Counted from the stretch's first letter, positions 1-64,000 are shown. The stretch: 64,000 nucleotides of DNA from a virus (IMGVR_UViG_3300029288_005873:224001-288000); one strand, 5' to 3'. The notes: generated by a model from the letters alone, not told the origin. A program made the numbers and translations.

Positions 1-203
1 TCACCGAAAAGAACGAACCAGTGCCCAAGACCTTCGCCAATCTCTGTGGTGATTCCGTTTTCCTTCGCCAGCTTCCACAGAAATTCCGAAGCATCGAGGC
101 ATAGTCCGCCGAGATCTGACGGCCATCTGTCCTCTTCCGCCACACGTTCGAAGGCCCTTCGAGCCCTCCACGCCAACTTCTCCAGCCTCTTGAGGTCGTT
201 CAT
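1..203 (-). CDS. Transglutaminase/papain-like domain protein (runs off window start; missing from ORF track)
   Basis: Manual translation from ATG at 203, which overlaps the TGA of the upstream gene (ATGA): MNDLKRLEKLAWRARRAFERVAEEDRWPSDLGGLCLDASEFLWKLAKENGITTEIGEGLGHWFVLFG. Paralogous to both repeats of 200..985. Confidence 0.8.
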   Translation of the reverse strand, partial: MNDLKRLEKLAWRARRAFERVAEEDRWPSDLGGLCLDASEFLWKLAKENGITTEIGEGLGHWFVLFG

Positions 204-985
204 GGACGAGCCTCCTCCGTCTGCTGTTGCTCCGCCAGGATCTTCTCGAACTCCTCCTTGGCGATATTTGTTGTTTTGTCGTGGAGATTTGACGGAGAAT
301 CACTGATGTACATCTTTTCCCACCACGGTCCGATTTTTCCAGCTTCCACCAGCGGCTTGACAGCCACCCTATCGGGTTGACCAAATTGGGTGGATGTTAC
401 GTCGATCACGAAGTCACCATACATTACGAAATAATGTCCCACACCTCCGCAGACTTGTGTATCGATCCCGCGCTCGACCGCAACAGCATGGAGGAACTTG
501 GAGGCATGGTAGCATAGACCGGTAAGATCTTTGTTCCATGAGTCCCTCTCAGCTGTACGTTCGAAAGCTGTGCGAACCTGATACGCCAAGGCGATCAGAT
601 TCTCCATGTCGAAGGAGATCTTGTCAAACTCATCTTCCGCCCATTTCATCGCCATGCTGTTCTGAGGAATGAAGAGAGTTTTCGACAGCAGTTTCCACCA
701 GTCACCGATCTTTTCGGCTTTCTCCAGCGGCATTACGGCAACCCTGTCAGGCTGACCAAACTGGGTCGACGTGATGTCAACCACGATGTTTCCATCGTAT
801 AGAATAAAGTAGTGACCGCTGCCTCTGCCGATTTCCGTGGTGATTCTATTGTCGGCTGCGATTTTGTGGAGAAGGCATGATGCGCAGTAGCACATGCCAT
901 AGAGATCATCTGACCAGCCCTTTGCCTTTGACACCCTCTCGAATGCCATGCGAAGCTTCCAGGCGATTTCGATCAGCTTATCCAT
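200..985 (-). CDS. Tandem duplicated transglutaminase/papain-like (Cys-His-Asp) domain protein
   Basis: Two ~100-aa repeats, each with G-x-C-x-x-A-S, G-H-Y-F and D-[IV]-T-S-T-Q-F-G-Q-P-D-R-V-A-V. Confidence 0.7.
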   Translation of the reverse strand: MDKLIEIAWKLRMAFERVSKAKGWSDDLYGMCYCASCLLHKIAADNRITTEIGRGSGHYFILYDGNIVVDITSTQFGQPDRVAVMPLEKAEKIGDWWKLLSKTLFIPQNSMAMKWAEDEFDKISFDMENLIALAYQVRTAFERTAERDSWNKDLTGLCYHASKFLHAVAVERGIDTQVCGGVGHYFVMYGDFVIDVTSTQFGQPDRVAVKPLVEAGKIGPWWEKMYISDSPSNLHDKTTNIAKEEFEKILAEQQQTEEARP

Positions 986-1000
986 GTCTCTCTCCTAGTT

Positions 1001-1210
1001 TTATCTTACTTTGATCACGGCGACCTTGGTCAACCGGGCGTATCTGATGTTGACTTCCTTGATCCCAGCCTTCACCAGCTGCTCCTTGTTGACGTATCTG
1101 CCCATGTCGGGACCGATACTCTGGATCACGAAATCTTTATTCGCATCGAAATCCGTAATTACATCTTTCTTTGAGTTATATGATCGTCCATAAGCAGCTG
1201 AAAGAACCAA
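1001..1210 (-). CDS. Hypothetical phage protein
   Basis: TTG start preceded by an AAGGAG SD; 69 aa. Confidence 0.65.
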   Translation of the reverse strand: MVLSAAYGRSYNSKKDVITDFDANKDFVIQSIGPDMGRYVNKEQLVKAGIKEVNIRYARLTKVAVIKVR

Positions 1211-1265
1211 GATATTTTCTCCTTGTTTGAATGGTTGTTATCTATTAATATTCTAGAATTAAAAT

Positions 1266-2093
1266 ATGATGACCAATGATGAGAGAAAAGCCAAAAACAG
1301 AGAAGCTTCTCGCCGTTACAGGAACAAATACCCTGAGCGAGTTAGGGATAATATCCGACGCTATAAAGAACGACATCCTGATCGACAAAAAGAATCCGTT
1401 CGTCGATACAGGATTAAATATCCAAATAGCGTCAGGAATAGCGATTTAAAGTCGACATATGGAATAACCCACGACGAATACTTACGTTTACTGGATAATC
1501 AAGGTGGGCATTGTGCCATATGTGATCGAAGCTCCAACGGTAAAGCTGCTTTGGCAATTGACCACGATCATAAGACTGGTAGAATTCGTGGTCTTTTATG
1601 TTGGCAACACAACTCATTATTAGGTCACATCAATGATGATATTAGTCAATTATACAAACTAATATGGTATTTAAACCAACCCACCATTGATATAGATTCT
1701 ATTATGGGTGAACGTCTTCCTTCTCCAGGTAAACATGGACGACGATATCCCCGCGAGTCAGCTAAAAACCGTTCAGAAGTCAGCAAGCGCTACCGTCTAA
1801 GACACGCCGATATTATAAAAGAACAAATGCTAATTAGAAAATACGGCATAACTCAGTCCTGCTATAACACAATTCTCATAAATCAAGGAGGACATTGTGC
1901 CGTATGTGATAGAACCATTAGCGAAAATGGAAAACCACTATGTGTCGATCATAATCATGTAACCAACAAAATTCGCGGATTACTATGTTGGCGACATAAT
2001 CTTATCCTCGGTTTTGTTGAAGATGATATTACACAATTAACACAGCTTATTACATATCTGGAGAAACAATCAACTCAACCAACCATCGTTTAA
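1266..2093 (+). CDS. Free-standing endonuclease VII-like (His-Me finger) homing endonuclease with two nuclease domains
   Basis: Two copies of YGIT...QGGHCA[IV]C...DH[DN]H.T..IRGLLC..HN..LG..DD, each preceded by a basic segment. It is the only convincing plus-strand gene and is AT-richer than its flanks. Confidence 0.85.
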   Translation: MMTNDERKAKNREASRRYRNKYPERVRDNIRRYKERHPDRQKESVRRYRIKYPNSVRNSDLKSTYGITHDEYLRLLDNQGGHCAICDRSSNGKAALAIDHDHKTGRIRGLLCWQHNSLLGHINDDISQLYKLIWYLNQPTIDIDSIMGERLPSPGKHGRRYPRESAKNRSEVSKRYRLRHADIIKEQMLIRKYGITQSCYNTILINQGGHCAVCDRTISENGKPLCVDHNHVTNKIRGLLCWRHNLILGFVEDDITQLTQLITYLEKQSTQPTIV

Positions 2094-2108
2094 TCCGAAG
2101 AAACTATA

Positions 2109-2645
2109 TTATACAAGTTCGGACCATGAAACATCTATGGGGTCGGCGCCATGCTCAGAATTGCGTATAGCGTCAACAATGTCTGTTCCTTCTACTATCT
2201 CTATTGTGCCATCTTTCCAGCACACCTTGTATTTGGACAGCCTACCCTCTCCTGATATGAGGTCGATCAGGCGATCCAACTTTCTTGTGTGCGGGATGCC
2301 TCCCTCCGCCATTCCAAGGCGCGTTATTGCCCCTTTCGCCTGATTTAGTGCCTTCAGGGCATCGCGTCTTAACCTCTCCTTGGTTCCATTACCGAGAAGA
2401 AGTTTAACCTTCACCGAACGGTTAATCCACAAGTCTTCAAGTCTGGCAGGAATCTCGAAAAGGCTGGCATCACGCCACCCAGACGCATGTAACGTCACCA
2501 TGTGGACGACTCCGTTCTCATCCACCATTAGGAAAAGATGACCATCAACATTGTGTATGGGATCACTACCACTTGAGTTGACAACATATGGAAATCCCGC
2601 TGCGGAAAGATCAAAGCTTGTCTTGTCGGCTTTTGATAGCGTCAT
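2109..2645 (-). CDS. Hypothetical protein
   Basis: 178-aa ORF in the dominant orientation. Confidence 0.6.
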   Translation of the reverse strand: MTLSKADKTSFDLSAAGFPYVVNSSGSDPIHNVDGHLFLMVDENGVVHMVTLHASGWRDASLFEIPARLEDLWINRSVKVKLLLGNGTKERLRRDALKALNQAKGAITRLGMAEGGIPHTRKLDRLIDLISGEGRLSKYKVCWKDGTIEIVEGTDIVDAIRNSEHGADPIDVSWSELV

Positions 2646-2662
2646 GATAATTAACCTTTCAT

Positions 2663-2746
2663 TGGTGCAGGGAGCGGGAGTCGAACCCGCACGCCATTAG
2701 GCTGGGGATTTTAAGTCCCTTGCGTCTACCATTTCGCCACCCCCGC
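2663..2746 (-). tRNA. tRNA-Leu(TAA)
   Basis: Cloverleaf: acceptor GCGGGGG/TCCCTGC, D-arm TGGCGAAATGGTAGACGC, anticodon loop CT-TAA-AA, long variable arm, T-loop TTCGACT, encoded A-CCA. Confidence 0.95.
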
Positions 2747-2749
2747 ATC

Positions 2750-2824
2750 GCTACAATAACTAGGTCTTACTGGTTTACCAGATTCAACCTAGATCTCTGG
2801 CGTTCCCGCCAATCCGCTTGTAGC
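2750..2824 (-). ncRNA. Candidate small structured RNA (three-way junction) between the tRNAs
   Basis: GCUACAA/UUGUAGC closing stem, UGGCG-GGAA-CGCCA (GNRA loop) and CUAGGU..CUGG-UAAA-CCAG..ACCUAG. Confidence 0.45.
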
Positions 2825-2842
2825 ACACGGCTAAACTTTTTG

Positions 2843-2924
2843 TGCGAGGCAAGGGAATTGAACCCTTACGTCTTTCGACACGGGATCCTAAGTCCCGCGC
2901 GTCTACCTGTTCCGCCAGCCTCGC
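2843..2924 (-). tRNA. tRNA-Leu(TAG)
   Basis: Acceptor GCGAGGC/GCCTCGC, anticodon arm CGGGA-CT-TAG-GA-TCCCG, variable arm GTC-GAAA-GAC, T-arm AAGGG-TTCAATT-CCCTT. CCA not encoded. Confidence 0.95.
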
Positions 2925-2930
2925 TTATCT

Positions 2931-3302
2931 TCAAGAGTGTCCTTGGAGATATAAACTTCTCGTTCTTTCTATCTCCGGAGAAGGTTTTCCAAACAACTGT
3001 TCTGTTAACCTGAGATATGCTTTCCACGGCAGCCGAAGATCTTGGGATACTCTGGCTGCGAGATCCATCAATCCTCGCGAAAATGCTGGCAATCTGCTTC
3101 CTGAACGCACCAGAGAAACATCGTCCATGCTGTCGTTGTTGTGGAAATAAGCCTGCTCTGGAGATTTATCTCCTTCGTTTTTGTACCTTTGTAGCTCATC
3201 GGCAAGCTTGTTGAAGAATACGACATCATACGGTATTGCTCCAGAAAACCAGAGTTTCCTCCAACGACGTGACCATATCACCGGCATTTTTTGGAATCTC
3301 AT
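2931..3302 (-). CDS. Hypothetical protein
   Basis: ORF with an upstream GGAG SD, in the dominant orientation. Confidence 0.6.
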   Translation of the reverse strand: MRFQKMPVIWSRRWRKLWFSGAIPYDVVFFNKLADELQRYKNEGDKSPEQAYFHNNDSMDDVSLVRSGSRLPAFSRGLMDLAARVSQDLRLPWKAYLRLTEQLFGKPSPEIERTRSLYLQGHS

Positions 3303-3329
3303 TTTGTTAACTCCATCAAACGGATTAGT

Positions 3330-3626
3330 TTACCAGCTTTTCTCCCATTCCCTTTCTTCTTCACGTGTAAAAGCTGCCGCATCATCTTCGTCACGTTGAC
3401 GCGCAGCTTCATCCTCGGCTGTACGTTTTTCCACCTTGTCTTCCGCCGAGGAGATCGTCTCTGACCAACTGCCGTAATCCACTTTGAGATCGTCCAGTGC
3501 TTGCTTCACGACTTGAGCCATCGCTACCTCGATAGCCTCTCTGGTAGTGGGATAAAATGGCAGGTCCAAATCCTTCTCCAAATTCTTGATGATTTTCTGG
3601 ACATTTTCCCTTCTCATCATGATCAT
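3330..3626 (-). CDS. Hypothetical protein (acidic C-terminus)
   Basis: ORF with an AAGGAG SD. Confidence 0.6.
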   Translation of the reverse strand: MIMMRRENVQKIIKNLEKDLDLPFYPTTREAIEVAMAQVVKQALDDLKVDYGSWSETISSAEDKVEKRTAEDEAARQRDEDDAAAFTREEEREWEKSW

Positions 3627-3669
3627 TTAGATTCTCCTTATGACAAAGTCCTTTATGGACTGAAAATGG

Positions 3670-3864
3670 TTAGTAGGTTGTTACCCAAATCGGGAATGAT
3701 GTCCCCATTTTTTCCTCGCAGGCTTCTCCCCACTTCCTGTGAGCATCATTGTTCAATGTGTAATTTAGGAGAACCCCATCTTTGTGATTCTCGACAACAA
3801 ACCCCTTGGGACGTTTTCCAAGGAGCTTTTGTGCTGCTTTCAGGAAGCGTTTACGCATACTCAT
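3670..3864 (-). CDS. Hypothetical protein
   Basis: 64-aa ORF with an AAGGAG SD. Confidence 0.55.
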   Translation of the reverse strand: MSMRKRFLKAAQKLLGKRPKGFVVENHKDGVLLNYTLNNDAHRKWGEACEEKMGTSFPIWVTTY

Positions 3865-3874
3865 GACACTCTCC

Positions 3875-4636
3875 TTATCCGAGGGTACATCTCCTCAGAA
3901 CGGGGTTGAAAAGTTCTATTTCACCAACACCTTTACACTTGGTACAGGTGTGAAAGATTCTCCGCACTCGAGGAACCATTCCCTTTAGGTCATCGGAACG
4001 ATAACCAAAGAGACCGGCGAACAAATCCCAAGTATCGTAGTATCTTTGGCTTTTCTGGCGCATCAGTATGAGCTGAACTTCCAACGGAAGTTTTGACAAC
4101 TCCCGCTGAAAAGTGCCGTTTTTGTTTTTGGGATTACATTCGCTACAATAGCGAACGATCATCCCTTTCCCGTTACAGTTGTTACATTTCCCAACAACCT
4201 TACCTCCCCTCTTGAACTCCCCACTGCCACCACATTTTCTACAAACCATCTCCTGTTTCCAGTGCCCATGACACTCGGGACACACGACCCAACCCGCTGT
4301 TGAGTTGGCTTCGTTATATCCCTTACCGAAACAATTGTCGCACGGAACTCCTGCTTTCGTGTGCGGAAGACCATTCCCCAAATCTTTTAGGGATTTGCCG
4401 TCCGTTGTGTATAGCATAGCGTTTGAAGAATCGTCCGACACGTCCAGAATAACATCTCCCTGAGTCAGGAGGTAGTCGTATGCTTCCTTTACCTTGATGA
4501 ACTCAGCAGAAGCATTTTCGCTTTTGTTGAGATCAGGGTGGGTTTCATGACTCCTTCTCCTGAACGCTGATTTGAGAATGACAGTCGTTACCGGAAGGAT
4601 GATACCAAGAACCTTGGAAGCTTCATGGACGGTCAT
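3875..4636 (-). CDS. DnaJ-like co-chaperone (J domain plus CxxCxGxG zinc fingers, no substrate-binding C-terminal domain)
   Basis: THPD motif, F..VKEAY, and repeats CDNCFGKG, CPECHG, CRKCGGSG, CNNCNGKG, CTKCKGVG. Confidence 0.85.
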   Translation of the reverse strand: MTVHEASKVLGIILPVTTVILKSAFRRRSHETHPDLNKSENASAEFIKVKEAYDYLLTQGDVILDVSDDSSNAMLYTTDGKSLKDLGNGLPHTKAGVPCDNCFGKGYNEANSTAGWVVCPECHGHWKQEMVCRKCGGSGEFKRGGKVVGKCNNCNGKGMIVRYCSECNPKNKNGTFQRELSKLPLEVQLILMRQKSQRYYDTWDLFAGLFGYRSDDLKGMVPRVRRIFHTCTKCKGVGEIELFNPVLRRCTLG

Positions 4637-4651
4637 TGTCGTCTCCAGTCG

Positions 4652-5209
4652 CTATTCGGTTTTTGCTTGTTCCTCAGCCAGTGGTAGAACTTGCTTTGTG
4701 ATCTTGATATCACAACATCGATTGTAGCCAGGACATTCGGTCAGATGATACGACGCTATCAGCATCTGTGATGCTGTTAGCGGAAAATCAAACAATTGTT
4801 TGCTATGAGTAACTCTCTCCTCTACTACATCCATAGATTCTCTCTGTCCCAATCCGGTTACTTCACGCAGTGCATGAACAGCACTAATCCTGTTTTGAGC
4901 CATCCATTCGATCGGAACTTCAACATACCAACACACCAGCAGACTTCTCAGAGGGACCATATCACTACATTTCTCAGACAACTCCAACTCGCCGATGCGT
5001 TGTTTGAGTTCCTTGACGTTCTTAACCCGTTCGCAGAGAGCTTTATCAAGAGCTTCAGCACGATCTTTACAGTACTCCAGATCCTTTGTGAGAGTCTGGA
5101 TTGTGCTCCACATCCTATCCCTCACCACTTCGAAAGCGTTGGCGAGATTGTTATCCACCTTGCGAAGCAAGGCAATCAACGCAATAAAGATCGTAAACAG
5201 GGCTTCCAT
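4652..5209 (-). CDS. Coiled-coil protein with a ribosomal L7/L12 C-terminal-like motif
   Basis: Start re-set to MEALF (CAGGAG SD). NRISAVHALREVTGLGQRESMDVVE resembles the L7/L12 CTD motif KI.VIK.VR.ITGLGLKEAK.LVE. Confidence 0.55.
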   Translation of the reverse strand: MEALFTIFIALIALLRKVDNNLANAFEVVRDRMWSTIQTLTKDLEYCKDRAEALDKALCERVKNVKELKQRIGELELSEKCSDMVPLRSLLVCWYVEVPIEWMAQNRISAVHALREVTGLGQRESMDVVEERVTHSKQLFDFPLTASQMLIASYHLTECPGYNRCCDIKITKQVLPLAEEQAKTE

Positions 5210-5246
5210 GATATCTCCTGTATCGAATGTGTTGGACAGCTTATGG

Positions 5247-5486
5247 CTAAACCTCAGCCATCTTTCTGTATTTCTCTGAGAGAAGATCGGCAGCGACCTG
5301 AAGGTCCCAGTATTTGACTTTTCTGAGAGCCGAATACAAAGATATGGGAACTGTTGAGAATATGATATCGCCAAGCTCTGACAGCATGTCGATATTACAA
5401 TCCCAACTCTCCCATCTGATCGCTCTGTGTAGCGCCTCTTCTTTTGTCATGTCTTTATCCCACACAACCAGACTCCTGAATTTCAT
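5247..5486 (-). CDS. Hypothetical protein
   Basis: Probable start MKFRSL; overlaps the end of the upstream gene. Confidence 0.45.
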   Translation of the reverse strand: MKFRSLVVWDKDMTKEEALHRAIRWESWDCNIDMLSELGDIIFSTVPISLYSALRKVKYWDLQVAADLLSEKYRKMAEV

Positions 5487-5757
5487 GTTCGCTTTGGATG
5501 AACAATCCAGGTCCAGTGTACAGCAGCGCATCAGGTAGTTTCTTTCCACCAGGACCCTCAGGTGTGATCACAATACATGAACGGTCGAAACTACGAAGCC
5601 AGCCGATCACGTAACTGGAGCCCCATGTGTCACACCTGACACGGATACGCGTATTGACAAGACCAATGAGGAATTTGTATATTAAGTCCTCATTGGTCTT
5701 TGGTTTTTGATTTCTGGTAGCGTTTTTTTGACTATTGCTACATCTCGCCTTCCCCAT
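5455..5757 (-). CDS. Hfq/LSm-like Sm-fold protein
   Basis: FL..L...RIRV......V.GWLRSFDRSCIVI......LLY matches the Hfq Sm1 pattern (FLNALR..V......GQIESFDQFVILL...MVY). Confidence 0.5.
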   Translation of the reverse strand: MGKARCSNSQKNATRNQKPKTNEDLIYKFLIGLVNTRIRVRCDTWGSSYVIGWLRSFDRSCIVITPEGPGGKKLPDALLYTGPGLFIQSEHEIQESGCVG

Positions 5758-5767
5758 GGTCGTTCCT

Positions 5768-6184
5768 TTAGACCTTGGTCAGCTTGTACTTGATGCCGTC
5801 GATCTCGACCGTCTTCCCTTCACAGGTGGGCGGTTCCTGGAAGTTTTCCTCGTATTTCCAACCGTCCACTATGGGATCGTCTCCGTCCCAACCAACTTCC
5901 TTTTCCGATCCAAATACGGAGATGACCGCTTCGTATAACAGAATCAAGCCCTCATTCCTCAAGTTGTTGTTTTCGGCATAAATCTTATTGGCTTGGGCAA
6001 AGAGCCTATTGGCATGAGCATGTAGTTTGAGTGTCGAAGCTTTGACGGCTTTGTTTTTGGTGGCCTCGACATACATATGGTTTGCCGTAGCATAGAGCTT
6101 GTTGGCATCGTCGGCAGATTTCTTACATTCGGCGCGAATCTGACACAGCTTGTTGTAAGCCTCCTGAATCCTTTTGTTGTACAT
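5768..6184 (-). CDS. Hypothetical phage protein
   Basis: Helical N-terminus; C-terminal CEGKTVEIDGIKYKL. Confidence 0.6.
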   Translation of the reverse strand: MYNKRIQEAYNKLCQIRAECKKSADDANKLYATANHMYVEATKNKAVKASTLKLHAHANRLFAQANKIYAENNNLRNEGLILLYEAVISVFGSEKEVGWDGDDPIVDGWKYEENFQEPPTCEGKTVEIDGIKYKLTKV

Positions 6185-6195
6185 TCTCTACTCCT

Positions 6196-6687
6196 TTATG
6201 GTACTCGATTTGGATCATAACAACAGATAGTACCCCGTTGAATGGAAAAACCTTCACATGAGTCCTTCTGATAACAGCTTTCACAAGGAGATAGTGATAG
6301 GTTTCTCTTATCCTCTACCTCCCACCCGTTCAGTGCCGCCACAGCCTTCAGGATGTTGAGGAAACCAGTGATCCTATCTTTGTCCCAGTTCTTGTGGCTG
6401 AACCGAACGACCGTCCCGGTCGCGATCTCGTTTCCCATGCCATCGAAGAACGGAACGACGACACAGAACTCATTCCGCTCGATATACTCACGAGCTTCGT
6501 GATCCCATTTCTCGCTGTATACGTATTCCCCACACAGGAGAGACACGATGTGCCGAAAGATAGTGTGAGCTACGTCCATAAAACTCTGTCTTTCGCTCCC
6601 CGGACGCATGGATAACTCACAGATGGTCCCCGGCACATCATTATGAATGTGATACACACACACCTTGGAGATTTCGTTGATCTTCAT
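6196..6687 (-). CDS. Hypothetical protein
   Basis: ORF with a strong purine-rich SD. Confidence 0.6.
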   Translation of the reverse strand: MKINEISKVCVYHIHNDVPGTICELSMRPGSERQSFMDVAHTIFRHIVSLLCGEYVYSEKWDHEAREYIERNEFCVVVPFFDGMGNEIATGTVVRFSHKNWDKDRITGFLNILKAVAALNGWEVEDKRNLSLSPCESCYQKDSCEGFSIQRGTICCYDPNRVP

Positions 6688-6699
6688 GTTCTCCCCTCC

Positions 6700-8205
6700 T
6701 TATGCTCTCGGCTGCTCCGTTGTGACCATGTAGCCGTCCTTGTCCACGATGCGTCTTCCAGACGCCGCCCCGATGGCGGAAGCCTCATCCTCCCACAGGC
6801 TCTCCACCCTTAGGTTGTCCGACACCACGGCGAAGAGACCCAGATGTAGGCGTCGGGAGTATGTCCTTCCGACCAGACCTCGGAAGTCCCCTCTCGCCGG
6901 AAGTCCTCCGATGGGACCGCAGGTCCCTTTCTCCAGAGCCGAAGGCTCCTTGATCTCTTCGGCAGGAGCCGAAGGCTCCTTGACCACGACCTCGTCCTTC
7001 ATGAAATTATCCCACGCTTTCGCCAGCTTCGCGGGCTCCCCTTCGGATACACCGAAGTTCAGCTTCAACTGCCGGAGAACCAACAGTTTCACGCAGCTTA
7101 GCTCCATGCCGGGGATGCTCAGGTTCCTGTACCCGGCACCCTTCTCCGGTTCCCCCTTGACTTTCTTTCCATCCACAAGAAGCGTGGGCTTGGGCTGTAG
7201 CTGAATCCTCACCTTCCTGCCGCCCTTCGGACGAGCAGACCCTCTCTCGACAGCCGACCGATGCTTCGTTCCAGCAACATCCCTGATCACGGATAGAACG
7301 GCGAATACATCATCGGGCGAGGCTCCGTCCACCTCGCAGTTACCGGCGTACACATAGTCGCCGTTGAAGTACTCGGTCAGCTGTACCCTCGTGTTCATTC
7401 CGCCTTCCTTGATAGGTGCGGAGCCGGCGCCTTGGCTGACCGCGGCGGCACTCCCATCTAGCTCGAGCTCACCAGACAGGGGGGATGCGCCGGGTTCCTT
7501 CGGCGCCGGCTCCGCATTCGGCTGCGAGGGCTCGGAGCCGGCGGCGGGCTTGGGCGGAGGAGGGTTGTTGATCGGAAAACCCCAGTCATCGTAGTTTGGT
7601 CGGAACGGAGGCTCGCCCGGTTTTCTCACCAGCGGAGGCGGAGCCTTCTCGTCCTCTTCATCCTCTGGGTCGAACTTGCGACCCGACCTCCACCCTGCTG
7701 CCATCTCCAGCCGGTCCAGCACCCCATCGGATGCCTCCAGAACCGACCTGGCTGCCCCCAGGTTTGCATCCGATACCGCCAGAAGCTCCCCAACATTCGC
7801 AACCGACAGGACCGCCTCCACGGACCTCACAGTAGCCTCGGGCGCCATGCGCCCGCCCCTCAGGTTCCACGGATCGGGCGTGTTGCGAACATCGATCGGG
7901 GCGGAGGCCTTGGGCATCCTGAACTCCCCAGAGTTCCCAGATGCCACACACACCTTCCCGTTCCCGCAGGACATCTCCACGTAGTCCTTGTATCCCCAGC
8001 AGGGAGCCGTAGCCGGCTCCCGGACTTTCCCCTGCGGAACCGTGAGGCTGCGGTCGGTCAACCACGCCTGCTCGTCAACCTCATCAGATAGGGCAGGACC
8101 GTAGGCATCCATGTCCCACCTCTCCGGTGCCTCGACATGGGCTCGGTCATGAAGCTCGTCGCGAACATCGTAGCCGGACACTACTTGGCGCATCTTTTTC
8201 TCCAT
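6700..8205 (-). CDS. Hypothetical protein with a Pro-rich linker
   Basis: 501-aa ORF at the left edge of the GC-rich island. Confidence 0.65.
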   Translation of the reverse strand: MEKKMRQVVSGYDVRDELHDRAHVEAPERWDMDAYGPALSDEVDEQAWLTDRSLTVPQGKVREPATAPCWGYKDYVEMSCGNGKVCVASGNSGEFRMPKASAPIDVRNTPDPWNLRGGRMAPEATVRSVEAVLSVANVGELLAVSDANLGAARSVLEASDGVLDRLEMAAGWRSGRKFDPEDEEDEKAPPPLVRKPGEPPFRPNYDDWGFPINNPPPPKPAAGSEPSQPNAEPAPKEPGASPLSGELELDGSAAAVSQGAGSAPIKEGGMNTRVQLTEYFNGDYVYAGNCEVDGASPDDVFAVLSVIRDVAGTKHRSAVERGSARPKGGRKVRIQLQPKPTLLVDGKKVKGEPEKGAGYRNLSIPGMELSCVKLLVLRQLKLNFGVSEGEPAKLAKAWDNFMKDEVVVKEPSAPAEEIKEPSALEKGTCGPIGGLPARGDFRGLVGRTYSRRLHLGLFAVVSDNLRVESLWEDEASAIGAASGRRIVDKDGYMVTTEQPRA

Positions 8206-8240
8206 GGGGTCCGAAGGACCCGAAAAGGTTGATCCCCCAG

Positions 8241-8888
8241 CTACCCCTGACGCTTCACTGTCGTCCTGCCCGGCTCCCTATCCAGAACCACAAGACCTCG
8301 CCTCATCGGCTCAGGCCTGGACTTGTCACCAGCTGAGAACTTCCATGCCTTGCCGTCTCGCGAACACGTCGGGTTACGACACTCGAAGCCATCCGCAGAC
8401 CTGCTGACCGACCACCTCTGACGGCAGTTCGGACACTTCGGCATCGTCTCAGACGGAGGTCCCGATACCATCACCATCTCTATCCCCCTATCCTCCTTGC
8501 CGCCCATGAAGTCCAGCACTCGATCAACATGCTTACACTCGTCTTCGGAACAAGGCGGTCCGCCCGGCTTCCTGCCATCACAGCACATCGAGGATACTAC
8601 CACACCATCCTTGTATGACAAGGACACGTAATGCATGATGGGAAACCACTTCACCCATCCGCACTCCCTCTTGTCCTCGCTACACCTTCCGTTTTTCAGG
8701 CATCCGTGGCACGTCGGATGCCAGTCAGAGACGCGGTATGCCCTGCTCCCCGTCCCAAGCCCGGCGGGAGCTTCGGGCTTAGGAGCCTTCGGCTCCTTGC
8801 CCATGATTCGGTCGATCGCCGCCCCTGTTTCCGCCAGCTTCGCCATCGTGGCAGCAAGTCTGGACCTCAGAACGTCAGATCGCCCCAT
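8241..8888 (-). CDS. Cys-rich zinc-binding protein (SWIM-like CKH and CxxC motifs)
   Basis: Start re-set to MGRSD (AAGGAGG SD). Contains CHGC, C..C..ECKHV and CPNC...C...C. Confidence 0.55.
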   Translation of the reverse strand: MGRSDVLRSRLAATMAKLAETGAAIDRIMGKEPKAPKPEAPAGLGTGSRAYRVSDWHPTCHGCLKNGRCSEDKRECGWVKWFPIMHYVSLSYKDGVVVSSMCCDGRKPGGPPCSEDECKHVDRVLDFMGGKEDRGIEMVMVSGPPSETMPKCPNCRQRWSVSRSADGFECRNPTCSRDGKAWKFSAGDKSRPEPMRRGLVVLDREPGRTTVKRQG

Positions 8889-8987
8889 CGTTTCCTCCTT
8901 GGAATCTTCGGGCGTTGCCCTTGAAAACCTCAATACTCTGTGGGTCTCAAGGGCAGCCCCCGAAGGGCTGCTTAAATTCACTATCGT

Positions 8988-9406
8988 ATTTTGGAGTCAC
9001 CGCTTAGTGCCAGGTCATACCATTCCTCTTCAGGTTAGGTTTTTCCTATTCGCACATGCGCTTCTCGCAGTTCTAGACGTGAATTTTTGAAGCTACAACC
9101 TAGGGCCAGGTCATACTCTTTCCCTCGTTAGCAGGCTTTACAACTCATACCATATACACCTATATGGTACACACATACGCTTATATAAGTTTTAAACATG
9201 AATTTGGAGTTATAACCTAGGGCCAGGTCATACCTTTTCCCTCGTTAGCAGGCTTTACAACTCATACCATATACACCTATATGGTACACACATACGCTTA
9301 TATGTTTTAAACATGAATTTGGAGTTATAACCTAGGGCCAGGTCATACCTTTTCCCTCGTTAGCGTGGATTTTGGGGTCTCTCCATTCGCCCATGCGCTT
9401 CTCGCA
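8988..9406. repeat. Non-coding tandem repeat region (115-117 bp unit with internal palindrome)
   Basis: Units start at 9097, 9214 and 9329 (AACCTAGGGCCAGGTCATAC...), with a degenerate copy at ~9005. Palindrome TACCATATA-CACC-TATATGGTA at 9148 and 9265. A separate 22-bp direct repeat lies at 9048 and 9385. Confidence 0.9.
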
Positions 9407-9559
9407 ATCTTTGATGCTAAACAAAGACAAGAAACCACAGGTTACTTCGGGTGCTCTCGCCACGGCATTTGGTTTTTCCTTACGGGCATTAGTGCCCAAC
9501 TGCCTATGACTTCGATATACAAACTTCCCCTCGGGTCCTGCCTGCTGCCTCCCCCTCAG

Positions 9560-9655
9560 TGGCACCAAGTGGGTTTGAACCACCAGCCCTCTCTGTCCGA
9601 GAGTCGGATACTCGGGACCGGAGCCCCGGTTGCCCGCCCCTGTGGCGGTGGTGCC
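9560..9655 (-). ncRNA. tRNA-like RNA (acceptor stem plus T-arm, no recognisable anticodon arm)
   Basis: GGCACCA/TGGTGCC-A acceptor, GGTGG-TTCAAAC-CCACT T-arm and three internal GC-rich hairpins. Confidence 0.55.
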
Positions 9656-9658
9656 GAA

Positions 9659-9699
9659 ACGGTGGGACCATAACCCTCGTTAAGCTATGGTCCCACCGT
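9659..9699. other. Perfect 14-bp inverted repeat downstream of rpsL
   Basis: ACGGTGGGACCATA-13nt-TATGGTCCCACCGT. Confidence 0.75.
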
Positions 9700-9715
9700 G
9701 CTGCTCAACACTTCC

Positions 9716-10120
9716 CTACTTCTTCGCCCGCTTCACCCCGTACTTGCTCCTGCTCTGGTTCCGGGGGTTCTTCTCACCACCGTTGCGGACCGTGTCTCCC
9801 GCAGCATCCGTCCCCTTGGCACCACGCACGATGTGATACTTCACACCGGGCAGGTCCTTCACCCTGCCGCCCCTGATCAGCACCGTCGAGTGCTCCTGCA
9901 GGTTGTGCCCGATTCCCGGGATGTACGCGATCACCGTGATCCCGTTCGACAGCCTCACCACCGCCACCTTGCGGTTCGCGGAGTTCGGCTTCTTCGGACC
10001 GACGGTGTACACCCTCAGGCACACACCCTTGCGCTGCGGACATCCCTGAAGCGCTGGCGCCTTGGATTTGTTCGCCAAACGCTTCCTACCTTGCCTCACC
10101 AGCTGGTTGATCGTCGGCAT
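9716..10120 (-). CDS. rpsL: 30S ribosomal protein S12 (uS12), stand-alone
   Basis: MPTINQLVR..., [42 protein letters not shown]. True start at 10120 (134 aa) with a GGAGG SD. Confidence 0.97.
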
Positions 10121-10442
10121 CTCCGTCCTCCTCTTCCTGAAGCATTGCGTCGATTTCCTCGATTTCATCCTCCGAGACACCATTGTCCAGGAGGATTTTC
10201 CTCATTTCCTCGATACTACACTCCTCGAGCACGATCTCCCTGCGATCACCCTTCTTCGCAAGGATGTGGTCCAGCTCCTTCTCATGCTTCGCCGCCTCGT
10301 GCCGCAGACGGTTGACGCACGAAAGAAGCTTCTCGTTCTTCACGTGAGCCTTCTTCAGAAGATCCATCATCTCCTCGGCCATCGATGATACCGTTGATAC
10401 CGCATCCAGACGCTCCGTGACCGAACTCGAATTCGAACCCAT
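10086..10442 (-). CDS. Hypothetical coiled-coil/acidic protein overlapping the rpsL start
   Basis: AAGGAG SD; 118 aa. Confidence 0.65.
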
Positions 10443-10481
10443 CGCTCATCTCCTTATCGGGCTGTAATCCTCACGTCCCTT

Positions 10482-10545
10482 TCCATCCCTCTGCGTTTTC
10501 ACGGGCTTGGGACCGTCGTCCCTTTGGGACGGCCGCATTGATGGA
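10482..10545 (-). ncRNA. Twister ribozyme (type P1), copy A
   Basis: UCCAU CAA UGCG GC CGUCCC-AAA-GGGACG ACGG UCCCAAGC CCGU GAAAA CGCA GAGGG AUGGA. P1, P2, P3, P4, the conserved L4 UCCCAAGC and the GAGGG pseudoknot partner are all present. Confidence 0.9.
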
Positions 10546-10760
10546 GCCCGCCTAGCGCCTGGATGCGCATCGGCGGGCGGCACGGATATGTGCCTTGTGC
10601 GCTCCCCAATTGTATGATCCGCATGTCGGGGAATGTCTTCCTCTCGCTTAGCGGGGAAGCTCTGTCCCATGCGGACCGCCCCATGTAGACTGTCCGCTAG
10701 CTGGGGCGCAAATGCCAGCGGACCAAGTATGCTCAAATAGTGACGGGAATCTCATTCCCT
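10546..10760 (-). ncRNA. Candidate multi-stem structured RNA upstream of twister A
   Basis: Several GC-rich stems (GCCCGCC/GGCGGGC, GGCAC/GUGCC, UCCGCAUG/CAUGCGGA, GUCCGCU/AGCGGAC) and no credible ORF. Confidence 0.4.
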
Positions 10761-10801
10761 CATCCCTTCTGATGCTGTAGCTATCAGCACCTATTTTTTC
10801 G

Positions 10802-11224
10802 TTAGTTCATCTTGGCGTCCATGGCGGCAACAACATCTGCCGCCATCTCCTCTACCGCCTTGTCGATCCCCATCTCATCGATCATCTCTTGGGCGCTGTC
10901 AGACAGACACATGACATTGACACCCTCCGGCACTAGGTCCAGGTCCTCCTCAGTGAAGAACCCAGCCTCGACCTTGGCGCGGTTCGGAGAGGCTAGGACC
11001 AAGTCCCTGTTGGGCATCTCCACCAGAATGCCGTCGTCCATCAGCTCCACAACCGCATACAGCATCTGTGACCGTCCGAGATCGTCCGAGCACATGTCGC
11101 AGAGCACCTCGAACGAGAAAGGCGCTTTCCTGCCCTCCACCAATCCGAACAGGAAAGCCTCCAGAACCTGGCTCCTCATTGTCTGATACCCGAATATCGC
11201 CTCTTCCGTCCTGTAAATCTTCAT
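10802..11224 (-). CDS. Hypothetical protein (possible winged-helix-like N-terminus)
   Basis: 140 aa with a GGAG SD. Confidence 0.6.
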   Translation of the reverse strand: MKIYRTEEAIFGYQTMRSQVLEAFLFGLVEGRKAPFSFEVLCDMCSDDLGRSQMLYAVVELMDDGILVEMPNRDLVLASPNRAKVEAGFFTEEDLDLVPEGVNVMCLSDSAQEMIDEMGIDKAVEEMAADVVAAMDAKMN

Positions 11225-11267
11225 GGTCGTCTCCCCTTGTATGATGAGGTGGACTCTCCCACGATCT

Positions 11268-11633
11268 CTAGCGCACTTTGAATCCAGCCTCCATGCATTT
11301 CCAGCGCGGAACTTCGGCTCCTACGGAGCCCATGAACCGTTCCGAGAGAAGCCGCGCTGAGAATTCGTCCCTCGTCATCGCGAACGCCAGAACCGCACAC
11401 CACCCCTCCTGCTTGGCCAGGTCCATCGTCAGCAGCTCCATGGGAATGCTCCTGGCGCTGGACAGGGAATTGTTGTCCGTGTCGCTGAGCTTCAGCAGCA
11501 TCTCCAGACCGCTGAGGACCTGTTCCATGTGCGATTCCATGGCATCATCGGTCACGTTATTGCTGACCCAAAGCCGGAGAGACACTACCAGTCCAGCTAT
11601 GAGATCCCTGTTTACCGGAACCATGACTTTCAT
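11268..11633 (-). CDS. Hypothetical protein
   Basis: Start re-set to MKVMVP (AGGAGG SD). Confidence 0.6.
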   Translation of the reverse strand: MKVMVPVNRDLIAGLVVSLRLWVSNNVTDDAMESHMEQVLSGLEMLLKLSDTDNNSLSSARSIPMELLTMDLAKQEGWCAVLAFAMTRDEFSARLLSERFMGSVGAEVPRWKCMEAGFKVR

Positions 11634-11720
11634 GTCGTTCCTCCTAGGGTTGTACACCTTTCCAGGAAAATTTCTCCTGGACCGAAATGCCGATCTGAGT
11701 TTTGGGAAAAACGCTAAGGC

Positions 11721-11948
11721 TCAGAAGTCAGAGTGCTCCTTTGTGCGGTAGTTAACCACATCCTCCACAAACTCCTGAATGGAACCTACCCACACTTGGA
11801 TATACTCCGGCAGCCCGAAGGGACGAATTATGTTCTCTGGCTTTGTCCCCTCTGGCACCACACCCAACAGCTCGGGTGAACTGTATGAGCCGCCTATCCA
11901 GCAAACCACGAGCGGTTTCGGTTTGACACGTCTTACCTTGTCAGCCAT
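11721..11948 (-). CDS. Hypothetical protein
   Basis: 75-aa ORF. Confidence 0.55.
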   Translation of the reverse strand: MADKVRRVKPKPLVVCWIGGSYSSPELLGVVPEGTKPENIIRPFGLPEYIQVWVGSIQEFVEDVVNYRTKEHSDF

Positions 11949-11986
11949 GGCTTTAACACCTTTTGGCTATTTTTCAGCCACGCATT

Positions 11987-12016
11987 AAAAGCCCCCCAGG
12001 AGGTATTCTGGGGGCT
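11987..12016 (-). terminator. Probable intrinsic terminator
   Basis: GC-rich hairpin (GCCCCCAG...CUGGGGGGC) followed by UUUUA on the minus strand. Confidence 0.55.
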
Positions 12017-12053
12017 CTATGGCTCCGGGTCCTGCGGACCCATCCATGCTTTT

Positions 12054-12260
12054 CTACGTCCCCGCCGTTTCCGCAGCCTCATTGAGGGCTCGGGAGATCC
12101 TTTTGCTGAGCTGGGTCGGGGTCATATTCTCCAAGGCTGCCTCCAGGAGGTTGCCTGCTGCTTCGAGGAGGGTTCGTGTTACGCGATCAAGTTCCAGCTC
12201 GGCGATTGTCCACGTCTCCGCCATCATGGTAGCGACGCTTTCCCTCTGCTCTTTGGTCAT
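12054..12260 (-). CDS. Hypothetical protein directly downstream of twister B
   Basis: 68 aa with an AAGGA SD. Confidence 0.6.
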   Translation of the reverse strand: MTKEQRESVATMMAETWTIAELELDRVTRTLLEAAGNLLEAALENMTPTQLSKRISRALNEAAETAGT

Positions 12261-12284
12261 GGCGTTGTCCTTTCACCTACATTT

Positions 12285-12350
12285 CCCCACCCCTCCGCAT
12301 TTGCACGGGCTTGGGACCGTCGTCCCGAAGGGACGGCTGCGTTATGGGAG
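12285..12350 (-). ncRNA. Twister ribozyme (type P1), copy B
   Basis: CUCCCA UAA CGCA GC CGUCCC-UUC-GGGACG ACGG UCCCAAGC CCGU GCAAA UGCG GAGGG GUGGGG. P2 shows compensatory changes (CGCA/UGCG) relative to copies A and C. Confidence 0.88.
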
Positions 12351-12417
12351 GGGCGCGAGGCGCCCCTTTATGTAGGACCTCCGGTCCTTGGTAGGGGAGT
12401 TGTAGAGCTTCTAGCTC

Positions 12418-12882
12418 TTAGTCGGTGGTGGGGCGCTCGGCGGGGCGGTCGTCGTCCCAGGTATCGGAGCCGATGGCGACGACGGAGCAGCTGAGCTGGA
12501 GGGCGAGACCGGCGACAGTGGCTTTGCCGTTGGCGTAGAAGCCGCACTTGCCGGAGGCGAAGATACGGGCGGTGGCGACGGTCTGGTCGATTTTGAGGGA
12601 CTTGAGGGTCTGGGGCTCGAGGGCGAGGAACTTCTGGATATCCTCGTCCTTGAGGCGTTTGGGGTCATCGGGCTTGGAGTGGGCGAGGGTGACGTTGAGG
12701 GAGACCTGGAAGGTCTTGGGCTCTCCGGCGACGTCGAGGGTGACCTTGCCGTTGTGGTTGAACCCCACCGAGCCGGTGGAGTTGGTGCGGGGCTCCATGG
12801 CACCGACGCCCAGCTGCTTGAGGCTGATGCTGCCCATGGTCAGGACGTCGCTCTTGAACCCCTCGGTCTGCTTCTTCGACAT
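12418..12882 (-). CDS. Hypothetical protein with an internal duplicated beta-rich motif, flanked by twister ribozymes
   Basis: Repeats PRTNSTGSVGFNHNGK...QVSLNVTLAHSK and ARIFASGKCGFYANGK...QLSCSVVAIGSD. AAGGAG SD and strong GC3 codon bias. Confidence 0.75.
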   Translation of the reverse strand: MSKKQTEGFKSDVLTMGSISLKQLGVGAMEPRTNSTGSVGFNHNGKVTLDVAGEPKTFQVSLNVTLAHSKPDDPKRLKDEDIQKFLALEPQTLKSLKIDQTVATARIFASGKCGFYANGKATVAGLALQLSCSVVAIGSDTWDDDRPAERPTTD

Positions 12883-12923
12883 GGTACATTCTCCTTCGGG
12901 ACCTTTGGTCCCATGTTAGGGTT

Positions 12924-12988
12924 GCGCCCCTCTGCGTTCGTCCGGGCTTGGGACCGGCGCCTCACCATTGAGGCGGCCGCATTGGCGC
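12924..12988 (-). ncRNA. Twister ribozyme (type P1), copy C
   Basis: GCGC CAA UGCG GC CGCCUCA-AUGG-UGAGGCG CCGG UCCCAAGC CCGG ACGAA CGCA GAGGG GCGC. P3 and P4 covary with copies A and B. Confidence 0.92.
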
Positions 12989-13086
12989 TGGAGGGGTTGA
13001 GTATCAGAGCCCCCTCCGGGCTCCGGGGTTGGGCCAGGCTATGCGCCCCCTTCCAACCACTGGCGGCGTCCCGCCAGATGAGATGT

Positions 13087-13266
13087 CTATCGCGTGATTC
13101 CCATCAACTGCTCGGCCTTCCTCGTGTTCCTGGTCCTGTAGTGGAGGGGGCGGCATTTATTGATGTCCCCAGCAGCCCTCCTACGGCTTGGCGGACAGAT
13201 CTCCACCTCCACCGTTTGCCCATCAATCACCTCGATGCGGACATTCTTGGCTTTCATCGCCTTCAT
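13087..13266 (-). CDS. Small basic hypothetical protein (59 aa, below ORF track cutoff)
   Basis: MKAMKAKNVRIEVIDGQTVEVEICPPSRRRAAGDINKCRPLHYRTRNTRKAEQLMGITR, just downstream of a promoter-like repeat. Confidence 0.5.
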   Translation of the reverse strand: MKAMKAKNVRIEVIDGQTVEVEICPPSRRRAAGDINKCRPLHYRTRNTRKAEQLMGITR

Positions 13267-13290
13267 CCTTGGCAGCGATTTTCCCTCGCG

Positions 13291-13331
13291 GGTTCAAAAC
13301 ATCCGCGGAAATTTTTCGCTGCAAAAATTTT
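13291..13331 (-). promoter_or_regulatory. Duplicated promoter-like element, copy 1
   Basis: Near-identical to 17421..17464. Minus strand reads A/T tract, TTGCAG, 17 nt, TGTTTT. Confidence 0.55.
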
Positions 13332-13396
13332 TCATCCATCGCGCAGGATCTTACTGTTCCGGGAAACTCCTGTGGCAATTACCTCATTTGAGCCTC

Positions 13397-13915
13397 CTAG
13401 GGAAGGATGAGGACTTCACGAAACATAGACCATGTTCCTGGGGCATAGAACCTAATACAATGGTCTATGACGGGATCAATGCTGAATGGGTCCATAAGGA
13501 CCGGTTTTCCGTCATTGTTCAGCATGACCTGAAGGTCTTGTGGCTCCATGTCGTGGTCCAGGAGAGTTTTGGCTATGACCTTCATGTCACTCAGAATCGG
13601 CTCCCAACCTCCTATTGCGTTTAGCAGGGGCATGACGGCGGCAGCCGCATTCCATCCATAGAAGGCGTCCAGGATTTCGACGGTCGGCACGAAGGGGCGC
13701 ATCCTATCCAGGCAGTTGTGTTCCTTCTTCAGTTGGACTGCGTGCTCGGTCAGCGCGACCGCCCGGTCGCCACTGGCGTAGACCAGCTTGTACCCACCTT
13801 CGCCCAGCCAGCGGGAGAACGGGTGCGCTTCCACGATTCGGCGGACACCCGTATCCGTGATGAGCTGTGCTACCCATTCTGGGGCATCTGGGAGTAGGAC
13901 CTCTTGACGCACCAT
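13397..13915 (-). CDS. Minimal protein kinase-like protein
   Basis: Gly-rich loop LGEGGYKLVY, helix-C Glu (KKEH), catalytic loop-like QDLQVM and DG..VLMDP. Confidence 0.6.
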   Translation of the reverse strand: MVRQEVLLPDAPEWVAQLITDTGVRRIVEAHPFSRWLGEGGYKLVYASGDRAVALTEHAVQLKKEHNCLDRMRPFVPTVEILDAFYGWNAAAAVMPLLNAIGGWEPILSDMKVIAKTLLDHDMEPQDLQVMLNNDGKPVLMDPFSIDPVIDHCIRFYAPGTWSMFREVLILP

Positions 13916-13916
13916 G

Positions 13917-14180
13917 TTATTCCACCTGTTCTAGCTCTCCGATGGAGACGGAAAGTGTGTGGAAGTTAAAGTTGGACCTCAGGAAACCGGAAGCGTCCAT
14001 GACTCGTTCTCCGCGCTCCCAGGCAGCGATGGTGTTCCAGTTCCCGCAGACTGACTCGAACTTGACCTGAACCGGAACGAACGTGTTACCCGTATGGGCG
14101 ACGACCCGTCCCACCTTTGTACGTTTCCCATCGGTCGAACGCCAGATGACCATGGAGCCGATGGCAGGAAGGCTTGTCAT
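13917..14180 (-). CDS. Hypothetical protein (SH3-like beta pattern)
   Basis: 87 aa, ATGA-coupled to the upstream gene. Confidence 0.5.
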   Translation of the reverse strand: MTSLPAIGSMVIWRSTDGKRTKVGRVVAHTGNTFVPVQVKFESVCGNWNTIAAWERGERVMDASGFLRSNFNFHTLSVSIGELEQVE

Positions 14181-14653
14181 TCCTGCACGATGTGGGGTCC
14201 CTCGTGGTCCTTTGCCGTGCGCCAGCAGTAGGTGCGCCCTTCGAGGGTAATATACATTCCAAGCTCATCCTTGCCGGTGAAGGTGCCGTACTGGACGACT
14301 CGGTTCCAGACTGCCATGGATACTTTCTCCATGACCGGGAGGATGTGCTCGGCATTAATCTGCTTCACCTGAGGACGGACGCTTTCGGCAAAGAGAGCGT
14401 ACGCCAGGCTTTCGGCGTCTCCTTTGGTGGGCGCGTTCATTTCCATCTTGATGGTGACCAGGAAGCGTTTCATGATGGTCATTCCTTTCTGGTGTCCGTA
14501 GAACAGGAAAAACATACAGGAGCTGCCATAGTGCTCCAGCCGCAGCTTCCTGGAGATGTCGCATTTCCCCTCGATGCGAACTCCCATGCACGAGGTTTCC
14601 ATACCCATGTACTACCAGTGAGCACAGAAGTTACAGGTGTGTCTGTTGTCCAT
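14177..14653 (-). pseudogene. ORF with an in-frame TAG at codon 14 interrupting a CxxCxHW...C...C zinc motif
   Basis: ATG 14653 with an AGGAG SD reads MDNRHTCNFCAHW*YMGMETSCMGVRIEGKC... in frame with the 14177..14608 ORF. A further SD-supported start lies near 14473-14482. Confidence 0.45.
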
Positions 14654-14661
14654 GGCTTCTC

Positions 14662-15000
14662 CTACGGCTGGACGGGTCCCTCGGCGAAATCCTGGCGCGC
14701 CTCCAGGTCGATCTGGCGGTACCGCGCCATCTTCTCCTCGTAGTTGGGCTGGCGAGGGAGGTACTGACCGGCGTCGCCGAAGTCCTCCAAAGGGCAGCAG
14801 GACTCCATGCAGCTGACATGGTCGAGAACGTTCAGGAAATACCAGGCAGCCTGGTCAGCGTCGTTCAGCATGGGGCGGAACCCGAGGTACGACGGAGCCG
14901 TCTCGGGGAGCTCGAACCGGCGAAAGAAGTAGCCGTCGAAGTTGCTCTTGTTCAGGACAGCCACGTATCTCCTGCTGGGGGACACCATGTTCTTGGTCAT
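14662..15000 (-). CDS. Hypothetical protein
   Basis: AAGGAG SD; 112 aa. Confidence 0.6.
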   Translation of the reverse strand: MTKNMVSPSRRYVAVLNKSNFDGYFFRRFELPETAPSYLGFRPMLNDADQAAWYFLNVLDHVSCMESCCPLEDFGDAGQYLPRQPNYEEKMARYRQIDLEARQDFAEGPVQP

Positions 15001-15030
15001 TGGTTCTCTCCTTGAGGGACCTGCGGTCCC

Positions 15031-15702
15031 CTACTTGCGGTTGAACTCCTCGTAGTTCTTGAGCTGGGGGTCGTTGTCCTCGCCCCACCGCTGGTTCAGA
15101 CCCCGCTCCAGGAACAACTCCTCCTGGAGATGCGCCCATTCGATCGCCTTGGTGGCATTAGAGATGCTCGCTCTTACCAAGGCGGTACCGATTTCGTCAC
15201 TATCCCAGCACTCGTCGATGCTGGAACAGGAGCCGCGCCCCACCTTCGGGTCCAACCTGATGGCTTCCACCAGAGCGGGCATGTTGACCGCAGCTTTCCA
15301 GGCGGTCAGCGCCGCGCAGTCAACCGTCCGCTGCCACAGGCACTCATCGCACTTGGCGCACTTCGCGCAGGGGTGTACTACTTGCTTCACCTCGCGGGTC
15401 GCGAACCAACCCGCATCCGGGTTGTGGGTCTCCTTCCGGAACTCGGAGAGGTCGGCAGTGTAGCCACCAGAGCAGCGCAGGCACTGACTCCACCACGCGC
15501 CATTCTGCTGAACCTTCCAGCCACGGATGACGACCTGGTTCTTCAGGGTCGGATGAACCTCAGGAGCGCCACACGTCGGACACTCCATCGGCGTACCCTG
15601 AACGTGGAACCGCTCGGTCTGGCTTACACTGCCGCACATGCAGGGAAGCGCCCAGGAGGGACGCGCTACGCCCAGCAGACGACCGCACTTTGCGCACCGC
15701 AT
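15031..15702 (-). CDS. Cys-rich hypothetical protein
   Basis: Multiple CxxC motifs; AAGGAGG SD. Confidence 0.6.
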   Translation of the reverse strand: MRCAKCGRLLGVARPSWALPCMCGSVSQTERFHVQGTPMECPTCGAPEVHPTLKNQVVIRGWKVQQNGAWWSQCLRCSGGYTADLSEFRKETHNPDAGWFATREVKQVVHPCAKCAKCDECLWQRTVDCAALTAWKAAVNMPALVEAIRLDPKVGRGSCSSIDECWDSDEIGTALVRASISNATKAIEWAHLQEELFLERGLNQRWGEDNDPQLKNYEEFNRK

Positions 15703-15716
15703 CAGAGGCCTCCTTG

Positions 15717-15896
15717 CTAGAAAGACACCGGCTTCCTGTCGAGTACGACCATCTCGTGAATCCTGGCCGAGTCGATACCCGACTCCTTCGCAGCCAGGAC
15801 CAACGTCCTGCTGTACATCTCGCTGTCGCCGTCACGCAGATAACGGCGAAGCAGGTTGATGTACAACACCGTGGCGTACGCTTTTCCGGGCTCCAT
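15717..15896 (-). CDS. Small hypothetical protein (59 aa, not in ORF track)
   Basis: MEPGKAYATVLYINLLRRYLRDGDSEMYSRTLVLAAKESGIDSARIHEMVVLDRKPVSF with a GGAGG SD. Confidence 0.6.
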   Translation of the reverse strand: MEPGKAYATVLYINLLRRYLRDGDSEMYSRTLVLAAKESGIDSARIHEMVVLDRKPVSF

Positions 15897-15968
15897 GAGA
15901 ACCCTCCCGAGTTGTTGCGACCCCCCCTATGAAACCTGGGTCTTTGTTGGGATTTTCGATCGGTTTTG

Positions 15969-16229
15969 CTAGCGCACCCTCGTCTTGGCGGCGAGGATGG
16001 CCGCGATCGCAGCGCGGCGCAAAGGTCGCGAGCGACCCGCAGCCTGAAGCGCCTCCATGAGCGGCGCCGCCTTGGGAAGCGCCAGGTGAAGACGCGACCG
16101 AGCGGTCAGCAGATCACGGTCAAACTCACCCGCAATCATGCGGTACACCATGGTGTCCTTGAGACCCGCACGCTCGAGGCGGTTGATGAACCTGTACGCC
16201 TGCGTCCTGAAAGGGCACGTCACTCTCAT
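15969..16229 (-). CDS. Hypothetical basic protein
   Basis: AAGGAGG SD. Confidence 0.6.
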   Translation of the reverse strand: MRVTCPFRTQAYRFINRLERAGLKDTMVYRMIAGEFDRDLLTARSRLHLALPKAAPLMEALQAAGRSRPLRRAAIAAILAAKTRVR

Positions 16230-16308
16230 GTCTCGACCTCCTTGGGTTGGGTAAGCACCTGAACGATTTCAGGCACTTACCGAGCCTAAAGCTCGGTCGA
16301 TTAGGACG

Positions 16309-16695
16309 CTAAGCGTCCTTGTCCGCATCCAGCAGGTCGCGCTGAATGCTGTCCACCTCAGCTAGCACTTCCGCCAGCCGCTGCTCCAACTTGACCAACT
16401 GGAGACCACGCTTCAGGGGCGTCATGTCCTCGTCCGCCTTCACACGTTCCAGTCTCGCATGAAGCACGCGGGCTGTCGCCATCAGCGAAGTCACTCGCCT
16501 CTCAGGCGTTAAATTCCCCGCCTTGAGGTCATCCGTGTTCTCCACGCCACGCCCTACCGCCCTACCACCCACTAGCTCCTCCAGCCGCTCGGCGCTCTGG
16601 TTCTTGATGTTGCTCGCCCTCGTCGCAGAGCGCCCGCCCCTCGGGCGGATTTGCTGCTGCTCCACGTACCCGAACACCACCTTGACGTCAGCCAT
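16309..16695 (-). CDS. Hypothetical coiled-coil protein
   Basis: AAGGAGG SD; overlaps the upstream gene. Confidence 0.6.
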   Translation of the reverse strand: MADVKVVFGYVEQQQIRPRGGRSATRASNIKNQSAERLEELVGGRAVGRGVENTDDLKAGNLTPERRVTSLMATARVLHARLERVKADEDMTPLKRGLQLVKLEQRLAEVLAEVDSIQRDLLDADKDA

Positions 16696-17374
16696 CGATC
16701 TCCTCCTTGGCGAAAGCCGCTCGGCACGCCTCCCGCCTCGCCATCATGACGCGCCGCGCCTCCTTGGCAGCCCGGCGCTCCGCCCTGGCGTTGCGATCGG
16801 CGTACCCATTCGGATCGGTACGCCGCCACTTCTCCCCCATCTCCGCCGCTCGAGCCGCCTTGCGCTCCTTGCGGTTCTGCTGAGCCTTGTGGCTCATACC
16901 CGCTTGGTCCAAGATCTCGCCGCAGCAGAACCCGTAGCCGTACCACTGCTCGCTGCTCGTCGCCCTTAGCGCCAGTGCGACTGGGGTGATGATGGCGCGG
17001 GACGGTATGGAAGGCGGGTACACTATGTCAGCCGGAGTCTTGATATATCGTTCCGGCACTACGGGCTGTATCATCTCCAACCAATCAGAGCGGAACACCA
17101 TCTGGTCCGCTATGGCTGTGATGGCATAGCCTTCGCGCGAACCATTACCTACGCGCGTGGGCGCTCCCATCTCGCGTGCCTGTTTGGCCAGACGCCCATC
17201 CACGCTGCCCTCCCACTTCGCGACAAACTTGCGTCCCAGGCCCGCTACCCAGCGCGCCACCCTTCCTAGCGCCTGGGTCTCGTTCTCCGCCTCCACCATC
17301 CCTACCACCTTGGTGGGGAACCGAAGGGCATGGCAAAGCAGGATTGCCTGGTTCAGGATGACATACCGTAGCAT
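16688..17374 (-). CDS. Hypothetical protein with an Arg/Ala-rich C-terminus (first gene of the GC-rich island)
   Basis: Probable start MLRYV. Confidence 0.55.
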   Translation of the reverse strand: MLRYVILNQAILLCHALRFPTKVVGMVEAENETQALGRVARWVAGLGRKFVAKWEGSVDGRLAKQAREMGAPTRVGNGSREGYAITAIADQMVFRSDWLEMIQPVVPERYIKTPADIVYPPSIPSRAIITPVALALRATSSEQWYGYGFCCGEILDQAGMSHKAQQNRKERKAARAAEMGEKWRRTDPNGYADRNARAERRAAKEARRVMMARREACRAAFAKEEIDG

Positions 17375-17420
17375 CTCGCTCCCCTTTCCGCTGCCTTGCC
17401 TCAAGGCGCAAGGCTGGCAA

Positions 17421-17464
17421 GGTTCAAAACATCCGCGGAATTTTTCCGCTGCAAAAAAATTTTT
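17421..17464 (-). promoter_or_regulatory. Duplicated promoter-like element, copy 2
   Basis: GGTTCAAAACATCCGCGGAA.TTTT.CGCTGCAAAAA is shared with 13291. Confidence 0.55.
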
Positions 17465-17690
17465 GGCAAGATTTTTGCTAAGCCGAAAGCGCTACGTGCC
17501 GGGACCTGCGGTCCCTAGTACCACGGATTGTAGCAAGTCGGACTCCGGGGATAACAATACACCGACTTGTACCAAATGCTAACAACGTAGCTATGGCTAT
17601 GACATTTTTGTCATTGCCCTATGACATGCACGCCACTGCGCGCGAGCTCGGCTATGACTGCGGCGTCACAGCTCCCCCGTCTCCTATAAA

Positions 17691-17740
17691 AAGGTGGGGG
17701 ATAGTGGAAAAGAGTGGAGAAAAGTGGAACACAGTGGGAA
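17691..17740 (+). promoter_or_regulatory. Five GTGG direct repeats at exact 10-bp spacing (MraZ-operator-like array)
   Basis: GTGG at 17694, 17704, 17714, 17724 and 17734 in an A-rich context. Confidence 0.55.
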
Positions 17741-17953
17741 GAACATAGTAAAACGTACTAAAAGACAGGGTTAGTGTACAAAATATAAGTACATAAAAAC
17801 ACCAATGTTTTAGCATAGTTACGCTATTAAAAATAGCTCTAAAAAAAACTCAATGATTCCCAGGTCTTCCTTGAACGTTTAGGGATAGTTGGAAAAGGAT
17901 TCTTGTACGGAGTAATGGGGTATTTTATGGGTAGGTTTTACAAAAATGAAAAA

Positions 17954-18538
17954 CTAAGGTTTTCCAATTGTATCAAAGATTGCTTTAAGCAGAAGGGTAT
18001 TACTGGCTATATGGACTATGCCATCGGAGAGTTCATAGCGGAGCATTCCTTGAGGATCAGCATAAACGGAGATATCCACGAAGGGGAGATTTCTTTGAGC
18101 ACATCCTTGGGAAAGAATGTGATTAGCGAGGATTGTATAGGCGGCACGTTCTTGGTCAGAACCTGCTACGGGGAATTCATCACGGTCAATGCGCAATTTT
18201 GGGGCAGGTGGAACTATGCCAAGGATTGCTGGTTTAGGGGTAAGTTGAGATGCCTTATCCAAATACAGGTCAATCCACTCTTGAAGGAGGGGTTGAGGTT
18301 GTCTTCCTCTATTTTTCACATGGACATCGACCCAACAACGCATGTCTATTTCGCCAAAGCAAAGAAGGAGGGAATCCTCCGGGGCGAATTGTATAGAGGC
18401 GACGGAATCAAGGAGTAGTGTTTCATTAGGGTGTCCTATACGTTTAAGGGTAACTGGACCGAGCCAATGAGTGGTAAAACCTGGAGTTTTTTCAAAGGGG
18501 ATGAAGCAGTGGGAGTCGCCCATTGTATGAATTGTCAT
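17954..18538 (-). CDS. SGNH/GDSL-like hydrolase or acyltransferase
   Basis: N-terminal GDSH, FGEID.R and C-terminal DG.VH. Confidence 0.65.
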   Translation of the reverse strand: MTIHTMGDSHCFIPFEKTPGFTTHWLGPVTLKRIGHPNETLLLDSVASIQFAPEDSLLLCFGEIDMRCWVDVHVKNRGRQPQPLLQEWIDLYLDKASQLTPKPAILGIVPPAPKLRIDRDEFPVAGSDQERAAYTILANHILSQGCAQRNLPFVDISVYADPQGMLRYELSDGIVHIASNTLLLKAIFDTIGKP

Positions 18539-19179
18539 ATTGCCGCCTCCATGGCAATTTTGAGGTTTTGGGGATCAAGGAGGTTGTATAATCCAGCAAG
18601 AGTTGGGATATTATGTATAGAGCAGTAATCATTCCAGCCGGCGAAGTCAGACCAGGCATATACAAAGACAAAGCCGATATTAGCGGATTGGGCAGCCTGA
18701 TGATCTAAGCGGGAATCACCTATATAGAGTGCTGGGTGTTGGACATTGAGTTTACGTAGGATATTGTGTTTAGGTTCAGGGGCACCAAGGATATCATCAA
18801 ACAAGTTAAGAAGACCTTTATGGTCTAGAGCTTCAGATATTTCATTAGGATCCCCTCCCGAGACAACGATCCATGTTGTATTGGGAAGGAGATTTTTAAG
18901 TTGGCGTAATGGGGCGCAGGGAGCGGACAGGAGGGATGCGCGCACATAAGAAGCATAGGAAGCAACGAGGGGTTCTATTGGTTCTTGACTTTTTATGATA
19001 TTACGCAGGAAGTGCTCAAATTTAGCATAGCGCGTCATTCCGCCATTTTGGAGATGGTAGTTAACTAGAGCCTGTGAGGGAACTTTTCCAAAGGGGGCTG
19101 TTGTTTGCCTAAAGGCTTCAGTTTTTAGGGGGTTAGAGTTAAATATAGTTCCATCGCAGTCAAGGATTAAAGTTTTCAC
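18535..19179 (-). CDS. HAD-superfamily phosphatase
   Basis: LDCDGT motif I, VSGG motif II, K...IGDS..D motifs III/IV. Confidence 0.9.
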   Translation of the reverse strand: MKTLILDCDGTIFNSNPLKTEAFRQTTAPFGKVPSQALVNYHLQNGGMTRYAKFEHFLRNIIKSQEPIEPLVASYASYVRASLLSAPCAPLRQLKNLLPNTTWIVVSGGDPNEISEALDHKGLLNLFDDILGAPEPKHNILRKLNVQHPALYIGDSRLDHQAAQSANIGFVFVYAWSDFAGWNDYCSIHNIPTLAGLYNLLDPQNLKIAMEAAI

Positions 19180-19892
19180 AGGCCTCTCCTACGCAGGGCG
19201 GTTTCGGCGATTAGGATATCGTCAAAGGTATCGACTGGGATAGAATCGGAAGACATAGGGATCATATGGACATCCATACCCAATTCAAGGAAGCGGAGTA
19301 TTTCGATATCCTCTATAGATTCCAAAGGTGTTTTGCCCGATTTTGCGAAGATTTCGAGGGAAGTTTTAGGGAAGGCATAGAGGCAGACCTGTCTATGAGC
19401 GCCGGAGAATGAGAGAGTTTTTGTAGTTGGGATAGGGGCACGAGAAGCATAGAGGAGGCGCCCATCTGGGCGCACGACAACCTTTGGCATAGAGGGGCTA
19501 GTGAAAGTTTGTTCAGAAAGGGGACAGAAGCCATTGAGCACTCTATCTGGGTAGAGATCAGATTGTGCGATAAGGGTTAAGAGGTCATTGGGATTAAGCA
19601 AGGGTTCATCGCCTTGGACATTGATACAGCGATCAGCATTAAGAGAATTGAGTGCGAAAGCGACTCTATCTGTTCCTGTAGGGCATTGTGGGGTCATGAT
19701 ATATTGGATACCATAGAGGGCACAGATGCCGGCGATTTTGACGTCATTAGTAGCGACCCAGAGATTTTGTTTAGGCACCACTTTAAGGCATTGGAGACAA
19801 GTTCTAATGATCATAGGGATACCGTTAAGGAGAATTAAGGGTTTCCCCGGCAAACGTGATGAATCGAAGCGGGCTGGGACGATGACGATCAT
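19176..19892 (-). CDS. kdsB: CMP-Kdo synthetase-like cytidylyltransferase
   Basis: PAR..SSRLPGKPL, TGTDR, NVQGDEP, LE..E.IE.LRFLE.G, VDT..D. Confidence 0.9.
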   Translation of the reverse strand: MIVIVPARFDSSRLPGKPLILLNGIPMIIRTCLQCLKVVPKQNLWVATNDVKIAGICALYGIQYIMTPQCPTGTDRVAFALNSLNADRCINVQGDEPLLNPNDLLTLIAQSDLYPDRVLNGFCPLSEQTFTSPSMPKVVVRPDGRLLYASRAPIPTTKTLSFSGAHRQVCLYAFPKTSLEIFAKSGKTPLESIEDIEILRFLELGMDVHMIPMSSDSIPVDTFDDILIAETALRRRGL

Positions 19893-20812
19893 AGGCGATT
19901 CCTATCGAACTGATTAAGCCCATTGAGTTTTGGGAGAATGCGGGCGATATCGGACAATGAGAGTCCTGAACCAATCATTTCATAGACATATGTAGGATGT
20001 ATATTATGAAGGGCAGCCAGGTGATAGATTGGATTCGGTCCCCAGCCCAGTTTTTCTTGGAGGATTGCGAAGCGTTTCATAATAGTAAGAAGGGGTTGGG
20101 TATTCAAGTTAGGGAACAAATCTGGGAGCAATTGTTCTGTTCTTGTATTACCTGGACCGCGTCCCATACCCAAGATTGTACAATCGACAATTGTGTTTTC
20201 GGAAAGAGCTTGAATTGAGTTAGCCAGAGCCAGACCTCTACTATTATGGGCATGGACGCCTATTTTACCTTGCCATTGTGAACGAAGGGCGGACAGGGCA
20301 TTTGAGACATCTTTAGGGGACATACCGCCCAAGCTATCGGCAATATAGATTACAGAGATAGGTAGGGTAGAAAAGAACATAGCAGCATCCGCGAGTTCGG
20401 AATAGGAACGCAGGGAAGCCTGCATAATATTGACCATGATTTCGAGGCCTTTATTATGTAGTTGTTTTATAAGGGGTGCGGCGGTTAGGATTTCATGGTA
20501 ATGGAATGCTATACGCACCACTGAGATGAGGGAATTTTGGGGGAACATAATTTCCAAGCTAGAGGGATTAAGTTCCGAGGCATTCACCATAACGCAGAGT
20601 TTCTTCTGGTTTTTTGGGAGTGTACGGACAAAGTCATCAGTAGCATTAGCACAGCTCGGAAGGACGTTCCTTGGGGTCCGGAAGCCTATTTCCAGGTAAT
20701 CAACTGGGAGGCTATTCATAGCGATGATATAGTCATCGATAAGATCTTTTGGAAAATTCCAGGCATTCTGATAGCCGCCATCTCTAAGGGTACAATCAAG
20801 AATTTCGACCAT
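19889..20812 (-). CDS. DRE-TIM metallolyase (4-hydroxy-2-oxovalerate aldolase-like)
   Basis: LDCTLRDGGY, ADSLG, HAHN..GLA.AN, GMGRGPGN..TE. Confidence 0.88.
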   Translation of the reverse strand: MVEILDCTLRDGGYQNAWNFPKDLIDDYIIAMNSLPVDYLEIGFRTPRNVLPSCANATDDFVRTLPKNQKKLCVMVNASELNPSSLEIMFPQNSLISVVRIAFHYHEILTAAPLIKQLHNKGLEIMVNIMQASLRSYSELADAAMFFSTLPISVIYIADSLGGMSPKDVSNALSALRSQWQGKIGVHAHNSRGLALANSIQALSENTIVDCTILGMGRGPGNTRTEQLLPDLFPNLNTQPLLTIMKRFAILQEKLGWGPNPIYHLAALHNIHPTYVYEMIGSGLSLSDIARILPKLNGLNQFDRNRL

Positions 20813-21397
20813 TTAGGCTCCGTGTAGGATGATTTTTCCCTCTTGGGCGAGGCGTAGAAGGGTTGAAGCCTCGTCCTGGAAACTATGACAGGTTGAAGGT
20901 GGAATAATGTAATGATTCCAATAATGTCTGCGAATTCTTTGGACATTTGTTTCAAACCCAAAGATATGAGGAATGAGACCAGCAGATACACAGACATGGA
21001 TAATTGCCATTCCACTAGTTGGCATTGGGGATGGAGGTAAAGAAAGCGAAGATAAATTCAACAGATAAATCTGATTACTAGGATGTAAGGGATTTTCTTT
21101 AGGATCCCAGGGATAAACGCAAATGCGGCTAGACATCAATCTAGAGGCGAACATATCGTCATCTGGAGGATCAGAAGGTTTACATTTGAAAGTATTAACA
21201 TTCATGACCCTTAGGGTTGTGCGTGATCCGACGGAGGTTTCAAAACCCACAGTTGGTGCTCTATTAAATCTGATTACATCGGTATAGGTATCGATATGAG
21301 GTCCGAACTGTTGATTAAGCAAGATATCGCTAGATCCCACTATAGCTAGATTAGTAGAGAGGACATCTATTTTGAAAGGAAGAATTGATCCGCACAT
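20813..21397 (-). CDS. GT29 sialyltransferase-like glycosyltransferase
   Basis: L-motif AIVGSS..L...FG..ID...DVIRFNRAPT.GFE..VGSRTTLR, S-motif PTSG..........IFGF, motif III HYW and VS-motif H...E. Confidence 0.88.
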   Translation of the reverse strand: MCGSILPFKIDVLSTNLAIVGSSDILLNQQFGPHIDTYTDVIRFNRAPTVGFETSVGSRTTLRVMNVNTFKCKPSDPPDDDMFASRLMSSRICVYPWDPKENPLHPSNQIYLLNLSSLSLPPSPMPTSGMAIIHVCVSAGLIPHIFGFETNVQRIRRHYWNHYIIPPSTCHSFQDEASTLLRLAQEGKIILHGA

Positions 21398-21423
21398 GCC
21401 TTAATATCAACAAATTGATAGTT

Positions 21424-22257
21424 TTAGCTAAACAGCAGGCAACCTTCGAGGCAGAGTTTAGGAGGTTGTTTATTCGCAAAATCTTGGAGAAGTTTAGCAC
21501 GAATAGGACCTTGCCAAATATCTTCAAGGCTTTGTGAGAACAAGTTACCTAGGGGGATAGAGGCGTCATAGTCGTAACAACATAGGACTATGGAGCCGTC
21601 CGCCAGGATTGTACAGACGTCATAGGGGTCACGACAAGAAAGAACCTGATTCAAATCGAATGGAGGGCGTTGGACATGGGGTTGAATAACTGGATTCAAT
21701 TTGAAATGTGGGACTTTAGTTGTACCTGGCACGCCGATAGATTTACAAAAGGCTAGGAATTTGGGAACTTCATGGACGTTATGGGCGAAAACAAGAAACT
21801 GTGCGCCCAATGAAGTAGTCATTTTAGCGGCGGCGTGGTGTTTTTTGAGGATTTTCAAGACATTAATAGCTTTATCGAGTGAGCCACCGATTCTATAAGC
21901 GCCGTAAGTTTCTTGGGTCATTCCATCTAGAGAAACAGAGACGCTAGCACCAGAGACAGCGAGCTTAGCGGCGTCTTCATCAGAAAGACAATTAGCGTTG
22001 GTATGTATGCCTGCGGAAGCAAACTGTAAAGTTCTTGATATTATTGAAAAAATATCTCGATTAAGCATAGGTTCGCCCCAGATATGGAGGGCGACATGTG
22101 AGGCATAGGGAGAGATTTTATTGGCGATAGTATCATATTCGCCGATGGTCATATGTTTTTTAGGAAGTATTGTTTTGCCGCAACCGACGGCACAGAGTGG
22201 GCAGCGCAGGTTGCAGCCGCGCACGGTTTCGACCGAGAAGATTTTAGGAAAGTTCAT
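21424..22257 (-). CDS. Radical SAM protein with SPASM/twitch domain
   Basis: CNLRCPLC, GEP, HTN, SLDG, and C-terminal C..P...I..DG...CC.D...GN.....L..IW...C...C. Confidence 0.9.
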   Translation of the reverse strand: MNFPKIFSVETVRGCNLRCPLCAVGCGKTILPKKHMTIGEYDTIANKISPYASHVALHIWGEPMLNRDIFSIISRTLQFASAGIHTNANCLSDEDAAKLAVSGASVSVSLDGMTQETYGAYRIGGSLDKAINVLKILKKHHAAAKMTTSLGAQFLVFAHNVHEVPKFLAFCKSIGVPGTTKVPHFKLNPVIQPHVQRPPFDLNQVLSCRDPYDVCTILADGSIVLCCYDYDASIPLGNLFSQSLEDIWQGPIRAKLLQDFANKQPPKLCLEGCLLFS

Positions 22258-22799
22258 CTAACCCTCTTCCAGGCGAGTATATTATCGGGGTGACCTGGTC
22301 GTGGATCTATACGCACTTTATATCCGAGGGAAGTTAGGTCTTCTGGGTATACATTCCAGAGGTGACGTTCGAACACGTTATCGTAGCACAAATCCTGTGG
22401 AGCTTCGCCGTTGGGACAACCTAGGACCACGAGTGAACAAGCATTTTCTAGATTAGCGAGAGCTTTTGTAAAATATTCCTTATGGACGTGTTCAGGACCA
22501 TGCCACCAGAGTCCAAGGTCATAGGGAGCCGGCAAAAATGAAGAAACCACATCGCCACAGATTACGGGGACGCCATAGGTATGTTGAATAAATTTGGCGT
22601 TTTCCGGCCAGATTTCGATAACGGCGGTATTCCATCCAAGTTGAATCAAGTCATGGAGCATATATGCTCGTTGGACGGAGGCACCGACATACAGTAGTCT
22701 TTTATCTTGTCCGTTAAGGATTTCTGGAAGCTCAGCAAGGAGCGCCCCTTTTTCTGGAAGGTCCTGTGGTCCCATTGGAACATCATATTGATTTGACAA
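22254..22799 (-). CDS. Class I SAM-dependent methyltransferase-like protein
   Basis: LLYVGA, IEIW, GDV, YD...W.HGPEH. Confidence 0.55.
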   Translation of the reverse strand: MSNQYDVPMGPQDLPEKGALLAELPEILNGQDKRLLYVGASVQRAYMLHDLIQLGWNTAVIEIWPENAKFIQHTYGVPVICGDVVSSFLPAPYDLGLWWHGPEHVHKEYFTKALANLENACSLVVLGCPNGEAPQDLCYDNVFERHLWNVYPEDLTSLGYKVRIDPRPGHPDNILAWKRVR

Positions 22800-22870
22800 G
22801 ATTAACCCTCCTGTCGTCTAGATGTCCTATAATTGATAGTTTTTACTTGGGTGTGTATACACCAAAATTG

Positions 22871-23627
22871 TTATCTACATATATACCAATTACCAGGAGG
22901 AATTTCGATAGGCTCTATTTTGGAATTATTCCCCATTACTGATTGCCAATATAATGGTCCGCCTCCTGATGTAACAAAAACATGGGAATAAATAGGAAGT
23001 AGAGATACAAAAGCAGCAAGTTTAGTTGGACCAGCTTCATCAGCGGCATGCATAGAGATAGCTAGAGAAAGATCATTTGGTGGTGGTTTTAGGATAGGAC
23101 TAGACGAATGCGATATAGGAACGCCGCGCTGACCGAGATACATTCGTTGTAGGGCAGAAAGTTCAGGAAGGTCATGGATTATCCATTGTCCGCGAAAACC
23201 TAAAGAATGAGCAATCCTAGCAAAACTACCATAACCTCCGCCGAATTCGAAAACGAAATTAAAATCAGAAATACGATGACCGGTCATACGTTCTAGAACG
23301 AGCATTTGGTGAGCGTGTCCAATGGCAGTACTAGAAGCGCCTTCTAAATCTATAGATGAAGTAAGACCATCTGCCAGGACAGGAAGCCAGCGAGAGAGCC
23401 AATCTGGATCAGCTTGTAATGGGGGTAAGCGTACCGAATTAGCCTCTTGGTCCAGACCATAGACCGCCGCGACTTATTTCCGGCCATTCCCACCAATTAG
23501 AAATATTGCCAGAAGCTCCTCGGGTACGGATACCTATACAAATATCATTCCAATGATCAAGGGAAGTTTCATGTGGTATTGGTTGTCGCATCTCATCGAC
23601 AAAATTTTGTTCGAATTTATCCATCAA
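22871..23627 (-). pseudogene. Putative sugar O-methyltransferase, apparently frameshifted near 23440-23470
   Basis: FEFGGGYG..AR and DLPE...LQ..YL motifs in 22871..23305. That frame stays open to ~23470 and overlaps the 23439..23627 ORF, which supplies a plausible N-terminus. Confidence 0.55.
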
Positions 23628-23669
23628 CTACCCCAAATACAACCTATGACCTTGGATCTGGTAATCTTC

Positions 23670-24389
23670 CTACCCCAGCCCCCAGCGTTTAGAAAGAACA
23701 TCAGCGATCTCTTGAGCAAATTTTGCCCCGGCTTCTAAATCCTTGGATTCGTTGGTTTTAGTACAACGGCATTCTTTGCCACAATCTCCGCCGCCACAAC
23801 AATTCGGCATCGTTGCCTGATCTAATTCCTTTTCTTCACAACAAGAATGGCAGCATTTCTTCTCAAGCGCTTTCCTAAAGGCTTTCTTAAAAACGTTTAT
23901 CATTTCTTTATCGTGAGTAAACTCCTCATCTAGCCATTCATTAGTCTGACAGCTGAATTTTGGACCACAACACTCATTACAATTTTTTCCACAACGATTT
24001 TTACTACAACATGTAAGAGGGAAGAGGGGATCAACTGGATCAAGAAGATCTTGTTCTTCCAACTCTTTAAGGGTTTTTAGGATGGGTTCCTCTGAACTCT
24101 TCTTGGTCAAATCTTTGCGCTTAATAATTCCTTTTTCACCTGAAGCATCAAGGATATGGTTCCAATTAGGATAAGGTAGGTTTGGAATTGAGTTAGGCCA
24201 AACCATAGGATTGAGCTTATCAGCTTGCTGATGAAGCATTGTCGCAAACTCACGCAAATCATCAGCCACCTCTTGAATTGGAACCCGAATAGGCTTAGGG
24301 GGTCGTGGGGGTTCTTTGGTTACGGGAAGCGGACCAACCACGCGGTCGAGAATAGCGTTAACGATTTTTTTCAATAATTCCGTGATCAT
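23670..24389 (-). CDS. Cys-rich hypothetical protein
   Basis: Several CC/CxxxC clusters; N-terminus paralogous to 24393..24746. Confidence 0.6.
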   Translation of the reverse strand: MITELLKKIVNAILDRVVGPLPVTKEPPRPPKPIRVPIQEVADDLREFATMLHQQADKLNPMVWPNSIPNLPYPNWNHILDASGEKGIIKRKDLTKKSSEEPILKTLKELEEQDLLDPVDPLFPLTCCSKNRCGKNCNECCGPKFSCQTNEWLDEEFTHDKEMINVFKKAFRKALEKKCCHSCCEEKELDQATMPNCCGGGDCGKECRCTKTNESKDLEAGAKFAQEIADVLSKRWGLG

Positions 24390-24392
24390 TGA

Positions 24393-24746
24393 TTACTCCT
24401 TGTTTTTTGCGGCCATACATTCTTTGATAAAATACCTCATTTCATCTGGAGACATTTTATCGGCAGAAGTTTTACGCATTTCGAGGATGGTTTTTTTGAT
24501 GTTCTCCATTTGCTCATAAGTTGGAGCGTATTGTTTATAGATTGAGGGCATAACTGCGGCTGGCGGGGGATCGACTTTGTCTGCCAATTCTCTCAACTGA
24601 GTCGCATATCCCTTGGGCCAATAATCTTGAGACATTTCTATTTCTTCTTCGAGGCAGCTTTGTTTGATTTCAGATTTTTCGGGTTGAGGCTCAGCAATAA
24701 AAGCGAGCAATCTCTCTAGGATTTTCTCCAACAATTTCCTGATCAT
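24393..24746 (-). CDS. Hypothetical protein (paralog of the downstream gene N-terminus)
   Basis: MI..LL.KI...L and AT.L...ADK..P are shared. Confidence 0.6.
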   Translation of the reverse strand: MIRKLLEKILERLLAFIAEPQPEKSEIKQSCLEEEIEMSQDYWPKGYATQLRELADKVDPPPAAVMPSIYKQYAPTYEQMENIKKTILEMRKTSADKMSPDEMRYFIKECMAAKNKE

Positions 24747-24810
24747 ATCTTTCTCCTATTCAAAAATTCCCCCATTTTTAAGGGGGTAAAAAATCAATGA
24801 TTATGGGATA

Positions 24811-25014
24811 TTATCCAAAAACAAGTTCCAATAGACGTTCTGCCTTTTCATTGCGGAACGCTGGATCTTTGAGGCGGTCGTCGTCGAGGTTGTCATACAT
24901 GAACATGGCAAGATTGGCTATCCATGCCTCCATATAGCCGGGGTCGGTAGCGATAGCCTTACGTATGCGGTCGCGTGCTGCGGCTATGGGGTTAGTAGTG
25001 TTTATGACCTTCAT
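24811..25014 (-). CDS. Hypothetical phage protein
   Basis: DPGY..AW.AN.AM..YD...RN..AER.L pattern. Confidence 0.55.
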   Translation of the reverse strand: MKVINTTNPIAAARDRIRKAIATDPGYMEAWIANLAMFMYDNLDDDRLKDPAFRNEKAERLLELVFG

Positions 25015-25242
25015 ACTTTTCCTTTCTTATTAGAAGGTCTGAAAGGGCCATCTTTTGATTTCCGGGTTTAGTCCAGATCTTTTTAAGTGTTTCCAAGATT
25101 TTAGATCCAATGGTCATCTTTTCTACCTCCTGTCTATTATATATCTGATTATTGATAGTTGCTAGGGAAATTTTCACAGATTACGGGATTTTTCAAGAGG
25201 GAGATATTTAGATGAAGGAAATGTTTTTGAAGGGGAGTTTTG

Positions 25243-25482
25243 CTAAGAGGAAGTCCGGCAAGCAAGCACTTCATGTTTTTTGATACCATAGTCAAGCACT
25301 ATCCAACATTTTACACCATGGACAGATCCAGCAATGCGGAGTTCGCCACCAACCAACCGAACAATAACCGTGGAGATGCCGCCATCAGGCCATTTAATCT
25401 CTAGTTTATCGTTATCAACTATCTTCTTTTCATCCAGGATAAAACATCCTTGTGGATTGCGTTCGATAGGAGAATACGGCAT
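25243..25482 (-). CDS. Hypothetical protein
   Basis: AAGGAGG SD. Confidence 0.55.
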   Translation of the reverse strand: MPYSPIERNPQGCFILDEKKIVDNDKLEIKWPDGGISTVIVRLVGGELRIAGSVHGVKCWIVLDYGIKKHEVLACRTSS

Positions 25483-25503
25483 TCATGCGGACCTCCTTAT
25501 GAT

Positions 25504-25755
25504 TTATGCTCTTGTAGAAAGCGGAAGAGCCGCCTCCAAAGGAGCCAAAGTACTATGCCTAGTTTCGACAAGCATATCTTCTGGAACGGCATAAACCATA
25601 GATATTGGTTTTACCTTGTAATATACTTGCTCATCCACAGTGTCTCTTCCTACAATCTCAAATTTGACTTTTCCAAAACCCCTTATCTCGACATGTTTTC
25701 CCACCTCATGAAACTCCGCTGCCCTTTTCGAGATTGGAATATCGAAAGTTTTCAT
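25504..25755 (-). CDS. Small protein bounded by PISKRA and PLSTRA motifs
   Basis: MKTFDIPISKRA... and ...LPLSTRA-stop. Confidence 0.6.
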   Translation of the reverse strand: MKTFDIPISKRAAEFHEVGKHVEIRGFGKVKFEIVGRDTVDEQVYYKVKPISMVYAVPEDMLVETRHSTLAPLEAALPLSTRA

Positions 25756-25772
25756 GGTCTTTTTCTCCTGTT

Positions 25773-28679
25773 TTAGCTAACTCTCCAAATTTCTATGCGG
25801 GCTCTAGTAATGCTAACGGTGCCGCCCGTAGGTGATGCAAATTGAATTAGGAAAGTTTTTGGGGTTCCAGTAAATACGACATACTGAAATCCATCAAGTT
25901 GTTGTCTATCAGTGGTCAGTGTCGTCAATCTACCTTGTATGAAACAAAGTTCTACCGCATCAGTAGAATTATAAAGTCTGGCAGAGACATCTCTTGATCC
26001 AGTACCACCCACTATAACTGCGAGTTCGGCATGACAACCAACTCTATAAGTTCCAGCAAGTGCTGCCGTTGTGAGGGTTAATTTTGTCTGGAAAGCAGCA
26101 TTTGTAGTTGTAGAAGCGCCTTCTGAAGCAGCATTTGTAAAATCCCTACCAAACATTGAAAGTATATTTCCCAAAGTAGCATAAACTTTTACTTGACCAG
26201 CGGCACTGTCTTCCATCAAAAGAACATCTGCAGATACTGGAATTGTTTTCTGAGTAAAAGTAGTAAAATCACCTGCCCCTCTTGTCAATCCAGAATGGAC
26301 ATGATCGGACCTAGAGAAGGTTGAAGCTGATCCTGTAGCATTATCTGTAGAGACAGCAACGGGACTGCCTGCCAATAAGGCATGCTGATGATCTGATCGA
26401 GCCAAGCTAGTAGCAACTCCCTCATCAGTCGTGTTACCGATAGCCAAGGGTGAAGGGGCAGCTGTTGAAATGTCGTGCTTATGATCAGATTTTGCTATCT
26501 CATTAGTTGTTCCAACCGATGCCAACGAACGTTCAACAGGTAGGGGTGGAGTCGATGTAAATGGAAGTTGCGCAGTGGCAACTTGCGTCATAGCATTAAG
26601 CCCACAAAATCCATTAGCAAGATTCTTTTCTGCCCTTAATTGATATTGTTGGTGGTCATTATCAGCGAGTCCAGAAAGAGAACCATGGTCAGTAATGATT
26701 GTTCCTGCTGCCGCTAGTTGTCCGAGTTTGGGGCGCTGATCATCAATTGTTGTAATATCTATAGCTCCTCTCTGTACTATAATTCCCGCAAGACGAAGCG
26801 CCACATTATTAAATACATTTGGTGGGTTAGGATTGTTTAATGCTAAAATGGCAGAATCGTATACTTGCTGCCCATATACTACATGATATTCTGTACCACC
26901 GTCATTTGAGGTCAAATAAACAAGATCACGTTTGAATTTACCACTAGGGACTAGTTGAATAGTACCAGAACCTATAAAATTATATGCATCATAACCATCA
27001 GGATTTATAGCAGTTTGTCCTGGTGTTGCCATCCAGCCCCCAGAAGCTGTACGATTCCAATAAGTGAACGTTATTGGAGAATGGGCATCCGCTGTTTTAG
27101 GTACGTTGTATATATAATAACTACCAGCATCAACGCTTATTTGTAAAGAAGGCGAACCATATTTAGTGACTGCTGTTCCTGATACAGAAATCGGACCCAC
27201 AACATCACGAGCATAGATAAAACTAGCTGGAGTTGGCTGAGCTAAAATAGCATGTCTTGAACCTAGGATAGTTACATTTCCGCCGTCTGTAGAGGCGACT
27301 GCAAAAGATATGCTATTGTATGGAGACGTCACAAAAGGGCTGGCAGAAAATACACCATTGACATCACAAATTACGAAGGCGATGGGCATATTTGGATCCA
27401 ATGTCAGGTTGGTTGAAGGCCAGACAAGTCTACTTAGAAGACGCCCATCATTAATAAAACCATAGCCTTCCGAAATATTTACGGTAAGACCAGAAACCCT
27501 TGTAACTTCACCACCTTGGACAACACCAGTGTTGCCATTCGCTTTTGTATAACTGACAAGAGGAATGGTTGCAGAAATAGGACCACACCAAATTTCACCA
27601 CGAACCACATTTCCATAATCTAATGTGTGATTATCATCCACAAATGAAGCAACAAAACGTGTACCTTCTGGAACTGAAATAAGATCACGACGTAAAAATC
27701 CACCAGATACAGAAATAATACACGTATCCGTATCAGAAAGTATATCCCAAGTAAAAACATCTTCAAAAATAAAGCAAGAAGCTAGATATGCTTCTGTATC
27801 AATACTTGTTGGACCAATATGGATAGCATTTGTCCCTAAAGTAAAAGCACAAGAAATCAAAACAACAAAGGCGCCATTATCAACAAAAATACCATTGGTA
27901 CCGCCTGCTCCATATAGACTATCTGTCAAATATAGAACGGAATCGTCTCCTTGTACTTCAAAGCCGTTCCTACAAACCACTCCATAAGGTATAATACAAT
28001 TTGTAGCTAAAACAGTTCCACTATTAATTTGTAGAAAAGTCTGCATAGGATTACTGTTGTTTGTAGATACTTCAGTAACCTGTAGATTTCCTGAAACAGT
28101 ATTACATGTTATGCCATAATATCCATCTAATATAATAGAATTATCAACACGAAAAGGTGTGGGATTGATATCATTATATACTATTGCCGCACATCCGTTG
28201 CCAGTAGGACCCACAATATCAATATCGGTTATTCCTGAAGAATGTGATCCAGTTATAAAATTGTCATAATTATCAAGAGTTGCTACTACAACAGAATGCC
28301 CATGCCCGCCCTTACCTATAAGGGAGACGTAAGGTTTTAATGTGAAGGGCTGTTCGAAATATACCCCAGGAGCAACATAAATCGCATATTGATCGAGAGC
28401 TGAGGCTGTTACAGAATCTATAGCCGATTTGATCGATGTATATTCTCCCGTAGGAGCTACGGTTATAGTATGATACCGTTCACTAAGGATTGGATCATTT
28501 TCCGTTAAATAGCGATTTGTAGCTGAGGGTGTTCCGGACGAACCAGCTAATGCTGCTTTTTGTCCATCAGTTGGTACATTTCCAGATAAAAGTTCAATAC
28601 TTGAAACTCTTCCATCCAAACCCACTATTTGGTCTCGTAAACCATAAGAGCCTGGCCAAACTTTTGGTCCAATTGCCAT
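25773..28679 (-). CDS. Tail fibre/spike-like virion protein with a beta-helix (pectin lyase-like) region
   Basis: TVAPTGEYTSIKSAID..I.VAPGVY.E helix cap, Thr/Ser/Gly-rich composition, three [AS][KR]SDH.H repeats. Confidence 0.6.
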   Translation of the reverse strand: MAIGPKVWPGSYGLRDQIVGLDGRVSSIELLSGNVPTDGQKAALAGSSGTPSATNRYLTENDPILSERYHTITVAPTGEYTSIKSAIDSVTASALDQYAIYVAPGVYFEQPFTLKPYVSLIGKGGHGHSVVVATLDNYDNFITGSHSSGITDIDIVGPTGNGCAAIVYNDINPTPFRVDNSIILDGYYGITCNTVSGNLQVTEVSTNNSNPMQTFLQINSGTVLATNCIIPYGVVCRNGFEVQGDDSVLYLTDSLYGAGGTNGIFVDNGAFVVLISCAFTLGTNAIHIGPTSIDTEAYLASCFIFEDVFTWDILSDTDTCIISVSGGFLRRDLISVPEGTRFVASFVDDNHTLDYGNVVRGEIWCGPISATIPLVSYTKANGNTGVVQGGEVTRVSGLTVNISEGYGFINDGRLLSRLVWPSTNLTLDPNMPIAFVICDVNGVFSASPFVTSPYNSISFAVASTDGGNVTILGSRHAILAQPTPASFIYARDVVGPISVSGTAVTKYGSPSLQISVDAGSYYIYNVPKTADAHSPITFTYWNRTASGGWMATPGQTAINPDGYDAYNFIGSGTIQLVPSGKFKRDLVYLTSNDGGTEYHVVYGQQVYDSAILALNNPNPPNVFNNVALRLAGIIVQRGAIDITTIDDQRPKLGQLAAAGTIITDHGSLSGLADNDHQQYQLRAEKNLANGFCGLNAMTQVATAQLPFTSTPPLPVERSLASVGTTNEIAKSDHKHDISTAAPSPLAIGNTTDEGVATSLARSDHQHALLAGSPVAVSTDNATGSASTFSRSDHVHSGLTRGAGDFTTFTQKTIPVSADVLLMEDSAAGQVKVYATLGNILSMFGRDFTNAASEGASTTTNAAFQTKLTLTTAALAGTYRVGCHAELAVIVGGTGSRDVSARLYNSTDAVELCFIQGRLTTLTTDRQQLDGFQYVVFTGTPKTFLIQFASPTGGTVSITRARIEIWRVS

Positions 28680-28694
28680 AGAAGAAACCCTCCG

Positions 28695-29354
28695 TCAGCC
28701 TTCCACACCATATTCCATGACTATATGGTCAAACGCATAGCTTGAGGCGTCTACTAATGACCTTGGAGTTGTGACAAGTGTATTACTTGTAAGACGAAAC
28801 TCCAGAAATCTAGCAACTACATCAGCTCCCACAGCACCACCTGGAGCTCTGCTAGGTGTAGGTGTAAGTTTGCCATTTGACATGGGGAAAATTGGGTCCC
28901 CTGGAAACAGAGAAGTGTTGGTTGGTACTAATCCCAACGTAGCATCGGTATCTACCGCATCAAGTGTTACTCCATAAGTTCCAGGTTTGTTCCAAACCGT
29001 TACCTTACCACTTCCGCTGTTGGTTTGCGGACCTAGATTAGAATTGGTACGACCAAGAACTGAACCGACAATTTGCCCAAAAAGAATACCATATCCAGAA
29101 CTTCCATCATCCAATAACCAAAGAGGTCTGAGTCCATTCTGACCAAGATATGGAGCAACCATCAATCTGCGTTGATCGCTAGTGTTATCCATACTCTGTC
29201 TAGCATCAAAAGCAGCCACTTCTGAAGATGTATTAGATCTAGGACCTCTCCATACAGTACCTATCTCACCACCCATAATTGTACTAGCATAGGAATCCAT
29301 TAAATCAAACTGTCCAACGGGTTGGATTCCTGGCTGAAGAATACGAAGCGCCAT
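28695..29354 (-). CDS. Probable virion structural protein
   Basis: Gly/Thr-rich beta composition; preceded by the TATTAAT motif. Confidence 0.45.
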   Translation of the reverse strand: MALRILQPGIQPVGQFDLMDSYASTIMGGEIGTVWRGPRSNTSSEVAAFDARQSMDNTSDQRRLMVAPYLGQNGLRPLWLLDDGSSGYGILFGQIVGSVLGRTNSNLGPQTNSGSGKVTVWNKPGTYGVTLDAVDTDATLGLVPTNTSLFPGDPIFPMSNGKLTPTPSRAPGGAVGADVVARFLEFRLTSNTLVTTPRSLVDASSYAFDHIVMEYGVEG

Positions 29355-29426
29355 CTATTATTTCCTCCCAAGCCCTCCCAGTTTTTACAAAATATGGGCA
29401 TATGGATATAAACATATTAATAGTTT

Positions 29427-30509
29427 TTAGGGATTACGTGATCTACAATGACGCGAACCGCAGCAACATCGGGTCGGCACTGAGGCGCCTGTAATAGAAT
29501 AATCGTGGCATATTTCCTCACCAGCGCCAATGTCACGGACGGCAATTGGCACAGAAAGACCACCTGCCCGCATTAAAGTTACATTGGGCTCACAGGAATG
29601 ATTCATGGAATCACAAGAAAATGCCGCAATAGCTTCTCCTGTTTTGATAACGCGAGGCGCCATCGTTCCTAATCCATGTATTTTGGAGTTCTCAATTTTT
29701 GCTTTTGCCGCCTTTTGAAGCCTTACATGAAGCAACAAAGCACGAATGATTCTATCATTCACCTCTGCTCTGACATTGATGTTGGCTCCTCTTGGGGTCT
29801 CTGTAACAAGGCATATTGGAACCCCCTCATGATGAAGTCGGTCCTCAAATGAACCATCATGATGATTCAATGATAAACCCCCATGGAGCTGGGCACTATT
29901 TTCAGATATAGTACGGTCTTGTGTTATCCCAAAGGTGACCATTTCCGCCAAGGCAGCATTGGCTGCCGAAACGGGACGGGCACCATAGGCATAAGCATGA
30001 GCTGTAGGAAAGCCATCCTCATGAAGTGACAGGAATAGATCTCCTGACATCTGTTTGAGGAGTGAGAGATTTTCTAGAAGTATTCGTCCTTCTTTGGAAG
30101 GCGGTGTGGGATCAATATCAGGATGGCAGAAGCCATCATTGGGATTTTCACCCCATTGGTTACGTCTTTGAGCAACGCGCAAGCCTGTTGGGTTTAGAAC
30201 AGGTATTATGGAGAGCGAAATGCCGTCCAGCCAAGGATCGGCAGCTGTTTCAAGCATATGTAGGATGCCGAGCGGACCGCCGGGTTCTTCGCCATGAAAA
30301 CCTGCGGCGACCAGCACGGCTGGGGCACCCGGTGGCGCGGGACGCTGGAAAGCAAGGATTTCATCGCCAGAAGGTAGCGTTCCTAAGACTCGCTGGGAGA
30401 AACGTCTACGTCCAAAAGCAATCATTAGGCGGGGGAATATCTGTTTAGGATCGGTTGGAGCATGCCATGGTTTATTGGTCTGTGGAGAAGAATTTTTGAA
30501 TTCGGTCAT
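29427..30509 (-). CDS. M14-family (succinylglutamate desuccinylase-like) metallopeptidase fused to a SET domain
   Basis: AGFHGEEPGG, NP.G...RRN..G.N.N and LSLHED, followed by SKIHGLG, NHSCEPN, RDI..GEEI..DY and post-SET C.CGS..CR. Confidence 0.8.
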   Translation of the reverse strand: MTEFKNSSPQTNKPWHAPTDPKQIFPRLMIAFGRRRFSQRVLGTLPSGDEILAFQRPAPPGAPAVLVAAGFHGEEPGGPLGILHMLETAADPWLDGISLSIIPVLNPTGLRVAQRRNQWGENPNDGFCHPDIDPTPPSKEGRILLENLSLLKQMSGDLFLSLHEDGFPTAHAYAYGARPVSAANAALAEMVTFGITQDRTISENSAQLHGGLSLNHHDGSFEDRLHHEGVPICLVTETPRGANINVRAEVNDRIIRALLLHVRLQKAAKAKIENSKIHGLGTMAPRVIKTGEAIAAFSCDSMNHSCEPNVTLMRAGGLSVPIAVRDIGAGEEICHDYSITGASVPTRCCCGSRHCRSRNP

Positions 30510-30534
30510 TGACATGCCTCCAAAAGAAAAATTT

Positions 30535-33500
30535 CTAACCGGGCGGAGCACCTAGATTTTTTGTTTTTACATCTAAAGATGATGGAAAATGTGGAGGACG
30601 ATCATCCCATGATATATTAGAATTTGATTTATCAAGCATATCTTTTACAGAATTTACCATTAAACGAACAGCTGCGATCCAACGATTCTTTTTATTAATC
30701 TTCTTTGAACCAATTTTGTAGAGAATTTTGAATATTCTAGAATATTCAAAAGAAACTGTTGAAAGATTAAGATTAGGATTTTTATTTTTGGCATCAATAT
30801 AACCAAAAAAATCTCCCTTAATCCAATATTTTAGGAAAATAAGACGTTCTTCTATAGTCATAGGTGCGGCTATTTCCCGCCATTTTTCTATCGAGTTGCG
30901 CAAATTAGATTGAAATTCAACATCTCGGAGTACATGGTTTATTCTATCACCTTTTGTGCTTGTATATGAACCGGGTTCTTGTTTATTCAAACGTCTTCGT
31001 TGATTTCTAGAAAGTGCCCATGCCTCTCCGCTAGGAGATATTTTGCGATTCCGAACAGACATTGGAGGCAATCCTGCTTGCATTTTCAATTTCAAAGCTG
31101 CTTTTAAGAGGTCTTGTGACAAATGTACCATTTCGTGTCGCAAAGCTGTTTCCAAAGTTGTAAGTCTAAAGTGTAAATTTTCAATTGTTGGAGGTAATCC
31201 TGTTAGAACTTCAATTGCTGGCCAAAAGCCTCCACTATTTTCAGTTGGAGCAAAGCCGGCAAAATATGCTGCACCTACATCTTTTGGGATTTTCGGTACC
31301 GCTCGAAGATAGTAATGCGACCATGGCAATTTTGTTATTAGATTTTCATATTTCCAACCAGAAATATCAATTGGAAGCTTTCTTTCCTGAGTTGTTAGAA
31401 CACCATTGCTAAAATATGAATAATCTTTAGATAATTCTACAAGTTTCTTTTCTAATTTTTCATATTTTGGATCATTTTCCGGAAGAATAGAAAGCCAAGT
31501 ACTAGCATACATTTTCTTAAGCCAGTCCCAAGCTTCATGTATCATTTTTGGTGGAATATCCATTAAAGCAGCAGCTTGCCGTTCCAATTTTGGTAATCCG
31601 AGCATCTCCTTATGGGATCCTCGCGGCATCGGAAGAGTAATTTGACGATAGGCACCGGGCATCAGGTCAAATCTACGCTCAACAGCATTATAGGCTTCAG
31701 GTTCGGTGTCCAAAAGCTTAGCAAAGGGGGTGCCATAAGTTGTGACCTCCGTCTTGCCATCTTCGTAGAACGTCACAAAACCCCTAGGCGCCTTCTTGGC
31801 AGCCTCTGAGGGTATTCCCAACTCATCAATAAGGGATCGATGATCAACACCTGGAATCTCAATTCCATCATGGACATTTCGTCTATAGACTAGCTTTAGC
31901 GCATTGGCATCCCAAATCCAGATAAATTCATCTAGGACACCTAGGCGACGCCCAGCATGCCTGGATATGGGAATATCATTTTCAAATTGCTCGAGGAATT
32001 CCTCACGCTCATTAGGATCCATTTCTGCCAGAAGTTCAATCTCTTCTGCTGTCATTTGGGAGCGTTTCCTTTTCGGACGGTCTTTTTGTTCTTCTTTGAT
32101 TTTTTTATCTAGCTTATCCCAATAATCCTCAAAAGCTTTTTCTTCCTCTTCTATCATGTGTGGCTCTAAATCAGAATCATCTATAAATTCCGCACGCTTG
32201 GAGATTGGTGGCTCCAACGATGCCAAGATGCCGCGTACACTCTTGCCTTCCATATAGTACTGCTCGATACGTGGGATAAGATATTGGTTCTTCAAGGTAC
32301 CAGGTTCATGCCCAACTTTCTTAGCTGCGTCAGCCAGGGCTTTCTTAAAGCGTTCTTTGAGCGCCTTATCCCTTTCCTTGCCTTCTTTAGGAAGCTTGCC
32401 TTTGCCATTCTCTTTTAGGGAACGAAGCATTTCCTTGTTGGCATGGAAACCTCTTATATCCTTGGCAGTCACCTTAAATGGGGCAAGATATGAATTTACG
32501 TCTTTAGCCGTAATACCAGCCAGAACGCGATCACTTTTCTTTTTATCCTTACAGGCGCGTTTTAGCGCATTAAGAACCTGCTTGGTCTTAACTTCCTTGC
32601 TTTGTTTCACTCCAGCTTTGCCCACATATTTAATAGTCGCTTTGCCCTTACCAAACGTTACATGGCGAAGCAGCCAGCCAGTTACTCCATAATGTTTTAG
32701 TTCGCTTGCCGATTCTTCATTTCCGATACGTTCATAAGTTTCATCAATGAGAGCAATCGCCAATGCCGAAAGGCGAGTTCGCTCATCATCGGACGAAAGA
32801 TCTTTCTTGACCTTAGCGCGCATCTTCTTGAGGGAACTATTAAGCCTCTTTAGACGTTGTTCTTTTTTACGATTACGCGCAGCAATATGCTTTTTATCAT
32901 AGAGATAAGTAATATTGCCAGATTCCTCTTTCTTTTTCTCTACATAAGCATGATCCTTTGCTCGTTTGGACAAAGGCTCAGAATATTCTATTGTCGAAGG
33001 TTTGAAAACATTATCAGCAAAGATGAGAGAAACAATTTTTCGCACAGTTTCGCGCCAACGAGATGGATTATCAGTACGAAGCCGATTAAGGGCAGGCGAA
33101 TCTAAAATCATTTTCTTAAGACCTTCGCGACGATCTTGTGAGGGCATGTCAGCCAATTTGGAGGTATAAAGCATGACGATTTCATTCAATCGCGGATAAA
33201 ATTCAATATCACGCAGATGATGCGGAAGCGCAACTCGTTCCTCATCAATCCTCTCTAATTGATCTTTTGAAAGACCCGTCATTGGTATATTTTCCACAGG
33301 TACGACTCCAGTGTAATGACTTCCTGGAATCTTATGCTTGCGAGAAGGTTCACCAATATCACCATATCCAGCCAGTTTTATCTCATCCAAAATTGTTTGA
33401 GCAACATGTGTGGCCTCGTGACGCGCAAGCATCAACACTCTCCGCACATACAAAACAAAACTGTTCATATCAGTTGGCACAAGCCACGATTCTGGAATAA

Positions 33501-34185
33501 TAAAATCTAAAACCCAATTTTTCCTAATCCATTTGCCAGTGTATTTAACATCTTGGTCAGGAATAGTGCGTATATGAATCTCTATAGCTGGGAAGGGAGT
33601 TACAATATCGCCAAGAGGACCTACTGTTTCGGAACCCCTCATATGTGGGGGTAACATTTCCAAATACTTCCAATTCGATAAATCCAACTCTACTTCATGA
33701 GAATCAGAAATTTTGGCAAACTTGGCGGCGGCAACTCGCACATCCTCAGGAGCTTCCCCATTTTTCACCAAAGCAGCATAATGCTGAACTAAGAATTTTT
33801 GAAGTGCCTCAGTGAAGACGGGCGGGGGTTCAAAAAGTCCCGCCAGTTTTGGTGGTATCATATCTGGTAGTTCTACCTCATATATTCCTAATGAGCCCTT
33901 AACTGGAAAAGGATCAATTTTACAAATATTAGACAGTTTCCAGGCAAATGCGGATGGGTATATTTCGCATTTTGCTTCTGACTCATCAGCCTTTGTCATT
34001 GGACGGCAATCTATAAGATTCGCTATAGCAAGGGCTTTTCCAGCCGGTTGTATATCTGGCTTAGCGGTTGAGACAATAAGCAAAGGACCACGATATTTGG
34101 TCCCCCATTTACGTGTCTCAATAGTCTTTTCCCCATTGGCAATCATGTTTGCCCAAGGTTGCTTGACTGAAAGAGCCTTTATCAT
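30535..34185 (-). CDS. Multidomain protein: ASCH + zincin-like + topoisomerase IB catalytic core + unknown + zincin-like
   Basis: ALSVKQPWA..I..GEK.IETR.W (ASCH); RHEATH..Q and RHEMVH..Q, each followed by H.LRD.EF; TopIB catalytic set in ERIGN, GKAG, AKDIR, GH and QY. Confidence 0.8.
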   Translation of the reverse strand: MIKALSVKQPWANMIANGEKTIETRKWGTKYRGPLLIVSTAKPDIQPAGKALAIANLIDCRPMTKADESEAKCEIYPSAFAWKLSNICKIDPFPVKGSLGIYEVELPDMIPPKLAGLFEPPPVFTEALQKFLVQHYAALVKNGEAPEDVRVAAAKFAKISDSHEVELDLSNWKYLEMLPPHMRGSETVGPLGDIVTPFPAIEIHIRTIPDQDVKYTGKWIRKNWVLDFIIPESWLVPTDMNSFVLYVRRVLMLARHEATHVAQTILDEIKLAGYGDIGEPSRKHKIPGSHYTGVVPVENIPMTGLSKDQLERIDEERVALPHHLRDIEFYPRLNEIVMLYTSKLADMPSQDRREGLKKMILDSPALNRLRTDNPSRWRETVRKIVSLIFADNVFKPSTIEYSEPLSKRAKDHAYVEKKKEESGNITYLYDKKHIAARNRKKEQRLKRLNSSLKKMRAKVKKDLSSDDERTRLSALAIALIDETYERIGNEESASELKHYGVTGWLLRHVTFGKGKATIKYVGKAGVKQSKEVKTKQVLNALKRACKDKKKSDRVLAGITAKDVNSYLAPFKVTAKDIRGFHANKEMLRSLKENGKGKLPKEGKERDKALKERFKKALADAAKKVGHEPGTLKNQYLIPRIEQYYMEGKSVRGILASLEPPISKRAEFIDDSDLEPHMIEEEEKAFEDYWDKLDKKIKEEQKDRPKRKRSQMTAEEIELLAEMDPNEREEFLEQFENDIPISRHAGRRLGVLDEFIWIWDANALKLVYRRNVHDGIEIPGVDHRSLIDELGIPSEAAKKAPRGFVTFYEDGKTEVTTYGTPFAKLLDTEPEAYNAVERRFDLMPGAYRQITLPMPRGSHKEMLGLPKLERQAAALMDIPPKMIHEAWDWLKKMYASTWLSILPENDPKYEKLEKKLVELSKDYSYFSNGVLTTQERKLPIDISGWKYENLITKLPWSHYYLRAVPKIPKDVGAAYFAGFAPTENSGGFWPAIEVLTGLPPTIENLHFRLTTLETALRHEMVHLSQDLLKAALKLKMQAGLPPMSVRNRKISPSGEAWALSRNQRRRLNKQEPGSYTSTKGDRINHVLRDVEFQSNLRNSIEKWREIAAPMTIEERLIFLKYWIKGDFFGYIDAKNKNPNLNLSTVSFEYSRIFKILYKIGSKKINKKNRWIAAVRLMVNSVKDMLDKSNSNISWDDRPPHFPSSLDVKTKNLGAPPG

Positions 34186-34270
34186 TAAACCAGCCCTCTT
34201 TTAGAAAGTTTTTATGCCTCACACCCATTCGAATGGACATCTTTTTCAAAAGACGTCTCGAACAGATCTC

Positions 34271-34591
34271 CTAACCGTCCAATTCTGACCAAAGCTTAAA
34301 ACCTTGTTTCTCAGCCGCTTTCTTTAGACCATTAATATCACTAACGAATTTAGTATGTTCCTCTGTAAAAGAATGTCGCCAAAGACGAGCTAGGCGTTTT
34401 ACGTGGTATGTCAACGTAGAGGTAAGATGCCGCAGCTGCTCTTGGTCCATAGATGCTGCTATCGCATAAAGATCCTCAGCAGGCTGTTGCCCACTTTCAC
34501 AAGCTTCCTCTAAAAGCCTTTCATATTTTTCCACTGGAGTTAAATCAATTCTTGTCTCACCATTCGCATCTTGTCTAACGATTACAGTCAT
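34271..34591 (-). CDS. Hypothetical protein
   Basis: 106 aa, adjacent to the upstream stop. Confidence 0.55.
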   Translation of the reverse strand: MTVIVRQDANGETRIDLTPVEKYERLLEEACESGQQPAEDLYAIAASMDQEQLRHLTSTLTYHVKRLARLWRHSFTEEHTKFVSDINGLKKAAEKQGFKLWSELDG

Positions 34592-34966
34592 TTATTTCCT
34601 CTTTGCTATTCTGCCCAAAAGCGCATCGATCTCGTTGGACAAATCACGCAGACCAGCCTTATCAAGGGCGTCGGCAGCGCGAATGAGGATTGATGCGGTG
34701 TGTAAAGAGGAAGTATATCGCCCTTGTAATTCATCATGAATATCTGGTTCTTCCTCAGTTAGCTCAGTTTCTGGAGCCATTTTGTCTAAGAATGCTCTTA
34801 CTGCCGTTTCGGTTTCTTCCATACCAACATGTTCAAATTTAGCACCCATCAACTTATCCACAGCTTTGTTGAAAAGGTCGCGTTGCTCATCATCCAAAGC
34901 TTCATAGCCACCCGCATTTTCCAGGACCTTCTTCATTTCTTCATATAGGCTCATCAGATCGTTCAT
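34592..34966 (-). CDS. Acidic helical protein with L..AAD.LD..G....S..ID motif (possible internal head protein)
   Basis: Start re-set to MNDLM (GGAGAGG SD); TATCAAT motif upstream. Confidence 0.55.
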   Translation of the reverse strand: MNDLMSLYEEMKKVLENAGGYEALDDEQRDLFNKAVDKLMGAKFEHVGMEETETAVRAFLDKMAPETELTEEEPDIHDELQGRYTSSLHTASILIRAADALDKAGLRDLSNEIDALLGRIAKRK

Positions 34967-35045
34967 TTTCCTCTCCTTTCCCGCAAAATGCGGAGGTAAT
35001 TTGAGAATCAGCAACAATAATGCTTAACTATTGATAGTTTTTATA

Positions 35046-35477
35046 CTATGGAACCAATGGTGTACGCAAAGAATTAGATGAGTTAACGTATGCCAAAACT
35101 GTGTCAACAGCATCGGATATACTGGTGGGAAGTGTCAGGAACATATCATTTATTGAGATGGGTAGCTGATGATCTAAAAGCATGAAATGAAAACCCTTAC
35201 CATTTTCCTCAATCATGAAGCTTATATCAATACCATCACTTGCCCAATCTGGATATGTCCACGATATTCCAAATGAAAACAGATGAGAATCGTAGTCGAA
35301 AGGTCGTCCAAAAATCTGTAATGAGGGTTTTCCTAAGGCAAGAAGACGCATCAATTGAGGAGCAATCTTGCGGAAAAGAGAAATTGCAGCAGGTTTTACT
35401 CCTGCCTTTTGTATCTTGTTTAGAACATTAGTAATGTAATTTCCAGAACTTTTCGATGATGTGTTAAAAACTTTCAT
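35046..35477 (-). CDS. Hypothetical protein (MxxFNT family)
   Basis: Starts MKVFNTS. Confidence 0.55.
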   Translation of the reverse strand: MKVFNTSSKSSGNYITNVLNKIQKAGVKPAAISLFRKIAPQLMRLLALGKPSLQIFGRPFDYDSHLFSFGISWTYPDWASDGIDISFMIEENGKGFHFMLLDHQLPISINDMFLTLPTSISDAVDTVLAYVNSSNSLRTPLVP

Positions 35478-35656
35478 CTATTTTCCCTTATATCGAAAGA
35501 CATCCAGGCCCCGCCGCATTTGGGACAACCTTCCCTCTTAAGAGTCTTGCGCCTTTTCTTTGCTACATCGAGATCATTTCCACTTTTTATTGTATGAAAT
35601 CCGCATAAACACCAAGCATGAACATGGAAATTAGCACAAGTGTTGAAGACAATCAT
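35474..35656 (-). CDS. Small zinc-ribbon protein (MxxFNT family)
   Basis: Starts MIVFNT; CLCG and CPKCG. Confidence 0.55.
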   Translation of the reverse strand: MIVFNTCANFHVHAWCLCGFHTIKSGNDLDVAKKRRKTLKREGCPKCGGAWMSFDIRENR

Positions 35657-35949
35657 GTTAGCCAGGACTCCACGACATTAAGAAACTCCAGGAAAGCAAG
35701 CGGACCTTCCAAGGTTTCTAGATCGATTTCAGATTTTGATATTGGTTTCAGACGATTAAATGTCTGACAGACAAAATATGATGGTCTATCTGCCATTTGT
35801 ACGATGGTAACTAGACGCCTATTATGGCTCCATGAAATACCAAATGCACCATCTGCCAAGGCGATTGTTGGTTTTGGAAGCCCAGCGAGATTTATAGCCG
35901 AAAGTACACGCATGCGGTATTTTGCGGAACCTGTACTCCAAAGCCTCAT
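35653..35949 (-). CDS. Hypothetical protein (MxxFNT family)
   Basis: Starts MRLWSTG; shares FGISW with 35046..35477. Confidence 0.55.
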   Translation of the reverse strand: MRLWSTGSAKYRMRVLSAINLAGLPKPTIALADGAFGISWSHNRRLVTIVQMADRPSYFVCQTFNRLKPISKSEIDLETLEGPLAFLEFLNVVESWLT

Positions 35950-35956
35950 GACGCTC

Positions 35957-36325
35957 CTAATCCCAAAGACAATCTTGGATAAAAATTTCCGCTACCGACG
36001 TAGTATTGGGGGAAGTTAAATCTAACGAAAATGTACCCAATTTCCCAATAGAATATGATACGTATATTAATTCTTTACCATCAAGCGCTAAATTTAGCTC
36101 ACCGCGTTCCGCCCATTCGAAAACAAGAAATTTTTGACGTATGTCGAGTTTTGGCCAGAGTTCCAATCTTTTACATTCTGGTAGTATAGAACGAGAAATC
36201 TGTTCCGCAAACTTTTGTACCTTTATGGATGAATTAGCATATTGTGGATATATTGCTTTAATAAGACGTAATTGCTTACCTATTTCACTTCGCCAAAAAT
36301 CGGATCCAGTATTAAATATTCTCAT
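35957..36325 (-). CDS. Hypothetical protein (MxxFNT family)
   Basis: Start re-set to MRIFNTG to avoid overlap with 36333..36623. Confidence 0.5.
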   Translation of the reverse strand: MRIFNTGSDFWRSEIGKQLRLIKAIYPQYANSSIKVQKFAEQISRSILPECKRLELWPKLDIRQKFLVFEWAERGELNLALDGKELIYVSYSIGKLGTFSLDLTSPNTTSVAEIFIQDCLWD

Positions 36326-36332
36326 TCGTAAC

Positions 36333-36623
36333 CTAACAAGTAATTTTTGCGTTAAATTCCGGAGAATCTCCAGTATATGTTGGACAAATATCACCAACAT
36401 ATACAATCTGTGACCATTGTACACCTATAGCCTGGCAAAAAGGACATGTGTCAACATGTGGACCATGATACCTGCCACAACCAGGACACCTCCAAGGAGA
36501 ACGAATATTGTTACACCATGGAGATGCCATTTTCCACCAACCACAAATAGGACAAAAACCAAATATTTGACATTGGTTTCCACAAGTTGGGCATATATAG
36601 TTAATATGATATGTTGTATTCAT
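36333..36623 (-). CDS. Cys-rich zinc-ribbon protein
   Basis: CPTCG, CPICG, W.CPGCG...P....CP.C. Confidence 0.6.
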   Translation of the reverse strand: MNTTYHINYICPTCGNQCQIFGFCPICGWWKMASPWCNNIRSPWRCPGCGRYHGPHVDTCPFCQAIGVQWSQIVYVGDICPTYTGDSPEFNAKITC

Positions 36624-37678
36624 TATTTACTCCGCGAAGAAATGGGAATTGTAACTCGTTTTGACAATGGTAGTGGCAAAGATGCCAATCTCTTACCAGC
36701 ATTACCACTATCTTGTTTCATCACAAAGGGCTGTTTTCGAAGGTGCTTTAACCTATCCACACTTTCTTCAGGTAAGGTTTCGATATAATGCCCGCCACGA
36801 TCTTCAAGAAACCGTTTAAGCGCCTCTTTCTCTTCGTTGGTCCAATCAGATCCTGGTACATTATACATGACAGGTTCCACAAACTTGTGATACTCATATA
36901 GAGCCTTATATGCTTGATCAACTATGCCTGGATAACTTCCTTCCATACTTTTGAGGCGATTAAAAACCTCATCAAGCTGTTCTTTAGTCATATTTCCCAT
37001 ATATGTAGGAAAACCAAACCATGCTCCCCAAGCTTTATGAGGCATACCGAATCTTTCCCATGCTTTCCAAGCATCTTTGAATCCACGATAACTTGCTACA
37101 GCTTCAGATATTGCTGTGCCCACAACAGGCCTGCTTTCTTTTCCAGCCCCAAGACGACCGTATCCCCCAGCTGGCACATTAGGATCATTCTGATAAGTGC
37201 CAACATGACCAAACTCATGTGCTAATTCTCCACTTATTGGTCCACTAGTAATTTTTGGTAAATCTCCAAGACGTGTTAAAAGAAGATCAAAAGCCTCATT
37301 TGCCTTGGCGGGATCCCCTGGGAATAGACGAGGTTGTAGAAGAGCACGATGCTTAACAAAAAAGTCTTTGGGCGCCATTGCGCCCCCATCAGCAGTCTGT
37401 AGGATTTTGAACCACTCTCTACTAGCTGTCGGATAGCCTAGCTTTTTAGCTTCAACATTATAAGCGTTAATGAGTGGATCAGCAAAATCTTCCATAAATC
37501 GTCGAAAATCAAACCCTTTGGCTGCTATTTGAAGCTGACGATAGACCTCACTTGCTCTTTGGCTTCCAAGCTGTGCCTGTTCAAAAGGTGCTGGTTGTTT
37601 CACCAATTCAGGTTCAAATGAAAAGGGTTTTGTCATTAGTTTTGCCCCAAAGGAAGAATCCTCAAACAAATCTGGCAT
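36623..37678 (-). CDS. Zincin-like metallopeptidase domain protein with C-terminal PLSKRV/PISSRS motifs
   Basis: LAHEFGH and a downstream E..AS. Confidence 0.55.
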   Translation of the reverse strand: MPDLFEDSSFGAKLMTKPFSFEPELVKQPAPFEQAQLGSQRASEVYRQLQIAAKGFDFRRFMEDFADPLINAYNVEAKKLGYPTASREWFKILQTADGGAMAPKDFFVKHRALLQPRLFPGDPAKANEAFDLLLTRLGDLPKITSGPISGELAHEFGHVGTYQNDPNVPAGGYGRLGAGKESRPVVGTAISEAVASYRGFKDAWKAWERFGMPHKAWGAWFGFPTYMGNMTKEQLDEVFNRLKSMEGSYPGIVDQAYKALYEYHKFVEPVMYNVPGSDWTNEEKEALKRFLEDRGGHYIETLPEESVDRLKHLRKQPFVMKQDSGNAGKRLASLPLPLSKRVTIPISSRSK

Positions 37679-37694
37679 TATTGATATAAAGATT

Positions 37695-38009
37695 CTACAA
37701 AATCTCAGTCTTTGGGGGTTCGCATTCCTTTTCTGTGGCTTTCAACACTTCCTCAGGTGCTTTAGTGGAACGGAACATTTCGACATCAGGTTGATCAAAC
37801 ATTTTACCAAAAGATGTATCAACCTTTAGACCATTTGTAGGTATAATCTCAAGTTCAATTATTGGAAAAAGTTCTTCTCCATCAAGTTTTATAGATAAGT
37901 TGCGAATTCCACCTAAAATCTTACCATCTAGATATACACGAACATTATTCACATCTGAAGAATCATTTGCCTTAGTTATATACCAGCCTTTACTTGGAAT
38001 TTCCTTCAT
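37695..38009 (-). CDS. Hypothetical protein
   Basis: 104 aa with an AAGGAG SD. Confidence 0.55.
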   Translation of the reverse strand: MKEIPSKGWYITKANDSSDVNNVRVYLDGKILGGIRNLSIKLDGEELFPIIELEIIPTNGLKVDTSFGKMFDQPDVEMFRSTKAPEEVLKATEKECEPPKTEIL

Positions 38010-38617
38010 TTCAATTCTCCTTTTACAAACAACCTAGTCGCAAAACCTTCAACATTGAGAATTTGTTGAGCCTCAATAGGAGGTTCATAAACAAATCGAA
38101 CATTGATTACAAATCTACCATCTGTTGTTCTGCCGAGGTTAATTGCCTCTGGGTTAAATGATTGAAAATATTTTTCAGCAACAACTTTTGCCATTCTAGC
38201 TTTTATAAGCTCTTTCATTCCCTTTTTTCCGATTGACCAAATATGCTCTATCCTACATGTGCGCAACATCTTGCGACACCCAACCAAACCATGCGTGGGA
38301 TCAATAAATTGTTTGCGTTTTGGGTCCCAAACTATAAAATGCCCACCGAAAACTTTTTCCGACCATTCTATAGCAACAAGCGCCGGTTGTCTTTTTGGCA
38401 ATTTCTGTATTTTGTGACACGTTATGCCCAGGCTTTCGATAACATCAATAACGTCATCGGGGAAAAGACCTCCCCTATGGTCGCATTTTGAGAAAAATGG
38501 CAAAATGTCATCATACAATAGCCCCGTGAGCATAGCGGCACAAGCCACTCCACAGTCCCATTTTTTACGTTGCTGTATGAATTCAATTTGTCTCGGTTCG
38601 TGAATAGGAAAAAGCAG
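38006..38617 (-). CDS. Peptidase C39-like cysteine protease
   Basis: The frame upstream of the listed GTG encodes QQRKKWDCGVACAAM; GHFIVWD...DP lies downstream. Probable CTG start at 38617 with GGAGG 8 nt upstream. Confidence 0.65.
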   Translation of the reverse strand: MLFPIHEPRQIEFIQQRKKWDCGVACAAMLTGLLYDDILPFFSKCDHRGGLFPDDVIDVIESLGITCHKIQKLPKRQPALVAIEWSEKVFGGHFIVWDPKRKQFIDPTHGLVGCRKMLRTCRIEHIWSIGKKGMKELIKARMAKVVAEKYFQSFNPEAINLGRTTDGRFVINVRFVYEPPIEAQQILNVEGFATRLFVKGELK

Positions 38618-38641
38618 CTCCGTGACCTCCGGATCTTGCTC

Positions 38642-38929
38642 TTACTTATTGTCCTCCTTCCTGTTTGCCCACTGCGGAAAAAGTCCCGCTTGCGGAACCT
38701 GGACATTAGAAATCTTTGACACCTGTTCGGGCGTCAGATTTTCTCCAGTACTTGATTTCGCTATAGCACGCATAGCTTCTAATTGCTTTCGTAATTTGCC
38801 AAATAGCTTTTCGGAAGCCTCATTGCGAGGTTGCCCTGCCAGCATGTCCTCAATACGCGTTAGAAGACCTTCGATAAGCTGTGGAAATTGGCTTAACGGA
38901 CCGCCACTTTCCCCATTTTTCGTATCCAA
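38642..38929 (-). CDS. Hypothetical protein
   Basis: AAGGAGG SD and TTG start. Confidence 0.5.
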   Translation of the reverse strand: MDTKNGESGGPLSQFPQLIEGLLTRIEDMLAGQPRNEASEKLFGKLRKQLEAMRAIAKSSTGENLTPEQVSKISNVQVPQAGLFPQWANRKEDNK

Positions 38930-39315
38930 AGGATCTCCTCCTTGTTATTTTTACAATGCGCACTGTGACCTAGAAAACTCGCATCAAGTTTACTTACAAT
39001 CTGTTCGTAAATCTCCTTAGGCGCATTTACGAAAGATACGAAACCTTCGCCATTACCGCAATCATATATCATGATTGCTCCGTTCTGAAATCTTAATGTG
39101 CGCCGTAATGTTGGACATACAGCTAACCGGGCATCTTCATTCAAATCACAGAAAGAACTTTTGCCCTGTTCAAAATTCTCGACAGAAGTAAGTAACTCCT
39201 CCTTATACCCCGCATCAGTTCCAGCTTTATATGAAAACCAAGATGTAACAATAGCAAATAGCAAAGCACCAAGGATAAGTAGTATCTTTACTCTCATTCC
39301 ATTTCTCCAAGACAA
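38893..39315 (-). CDS. Hypothetical membrane-anchored protein
   Basis: N-terminal hydrophobic helix. Confidence 0.5.
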   Translation of the reverse strand: MSWRNGMRVKILLILGALLFAIVTSWFSYKAGTDAGYKEELLTSVENFEQGKSSFCDLNEDARLAVCPTLRRTLRFQNGAIMIYDCGNGEGFVSFVNAPKEIYEQIVSKLDASFLGHSAHCKNNKEEILWIRKMGKVAVR

Positions 39316-39587
39316 AGATGCCTTCTAAGTTCATCCATTTTTCCAGATCGCCACATAGCCATTAGTGCGTTTATTTCCTCCATCGAAAATCCGCATGCGG
39401 TCTTATCAAGATCTTGACTCATAATTTCTCTGCGGTCTACGAAAAAAATCACTTTTCCTGCTTCTCGGTCTATCTTAATTTCCCGACAAGGACCAGCTGT
39501 TTCATCATGCTCTTCGAAAGGATCAGGAAGCTCCATAATACCTTCTTCAAGCAAACGCCTTAAATCATTAGTATTCATAAGTTTCAT
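39294..39587 (-). CDS. Hypothetical protein
   Basis: 97 aa. Confidence 0.5.
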   Translation of the reverse strand: MKLMNTNDLRRLLEEGIMELPDPFEEHDETAGPCREIKIDREAGKVIFFVDRREIMSQDLDKTACGFSMEEINALMAMWRSGKMDELRRHLCLGEME

Positions 39588-39595
39588 ATTGACCC

Positions 39596-39838
39596 CTACT
39601 TGACCTCTTCTTCGATCATCTTGTTATAGCAGGATTCACATAGGTCCCATTGGCAGGAATCGGATCCGTCATGTTGTATAAAACGGACAAGAAGCCTCCA
39701 GGAGCCGCAGCTATCGCATACACCAAAATTCCGACGTGATAAAGTCTTATCGACAAATCTGCGCTGCGCTCTTTTGACAAGAGTGGTGAAAGAAACCATT
39801 GCTATCCCAACTTTATATGCTTGTGGCGCTGCTTCCAA
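39596..39838 (-). CDS. Small zinc-finger protein
   Basis: CDSCG and LCESC; start uncertain. Confidence 0.5.
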   Translation of the reverse strand: MEAAPQAYKVGIAMVSFTTLVKRAQRRFVDKTLSRRNFGVCDSCGSWRLLVRFIQHDGSDSCQWDLCESCYNKMIEEEVK

Positions 39839-40194
39839 TCTTCGAAAGCTTTCGAATCGCGACCACCTTGTTCATGCGGACCAATGGCAACTTCCTCTGG
39901 CACAACTGCGGCAATATTTTCAGGTTGAGCTGTAACAACCAATGGCTTTTTTGAATTTGTCAAAACCACAATTTTATCTGTGGGTTTTGCATCAGGGAAA
40001 TCCACAATTACTTCAACAGGAATTTGCTCATCTTCAAACATGAGATTAAGTGGATTTGCCAAAGGTGCAAAAACCCGCAAGAGTAATTTGTCTTCAGTAT
40101 CAGCTATGACCGCATTGACAAAACCTGGCACTTCGCGCATCAAATCAAATTTGTGCTTTTGTAGGAACCCTAGAATTTTTTCTTTATCAACCAT
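39802..40194 (-). CDS. Hypothetical protein
   Basis: Probable start MVDKEK after GGAGG. Confidence 0.55.
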   Translation of the reverse strand: MVDKEKILGFLQKHKFDLMREVPGFVNAVIADTEDKLLLRVFAPLANPLNLMFEDEQIPVEVIVDFPDAKPTDKIVVLTNSKKPLVVTAQPENIAAVVPEEVAIGPHEQGGRDSKAFEDWKQRHKHIKLG

Positions 40195-41347
40195 TTTTCT
40201 CCTCCATGATGTGACGAACAGCCACCAAAGCTGACGCCATAGCTCCAAAAGGACTTTTTACTCTTGAAACACATTCCCCAGCACCATAAAGTCCACAGAA
40301 ATCTGTTCCCATATATGAATTAACTTCAATAGAACCTTCTACACGCATTTCTGGTATGTGAATTGTTGCACATCCAATTAACGATGGTAACATTTTGTCT
40401 AGTTTTAACAAAGCATCGCAAATTGGATGAAATTGATCAATATGTTCGAGGACGCTGTGCCCCTTTACAAAATCAATTCCCCTTTCCCGTTTTACTTTAT
40501 CATTAGATAGCGTATTCACTATGCGAATTAATCTAGCCGCATCTGTAAAATCTTGTATCGGAACACTTGCCATAAAAGTCGTACGTTCGGAGGGTTTTCC
40601 TGGTGCTGAATAGGCAAAAACTGTCATCAAACCCCCATCTTCACGGTCTCCAATAAGAGAATTAATACGCATATCATCAAAAAGAACATTGTCAGATTCT
40701 AGTCTGAGGTCTCCAGCTATTTTGAGAAACGGTTTAACAAGTTTGCTGGGAACCTCAACACGAACTCCTAATTTTGCCTTAGAATTTGAAATTGGAATGC
40801 CAAACGTTGTACTTATTGTGCGTATCCATTCTACAGAATGGCTCCCCGTTGATATTATACATTTCTTTGCTTCCATCCTACCACGATTAGTATGAAGAAC
40901 AAATTTTCCATCATTATAGCTTAGACGATTAACATTGGTGCCAAAAAGTACATCGGCTTTTCCAAGCCTTTTTTGTAAATGTTGTGATAGTTCATATCCA
41001 CATCCATGATTAAGTTGGTAAAATGGCAATGGAACCGTACGAAGTGGCAAGCCTTCTAATGATGCTGATATATGCTGTTCTAGCATTCCACCGTTAGCTT
41101 TGCGACACATGTCAAATATTGCGGCAAAAGCATGGGGATCGGAAAAATCATCTTTTTCAGAATCCGCCCTAGCCATGGAAAACATGGCACGCCCAAACCA
41201 ACCCGACACCAGACTGCGGCGATCTTTTAGACCATGTCCGCGTTCTAGCGCAAGTACATCCAATCCGCCTTCGGCAGCAGCTATGGTAGCCAGCGTACCA
41301 GCCATTCCAGTTCCCACCACGGCAAGATCATAAATCTTCATTGGCAC
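40187..41347 (-). CDS. FAD-dependent oxidoreductase (HI0933-like)
   Basis: YD..VVG.G.AG, LERG, ISTG and GLYGAGE. Confidence 0.75.
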   Translation of the reverse strand: MPMKIYDLAVVGTGMAGTLATIAAAEGGLDVLALERGHGLKDRRSLVSGWFGRAMFSMARADSEKDDFSDPHAFAAIFDMCRKANGGMLEQHISASLEGLPLRTVPLPFYQLNHGCGYELSQHLQKRLGKADVLFGTNVNRLSYNDGKFVLHTNRGRMEAKKCIISTGSHSVEWIRTISTTFGIPISNSKAKLGVRVEVPSKLVKPFLKIAGDLRLESDNVLFDDMRINSLIGDREDGGLMTVFAYSAPGKPSERTTFMASVPIQDFTDAARLIRIVNTLSNDKVKRERGIDFVKGHSVLEHIDQFHPICDALLKLDKMLPSLIGCATIHIPEMRVEGSIEVNSYMGTDFCGLYGAGECVSRVKSPFGAMASALVAVRHIMEEKNG

Positions 41348-41904
41348 TTTTCCGCAATTGTCCTATTGGCCGCCCATACAAAAAGCTTTACAGCCAAACT
41401 TTTTGGAATCGACCACATATATTCTGAACTTGAAATCGTCTCTGCAAAATTTTGCGCACGGGCAATAATCACTGAAGATGGAGTTCCAGATGCTAGAAGT
41501 GCCCTCCAAGATGCCCTATCAGCATCCATTTCTAATAGGGCTCTTGGGAAAGCAAACAATACTGGAAATGGGAAAAGAACATATATAAGCATCATAATAG
41601 GCAAACCGACAAGAGGGTGAATACCAAAACCACAAAAACGAGCCTGTCGGCTATGTCTGCTTTCATGAACAATAACGCGTTCTACAGTTGCCACACTCCA
41701 TGTGGCAGGATAGGCTTGGATATTGCCAATTGTAGTGGCAAATCTAGTTAGAAAATTTTCACGCTTGAAGGCACCAAAACTAACAATGAAAAGGAACCAG
41801 GCGATAATTTTCCAAAATTTACCATCTTTGGAAACAAGCTTTACGGATTTATCAATCTTACGTGCCTCTGCCTGTAACCTTTCCTTGTCTGAAAGCCAAC
41901 TCAT
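41338..41904 (-). CDS. HExxH-containing membrane-associated protein
   Basis: HESRH..Q and E..A, with hydrophobic segments. Confidence 0.5.
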   Translation of the reverse strand: MSWLSDKERLQAEARKIDKSVKLVSKDGKFWKIIAWFLFIVSFGAFKRENFLTRFATTIGNIQAYPATWSVATVERVIVHESRHSRQARFCGFGIHPLVGLPIMMLIYVLFPFPVLFAFPRALLEMDADRASWRALLASGTPSSVIIARAQNFAETISSSEYMWSIPKSLAVKLFVWAANRTIAEKCQ

Positions 41905-42095
41905 TTAAGATCTCCTTTAGTGAGCCAATTTTTGATGGCTTGAACTTTTCCTTGATCTATTACCACATTTGTAGAGGTTATTTTTGAACCCGATGGGTGC
42001 ATTGCTTGAAGACGTATGTGAAGCTCACCTCCCTCAAGGAGTTCCAAAAAAAGCTGACCGCCGCCTTCAAACTCGAATTCCAGCGTATTTTCCAT
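41901..42095 (-). CDS. Hypothetical protein
   Basis: GGAGG SD. Confidence 0.5.
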   Translation of the reverse strand: MENTLEFEFEGGGQLFLELLEGGELHIRLQAMHPSGSKITSTNVVIDQGKVQAIKNWLTKGDLK

Positions 42096-42227
42096 TCTAG
42101 CCTCCTAAAAACAATATGCTGAAGTTTGAAAACTGGTCGACAATTACGGGGCAATTTTCCATAAACCAAATAGCATATGGTGTCTTCATAAATTCCTGAA
42201 CAGTTTTATTGATAAAATATGTTATTT

Positions 42228-43700
42228 TCATAGAATAGCCTGTTTCCTCTTTTGGAAATCATACTTTCCACACGCCATTAGCATGACAAGTGGACAAGTT
42301 TTACGAGCGGCAGCCACCATTTTATCAGCTACATTACGGATGTCCCATTGTGCATGAGAGTCTTGGCGCAGTCTACTAAAGTGATAAAGCTCTCTAGCAT
42401 TCATTTTTACCAAAACACGACGCCTATGGGCTTGCGTCAACACATATGTGGCAGCATCTCGTAGCCCATGTGTTAAAAGTTTTCCATAAAAAACAGAGCT
42501 ACGATCCATTATTTCTTTGAATTTTTGACCAAATCCAGCTTCAAGCACGGTTGGAGGTACTGTAAAACCAAGAGAAATATTATAATCCTGCGGCAAAATA
42601 GTTGCCATTCTATGCCGTTTTAATTGTGCAAAACAGGAAGCAGAAACTATCAATTCAAAACGAAATTCTGCCAATTCGAAAGCCCTTGGCACAGCGTCCC
42701 ATTCCTGCATAGGACCAAATAACGCTTTAAGAATCCTATTTTTCTGTTTGTAATTATTACGCACCCAAATTTTCTCGCATTGTTTAGAATCCATGCCACA
42801 ATGCTCATACAATAGAGCTCCCATAACTTTCTTTTCAGCATCTTTATCCCAATTCAAAAGACATACGGGTTCTTTATTTGGTTTTGTACTGTATTTTGCC
42901 ATATCAAAACTTTCTTCGGACAATTTTCTAAGTTCTGAAACAGCAGTCAATTGTTCAATTGTTGGATCAAGATACCTAAGCAAAGATGGGGTTACATTAC
43001 GCCCCTCATCACGAAGCAACTTAGCTACTGATTTGGCTTCGTCCAGAGGGTGTATAAGCAAACGTTTAATCATATGTTCGAGATTGCGAGCATTACAAGT
43101 CATGCCCAATTGACCCTCGACCGCTAATGATGTAACATACCTTGCGTCTTCTTTCGCCTTTCCTTCAAAAGCTTTTCGCATATCCTTGTCGGCATTTGGA
43201 TTCTTAGCAAGAAGATAGGCAAGGATTCCTTCATATATTTCACAATAAGCAGCATATTGCTCTGCCATCAAAGCTCTAAATTCAACCTCAAAACCAGCTT
43301 CAACAATTTCCCTAGGAACTACAAATTCCTCACCAAGTTGCGTATATCTTTGACTTTTTTCAGTATAGCTACAAAGGCGAGCATGTTCTATAGCTTCAAT
43401 CACTAGACGCGAAACGCCCATAATATCAAAATTGAGAGCCGCATGTTCGGCAATTGACTCATGACCCATACCAAACACTATTTGTTTATTTGAGGCGCGT
43501 GCTTTAGCCACATCTTCTATGGCAGCTGCGCGCAATTCGTCAACCGGTCTTGGATCACGACTTATTCTTGCATATGCGGCTGAAATGGTTTCAGGAGTCA
43601 TAGCATCAGCGCGACTATCAGGACCCCCTTCGGTCATGAAAAATTTAGCATCTTCGAGAATGTCGATGTCGGCATTGAAGCCAGCCAGCTTAATCTTCAT
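42228..43700 (-). CDS. thyX: Flavin-dependent thymidylate synthase, tandem two-domain type
   Basis: GHESIAEH, SYTEKSQRY, EDARY, NAR.L in domain 1; QLKRHR, NARELYH...R....AQWDIR in domain 2. Confidence 0.88.
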   Translation of the reverse strand: MKIKLAGFNADIDILEDAKFFMTEGGPDSRADAMTPETISAAYARISRDPRPVDELRAAAIEDVAKARASNKQIVFGMGHESIAEHAALNFDIMGVSRLVIEAIEHARLCSYTEKSQRYTQLGEEFVVPREIVEAGFEVEFRALMAEQYAAYCEIYEGILAYLLAKNPNADKDMRKAFEGKAKEDARYVTSLAVEGQLGMTCNARNLEHMIKRLLIHPLDEAKSVAKLLRDEGRNVTPSLLRYLDPTIEQLTAVSELRKLSEESFDMAKYSTKPNKEPVCLLNWDKDAEKKVMGALLYEHCGMDSKQCEKIWVRNNYKQKNRILKALFGPMQEWDAVPRAFELAEFRFELIVSASCFAQLKRHRMATILPQDYNISLGFTVPPTVLEAGFGQKFKEIMDRSSVFYGKLLTHGLRDAATYVLTQAHRRRVLVKMNARELYHFSRLRQDSHAQWDIRNVADKMVAAARKTCPLVMLMACGKYDFQKRKQAIL

Positions 43701-44712
43701 TTGTCGTTCTCCTCCAATCACCATTTAGGGCATCCCTCATAACTGCTTCAGTTTTAGGTCCCCAAATCCCATCAGGTACCAAACCATGCTCTTTCTGGAA
43801 AGTCTGTAGCGCATATCTAGTCTTCGGACCAAAATCTCCATCAAGAGGACCGGGATCGTATCCGAGCTTTTTCAAAGCATTTTGGCGTTCCAGCCAAGTT
43901 CCAAGTTCCTGCTCGTCTATATTTTCCGCTATTTCTTTGTTAACAACAACAGTTCCAATTCCTTTAAGAAAGCGATCAAAATCAAAAGCAATTGGATCAA
44001 TCTTATCCGTTGTTACTTGAAAATGACAAATAAAACCCTGATGTTTTTTTGGTTCCGCAAGTTGTGTCTTAATAATTTCGCCTTTTTCTCTTGCAAAATC
44101 AGGTTTAATTAGCGGAAAAATCTCAACAAGCCCTTTTGCCAATTTTATCAAAGCATTGTATTGGGCGTCAGAATAGTCAAAACCCTTAAGTTTCATTCCA
44201 TGTATTGTGTCCAACTTAACTTTACGCGGACCCACTTTATATTTTTTCTGATGAGCCTCATCATAAGCATCGGGATATTGACCAGCGGCAGCGCGTGAAT
44301 CAATCTCTATACCTACAGACATGGCATTATTGCCACCAATGTGAAATGCGCGTTCGCGAACATCAAGACATTGGTAGATGGTTCCGTCATCATCACATAT
44401 AAAATGTACAGAAAGACCGCGTTGTTGTAGAGTCTCAAATGTATCCTTAGACCTATACAGTCCAGAATGGTGTAGACCAAATTGCCATACGATTTTCTTA
44501 AGCTTTGCTAGATCTGGAGTTCCACCCAATGCTAATCTGGATTTATAGCGCTTTCCTTTTACCACCTCCATCTTACCTGTTTTTCGATTTTGAGTTTCAT
44601 ACGCAGTAGTATCGTAAGCGCTAAAGCCTCCGGGCTCATTCCACAAAACAACGCGCGTTCCAATGTCATATTTCTTATCACATACAACAATACATGTATT
44701 ACTAGACATCAT
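43690..44712 (-). CDS. N-acetylmuramoyl-L-alanine amidase (Amidase_2) with a C-terminal peptidoglycan-binding domain; probable endolysin
   Basis: LHH, SVHF..D.DG.IYQ, AFH.G..N..SVGIE, H....KIDP; LGY.PG..DG.FG..T..A...FQ...GL..DG..GPKT. Confidence 0.88.
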   Translation of the reverse strand: MMSSNTCIVVCDKKYDIGTRVVLWNEPGGFSAYDTTAYETQNRKTGKMEVVKGKRYKSRLALGGTPDLAKLKKIVWQFGLHHSGLYRSKDTFETLQQRGLSVHFICDDDGTIYQCLDVRERAFHIGGNNAMSVGIEIDSRAAAGQYPDAYDEAHQKKYKVGPRKVKLDTIHGMKLKGFDYSDAQYNALIKLAKGLVEIFPLIKPDFAREKGEIIKTQLAEPKKHQGFICHFQVTTDKIDPIAFDFDRFLKGIGTVVVNKEIAENIDEQELGTWLERQNALKKLGYDPGPLDGDFGPKTRYALQTFQKEHGLVPDGIWGPKTEAVMRDALNGDWRRTTNED

Positions 44713-45382
44713 CTTCCCCCACATCTTGCTCTATTCCATTAGTCCACAAACGCTTAGAAATATGGTTTATAACTTCAGCATGAATACTTTCTTTCGTCTT
44801 TGGAGGTGCGGCATCTATTAGAACAATACGCCCTTGTTCAGCCAAACTTCCAGCCAATTTCAAAAATCCTTGTCTAACACGTAGGTGGAAATCCATAGCT
44901 TCACGCTCCAAACGATCACCCCCACCCGTCTTTGCTTTGGCACGCTCTAGCCCTACCTCTGGAGGAATATCAAAAATAAAAGTAAGATCAGGCATAAGTC
45001 CACCAGTAACGAATTCAAGCATAGGATCTAGTTTACTTCGACCTATGCCACGACTTACCCCTTGGTAAACTCTGGTTGAGTCAACATACCGATCACATAC
45101 TACATGAAGACCCTTTGTTAGACTTGGTCTTATAAGCTTTTCCACATGTTGAGCCCGATCTGCAAGGAATAGCATAAGTTCAGTCGTGGGCGCTAAATCT
45201 TTTGATGGATCAAGTAGAAGCTCTCTAATTTTTACGCACTCTGACAAATGCGGAGAACCCGGTTCTTTTGTAAGAATGTGTTGAATGTTCAGTTTTGACA
45301 TCCATTGCGAGACAAGTTCAATCTGTGTTGTCTTGCCAGCACCTTCGCCTCCCTCAAAACTCATGAACAAAGGTTTACTCAT
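44702..45382 (-). CDS. tmk: Thymidylate kinase
   Basis: FEGGEGAGKTTQ, EPG, LFLADRAQH, CDRY.DS..YQG, PDLT. Start MSKPLF is ATGA-coupled to map. Confidence 0.93.
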   Translation of the reverse strand: MSKPLFMSFEGGEGAGKTTQIELVSQWMSKLNIQHILTKEPGSPHLSECVKIRELLLDPSKDLAPTTELMLFLADRAQHVEKLIRPSLTKGLHVVCDRYVDSTRVYQGVSRGIGRSKLDPMLEFVTGGLMPDLTFIFDIPPEVGLERAKAKTGGGDRLEREAMDFHLRVRQGFLKLAGSLAEQGRIVLIDAAPPKTKESIHAEVINHISKRLWTNGIEQDVGEDDV

Positions 45383-46125
45383 TCTTCCTCCATTCCTGTG
45401 AGGACTATAGGGTCCCCAATTTCTGTTATGGCTATAGTATGTTCCCAATGTGCTGAAATACCTTGTGTACGCACAACCCAGCCATCTTTTCCAGTTTCTG
45501 TTTTATTCGGTCCATCAACAAACATTGGCTCTATAGCAAATACCATTCCTGGACGTAATTTTAGACGTTGAATTGTTCTTGTATTCGATACAAATGGATC
45601 GGCATGAAGAATATGCCGGTCTAAGCCGTGTCCACCATAGTTTGTAATGACACTCCAACCACCCTCTTTAGCTGTACGACTTATTTCTTCACCGATATCG
45701 CCAATATCATTACCAGCTTTAGCCACAGCAATAGCGCGCAAAAGGGCAAAATGGCAATCGGTAACCATCTTATTCAAACCTTTGCCTACTACAACTGTTC
45801 TAGCAATATCTCCAATAAAACCATCAACATCAATTCCTACGTCTAATTTGAGAATATCTCCTTCCTTCAATACACGAACACCAGGAATACCGTGTACAAG
45901 CTCCTCATTAATTGAGGAGCAAATAGCAGACGGAAAACCATGATATCCGAGAAAGGCAGGTTTAAGACCAGAAGCTATACATGCCTCCTTAGCAATCTTA
46001 TCCAACTCCTGCGTCAAAATTCCTGGGCGGGCAGCTTCGATAAGTTGACGCATTATAATGGCTGCCCACTTTCCAGCAATCCTAAACTTTTCGATCTCCT
46101 CGGGACTCTTCAACCTTACGATCAT
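45379..46125 (-). CDS. map: Methionine aminopeptidase type I
   Basis: C.S.NE..VHGIP, GD..K.D.G, GD.A.T, YGGHG, H..P, AIEPM, SAHWEHT. Confidence 0.95.
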   Translation of the reverse strand: MIVRLKSPEEIEKFRIAGKWAAIIMRQLIEAARPGILTQELDKIAKEACIASGLKPAFLGYHGFPSAICSSINEELVHGIPGVRVLKEGDILKLDVGIDVDGFIGDIARTVVVGKGLNKMVTDCHFALLRAIAVAKAGNDIGDIGEEISRTAKEGGWSVITNYGGHGLDRHILHADPFVSNTRTIQRLKLRPGMVFAIEPMFVDGPNKTETGKDGWVVRTQGISAHWEHTIAITEIGDPIVLTGMEEE

Positions 46126-46418
46126 TAAAATACCTCAAAACCATCTATTGTTTCAACCCGTACGACCCAAAGACCAAAAAGAGAACCATCCCCAAGAAAA
46201 ATCGTACCGCGCTGTGCCCTACGCATCTTCAACTCATAGGATAAAGAATCACCCCAAGGTAAAGCTTTAATGTCTTCAAGCCAACTACCCTCAAGAAGTT
46301 CGAAAGGATCTTTGCCAAGAAGGACCAAACGCGGCTTCAAACCCCGTTGTTCCAATTCATTTTTTCTTTCCAAAATTTTTTCTGCTAACTTGCTCGCTTG
46401 ATCCATATCCAGCAACAT
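46125..46418 (-). CDS. Hypothetical protein
   Basis: Probable start MLLDMD. Confidence 0.5.
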   Translation of the reverse strand: MLLDMDQASKLAEKILERKNELEQRGLKPRLVLLGKDPFELLEGSWLEDIKALPWGDSLSYELKMRRAQRGTIFLGDGSLFGLWVVRVETIDGFEVF

Positions 46419-46470
46419 TTTTTCTCTCCCGAGGAACAATAATGCTGAAAATGAAAACATGTCGACATTT

Positions 46471-47733
46471 TTAAGGGCTGGCGATGTCTCGGATAACGTT
46501 AGATGGTAAGTATCCCCCCTCTTTCGTCATAAAAATGAGTCTCGCATTGCGCGATATAGAAATTTGCGAAAGACCTCCGCCGAGTTCGGTACCATCATTG
46601 GTTGCTACAAAAATAATACCGTCCGCTTCGTCGGACGAAATGGCTACAACATTAGAAATGGTTCCTCCGAGCACGGGAAAATCTGTACTACTTCCATCTA
46701 TACCATATGTATATGATCTACCATATCCATCGTATCCATCACAATATCCATCTGTTCCACTGTCGTATGCTTCGATTTTCGTCAAACCATTTGAGCATCC
46801 CACATAAAGACGAGATCCTCCTGGTAATAGTGTCGATTGTCCATCAGCTACATATAAGGTTGTAAGCTGCCCATCTAATAATCTAACTGCCTCTGGAGTT
46901 CCGGTAGAACTGTCGTACACAAAATCTGGACTTCTAATTCCGGGTCTCCAATCTGATCCATAATATACCTCAATACCGCCTAGACCTCCATTAAGAGACA
47001 TGTTTATCAGATACAATGTTCCATCAGAAGTCATATGTCCATTACGTGTGTTATACCCATCGGAGTACGTTCGCGGATCAGCAGTTTCATTCTTCGTAAT
47101 AACGGTTCCACTTTCTGTGCTAGCAACTAAGAAAAGATATCCGTCTAACACTTGACTTGATAAAGAGTTTACAATATCATTCGGCCAGCTTGGTGTTACA
47201 GCTCTAGAAAGTATGATTGGCATTAAATATCCATCTGATAGCCCAACACTATATGGTTTCCATTCACCTACAAGTTGCCGCACATGTATGCGTCGAATAC
47301 CAGGTTCTGGATTGTAATATCCATCAATATCTACATAACCATCAGAAAAGTAAAAATCATTCACAGGATCATCGCCCACACGATATGACCAACACCCAGC
47401 AAGTCTGGAATAATATCTTACCTGAACATTAATAAATTCAGGGCGTGACGCCACATTGCGATCAAGAACTATACGAAAACCACCAGCAATAGCGGATACA
47501 GAGGAAAGAGGACCAAGAAATGGAGGATAGAATATTGACCCATTTCCCCAAAAAGCCAATTGCCCCTCGACAAAAATTTCCAAGGCAGAAAGCAAAGGCG
47601 CTGGTGTCTGAATTATATCAACCTGTATGCCGGTAAGCACACCAACATTCATAGCTCCGTTGGCTGGGCTTAGGTTCTGAAGAACAATTGACACGTTTTT
47701 TCTCCTATAAAATGGTAAAGGAATATGCGGCAT
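46471..47733 (-). CDS. Probable virion protein, DGY-repeat family
   Basis: Many DGY motifs and an Ig-like N-terminus; the true start may be an internal GTG. Confidence 0.5.
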   Translation of the reverse strand: MPHIPLPFYRRKNVSIVLQNLSPANGAMNVGVLTGIQVDIIQTPAPLLSALEIFVEGQLAFWGNGSIFYPPFLGPLSSVSAIAGGFRIVLDRNVASRPEFINVQVRYYSRLAGCWSYRVGDDPVNDFYFSDGYVDIDGYYNPEPGIRRIHVRQLVGEWKPYSVGLSDGYLMPIILSRAVTPSWPNDIVNSLSSQVLDGYLFLVASTESGTVITKNETADPRTYSDGYNTRNGHMTSDGTLYLINMSLNGGLGGIEVYYGSDWRPGIRSPDFVYDSSTGTPEAVRLLDGQLTTLYVADGQSTLLPGGSRLYVGCSNGLTKIEAYDSGTDGYCDGYDGYGRSYTYGIDGSSTDFPVLGGTISNVVAISSDEADGIIFVATNDGTELGGGLSQISISRNARLIFMTKEGGYLPSNVIRDIASP

Positions 47734-48859
47734 CCATCACATTACTAGAAAAGTCGCTAGCCCTAACCTCAATAAGCGCATTATCTCCAGAATGGAAAAA
47801 CCCTGCCACAGGGTAAAGTACAACCGAAAGACCTTGAGGAAAAATTTCTATTTGTCCACCCCACCCATTTGCCCAGCCAGCGGCTCCACCAAACACTAAA
47901 ACCGAATTCACTGAAACAATGAGGGAAGAAATTTCGACCGATGTTATGTCTGAAATAAGAAATCTAATCGTATCTGGAGCTAGCACTACTGCCCCACTGG
48001 CTGGCACCATATCTGAAATCCTAGGAGAGTCGGAATCAGAAAAGCTATATCCATCTCCATTAAGACATGCTGCATATATCCCATATGAATCTAATATTTG
48101 TCCCCATTTTGTCGGACTTGTACTTTGTATATCAAAAATGTCTAGACCTCTTATACCCATCAGGAATGCACGTTGTATATCCTTTTCCACCATAAGACTT
48201 TGCTGCCAAGAACGGACTAGACCATTATATCCAGATACTAAAGCTTCGGAAAACCCAGGATAGACTGAAGCACCTGAAAATTCCACAGGAAAACCATGAA
48301 TGTCCAAAATATCTGACATAGTTAATGTAAAAGTTGGATTTCCATTCATACCCTCAACCCACAATAATATGGAATCATTAGAAATTATATCTATTTTCCT
48401 TACATATGCTCCATTTGATATGGAAAACAAAGAGGCATCATCTAAAGTTCCAGTGTCTAAAGCTCCACTAAAACCAACCGAAAGGCAAACCTCGAAAGGA
48501 CCTATGGAAACAAAAGTAACTGTGGTTGCGATCCAAAAACCATATGTTTCATCCAAAAATGTCACACTATCTATACTTGAGGCTAGAATATGTAATTCGA
48601 CCCTAGTTGATGCTGAATATGAACTATGGTCAATCCTTACATGGAAGCCACTGTAGCCGTCAACTACAGTATTTCCAACATACCCATCAAATGGAGAAAT
48701 CCATCCAGAGGCTCCATCATAAGCCTGTATTCCATTTACAAAAATGGACAAGGAGGTTGATTCTACGCCATAAGAATCTAAGACATCAAAAGAAAAGCTT
48801 TCAGATGGTGTTACTCCACCCATTTCAGCTTCGGGATCACGGGAACTTAAAAAAAGCAT
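47705..48859 (-). CDS. Probable virion protein with Ig-like domains (paralog of the C-terminal part of 48871..51132)
   Basis: Shares TVVDGYSG.HV, GP.E..L, DASLF..SNGAYV, LW.EG, RGLDI and KW.QILDSYGI. Confidence 0.55.
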   Translation of the reverse strand: MLFLSSRDPEAEMGGVTPSESFSFDVLDSYGVESTSLSIFVNGIQAYDGASGWISPFDGYVGNTVVDGYSGFHVRIDHSSYSASTRVELHILASSIDSVTFLDETYGFWIATTVTFVSIGPFEVCLSVGFSGALDTGTLDDASLFSISNGAYVRKIDIISNDSILLWVEGMNGNPTFTLTMSDILDIHGFPVEFSGASVYPGFSEALVSGYNGLVRSWQQSLMVEKDIQRAFLMGIRGLDIFDIQSTSPTKWGQILDSYGIYAACLNGDGYSFSDSDSPRISDMVPASGAVVLAPDTIRFLISDITSVEISSLIVSVNSVLVFGGAAGWANGWGGQIEIFPQGLSVVLYPVAGFFHSGDNALIEVRASDFSSNVMDAAYSFTIL

Positions 48860-48870
48860 TTTTGCTCCAG

Positions 48871-51132
48871 CTACGACCCAAAGGGGTCGATACCAAATGA
48901 AATTTCCCCAAAGCCGAAAACATCTGGCTCGGGACCAATAGAAAAGCTATAACTCGAGTAGAGCGTATTTCCTAACATATCGGCAACCTGAATAATAACC
49001 GTTGCTGTTCCATTATCTAGAGCTTGACGTGGAAACAATTCTATATCCAAGGCATTTTTGTATACAACAATTGATCCACCACAAACACCTGGATATGTCC
49101 AACCTAAAGTTCCACTAAATACGATTTCGTAAAGAGTGGGTATACTAGAATTACGTAGTCTTACTACCAAAGAACGAATCTGGATGGCATTTGACGCACT
49201 TTCGACCCAGAATCTAATGTTTGTTGTTGGAAGAACATTTATTTCCCCAGGTGCTGGTGACCGATGTGATAGGAAAGGCAAATCTGTCCCTGAAAATACA
49301 TATGCCGATCCCGAAAGGCAAAATGAGGATATACCATAAGAATCAAGGATTTGAGACCATTTTGAAACCGTCGTTCCCACCCTGGCACCAATAATATCTA
49401 AACCGCGCGTTCCACTAAGATATATGCGTTCAGTATCACGTCTTATTTGACTGCTTTCATGCCATGAACAAACAAGACCTGTTGTGTTAGAGAACATAGC
49501 TGAAGACTGAAAAGGCACAATCGTCGCCGAATTGCCTTCAGGTGCTAAACTATCTCCATAAGAATCTAATGGTGATGCTGTAAGTACAAAAGGCTCAGTA
49601 CCCTGAAAACCCTCCATCCAAAGTCGTATTTTGGTTGGATCGTTGGAAATCTGTTCGGTGTATTTTACATAAGCGCCATTGGAAAATGCGAACAAAGAAG
49701 CATCAGACATGCTAGAGAATGACATTGGACCGCTGAATAAGGCATCTAATGTAATCTCATATGGTCCCTGCTGGAGCGAAAGCAATTTTGTCTGCGTTCT
49801 AAACCACCAAGTCTCATCAAGCCATTGCCCATATATATCTTGAGCTACTACTCTAAGATATACAGCTGAAGATGGAGAGAAAGGAACTGAACTAGAAAAG
49901 GAGACATGGTATCCAGAATATCCATCAACTGTAGTTGGTTCTACTGACCCAGAATATGGCAAAACGAAACCAAAAAGACCATCATAAACTTTTTGCCCAT
50001 TAACATACAAAGAAATCGATGATGGTTCTACACCATCATCGAGAATATCCATTGACATATTTGCAAATACAGATACGCCGGTCTGAGTAGGAAAGGGTAT
50101 TTGATTATCAAGAAAAAGCGGAACACCCCTTGTGTAAAAATAGTATGTCTGATTTAGAAGATTTCCAACAAAATCTGATGCGGACACAGATATGCCAACA
50201 GGTGACATTTGTGGCAAGGGGTTGGGAGGTTGTATATCATATTTAAGCCCACCAGAAATTCCAGTGGTTGTTAACAAATATCCATCCTGTGCGACACCAG
50301 ATGAAACCGCTGGTACGGTTCCAAACAATATGTCCGTTCTTGTCCAATCAACCCCGCTTAGATCATCAACTATAGATAAAGAAATAAGAGCTGAACGGTC
50401 AACACCTAATTGATCTTCAGCAGGATTTAAGTCTACCAGATATGGACTAGCGTCATCACCATAAAGCTCCGTGATAAGTTCAGAAAAATGAACTTCGTCA
50501 GAAGCAGTATACCAATCGACACAGCCTACATACTTGACATCCCAACCACTAGTTGAAATTGGAGAATGGTCATATAATTCAACCCAATCTGTATCACTGG
50601 CTTTTTTCCAAAAGGCCTTAAAATGACCCGGCTGACCAACCTGAAAAGGAATCTCTTCCTCAATCATAAGGCTTATTGGGAGATCGGAATCATCCCAAAC
50701 ATCATATCCCGCATAAGCAACAATACCATCTACATGGACATATAAAGTTCTAGCGGTATGAAATAAAAATCTATTTATTGTTACCGACATTCCACGAGAA
50801 TAATCGGGAAGAGGGCTCGTTGCCCCAAAAAGAACTAGACCACATCTTGGTGCGTATAGTCCGCTGTTTCCAGTAAGACTTGTTATTGTTGTATACCATC
50901 GCCGACGTAATGGATAAAACGAAACAACAGGTTCATATGCAGCAACCCCATTTCCCCACCACCAAATTCCTCCAATGTTATATTGTATGGTAAGGTCATG
51001 AGGCAATTCTGAGAAAACGGCCCTACTCCCCGGATTACTCAAAAGCAATGGGTCGTAGGTTCCATCAAAATAATTGGGTCGGATTTTGAACCAATCCATA
51101 GAAGGGCTCCGCACTTGTGTGGCAACCTCCAT
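48871..51132 (-). CDS. Probable virion protein with repeated Ig-like domains
   Basis: Repeated P...Q.GV......I.D..G units; C-terminal FGFG...FG..PFGS. Confidence 0.55.
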   Translation of the reverse strand: MEVATQVRSPSMDWFKIRPNYFDGTYDPLLLSNPGSRAVFSELPHDLTIQYNIGGIWWWGNGVAAYEPVVSFYPLRRRWYTTITSLTGNSGLYAPRCGLVLFGATSPLPDYSRGMSVTINRFLFHTARTLYVHVDGIVAYAGYDVWDDSDLPISLMIEEEIPFQVGQPGHFKAFWKKASDTDWVELYDHSPISTSGWDVKYVGCVDWYTASDEVHFSELITELYGDDASPYLVDLNPAEDQLGVDRSALISLSIVDDLSGVDWTRTDILFGTVPAVSSGVAQDGYLLTTTGISGGLKYDIQPPNPLPQMSPVGISVSASDFVGNLLNQTYYFYTRGVPLFLDNQIPFPTQTGVSVFANMSMDILDDGVEPSSISLYVNGQKVYDGLFGFVLPYSGSVEPTTVDGYSGYHVSFSSSVPFSPSSAVYLRVVAQDIYGQWLDETWWFRTQTKLLSLQQGPYEITLDALFSGPMSFSSMSDASLFAFSNGAYVKYTEQISNDPTKIRLWMEGFQGTEPFVLTASPLDSYGDSLAPEGNSATIVPFQSSAMFSNTTGLVCSWHESSQIRRDTERIYLSGTRGLDIIGARVGTTVSKWSQILDSYGISSFCLSGSAYVFSGTDLPFLSHRSPAPGEINVLPTTNIRFWVESASNAIQIRSLVVRLRNSSIPTLYEIVFSGTLGWTYPGVCGGSIVVYKNALDIELFPRQALDNGTATVIIQVADMLGNTLYSSYSFSIGPEPDVFGFGEISFGIDPFGS

Positions 51133-51215
51133 TTAAGGAGGTAAAAGCTGATTTTCAGCCACACAAATGCGAGATTATTGATATGTCGAAGGAAAATAGC
51201 GGAGATATTGGGGAA

Positions 51216-53537
51216 TTAGAGGCATTCCGATGCCAAGGTGGCCAATTCAGAACGTTCTCCCTTCTGTAGGGTAATGTGACCCGTTAAGTGGGAATTCTTC
51301 ATCTTTTCAATAACATATGCCAAACCGTTATTTGCAAAATCTAAATAAGCAGAATCGATCTGCTCAATATCTCCAGTAAGCACGATTTTACTACCCTCAC
51401 CCAAACGTGTAATGATAGTTTTTGCCTCATGTGGGGATAAATTCTGGGCTTCATCGAGTATCATGAATTGATTTGGTATGGAACGACCTCGGATATATGT
51501 CAAAGGTTCAACTTGTATAATTCCTTGACGTTTATACGTCTCAAGCATCTCCATATCCTTAGCAAATAGGAGTTCAAGACTATCATTTAAAGCAGCCATC
51601 CATGGGGCCATCTTTTCTTCAACAGAGCCTGGAAGAAAACCTATATCTCGCCCAAGTGGCTGAACTGGACGAGAAAGTAAGGCTCGCTGAAAACTTTCTT
51701 TTTCAATCGTTTGATGAAGCGCAGCAGCAGTTGCCAATAATGTATTATGCGTCACAATAAAGTTATTTGTTATATATAAATGATCAGGATGATCAACCAT
51801 AATACATTGCGTATCTTTTTCGCCAACCAACTCTATTCTATCAATATATCGTATTGGTTTATATTTGATTCTAGGAATCCATTTTTCTGCCTTATATAAT
51901 AATTTAAAAGGATTAATATTGATTGCTAAATGTAAACGAAAAGCTTTTTTACCGTTACGTTTTTCTCCTTTATATATATATTTAGGAATACAAGAAGTTA
52001 CTTTAACAGTACCGCCTAAAGATTCTACTAGAAACCTAACATCATCACACAATTGCGGAGATGATGTATTAAAAATAGAACTACTTGATTTAAGCATATA
52101 AGCTTCGCCGTCCGTATCCATTAGACCGCGAAGTATAGCTAGTCTTGTTTCAATAGAGGCAAATTTATATTCATAGGGAATAAATTTATCAGAAGAGCAT
52201 TTGCCCCAAAGACCCAAATCGATTAGAGATTTTTTAAGCTGATTTTTTGTATGAGAATTGGGAGAAATTATATAGTAATCACAATTTGCTCCAGACTTTT
52301 TATGTAGTGTATAACCGCCGCATCGTAAAGCATTAATTAATTCATCAGATATACTAGAAAATACAGGAGTTTGCCCTCGAAAACAACCATCTCCCAATAA
52401 AAGACCTAAAATATAAGGATTTATTGGCAGTGTTTTTTCAGAAAATTCAAAAGGTTTGACTATTGGTATTGAATGATTTCTCTTTAATATTTTACCATAT
52501 CGCAGTGTATCTCTAATCTCTGCCAATGATTTTACAGAACCAGGTCTGCCTTGATCACGGTCTTTCTGAGTCTTTGTATGCCATAGATGATCCTCACAAC
52601 ATTCTGTAGATGTACCATCAGAAAAAAATACCCGAAAAACTTTTTTTATTCCTTGTGGAAAAATACCTGAAATTTTGGCACAATGTCCATCAGGGACAAC
52701 AATTTCATCTCCAATTTTCAAAGTTCCAAATTTACGAAAACCTTCAGGAGTTAGAATTTCAGCATCCAATGGTTGTGCTTTTCCTGATCCCGCGCGACCT
52801 ATAAGTGTTACAAGTTTAATAGCAGGGTCAAGAAGAAGACTTAAAGCCATTTTTTGTTCAAGATTTCTAGGATTTATACCCCAAATACCATTTGGGGGAT
52901 TTGTAACACGCAATCTTCCATCTTTGGTTACTTGACCTAGTCCGCTATGTCCTTCACGCTCTGAAGATTGTAACAGTACAAATTCATTAGGATATTTACC
53001 AGAAGTGTCAAAGTCAATAATACGACGAGCATAAAGATCATCTATAACAGATGATGGCACAGATACTATATCTAGTCCAGAATATATAGAGGAAGGTGCT
53101 TTAGCCACCTTATCATGCTCATAATCCTGTGCGGCTATTCCAAAAGCGTCACATTTCACACGTAAATTGATATCCTTGGTCACAACTATAATTGGGATAT
53201 CAGGATTTTCAGATGTCAATCCTATAGCCATGCGAAGTAGGCGATTGTCTATACTATCAGCTAAATGCGCCGTTTCTATCATATGCCCAGATTCCACCCT
53301 AACAACGGACCCAGATTGTAGGCATACACCTGTATTTAATGAACCCTGGGCTCTCAAGTTGTCGAGACGGCGTATTAACGCCCTAGCATTACGCCCAACC
53401 TCATCTGGGCGAGTTTTTGCCTTATCCAGCTCATCTAGAACAGGCATTGGTATGATGATTTCATTGTCAGCAAAGGCTTCGAGACAATTCGGATCGTTCA
53501 GGAACACATTGGTGTCAACCAAGAACCGTTTCGTCAA
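51216..53537 (-). CDS. phoH: PIN-PhoH family protein (PhoH2/YlaK-like) containing an intein
   Basis: LVDTNV, TKDINLR.K (PIN); G.AGSGK|T, GFLPG...EK..PW, RGRS, DEAQN, GD..Q.D. TTG start with an AAGGAGG SD. Confidence 0.92.
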   Translation of the reverse strand: MTKRFLVDTNVFLNDPNCLEAFADNEIIIPMPVLDELDKAKTRPDEVGRNARALIRRLDNLRAQGSLNTGVCLQSGSVVRVESGHMIETAHLADSIDNRLLRMAIGLTSENPDIPIIVVTKDINLRVKCDAFGIAAQDYEHDKVAKAPSSIYSGLDIVSVPSSVIDDLYARRIIDFDTSGKYPNEFVLLQSSEREGHSGLGQVTKDGRLRVTNPPNGIWGINPRNLEQKMALSLLLDPAIKLVTLIGRAGSGKAQPLDAEILTPEGFRKFGTLKIGDEIVVPDGHCAKISGIFPQGIKKVFRVFFSDGTSTECCEDHLWHTKTQKDRDQGRPGSVKSLAEIRDTLRYGKILKRNHSIPIVKPFEFSEKTLPINPYILGLLLGDGCFRGQTPVFSSISDELINALRCGGYTLHKKSGANCDYYIISPNSHTKNQLKKSLIDLGLWGKCSSDKFIPYEYKFASIETRLAILRGLMDTDGEAYMLKSSSSIFNTSSPQLCDDVRFLVESLGGTVKVTSCIPKYIYKGEKRNGKKAFRLHLAININPFKLLYKAEKWIPRIKYKPIRYIDRIELVGEKDTQCIMVDHPDHLYITNNFIVTHNTLLATAAALHQTIEKESFQRALLSRPVQPLGRDIGFLPGSVEEKMAPWMAALNDSLELLFAKDMEMLETYKRQGIIQVEPLTYIRGRSIPNQFMILDEAQNLSPHEAKTIITRLGEGSKIVLTGDIEQIDSAYLDFANNGLAYVIEKMKNSHLTGHITLQKGERSELATLASECL
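51744..52778 (-). mobile_element. Class 3 intein with LAGLIDADG homing endonuclease (345 aa) in the PhoH Walker A motif
   Basis: Starts AQPLD, ends VTHN|T. Shows the WCT triad (DHLW, TQCI, VTHN) and LGLLLGDG / LRGLMDTDG. Confidence 0.9.
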
Positions 53538-53604
53538 TGGGTAATTCCTCCTTGGAAAAAGCTTCCTACAACGCAATGCTCCGATATTGATAGGTTTTCT
53601 GTTT

Positions 53605-54063
53605 TTACCTTCCACGTCTAGAACGACGGAGATCACAACGCTGCTTTATCTCCATTACTTCATGATATTCTTTTACTGTTAAGGGGGTTGGCAAGATTGC
53701 TACTCCTCCTGCGCGACCACGGAGTTGTTCACGAGCATGTTGCTGAAGTCCTCCGAGTTTGGATAGATCGTCGTCGCCCGTCACACGTACAGCTACACAT
53801 TGTTTTCCAAGATCATCAATACTTCCAAGTACATCAAACTTCATAGCATATGATGTAACTAAAAAGCTGGTTTCGGGAAGCATATCAATCACAGTGGCTG
53901 TATCCAATTTGTCATTAACATCAATCAACTCATCCTCATCAGCAGGATGTTCATCACTTCCCACCCTCACAAGAACGATTTTACCTGCCCAATCCTTAGA
54001 AAGTATTTGTTCAATTGCTACGGGTATCAATTCGCCCTTGCGATTCTTCATAAAAAAGGACAT
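53605..54063 (-). CDS. Hypothetical protein
   Basis: Probable start MSFFMK. Confidence 0.55.
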   Translation of the reverse strand: MSFFMKNRKGELIPVAIEQILSKDWAGKIVLVRVGSDEHPADEDELIDVNDKLDTATVIDMLPETSFLVTSYAMKFDVLGSIDDLGKQCVAVRVTGDDDLSKLGGLQQHAREQLRGRAGGVAILPTPLTVKEYHEVMEIKQRCDLRRSRRGR

Positions 54064-54065
54064 CG

Positions 54066-54440
54066 TTACTCCTCTCCCATTTGGAATGGAAGTGCCCATT
54101 CGTTTAGAGTTATCATATAGAAATCCTTTGGCTTTTCCCTCATCCTTACTAATTTTGGCGGAAGCCACTGGGCAACTAACCGCCTTCCTGACTCTACTGG
54201 CACTTCCCCATCAGGGGTTTGTACAACTGCTGTCTCAAACCTAGCTATGTCGATTGATCCATCAAAATGACTCACTACGTCAAGACCAAGTTGAGTCAGA
54301 TGTCGCTTAGTTCCAAGAGTGTTATTTGAAATGATATTTTCATCCGCCCCAAACGCTATGAGAACACGTTGAAGCCAAGCTCGCTTTTCTTCATCCACTA
54401 TCTTCGTTTCATCTCCTACACTAGCCAAAATTGTAGTCAT
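54066..54440 (-). CDS. Hypothetical protein
   Basis: 124 aa. Confidence 0.55.
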   Translation of the reverse strand: MTTILASVGDETKIVDEEKRAWLQRVLIAFGADENIISNNTLGTKRHLTQLGLDVVSHFDGSIDIARFETAVVQTPDGEVPVESGRRLVAQWLPPKLVRMREKPKDFYMITLNEWALPFQMGEE

Positions 54441-54442
54441 TA

Positions 54443-54919
54443 TTATTCCCGCTTAACATATGAATCGATACAGCAAGTTGGTTCACCATAATAGACAATG
54501 TGCTTACCTCCGTTTTTGTCGACAATTGAATACCACGGTCTACCGTCATTTTTAGCCCACACCCACTCTTTTATAAAACGTGCGCCGCATGCTTCACAAG
54601 AACACTCCTCAGTCCAATGATTTGGATCCAAACCTCTAATCCAACCAAGAAGAGTTGTCATTTTTCCATGAGTGCGGAAAGGTCCAGCACAGCCATTGGG
54701 GCAAACATATGGTGCTCCTGGAACGACAGGCTCACCATATTCGCGGTATAAACGCATCCTTTCTGTCCTCTCTTCCAGTACGCGCTGTCTCTCATCCTCA
54801 GGTAAGAAAAAGATGGGATTAATAATACTGAGACCTACCTCTTCATTTGTTGTCCAGCCGATTTTCGGCTTCTCACCCGATTCATCACGAATAATATCTA
54901 CATCAGTATTCTTTGGCAT
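54443..54919 (-). CDS. Hypothetical Cys-containing protein
   Basis: CPNGC and C.C..CG. Confidence 0.5.
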   Translation of the reverse strand: MPKNTDVDIIRDESGEKPKIGWTTNEEVGLSIINPIFFLPEDERQRVLEERTERMRLYREYGEPVVPGAPYVCPNGCAGPFRTHGKMTTLLGWIRGLDPNHWTEECSCEACGARFIKEWVWAKNDGRPWYSIVDKNGGKHIVYYGEPTCCIDSYVKRE

Positions 54920-55176
54920 TTCCCACCTTCTTTTGGTCTAATAATCGCCAATAAGAATTCGCCCTCTTCCCTAACTAGGTCGAATGCTTTTGCGGTCACA
55001 ATAAGATGTTCAACAGCATATCCTACACGCACTCCCAAACATGGTTCAAACATGTCCCGAAGTTTTTGCCTCACCAATACTTTAAGGGCTTTTGGCGGAT
55101 CTACTTTTTCACTATTGATACAAATTTGTGCAAGTAGTTCTATCATTGGTATGCTTACATCTATCATTTTATCCAC
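54898..55176 (-). CDS. Hypothetical protein
   Basis: Overlaps the nrdJ stop. Confidence 0.5.
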   Translation of the reverse strand: MDKMIDVSIPMIELLAQICINSEKVDPPKALKVLVRQKLRDMFEPCLGVRVGYAVEHLIVTAKAFDLVREEGEFLLAIIRPKEGGKCQRILM

Positions 55177-57499
55177 ATCCCGACCATCCGCAATCTAAAC
55201 AATGCATACAACCCTCTTCCATGCGGACGTTGGAGCTGCCACAAGCAGGATTTTTACATACGGCACTCTTGATTGCCAAACTTTTACCAAGGATTTTGTG
55301 TAACTCAGCAGCCAAAGTCCCAATTGTTCCATGCTCTCCAAGGATTTCGACCGCCTCAGCAAAATAACCTGTCCGCATAGCAAGAGAAAGAAAGCGCGTT
55401 ACCTTGTTGAGTTGCGTACTACTACGGTCAAGGTATTTCTGGATACGAGTTTCATCCACATCCTTTTCACGCAATAGACGTACCAGGTCATTACCTAATT
55501 TGGCAAAACGGTCATTTTCGCCGGTCTTGTAGTTTATAAGAAATACTTGATAAGGCTTTCTGAGATCACCATTTTCATACGAAACCGGTATGTAAAATTT
55601 ATCACCAGCTTCAGCTCTAGCTTCATATACTATAGTGTCTACCGGAAACGCCTTCTTTGAGAAGTCCTCTGTAACTAAAATTCCCTTGCGTGAACCTTCA
55701 CGGTAAACCGTCACACCCTTGAGTCCAGATTTCCAAGCTTCAAGATAGATATCACCCACAGTATTGACATCAGTATCTTTTGGCAAATTTATAGTACTAG
55801 ATATAGAGGCATCGGTATGCTTTTGTATAGTAGCTTGCATAGCAATTCGGAAATGATAATCTATTTCATGAGCGGTTACCCAAACAGATGGGTCTTCCTC
55901 TTCTTTGCCAGTAGCTGCCATAAAGCGAGAGAGTCCATGATGATGTATGGAAAACTCCTTGCTTTCCGTTCCAAGTTCTACAAAACGCCTATAACGCAAA
56001 TCGAAAATGGGTTCAATTCCACTAGAACACTGGGCAATTATACTAAGACTGCCAGAAGGGGCAACGGTTGAAATTGCTACGTTTCTCTGACCGCTCTTCC
56101 TCCCCATCTGTTTAATATTTTCGGGCAGAGTTTCACAAAAACCGCGTTCATAATGTCGTTCTGGATCGCAAAGTGGAAAGGCTCCGCGTTCAACTGCCAA
56201 ATCTATCGAAGCACAATATTCGCTGTCTCTTTTGGCAGACATTATACTATCCACTAAAGATAGTGCTTCATTAGAATCGTATCGTATGCCTAAAGACGCC
56301 AACATATCAGCTAAACCTGTAATACCTAAACCAATTCTTCTACCAAGTTTAGATGCTTCTTTTTGTTCAGCAAGAGCATGTTTGTCTAAATTTAACTCTA
56401 CAACATTATCCAAATGCCTTACTGCTCGTCGCGTCATTTGTCTAAAAAGGCACATATCAAAACGAGCCCGTGGAGTAAATGGATCAACCACAAAAGTGTG
56501 AAGAAGTAAAGAACCGAGTACACAACTTCCACCGCCCTCTAATACCTGTTCTCCACATGGATTGGTCGAATTTACACATAGTCTTGGATATGTATCTGAA
56601 GGAGACATATTAACCATTCTGTCCCAAAACATTAAACCGGGTTCAGCAGAATCGCGAGCACTTTGAATAATTCTTTGCCACAGATCCCTTGCGCGCACTT
56701 CACGCCTAATTGTCTCATGTTTTGTTACAAATAATTGCTCAAACATGGTATCGTTTACTACAGCTTCCATGAAAGAATCAGAAAGTTTTAGGCTAATATT
56801 TGCATACTTCACTTTTTCAGTATCACCATGTTTGACTTCAATAAAATCCAAAGCGTCGGGATGAGAAATTGGAAGCGTTATCATAAGAGCGCCACGGCGA
56901 CCAGCTTGACCAATTAAGCCCGTTGTCAAGGAGAACAAATCCATGAAGCTAACAGAACCAGTCGACTGACGAGCACTATTTGAGACCAAGGCATTACACG
57001 GACGTAATGGACCGATACATACTCCGATACCGCCACCGTATGAAAAAGTCTTAGCTAGCCTTTGGGCAGCGCCATAAATTCCCTCTATGCTATCTTCCTC
57101 AATTTTGGTAACATAACAATTCGAGAGTGTTGCATTTTTCATAAATGAATTGCCCAAGGCAAACATCTGGCGTCCCGCTGGCAAAAAGTAGTTGTACAAT
57201 TCCCGAAAATAGGAAGCTGGCGCTTTATTTCCTGACCACTCAGCTACAGTTTCACATTCAGAAATTGTGTTCGCCCAACGATCCTTGGCTTCATCAAGTG
57301 TGGTTTCCATGATAAAATTTTGGGCATTACGTAATGCATATTTTTTCAAAAAGATTGAGGCGGCAAATTCATCCCCGTTAAACGAGGTAAGAGCTTGACG
57401 AATCCTGGTTTTATTGAGACCAAGCCCAGTAAGTTCTTCGTCAGCCAGCATTCTTTTTGTTGTGGATTCGATATCGTCCACTAGGTAGATCATCTTCAT
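55169..57499 (-). CDS. nrdJ: Class II (adenosylcobalamin-dependent) ribonucleotide reductase
   Basis: NCYV, GGG.G, GRRGALM, AEPG, NPCGEQ, C.LGS, GLG.TGLAD, APSGS and a C-terminal zinc ribbon EEGC..C..CGWS.C. No adjacent beta subunit. Confidence 0.9.
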   Translation of the reverse strand: MKMIYLVDDIESTTKRMLADEELTGLGLNKTRIRQALTSFNGDEFAASIFLKKYALRNAQNFIMETTLDEAKDRWANTISECETVAEWSGNKAPASYFRELYNYFLPAGRQMFALGNSFMKNATLSNCYVTKIEEDSIEGIYGAAQRLAKTFSYGGGIGVCIGPLRPCNALVSNSARQSTGSVSFMDLFSLTTGLIGQAGRRGALMITLPISHPDALDFIEVKHGDTEKVKYANISLKLSDSFMEAVVNDTMFEQLFVTKHETIRREVRARDLWQRIIQSARDSAEPGLMFWDRMVNMSPSDTYPRLCVNSTNPCGEQVLEGGGSCVLGSLLLHTFVVDPFTPRARFDMCLFRQMTRRAVRHLDNVVELNLDKHALAEQKEASKLGRRIGLGITGLADMLASLGIRYDSNEALSLVDSIMSAKRDSEYCASIDLAVERGAFPLCDPERHYERGFCETLPENIKQMGRKSGQRNVAISTVAPSGSLSIIAQCSSGIEPIFDLRYRRFVELGTESKEFSIHHHGLSRFMAATGKEEEDPSVWVTAHEIDYHFRIAMQATIQKHTDASISSTINLPKDTDVNTVGDIYLEAWKSGLKGVTVYREGSRKGILVTEDFSKKAFPVDTIVYEARAEAGDKFYIPVSYENGDLRKPYQVFLINYKTGENDRFAKLGNDLVRLLREKDVDETRIQKYLDRSSTQLNKVTRFLSLAMRTGYFAEAVEILGEHGTIGTLAAELHKILGKSLAIKSAVCKNPACGSSNVRMEEGCMHCLDCGWSGCG

Positions 57500-57514
57500 G
57501 GCGCCGCCGCCCTC

Positions 57515-58123
57515 CTATTCGCAGAATTGTTGCTTAAGGCTTCGATTCTCCTTCAGCCTCCTAAGTGCATTTGCTTCGATTTGTTGAACGCGCTGTCTTG
57601 ATATACCAAGTGTATTTCCTATTTGCTGGAAAGTACAAGGCTCTTGACCGTCAAAACCAAACCGCATTTCCAATACCCGTCTATCATTATCGGAAAGATA
57701 ACTAAGGGCTTCTTTAATTGTTTTCCTATCTTCGTCAGTTTCAACAGTATCTTGTGTCTCCTGGGTACATTCAAAAAATGACGAATCACCTGAGGGGACT
57801 TCGTGTATACGTATTTGCCGCATAATTAATCTACGCACTCTGGTCCGTATATGCCAATTAGCAAACATAAAGAAGTTCCTACCACGTTCTGGTCTAAAAT
57901 CCTCTATAGCTTTGACTATACCTAGGCGCCCCTCTTGAAGTAGATCATCATATATTGGGGAGCCCTTATGTGATTTAATCCTTGATTGAACAAGAAATGT
58001 TAACCTAGATACAAGCTTGTTCTCCAATTTTTTTCTACTTTTTACATCAGTGGTATTCTTCAACCTATCTATGATAGGAATTATCTCTTCATTTCCAACT
58101 ATATAGTGGCGCTCACTCTCCAT
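57515..58123 (-). CDS. Sigma-70 family RNA polymerase sigma factor (regions 2 and 4)
   Basis: DLLQEG.LG..KA...F...RG..F..FA.W.IR; L..R.VL..RFG......T..QIG..LGISRQRV.QIE..AL.RL. Confidence 0.88.
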   Translation of the reverse strand: MESERHYIVGNEEIIPIIDRLKNTTDVKSRKKLENKLVSRLTFLVQSRIKSHKGSPIYDDLLQEGRLGIVKAIEDFRPERGRNFFMFANWHIRTRVRRLIMRQIRIHEVPSGDSSFFECTQETQDTVETDEDRKTIKEALSYLSDNDRRVLEMRFGFDGQEPCTFQQIGNTLGISRQRVQQIEANALRRLKENRSLKQQFCE

Positions 58124-58685
58124 CTTTTCCCTCCAAACTTTCCACCCTCAAGTGGGGAGGAGTCCAACCAATATCCAAATCCTCTCTGAAGATTGGACGA
58201 AGTCCATCTAAAGCATTTAGAACAAACTTGGATTTGGATAAAGCATATTTCATCGTTTCAAAAGTGCCGCCGCGCCTGCGTCCTACCCAAAAAGCCACTA
58301 CGAAATCCGATTCATCTACCATAAGACGATCGCGTTCATGATACTTTACCACATTATATAACCCCGTTGAGTCCACAATTGTTATTCCGGTGGCGGCTCG
58401 CATTTGTCTATCAAGTTCATGACGTTGATCTTTGGTCCAAAACTTTGCTTGGATCTGTGGAAGAAATGGTAGATAGAGCTTGAACTTAACACCATGCTCA
58501 ATAGCGGCAGATCCCATCCATTGATCAGCACCAATGGCTCCACCAAGATTGAGTGATAGTTCCTCGCCATATTCCCTTTTCAAAACACAAGCCACATCGC
58601 CCGCCTTAACAATAACATCGTCAATTTTGTAGTGGGACACAAGGAAAGGATCAGGTCTATGCCCTGTGATACAGACTCTAACCAT
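58113..58685 (-). CDS. SLOG-superfamily protein (YspA/DUF1273-like)
   Basis: ITGHRP, GGA.GAD, R...MVD.SD.V.A.W.G...GGT..T..YA. Confidence 0.8.
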   Translation of the reverse strand: MVRVCITGHRPDPFLVSHYKIDDVIVKAGDVACVLKREYGEELSLNLGGAIGADQWMGSAAIEHGVKFKLYLPFLPQIQAKFWTKDQRHELDRQMRAATGITIVDSTGLYNVVKYHERDRLMVDESDFVVAFWVGRRRGGTFETMKYALSKSKFVLNALDGLRPIFREDLDIGWTPPHLRVESLEGKDGE

Positions 58686-60120
58686 TTTTCACCTCATCAT
58701 TATCAAGAAGCCCAAAATCTTCCCCAAGGAATCGCCAAGAAGGGCCCGCTTCATCAAAAAGTAGAACTATGTTGCGTCCCTCATCATTCTTCATATAAAG
58801 CTCTACAGGAGCTGCCCAAAGTTCCCAAACATACTCCAACATATGTTGAGCATATTTTAAGTTTAGCGTTCCAAGTTCCTCAGTATCATGCCTTAGACAT
58901 ATTCTTTCTGAACTTGCATCAGTTACGACAATTTTAGGAGCCCAGTTATTATATCTAGGACGAACCAGCGCTTCTACAACGTCCTCAAGCATGCGACTTT
59001 TTATCTCGTATAGTGTTTCACCATCTTCATGACCAAAATATTCATTCTCTTGCCCAAACGTGAAGAGCTTCAATTCTTGTGCCATGTCGGCTGTTAAATA
59101 ATTCCTCAGAAAAGATATGTCGTCCTCATCTCGCATGACCTCGAATATCTTCTGCCGTCCGGTTATATTCGATTCGCCTTCATTATACTTTTTATCCCAC
59201 CTGATCTCTATATCCTTGAATATTTTATATCCCAAATAGTACGGATTTATATCAAGTGGATTACCAGGTTGTACTACGCGTTCATGTGTTCGAGCAAAAT
59301 CTATTGTCTCTTCAGGAGTCATACCAGAATATTGGTGTAATAATTCCGCATGCCAAAAAACTGCCCAGCCTTCGTTCATAATCTTTGTCATGCGTTGAGG
59401 ATAGAAGTAGAAAGCTTCTTCCCTTATCATGTCAAGAATATCACGCTCCCAATCCTCCAAAGGAGCATAGTTTATGAAAAACCATAGAAGGTCTTTTTCT
59501 GGATATGGTGGAAGTGTAGCGTTAACAACCTCTCGAATATGAGAGGGCTTTTCCCTCCGATTTGGATTCAGGTCATCGAACTCACCGACATCCAAAATTC
59601 GCTCTTCTACATGACGTTTTGGATATTTGCGTCTATAAAGACCCTTATGAATATCTATATGATCATCCATAGAAAAACCAATATCCATTATACATTCAAC
59701 GGCATCTAGTCCATATTGCTCTATATATTGATCTATCCTATTAGCATGCTCAGCAGCATGTTTTGCCATATTCCTATCACTGTCTTTGAACATGACATTT
59801 GTCTTGAAGAAGCTAGAGTGACCAAAACAATGAGCAACAATCAAAAGATTTTGTGTTTCTGTATTGCTATCCAGAACAAAAGCATATGATGGGTCATTAT
59901 TGGTGATCATTTCGAACACTTTTGAGAACCCCATCTCGCCATATATTCTTTGGTGCTCATAGGAACGACCATAACTCCAATGACGAGCTCTTGTGGGAAG
60001 ACCATAAGCACACACGTTATTCATGGTCTTCCCACTCACCATCTCAAAGACGACTGGAAAAAAGTCCAAGCCGTTCTTATGAGCTAGAGCTTCAATATCG
60101 GCAATCCGCGCATCCATCAT
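58678..60120 (-). CDS. spoVR: SpoVR/YcgB family protein
   Basis: GLP.R..HWS.G, AHC.GH..FFK.N, FYPQ..TKIMNEGWA.FWH, NPY.LG. Confidence 0.93.
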   Translation of the reverse strand: MMDARIADIEALAHKNGLDFFPVVFEMVSGKTMNNVCAYGLPTRARHWSYGRSYEHQRIYGEMGFSKVFEMITNNDPSYAFVLDSNTETQNLLIVAHCFGHSSFFKTNVMFKDSDRNMAKHAAEHANRIDQYIEQYGLDAVECIMDIGFSMDDHIDIHKGLYRRKYPKRHVEERILDVGEFDDLNPNRREKPSHIREVVNATLPPYPEKDLLWFFINYAPLEDWERDILDMIREEAFYFYPQRMTKIMNEGWAVFWHAELLHQYSGMTPEETIDFARTHERVVQPGNPLDINPYYLGYKIFKDIEIRWDKKYNEGESNITGRQKIFEVMRDEDDISFLRNYLTADMAQELKLFTFGQENEYFGHEDGETLYEIKSRMLEDVVEALVRPRYNNWAPKIVVTDASSERICLRHDTEELGTLNLKYAQHMLEYVWELWAAPVELYMKNDEGRNIVLLFDEAGPSWRFLGEDFGLLDNDEVKNG

Positions 60121-61298
60121 TTTGTTCCTTTTCCATCAACATCAAGGAATTGCCGCAAACACTCATATACGTCTTCACGTCTAGCTATTGCAGCTGTTAT
60201 GAAGCGACGCTCACCCATCAATTCAGCATTTTCCTCGATAGTATCATGAAGAGTTGACCAGGTCGGTGCGCTGGATGAAGCCGTCCATTTGTAGAAATGC
60301 TCGGAATATTTCACTTCTCCGTAGCCGACCGCCTGGCACATTCCTAGAAGTTCCTTGAATAATTCTAAACAACGACGATTGTCGTCCGAATCCCAATTAT
60401 CTCCATCAGAAAAGGAAAAAACATAATTATTCCATATCGATGTTGGAAATCTGTTTTCAATTATAGTCTTAGCAAGTTCAAGACCAGAACTGATTTTTGT
60501 TCCCCCACCATCGGAAATAGAAAAAAAGTTTTTCTCTTCTACCTCATGCGCTTCGACATCAAAAGCTATGAATACCACCCTTACATTCCTATATTTTAGC
60601 CTGAGGAAGCTAACAAGCCAAAAAAAGAATGATTTGACGATATATTTCTTTTCGTCTGTCATACTACCAGAACGATCCATTATCAGGGTAACCGAAGCAT
60701 TTGAATGTTTCTCAGTAGTATTCTCCCAAACTTTATACCTAACATCATTTGGGACAATTTTACCAAATCTGGGCTTTCCTGCTGCCGAATTTCGGCGAAG
60801 ATTCTCTATAAGCGTCCTTCTTATGTCTACATTCGGAGGCAAACCGCTTTCTGATATATCATGGAAAACCATCTCTTCTGTCTCTATCTCCACTTGATTT
60901 TCTTTACTTTCCAACCAAGGAAGACCAAGATCTTCAAGCATCATATCCACTACTTCGGAAAGCTCTACCTCTTCATCATAGACTTCTTCGCCAGGTTGAT
61001 CACCAGCTTTATTACCTTTTCCTGATCCTTTATCTGTCGCTATTATATCACCTGGATCTCCTTCACCGTGTCCAACCCACCTTTCTTTGGGATTTTTCCC
61101 AAACTTAAAACGCCAAGTATCCAGATACCGCACAGGAATTTTAACTTTGCGTTTTCCATCCGAAGAGATGATATTTTCCTCAGCAATCAATTCGCGTAGG
61201 TTTTCTTTGATAGCTTTCCTAACACGCTCCTTATGGCGCAGGGAATCGCGCCTTCCAGGCTGTCTCAATTCCCAAATATCCTTAAAAGAGTCGTTCAT
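60117..61298 (-). CDS. yeaH: YeaH/YhbH (DUF444) VWA-like protein
   Basis: D..RH, MD.SGSM...KK...KSFFF, GGT.ISS, SDGDNW..D, YGE. Confidence 0.9.
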   Translation of the reverse strand: MNDSFKDIWELRQPGRRDSLRHKERVRKAIKENLRELIAEENIISSDGKRKVKIPVRYLDTWRFKFGKNPKERWVGHGEGDPGDIIATDKGSGKGNKAGDQPGEEVYDEEVELSEVVDMMLEDLGLPWLESKENQVEIETEEMVFHDISESGLPPNVDIRRTLIENLRRNSAAGKPRFGKIVPNDVRYKVWENTTEKHSNASVTLIMDRSGSMTDEKKYIVKSFFFWLVSFLRLKYRNVRVVFIAFDVEAHEVEEKNFFSISDGGGTKISSGLELAKTIIENRFPTSIWNNYVFSFSDGDNWDSDDNRRCLELFKELLGMCQAVGYGEVKYSEHFYKWTASSSAPTWSTLHDTIEENAELMGERRFITAAIARREDVYECLRQFLDVDGKGTK

Positions 61299-61309
61299 TT
61301 CCTCTCCAA

Positions 61310-63271
61310 CTAATTGTTTTTACTAAGGATTGAACTAACATAACGCAAAAGGTCATTTGCGCTTTCAGGAGTATAACCACATTGTTCGCTTAGGGTCTTT
61401 ACAACTTCGTTCAATCTCTTTAGGGCTTCAGGATCAGGATTGCGCACAGATACTGTAAGCCTAATTATATCACTTCGTTCCTCGAAAAGCTGTTTCTGTA
61501 GAGCTTCCTTCAGTCTAGGATGACTCTGGTAATCATAACTACCAGTTTCGCTCTTGCTCTTTACCATCTTCCTATAAACTTCCTCACGGAACGAATCCTT
61601 ACCTCCATCTGTTACACCAATCTTCTCTTCGACGCTTCGCATAAGCCTATGGTTGGGTTCTTCCATCTCTCCCCAATCATTCTTGACTTTTTCCTTGTCT
61701 AGATAAGCCCCCACATTATCAAGATAGTTATTGAGAAGGTCTTTAATCTCATGTTCAAAATTGAGGAAGAATGCCTTTTGAATCTCATTGGTGGCGATTT
61801 TGTTATATTCCTCCATAACCGTAGTTATAATATCCTCGAACCGCGATATATCATCCTTGGTCAACTTGGCATTGGTAGCAAAACCCTCTTTGATGCTCCG
61901 AACAATATCCAAAGGAGTAATGTAGTTTTTGCCGCATTTTGTCAAACAAGCTGAAATACGGTTTACAATGTAACGCGGGCTAATTCCATCCATTCCCTCG
62001 CGTTCGGCGCTTTCACGAAGTTTCCTCTCATCATCCTTGCCAGTTCCATCAAGCTTCTCTCCATTGTACAGGCGCATCTTAGTCAAAGTTGTAAACGATG
62101 CGTCCTTAGGCTCCTCCAAGCGACTTAGAACGGCAAACATTGCCGCCAGACGAAGAGTGTGTGGAGCTATATGGATATCTTTGAACCCATGGGCTTTGGA
62201 AATAAGTTTCTCATATATCTTAATCTCGTCGTCAAGTTTAAGATTGTATGGGAACTTAATCACCCAAAGGCGGTCATGTAATGCTTCCTCTTCCTTCTGA
62301 CCTAGAAACTTGAGATATTCTGTTTCATTTGTGTGCGAAATCACAACTAGATCCGCAAAAATAAGTGGAAAATTCTGAGCTTTAATCCTTTTCTCCTGGG
62401 CAAGCGTTAGAAGGATGTGGCGAAATTTACGATCCACCTTTAGGAGTTCTATAAACTCCATCATTCCACGATTTGCCTTGTTCAACTCACCATTAAAATC
62501 AAACGCAAGGGGGTGTGACTCTGATCCAAGTTCTGCTAGCTTAGCAAAATTTACAGATCCTGTCAATTCTGACTGATTCTGCGATTTTGAATCAGCGGGC
62601 TGAAATGTACCAATACCTACTCTATCTGCTTCAGACATAAATACGCGTTCAACCGGCATGGACATAAAATCCCCATTAAACTCGTTCTTAAGTCTATATG
62701 CGCAACGTGGACATAGATCGCCCTCGATCCCTATACCAAGCTGCTCTTTTAATTTTGCGCGTGCAGCTTTTGGTACGGCATTCAAAGGATTTTCCTGCAT
62801 AGGACAATCCTTCAGTGCAAAAATTCGTCCAGCCTTGGTGCGAGAAAAGCGTTCAAGACCCTCCTTTAGGAGGATTGCAAACTGTGATTTTCCAGAACTC
62901 GTCGGACCATAAAGCAAAAGAATGCGTCGACTAACATCCGAACCTGCCGCCGCTGCTTTGAAATATTCCATAACACTATTTAGCGTATCATTGATGCCAA
63001 ATAGTTCATTAGTGAAGAAGGAATATTCTGGCCTCTCTTTCTTTTCATCCTTTTCTCCAAATTTGATGCCTGCCGTCTCAATCATCCGCCAGAGCCTGGC
63101 GTGGGCGGATTCTGCCAACGAGTTATCATCACGCACCATTGGAAGGAATTCGCGCAATGTACCAGTCCAAGGTTCCAAATCCTCGTCGGCTGCGCATTCC
63201 TCAATCATAGAGACGATATCAAATATGTCTTCGCCATCTTTTTTGTTACGCTTGCCGGTGTTTACAATCAT
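61310..63271 (-). CDS. prkA: PrkA/YeaG AAA+ serine protein kinase
   Basis: LL.GP..SGKS, CPM.E.PL, G.LCP.C, GIGTF.P.D, GELN.ANRGMMEFIE.LK, HTNE.E, EAL.DR, GM.GISPRY. Confidence 0.93.
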   Translation of the reverse strand: MIVNTGKRNKKDGEDIFDIVSMIEECAADEDLEPWTGTLREFLPMVRDDNSLAESAHARLWRMIETAGIKFGEKDEKKERPEYSFFTNELFGINDTLNSVMEYFKAAAAGSDVSRRILLLYGPTSSGKSQFAILLKEGLERFSRTKAGRIFALKDCPMQENPLNAVPKAARAKLKEQLGIGIEGDLCPRCAYRLKNEFNGDFMSMPVERVFMSEADRVGIGTFQPADSKSQNQSELTGSVNFAKLAELGSESHPLAFDFNGELNKANRGMMEFIELLKVDRKFRHILLTLAQEKRIKAQNFPLIFADLVVISHTNETEYLKFLGQKEEEALHDRLWVIKFPYNLKLDDEIKIYEKLISKAHGFKDIHIAPHTLRLAAMFAVLSRLEEPKDASFTTLTKMRLYNGEKLDGTGKDDERKLRESAEREGMDGISPRYIVNRISACLTKCGKNYITPLDIVRSIKEGFATNAKLTKDDISRFEDIITTVMEEYNKIATNEIQKAFFLNFEHEIKDLLNNYLDNVGAYLDKEKVKNDWGEMEEPNHRLMRSVEEKIGVTDGGKDSFREEVYRKMVKSKSETGSYDYQSHPRLKEALQKQLFEERSDIIRLTVSVRNPDPEALKRLNEVVKTLSEQCGYTPESANDLLRYVSSILSKNN

Positions 63272-63345
63272 ATGAATCCTTTTTCATGAAGACGTCGGGT
63301 TTTCCAAACAAAGATATTATACGGATGGGCTCGGCAAAATTCAAC

Positions 63346-63621
63346 CTACTTTTTTCCCATCTTGTCTTCTCCAATAATATCAGCAAGAGCATCCTCGTCG
63401 CCACCCTTGATTTTTTCAGCAATTTTCTTAGCCTCTGGCTCCAGGACATTTTTGAAATATTCCCTGCTACCCATTTCTACTTTGCCAAATGTTCCTGAAA
63501 TCATTCTAAATACATTACCACAATGACAAGCTGGGCATTCTTTTGGTGGTGGATCGCCGATCGCCGCAAGTTCATCAAATTCATTTCCACAGTCACGGCA
63601 TTTGTAGTCATATATAGGCAT
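63346..63621 (-). CDS. FmdB-family zinc-ribbon protein
   Basis: MPIYDYKC..CG..F...CPAC; GGAGG SD. Confidence 0.85.
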   Translation of the reverse strand: MPIYDYKCRDCGNEFDELAAIGDPPPKECPACHCGNVFRMISGTFGKVEMGSREYFKNVLEPEAKKIAEKIKGGDEDALADIIGEDKMGKK

Positions 63622-63632
63622 ATATCCTCCCA

Positions 63633-64000
63633 TTATACAGATGTATAATCTCCAACATCCCAATCACTTGGGCAATCATATAAACGCATTAGATCTAAAC
63701 GCTTCTGAAGCACTATAATTCCTTGTTCGCCGTCTCTATTCTTTACAATATGACATCTCATGTCCTTCAAAAGATGTTCATCCTTTCGTTTCTCTATGTT
63801 TATGATTATACTAGCATTTTGCGCAAGCATAAGACTTCTAGCCATCCTATCCTGATCCGGTCTCGCTTGACGTGAGGATTCTTCCTTTGGAGGTCTGTTT
63901 AGCTGCGCTGGTGAAATAACAGGTACATGGTTTACACGAATAAATTCATGCGCTTGCTCTGCTATTTTGCCAACCTTGAGCCAATCCTGCCCAGCTTCAC
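63633..64000 (-). CDS. DnaB-like replicative helicase, C-terminal part (start lies beyond the window)
   Basis: The frame is open to the window end: DWLKVGKIAE...VPVISPAQLNR...ARS..LAQNAS...IVKNRDG. Confidence 0.8.
   Translation of the reverse strand, partial: EAGQDWLKVGKIAEQAHEFIRVNHVPVISPAQLNRPPKEESSRQARPDQDRMARSLMLAQNASIIINIEKRKDEHLLKDMRCHIVKNRDGEQGIIVLQKRLDLMRLYDCPSDWDVGDYTSV

Follow-up and report, generated by a model that had tools for sequence, protein, structure and literature searches.

The stretch of viral DNA analyzed here (IMGVR_UViG_3300029288_005873:224001-288000; 64,000 nucleotides, hereafter the window) carries seven genes on the minus strand between positions 17954 and 22799. 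A methyltransferase-like gene comes first, followed by genes for a radical SAM/SPASM enzyme, a GT29 protein, a DRE-TIM aldolase, a KdsB-like cytidylyltransferase, and a HAD-IA phosphatase, and an SGNH-like gene comes last. The junctions, in that order, are -4, 26, 0, -4, -4, and -4 nt, and the five genes from 21397 to 17954 are translationally coupled; at the GT29/aldolase junction (TAA-ATG), the aldolase ATG stands directly after the GT29 TAA. An earlier note on this DNA, made by a model from the sequence, had described such a locus, and each gene that it named was found where it had been placed, on the minus strand, with identities that were borne out by profile matches, motifs, and the GT29 fold. 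The features are as follows.

22871..23305, minus strand: protein with a SAM-binding-like motif (FEFGGGYG), 144 aa; module membership uncertain
22832..22840, minus strand: second ACTATCAAT element, 33 nt upstream of the start at 22799 (methyltransferase-like and radical SAM pair)
22254..22799, minus strand: small methyltransferase-like protein, 181 aa, called from language-model neighbors only
21424..22257, minus strand: radical SAM enzyme with a SPASM auxiliary-cluster domain, 277 aa (PF04055, PF13186)
21414..21422, minus strand: ACTATCAAT, candidate promoter element, 17 nt upstream of the GT29 start
20813..21397, minus strand: mini-GT29, 194 aa, soluble, presumed CMP-ulosonic-acid transferase (PF00777)
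19889..20812, minus strand: DRE-TIM (HMGL-like) metal-dependent aldolase of the 3dxi subfamily, 307 aa (PF00682)
19176..19892, minus strand: KdsB-like CMP-ulosonate synthetase, 238 aa (PF02348, E = 2e-31)
18535..19179, minus strand: HAD-IA phosphatase, 214 aa (PF00702 and PF13419, DCDGT nucleophile motif)
17954..18538, minus strand: SGNH-like hydrolase or acyltransferase, 194 aa, final gene of the operon, called from conserved blocks

It is clear from sequence, sialylmotifs, and fold, which all agree, that the presumed transferase is a true GT29-family protein, as had been proposed. The match to PF00777 (81.5 bits; cut-off, 23; E = 8.8e-23) falls in two stretches (profile positions 58-111 and 202-271), and sialylmotifs L (LAIVGSS...IDxxxxVIRFN...VGSRTT), S (PTSG...FGF), III (HYW), and VS (HxxxxE) are all present and conserved in alignments of 4 and of 40 sequences. 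Residues S22, S23, R43, N45, G129, G147, Y159, and H171 are invariant in 40 homologs, and H158 and E176 nearly so, the VS motif being H171-x4-E176. For the AlphaFold model (pLDDT 91.9), which has the GT-A variant fold seen in solved sialyltransferases, the best Foldseek matches were ST8SiaIII, ST6GalNAc2, ST3Gal1, and ST6Gal1 (probability 1.0; TM 0.6-0.7); the matches at E ≤ 0.001 (n = 30) were GT29 chains, with TM (query) of 0.54-0.69, and Maf and GT42 structures ranked below them with far weaker E-values. The protein thus shares the Pfam family, the four sialylmotifs, the fold, and the His/Glu catalytic motif with eukaryotic GT29 enzymes (ST3Gal1, ST6GalNAc2, ST8SiaIII, and plant RCKT1), but it is phage encoded, has 194 aa compared with a catalytic domain of ~270 aa, and would be cytoplasmic, lacking the signal anchor, the stem, and the disulfide Cys of motif L, which is Leu17 here. 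The absence of a membrane anchor, also noticed earlier, is consistent with a start only 15 residues ahead of sialylmotif L; there is no N-terminal hydrophobic segment, the one run of hydrophobic residues being the S-motif segment, which is buried, and the conserved disulfide between motifs L and S is missing. Type II topology and this disulfide characterize the Golgi enzymes and are not part of catalysis. The protein is a small soluble relative of the animal sialyltransferases and is presumed to transfer the sugar. The description of GT29 as mainly eukaryotic is outdated for this mini subfamily, as metagenomes and phages encode many soluble GT29 proteins of ~200 aa (469 metagenome stretches, 33 viral contigs, and 126 cluster representatives at E < 1e-30). 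Bacterial GT29 was reported in 2018, in the form of sialylmotif homologs in marine Proteobacteria such as Idiomarina and Alteromonas (Petit et al., PMC5811610); these are likewise prokaryotic, bear sialylmotifs, and are uncharacterized, but phage copies, aldolase fusions, and linkage to a biosynthetic cassette are not described in the portions of that report available to us.

The aldolase belongs to the DRE-TIM metallolyase superfamily: it matches PF00682 at E = 2e-21 (76.8 bits; cut-off, 29), and its LDCTLRDGG and GVHAHN segments, corresponding to the DxTLRDG motif and the HxH metal ligands, are invariant in 13 homologs. Its closest solved relative is 3dxi, a "putative aldolase" (E = 1e-43), followed by solved 4-hydroxy-2-oxovalerate aldolases at E = 1e-14 to 1e-9. 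In an alignment with 1nvm, 4lrs, 8ih7, and 4jn6, the HxH metal motif is kept and RDG(S/M)H has become RDGGY, with Tyr in place of the general-base His. Identity as a 4-hydroxy-2-oxovalerate aldolase of the DmpG/BphI type was rejected (NF006049, 101 versus 229 bits; TIGR03217, 86 versus 286 bits; catalytic His gone). We know of no reaction for any enzyme of the 3dxi-type subfamily, and this, together with the His-to-Tyr replacement, makes the aldol chemistry itself a matter of inference; the enzyme is presumed to condense pyruvate with an aldose phosphate. The cytidylyltransferase scores above the cut-off of the NCBIfam KdsB subfamily NF003952 (199.6 versus 193 bits) and below those of NF009905 (232 versus 255 bits) and of the kdsB equivalog TIGR00466 (98.7 versus 155 bits), and solved KdsB/KpsU structures match it at E = 9e-32. 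The phosphatase contains LDCDGT and matches PF00702 (45.7 bits), PF13419 (42.4 bits), and TIGR01549 (31.3 bits; cut-off, 23.3).

In the canonical Kdo pathway, KdsD, the PEP-dependent KdsA, KdsC, and KdsB act in turn, and the sugar is then transferred by Kdo transferases of GT30, GT99, or GT107. The phage set would follow the same logic, in which a phosphorylated 3-deoxy-ulosonic acid is dephosphorylated by a HAD enzyme, activated with CTP by a member of the KdsB family, and transferred from CMP. It differs in having a DRE-TIM pyruvate-type aldolase instead of KdsA and no KdsD, a phosphatase of HAD-IA rather than KdsC type, and a GT29 transferase rather than one of GT30, GT99, or GT107, and the sugar is probably not Kdo. 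KdsA and NeuB, which had been reported missing from the window, were not found in the entire 441.9-kb record of this uncultured phage either, and neither was SIS/KdsD.

The aldolase-cytidylyltransferase-HAD order is also that of a conserved bacterial cassette, present at more than 590 genome loci. At 80 bacterial loci, aldolase, cytidylyltransferase, and HAD genes occur in that order in 76, 68, and 52 cases, respectively, with junctions of a few nucleotides, and HAD follows the cytidylyltransferase in 52-53 of the 80. The bacterial proteins are homologous to those of the phage (aldolase, 40-47% identity; cytidylyltransferase, 55-58%; HAD, 35-45%), but the bacterial aldolase bears a C-terminal MptE/Maf-like domain with a sialyltransferase fold that the phage aldolase lacks, and in the phage, it is the GT29 gene that abuts the aldolase, on its upstream side. 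The model of this C-terminal domain (pLDDT 95) has an MptE/Maf/ST8Sia fold (Foldseek probability 1.0). Furthermore, GT29 and aldolase are joined in one polypeptide (GT29::aldolase) in two metagenomic proteins, P0006 and P0010, which share 41% and 47% identity with the two proteins of the phage. The aldolase route is widespread in bacteria and other phages; our literature search found no paper on it and no published function for the bacterial cassette, whose aldolase is annotated as "aldolase catalytic domain-containing protein" (3dxi-type).

The genomic company of the cassette, consisting of glycan loci, Kdo genes, and Maf/MptE-like genes, bears on what it makes. We give very little credence to the idea that the DRE-TIM enzyme is a Claisen- or phosphonate-type synthase, comparable to the phosphonomethylmalate synthase FrbC, and that the cytidylyltransferase activates a non-sugar acid. 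HMGL-like enzymes and cytidylyltransferases do occur together in phosphonate clusters (10.1101/2021.04.07.438883), and there are weaker NCBIfam matches to homocitrate and isopropylmalate synthases; however, the best family matches are to pyruvate aldolases, the cytidylyltransferase is specifically KdsB-like, these neighbors point to glycans, and PEP mutase was not found anywhere in the phage. Synthesis of authentic Kdo without KdsA is a more serious alternative, although we consider it unlikely. Here, the aldolase would act on pyruvate and host arabinose-5-phosphate, with the HAD enzyme as KdsC, the cytidylyltransferase as KdsB, and the mini-GT29 as Kdo transferase. The NF003952 score and the match to solved KdsB/KpsU would fit, as would the proximity of KdsA to other phage mini-GT29 genes and the description of the plant GT29 RCKT1 as a putative CMP-Kdo transferase (PMC11288761). 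Against this, the cytidylyltransferase falls far under the cut-off of the kdsB equivalog, and the phage has no KdsD. In Bacillus coreaensis (L025), moreover, a full KdsB/KdsA/KdsD/KdsC set lies beside a cassette with its own cytidylyltransferase and HAD, which argues for two different CMP-sugars, and KpsF/KdsD above cut-off is absent in 4 of 5 Gram-positive cassette carriers. On these two grounds, a relative of Kdo is more likely than Kdo itself.

Related phage loci place the transferase in context. In 51 of 77 viral contigs, the aldolase gene is followed by a KdsB-like gene, and in 16 of them, it has GT29-like genes or genes resembling the C-terminal domain beside it, some directly upstream. 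Most phage aldolase/cytidylyltransferase pairs lack a HAD gene, so such a route need not pass through a phosphorylated intermediate. Mini-GT29 genes, for their part, mostly occur without the aldolase and with CMP-sugar synthesis genes instead: among 33 viral mini-GT29 contigs, a cytidylyltransferase of the CTP_transf_3 type lies within 8 kb in 24 and KdsA in 14, and NeuB adjoins the mini-GT29 in one locus (L084). It is this genomic association, in 24 of the 33 loci, that points to a CMP-ulosonic acid as the donor. In our reading, the locus is one version of a module that recurs in phages, comprising CMP-ulosonic acid synthesis and a mini-GT29, with the aldolase route in place of KdsA.

That the aldolase is constantly paired with a domain of sialyltransferase fold, either fused or adjacent in nearly all cases, could mean that this domain has a role in synthesis and not in transfer. 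The GT29-like protein, like the MptE-like domain in bacteria, would then belong to the synthetic enzyme, for instance as an aldolase partner of kinase/pyrophosphokinase-like, nucleotide-binding, or regulatory function, and transfer would fall to a host enzyme or would not take place. MptE HPPK and SteA share the fold and are not glycosyltransferases, and a kinase step would account for the phosphatase. We regard this as improbable, however, given that the full GT29 catalytic signature (motif III HY, VS His and Glu) is kept across the 40 homologs, that the nearest structures are true sialyltransferases and not HPPK, and that most mini-GT29 genes keep company with CMP-sugar synthesis genes in the absence of an aldolase.

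On balance, the reading that we hold to be probable, with some reserve, is a cytoplasmic route of aldolase, HAD phosphatase, CMP activation, and GT29 transfer, in which the bacterial cassette has taken over the supply otherwise provided by KdsA or NeuB. The DRE-TIM aldolase would join pyruvate and a phosphorylated aldose from central metabolism to give a 3-deoxy-2-ulosonic acid phosphate, from which the HAD-IA enzyme would remove the phosphate, by analogy with KdsC and Neu5Ac-9-P phosphatase. The KdsB-like enzyme, for which the family is established and the substrate presumed, would produce the CMP-activated sugar, and, inside the infected cell, the soluble mini-GT29 would use it as the donor to glycosylate an acceptor. 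In evolutionary terms, the bacterial aldolase/cytidylyltransferase/HAD cassette may have replaced the usual KdsA (or NeuB) supply, with GT29 in the place of the MptE/Maf-like domain that bacterial aldolases carry as a fusion. A self-contained route, as suggested in the earlier note, is the most economical reading and is strengthened by the GT29::aldolase fusion proteins and the conserved bacterial cassette. The Kdo/Dha-like label given there to the sugar is tentative. As to the acceptor, Maf proteins (DUF115/MptE-like) are soluble, cytoplasmic transferases of nonulosonic acids and Kdo to flagellin. They share with the phage GT29 a sialyltransferase-related fold, CMP-ulosonic acids as presumed donors, and a predicted soluble cytoplasmic state, and since Maf enzymes act on proteins, they are likely a working analog for the type of acceptor; however, there is no sequence-level relation between the two (hhalign probability, 0.5%), and the phage has no flagellin.

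The remaining genes are linked to the pathway by position and a handful of recurrences only, which weakens their part in this explanation. The radical SAM/SPASM, methyltransferase-like, and SGNH-like proteins probably act as tailoring enzymes on the sugar or on its acceptor, and we place the first two with the pathway tentatively. The radical SAM enzyme matches PF04055 (E = 2.8e-12, 47.6 bits) and PF13186 (E = 1.7e-12, 47.9 bits), has its CX3CX2C motif at C15-x3-C19-x2-C22, and has BtrN as its only solved sequence relative (E = 1.5e-7); radical SAM/SPASM genes also adjoin mini-GT29 genes in L084, L195, L201/L202, and L205. Both methyltransferase-like genes lie where the earlier note had them, but both calls are weak. 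The 22254-22799 protein has no Pfam or NCBIfam match, and its feature neighbors in the atlas are small phage proteins with Methyltransf_11/25/23 (score 0.96, a lead only); in L194, a 65%-identical homolog lies directly 5' of the GT29 gene most closely related to that of the phage. The 22871-23305 protein, whose frame is open for 56 more codons upstream, reaches a sub-threshold 21.5 bits (cut-off, 44) against TIGR04371 (sugar O-methyltransferase, NanM-type) and has no relatives among the viral contigs, and a 62-aa ORF at 23439-23627 has no support of any kind. In the SGNH-like protein, GDS(H), G62, N139, and D172-x3-H176 blocks are conserved in 16 homologs, one of which carries PF13472, and the Pfam GDSL_2 match (E = 0.045) is below cut-off. 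A 4-nt overlap with the HAD gene is its only tie to the pathway, and 80 other viral loci with this family show no link to such pathways. The earlier interpretation holds for the gene identities, the anchorless GT29, and the missing KdsA and NeuB. Its view of GT29 as mainly eukaryotic needs correction, and methylation or acylation of the sugar, which depends on these weak methyltransferase calls and this SGNH family, is tentative. The TATCAAT motif noticed ahead of the GT29 gene does lie 17 nt 5' of the ATG, and its longer form, ACTATCAAT, is enriched in the window, with 5 copies compared with 0.7 expected, a count reached in 0 of 100 shuffles.

The module is probably a variant of CMP-ulosonic acid synthesis and transfer in which an aldolase provides the supply, and it lies in a window (positions 224001-288000) of an IMG/VR virus record of 441,904 bp, rated complete by CheckV, which we take to be a large phage because it encodes an RNR, a PhoH/terminase-like ATPase and a thymidylate-synthase-like gene. 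It lies at the edge of an AT-richer part (GC 0.44-0.46) and adjoins an 11-kb GC-rich block (GC 0.56-0.60). Coordinates, junctions and Pfam/NCBIfam matches confirm the gene set and gene order described in the earlier note, all on the minus strand:

22799 to 22254, minus strand: 181-aa protein, methyltransferase-like by language-model neighbours alone
22257 to 21424, minus strand: radical SAM/SPASM protein, 277 aa (Pfam/NCBIfam)
21397 to 20813, minus strand: GT29, 194 aa (Pfam, motifs, AlphaFold model)
20812 to 19889, minus strand: HMGL-like aldolase, 307 aa (Pfam/NCBIfam)
19892 to 19176, minus strand: cytidylyltransferase, 238 aa (Pfam/NCBIfam)
19179 to 18535, minus strand: HAD protein, 214 aa (Pfam/NCBIfam)
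18538 to 17954, minus strand: SGNH-like protein, 194 aa (conserved blocks rather than profile score)

Five of these families score well above the Pfam and NCBIfam cut-offs. The junctions, in gene order, are -4, 26, 0, -4, -4 and -4 nt, the aldolase ATG directly abutting the GT29 stop codon TAA, and a blastn search of 50,697 GenBank phages with this region returned no match. The TATCAAT motif is mildly enriched in the window (23 copies against 13.6 expected), and its extended form ACTATCAAT clearly so (5 copies against 0.7 expected):

21414-21422, 22832-22840, 25151-25159 and 35030-35038, minus strand: copies of ACTATCAAT in the window count
42646-42654, plus strand: copy of ACTATCAAT in the window count

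Three of the minus-strand copies are found 13-33 nt ahead of start codons on that strand, so that ACTATCAAT is a candidate phage promoter element. It stands 17 nt before the GT29 start and 33 nt before the start at 22799, a spacing that suggests two transcription units. Generic sigma-70 and terminator scans gave no informative signal.

By sequence motifs and predicted structure, the phage transferase is a genuine member of the GT29 family. It matches ST3Gal1 and ST6Gal1 through sialylmotif L (phmmer, E 8e-9) and has all four sialylmotifs; across 40 homologues, the His-Tyr of motif III and the His and Glu of the VS motif are conserved. The only high-confidence matches to its AlphaFold model (pLDDT 91.9) are GT29 structures, namely ST8SiaIII, ST6GalNAc2, ST3Gal1 and ST6Gal1 (probability 1.0, TM 0.54-0.69), and Maf, Cst-I/II and archaeal MptE are far weaker. 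The GT29 assignment with its four motifs, as first proposed, is thus borne out by Pfam score, conservation and model alike, and so is the lack of a membrane anchor, as no N-terminal anchor was found in this or any other protein of the module. Compared with eukaryotic GT29 enzymes, the phage form is stripped down, without stem, anchor or L-motif cysteine and with a shorter middle region.

This protein belongs to a family of soluble proteins of about 200 aa, here called mini-GT29, for which a full-library profile search gave 126 cluster representatives at E<1e-30, most of which are 190-230 aa long. Relatives are encoded on 469 metagenome stretches, marine in most cases, and although a single-protein search found no close relatives in viral contigs, an alignment-based search found relatives on 33 IMG/VR contigs. 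Bacterial GT29-like sequences were published in 2018, with no function given (PMC5811610). Among the 50,697 GenBank phage records, mini-GT29 genes occur in only one, an uncultured 484-kb phage (LR756508.1:314827-336093) with a tandem array of three or four paralogues; no aldolase, KdsA or cytidylyltransferase gene was found within 10 kb of this array.

The survey of viral neighbourhoods that the earlier note called for placed a CTP_transf_3-type gene within 8 kb of mini-GT29 on 24 of the 33 viral contigs and a KdsA gene within the same distance on 14. One locus (L084) encodes, in a row, a methyltransferase, an unknown protein, mini-GT29, a radical SAM/SPASM protein, an SDR, NeuB, a DHDPS-type aldolase and a cytidylyltransferase. 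Such neighbourhoods support the use of CMP-ulosonic acids by mini-GT29 enzymes, as far as gene context can indicate. Radical SAM/SPASM genes also adjoin GT29 in loci L195, L201/L202 and L205, and at the locus of the closest GT29 relative (L194, 52% identity) the GT29 gene has directly upstream a homologue that is 65% identical to the 181-aa protein; no neighbour at that locus has a Pfam match. The recurrence of both genes beside mini-GT29 elsewhere gives some support to placing the radical SAM and 181-aa proteins in the module. A natural fusion of mini-GT29 to a class I methyltransferase domain was also seen, in a 409-aa metagenomic protein (P0130).

More than 2,500 relatives of the aldolase were found at E<1e-10, the majority of them bacterial proteins of 530-538 aa annotated merely as 'aldolase catalytic domain-containing protein'. 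In 80 loci drawn from at least 592 confirmed genome loci, a cytidylyltransferase (at most 58% identity to the phage enzyme) lies within a few nucleotides downstream of the aldolase in 68, and a HAD gene (up to 45% identity to the phage HAD) follows next in 52, in surroundings of glycan-assembly genes. This apparently uncharacterised cassette of three genes, in which the HAD is of the HAD-IA type, spans Proteobacteria, SAR11, Bacillus, Streptomyces and others (>590 loci; for example, L036:7971-11020 and L025:7992-11092), with Pseudomonas and Magnetospirillum among its carriers, and two of its loci, L057 and L061, come from one genus. An Idiomarina aquatica locus (L003:9609-10358) has an extra gene between the aldolase fusion and the cytidylyltransferase that by eye resembles an HpcH/HpaI-type aldolase. 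The bacterial aldolase is longer by 200 residues, and these adopt a predicted MptE-like fold (pLDDT 95.3) common to SteA, Maf flagellin glycosyltransferase, ST8SiaIII and archaeal HPPK. A profile-profile comparison gave no sign of sequence kinship between this domain and the mini-GT29 family (probability 0.5%); kinship is seen at the level of fold only. In P0006 and P0010, both metagenomic proteins, an N-terminal GT29 is fused to a C-terminal aldolase, in the order of the phage genes and with 41% and 47% identity to the two phage proteins. Across 77 viral contigs with a related aldolase, a cytidylyltransferase is immediately downstream in 51, and a gene resembling GT29 or the C-terminal domain is nearby in 16, several times directly upstream. 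Taken together, the fusions and the viral and bacterial neighbours indicate that a KdsB-like enzyme and a sialyltransferase-fold protein are persistently linked to the aldolase; in this phage the sialyltransferase-fold protein is the GT29.

To our knowledge, every established route to a CMP-activated ulosonic acid (Kdo or sialic, legionaminic or pseudaminic acid) begins with a PEP-dependent synthase of the KdsA/NeuB type. The absence of KdsA and NeuB first noticed in the window holds for the whole phage, which also encodes no KdsD and no PEP mutase, and the cytidylyltransferase of the module is its only one. A phosphonate reading was rejected for want of a PEP mutase in the phage. In the aldolase the DRE-TIM motifs for metal and enolate are intact, but it has RDGGY where solved 4-hydroxy-2-oxovalerate aldolases carry RDG(S/M)H, a feature shared with the putative aldolase 3dxi. 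The putative reaction is a condensation of pyruvate with an aldose phosphate. The HAD gene argues for a phosphorylated intermediate, and the product would be C6 from glyceraldehyde-3-P, C7 from erythrose-4-P or C8 from ribose-5-P.

Kdo itself is a possible but, judging from the genes, less likely product, because the kdsB equivalog model fails on the phage cytidylyltransferase, because in Bacillus coreaensis the cassette stands right beside a complete KdsB/KdsA/KdsD/KdsC set together with three MptE-like genes, and because four of five Gram-positive carriers (one an incomplete MAG) have no KpsF/KdsD above cut-off. Signature differences between the cassette cytidylyltransferases and two solved KdsB enzymes carry little weight, as the KdsB of the canonical Bacillus locus also lacks those motifs. 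The full B. coreaensis locus (L025:1016-11092) holds a GT4 gene, the three MptE-like genes, the complete Kdo set and the aldolase cassette, and this bacterium would make a good model organism for finding the cassette product. Tentatively, and with somewhat more doubt than confidence, we propose that the 3dxi-type DRE-TIM aldolase, KdsB-like enzyme and HAD protein form a previously undescribed, widespread route (found in many phages and in hundreds of bacterial genomes) to a CMP-3-deoxy-ulosonic acid other than Kdo, Kdn or the known nonulosonic acids; that its first enzyme is physically coupled to a sialyltransferase-fold user of the product; and that, the phage partner being a GT29, the soluble GT29 would be a native prokaryotic/viral tool for such sugars. 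A literature search on the aldolase and cytidylyltransferase route, 3dxi and phage GT29 modules found nothing relevant. The PAO1 flagellin island PA1088-PA1091 was set aside as a lead, the papers found concerning a different chemistry. A paper of December 2025 presents KdsA and KdsB as a first for a cyanophage (PMC12801897).

What makes the module interesting is above all the aldolase route, widespread and uncharacterised as it is, and the link of that route to sialyltransferase-fold enzymes. Recognition by phages, the immune system and grazers depends on surface sugars derived from CMP-ulosonic acids, and the pyruvate-aldolase route, if true, would open a new way into this class of sugars, one found in many phages and in hundreds of bacterial genomes. 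The module also supplies a soluble GT29 of 194 aa that is tractable and comes with its own donor pathway; this has a bearing on how animal and plant sialyltransferases originated and could serve enzymatic glycan synthesis. It further raises the question of whether the acidic sugar in a 442-kb phage is destined for the host surface, in superinfection exclusion or receptor masking, or for its own virion.

The original pathway interpretation is supported in part, for its gene families and its GT29, and less so at its margins. The SGNH call is based on GDS(H), Gly, Asn and Asp/His blocks conserved in 16 homologues, and in 80 other viral loci this family showed no linkage to aldolase, cytidylyltransferase or GT29. 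As for the two methyltransferase-like genes, the calls are weak: the 181-aa protein is placed with methyltransferases by language-model neighbours, and the sugar O-methyltransferase match of the 144-aa protein (22871-23305, minus strand) is sub-threshold. No viral relatives of the latter and no close viral relatives of the radical SAM protein were found, and a 62-aa ORF had no support of any kind. In the region 22871-23627 (minus strand), the reading frame of the 144-aa gene continues without a stop for 56 codons ahead of its ATG and runs across the end of the 62-aa ORF, which is in a different frame; this may reflect a longer gene that is frameshifted or mis-assembled; joining 22871-23305 to the 62-aa ORF as a longer sugar O-methyltransferase did not raise the HMM score. 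Two adjacent unknown proteins (23670-24389 and 24393-24746, minus strand), with no family match, have a motif of about 20 aa (MIxxLLxKI...) in common at the N-terminus, and the 239-aa member is rich in clustered cysteines (CC...C...CC runs), a pattern suggestive of metal binding.
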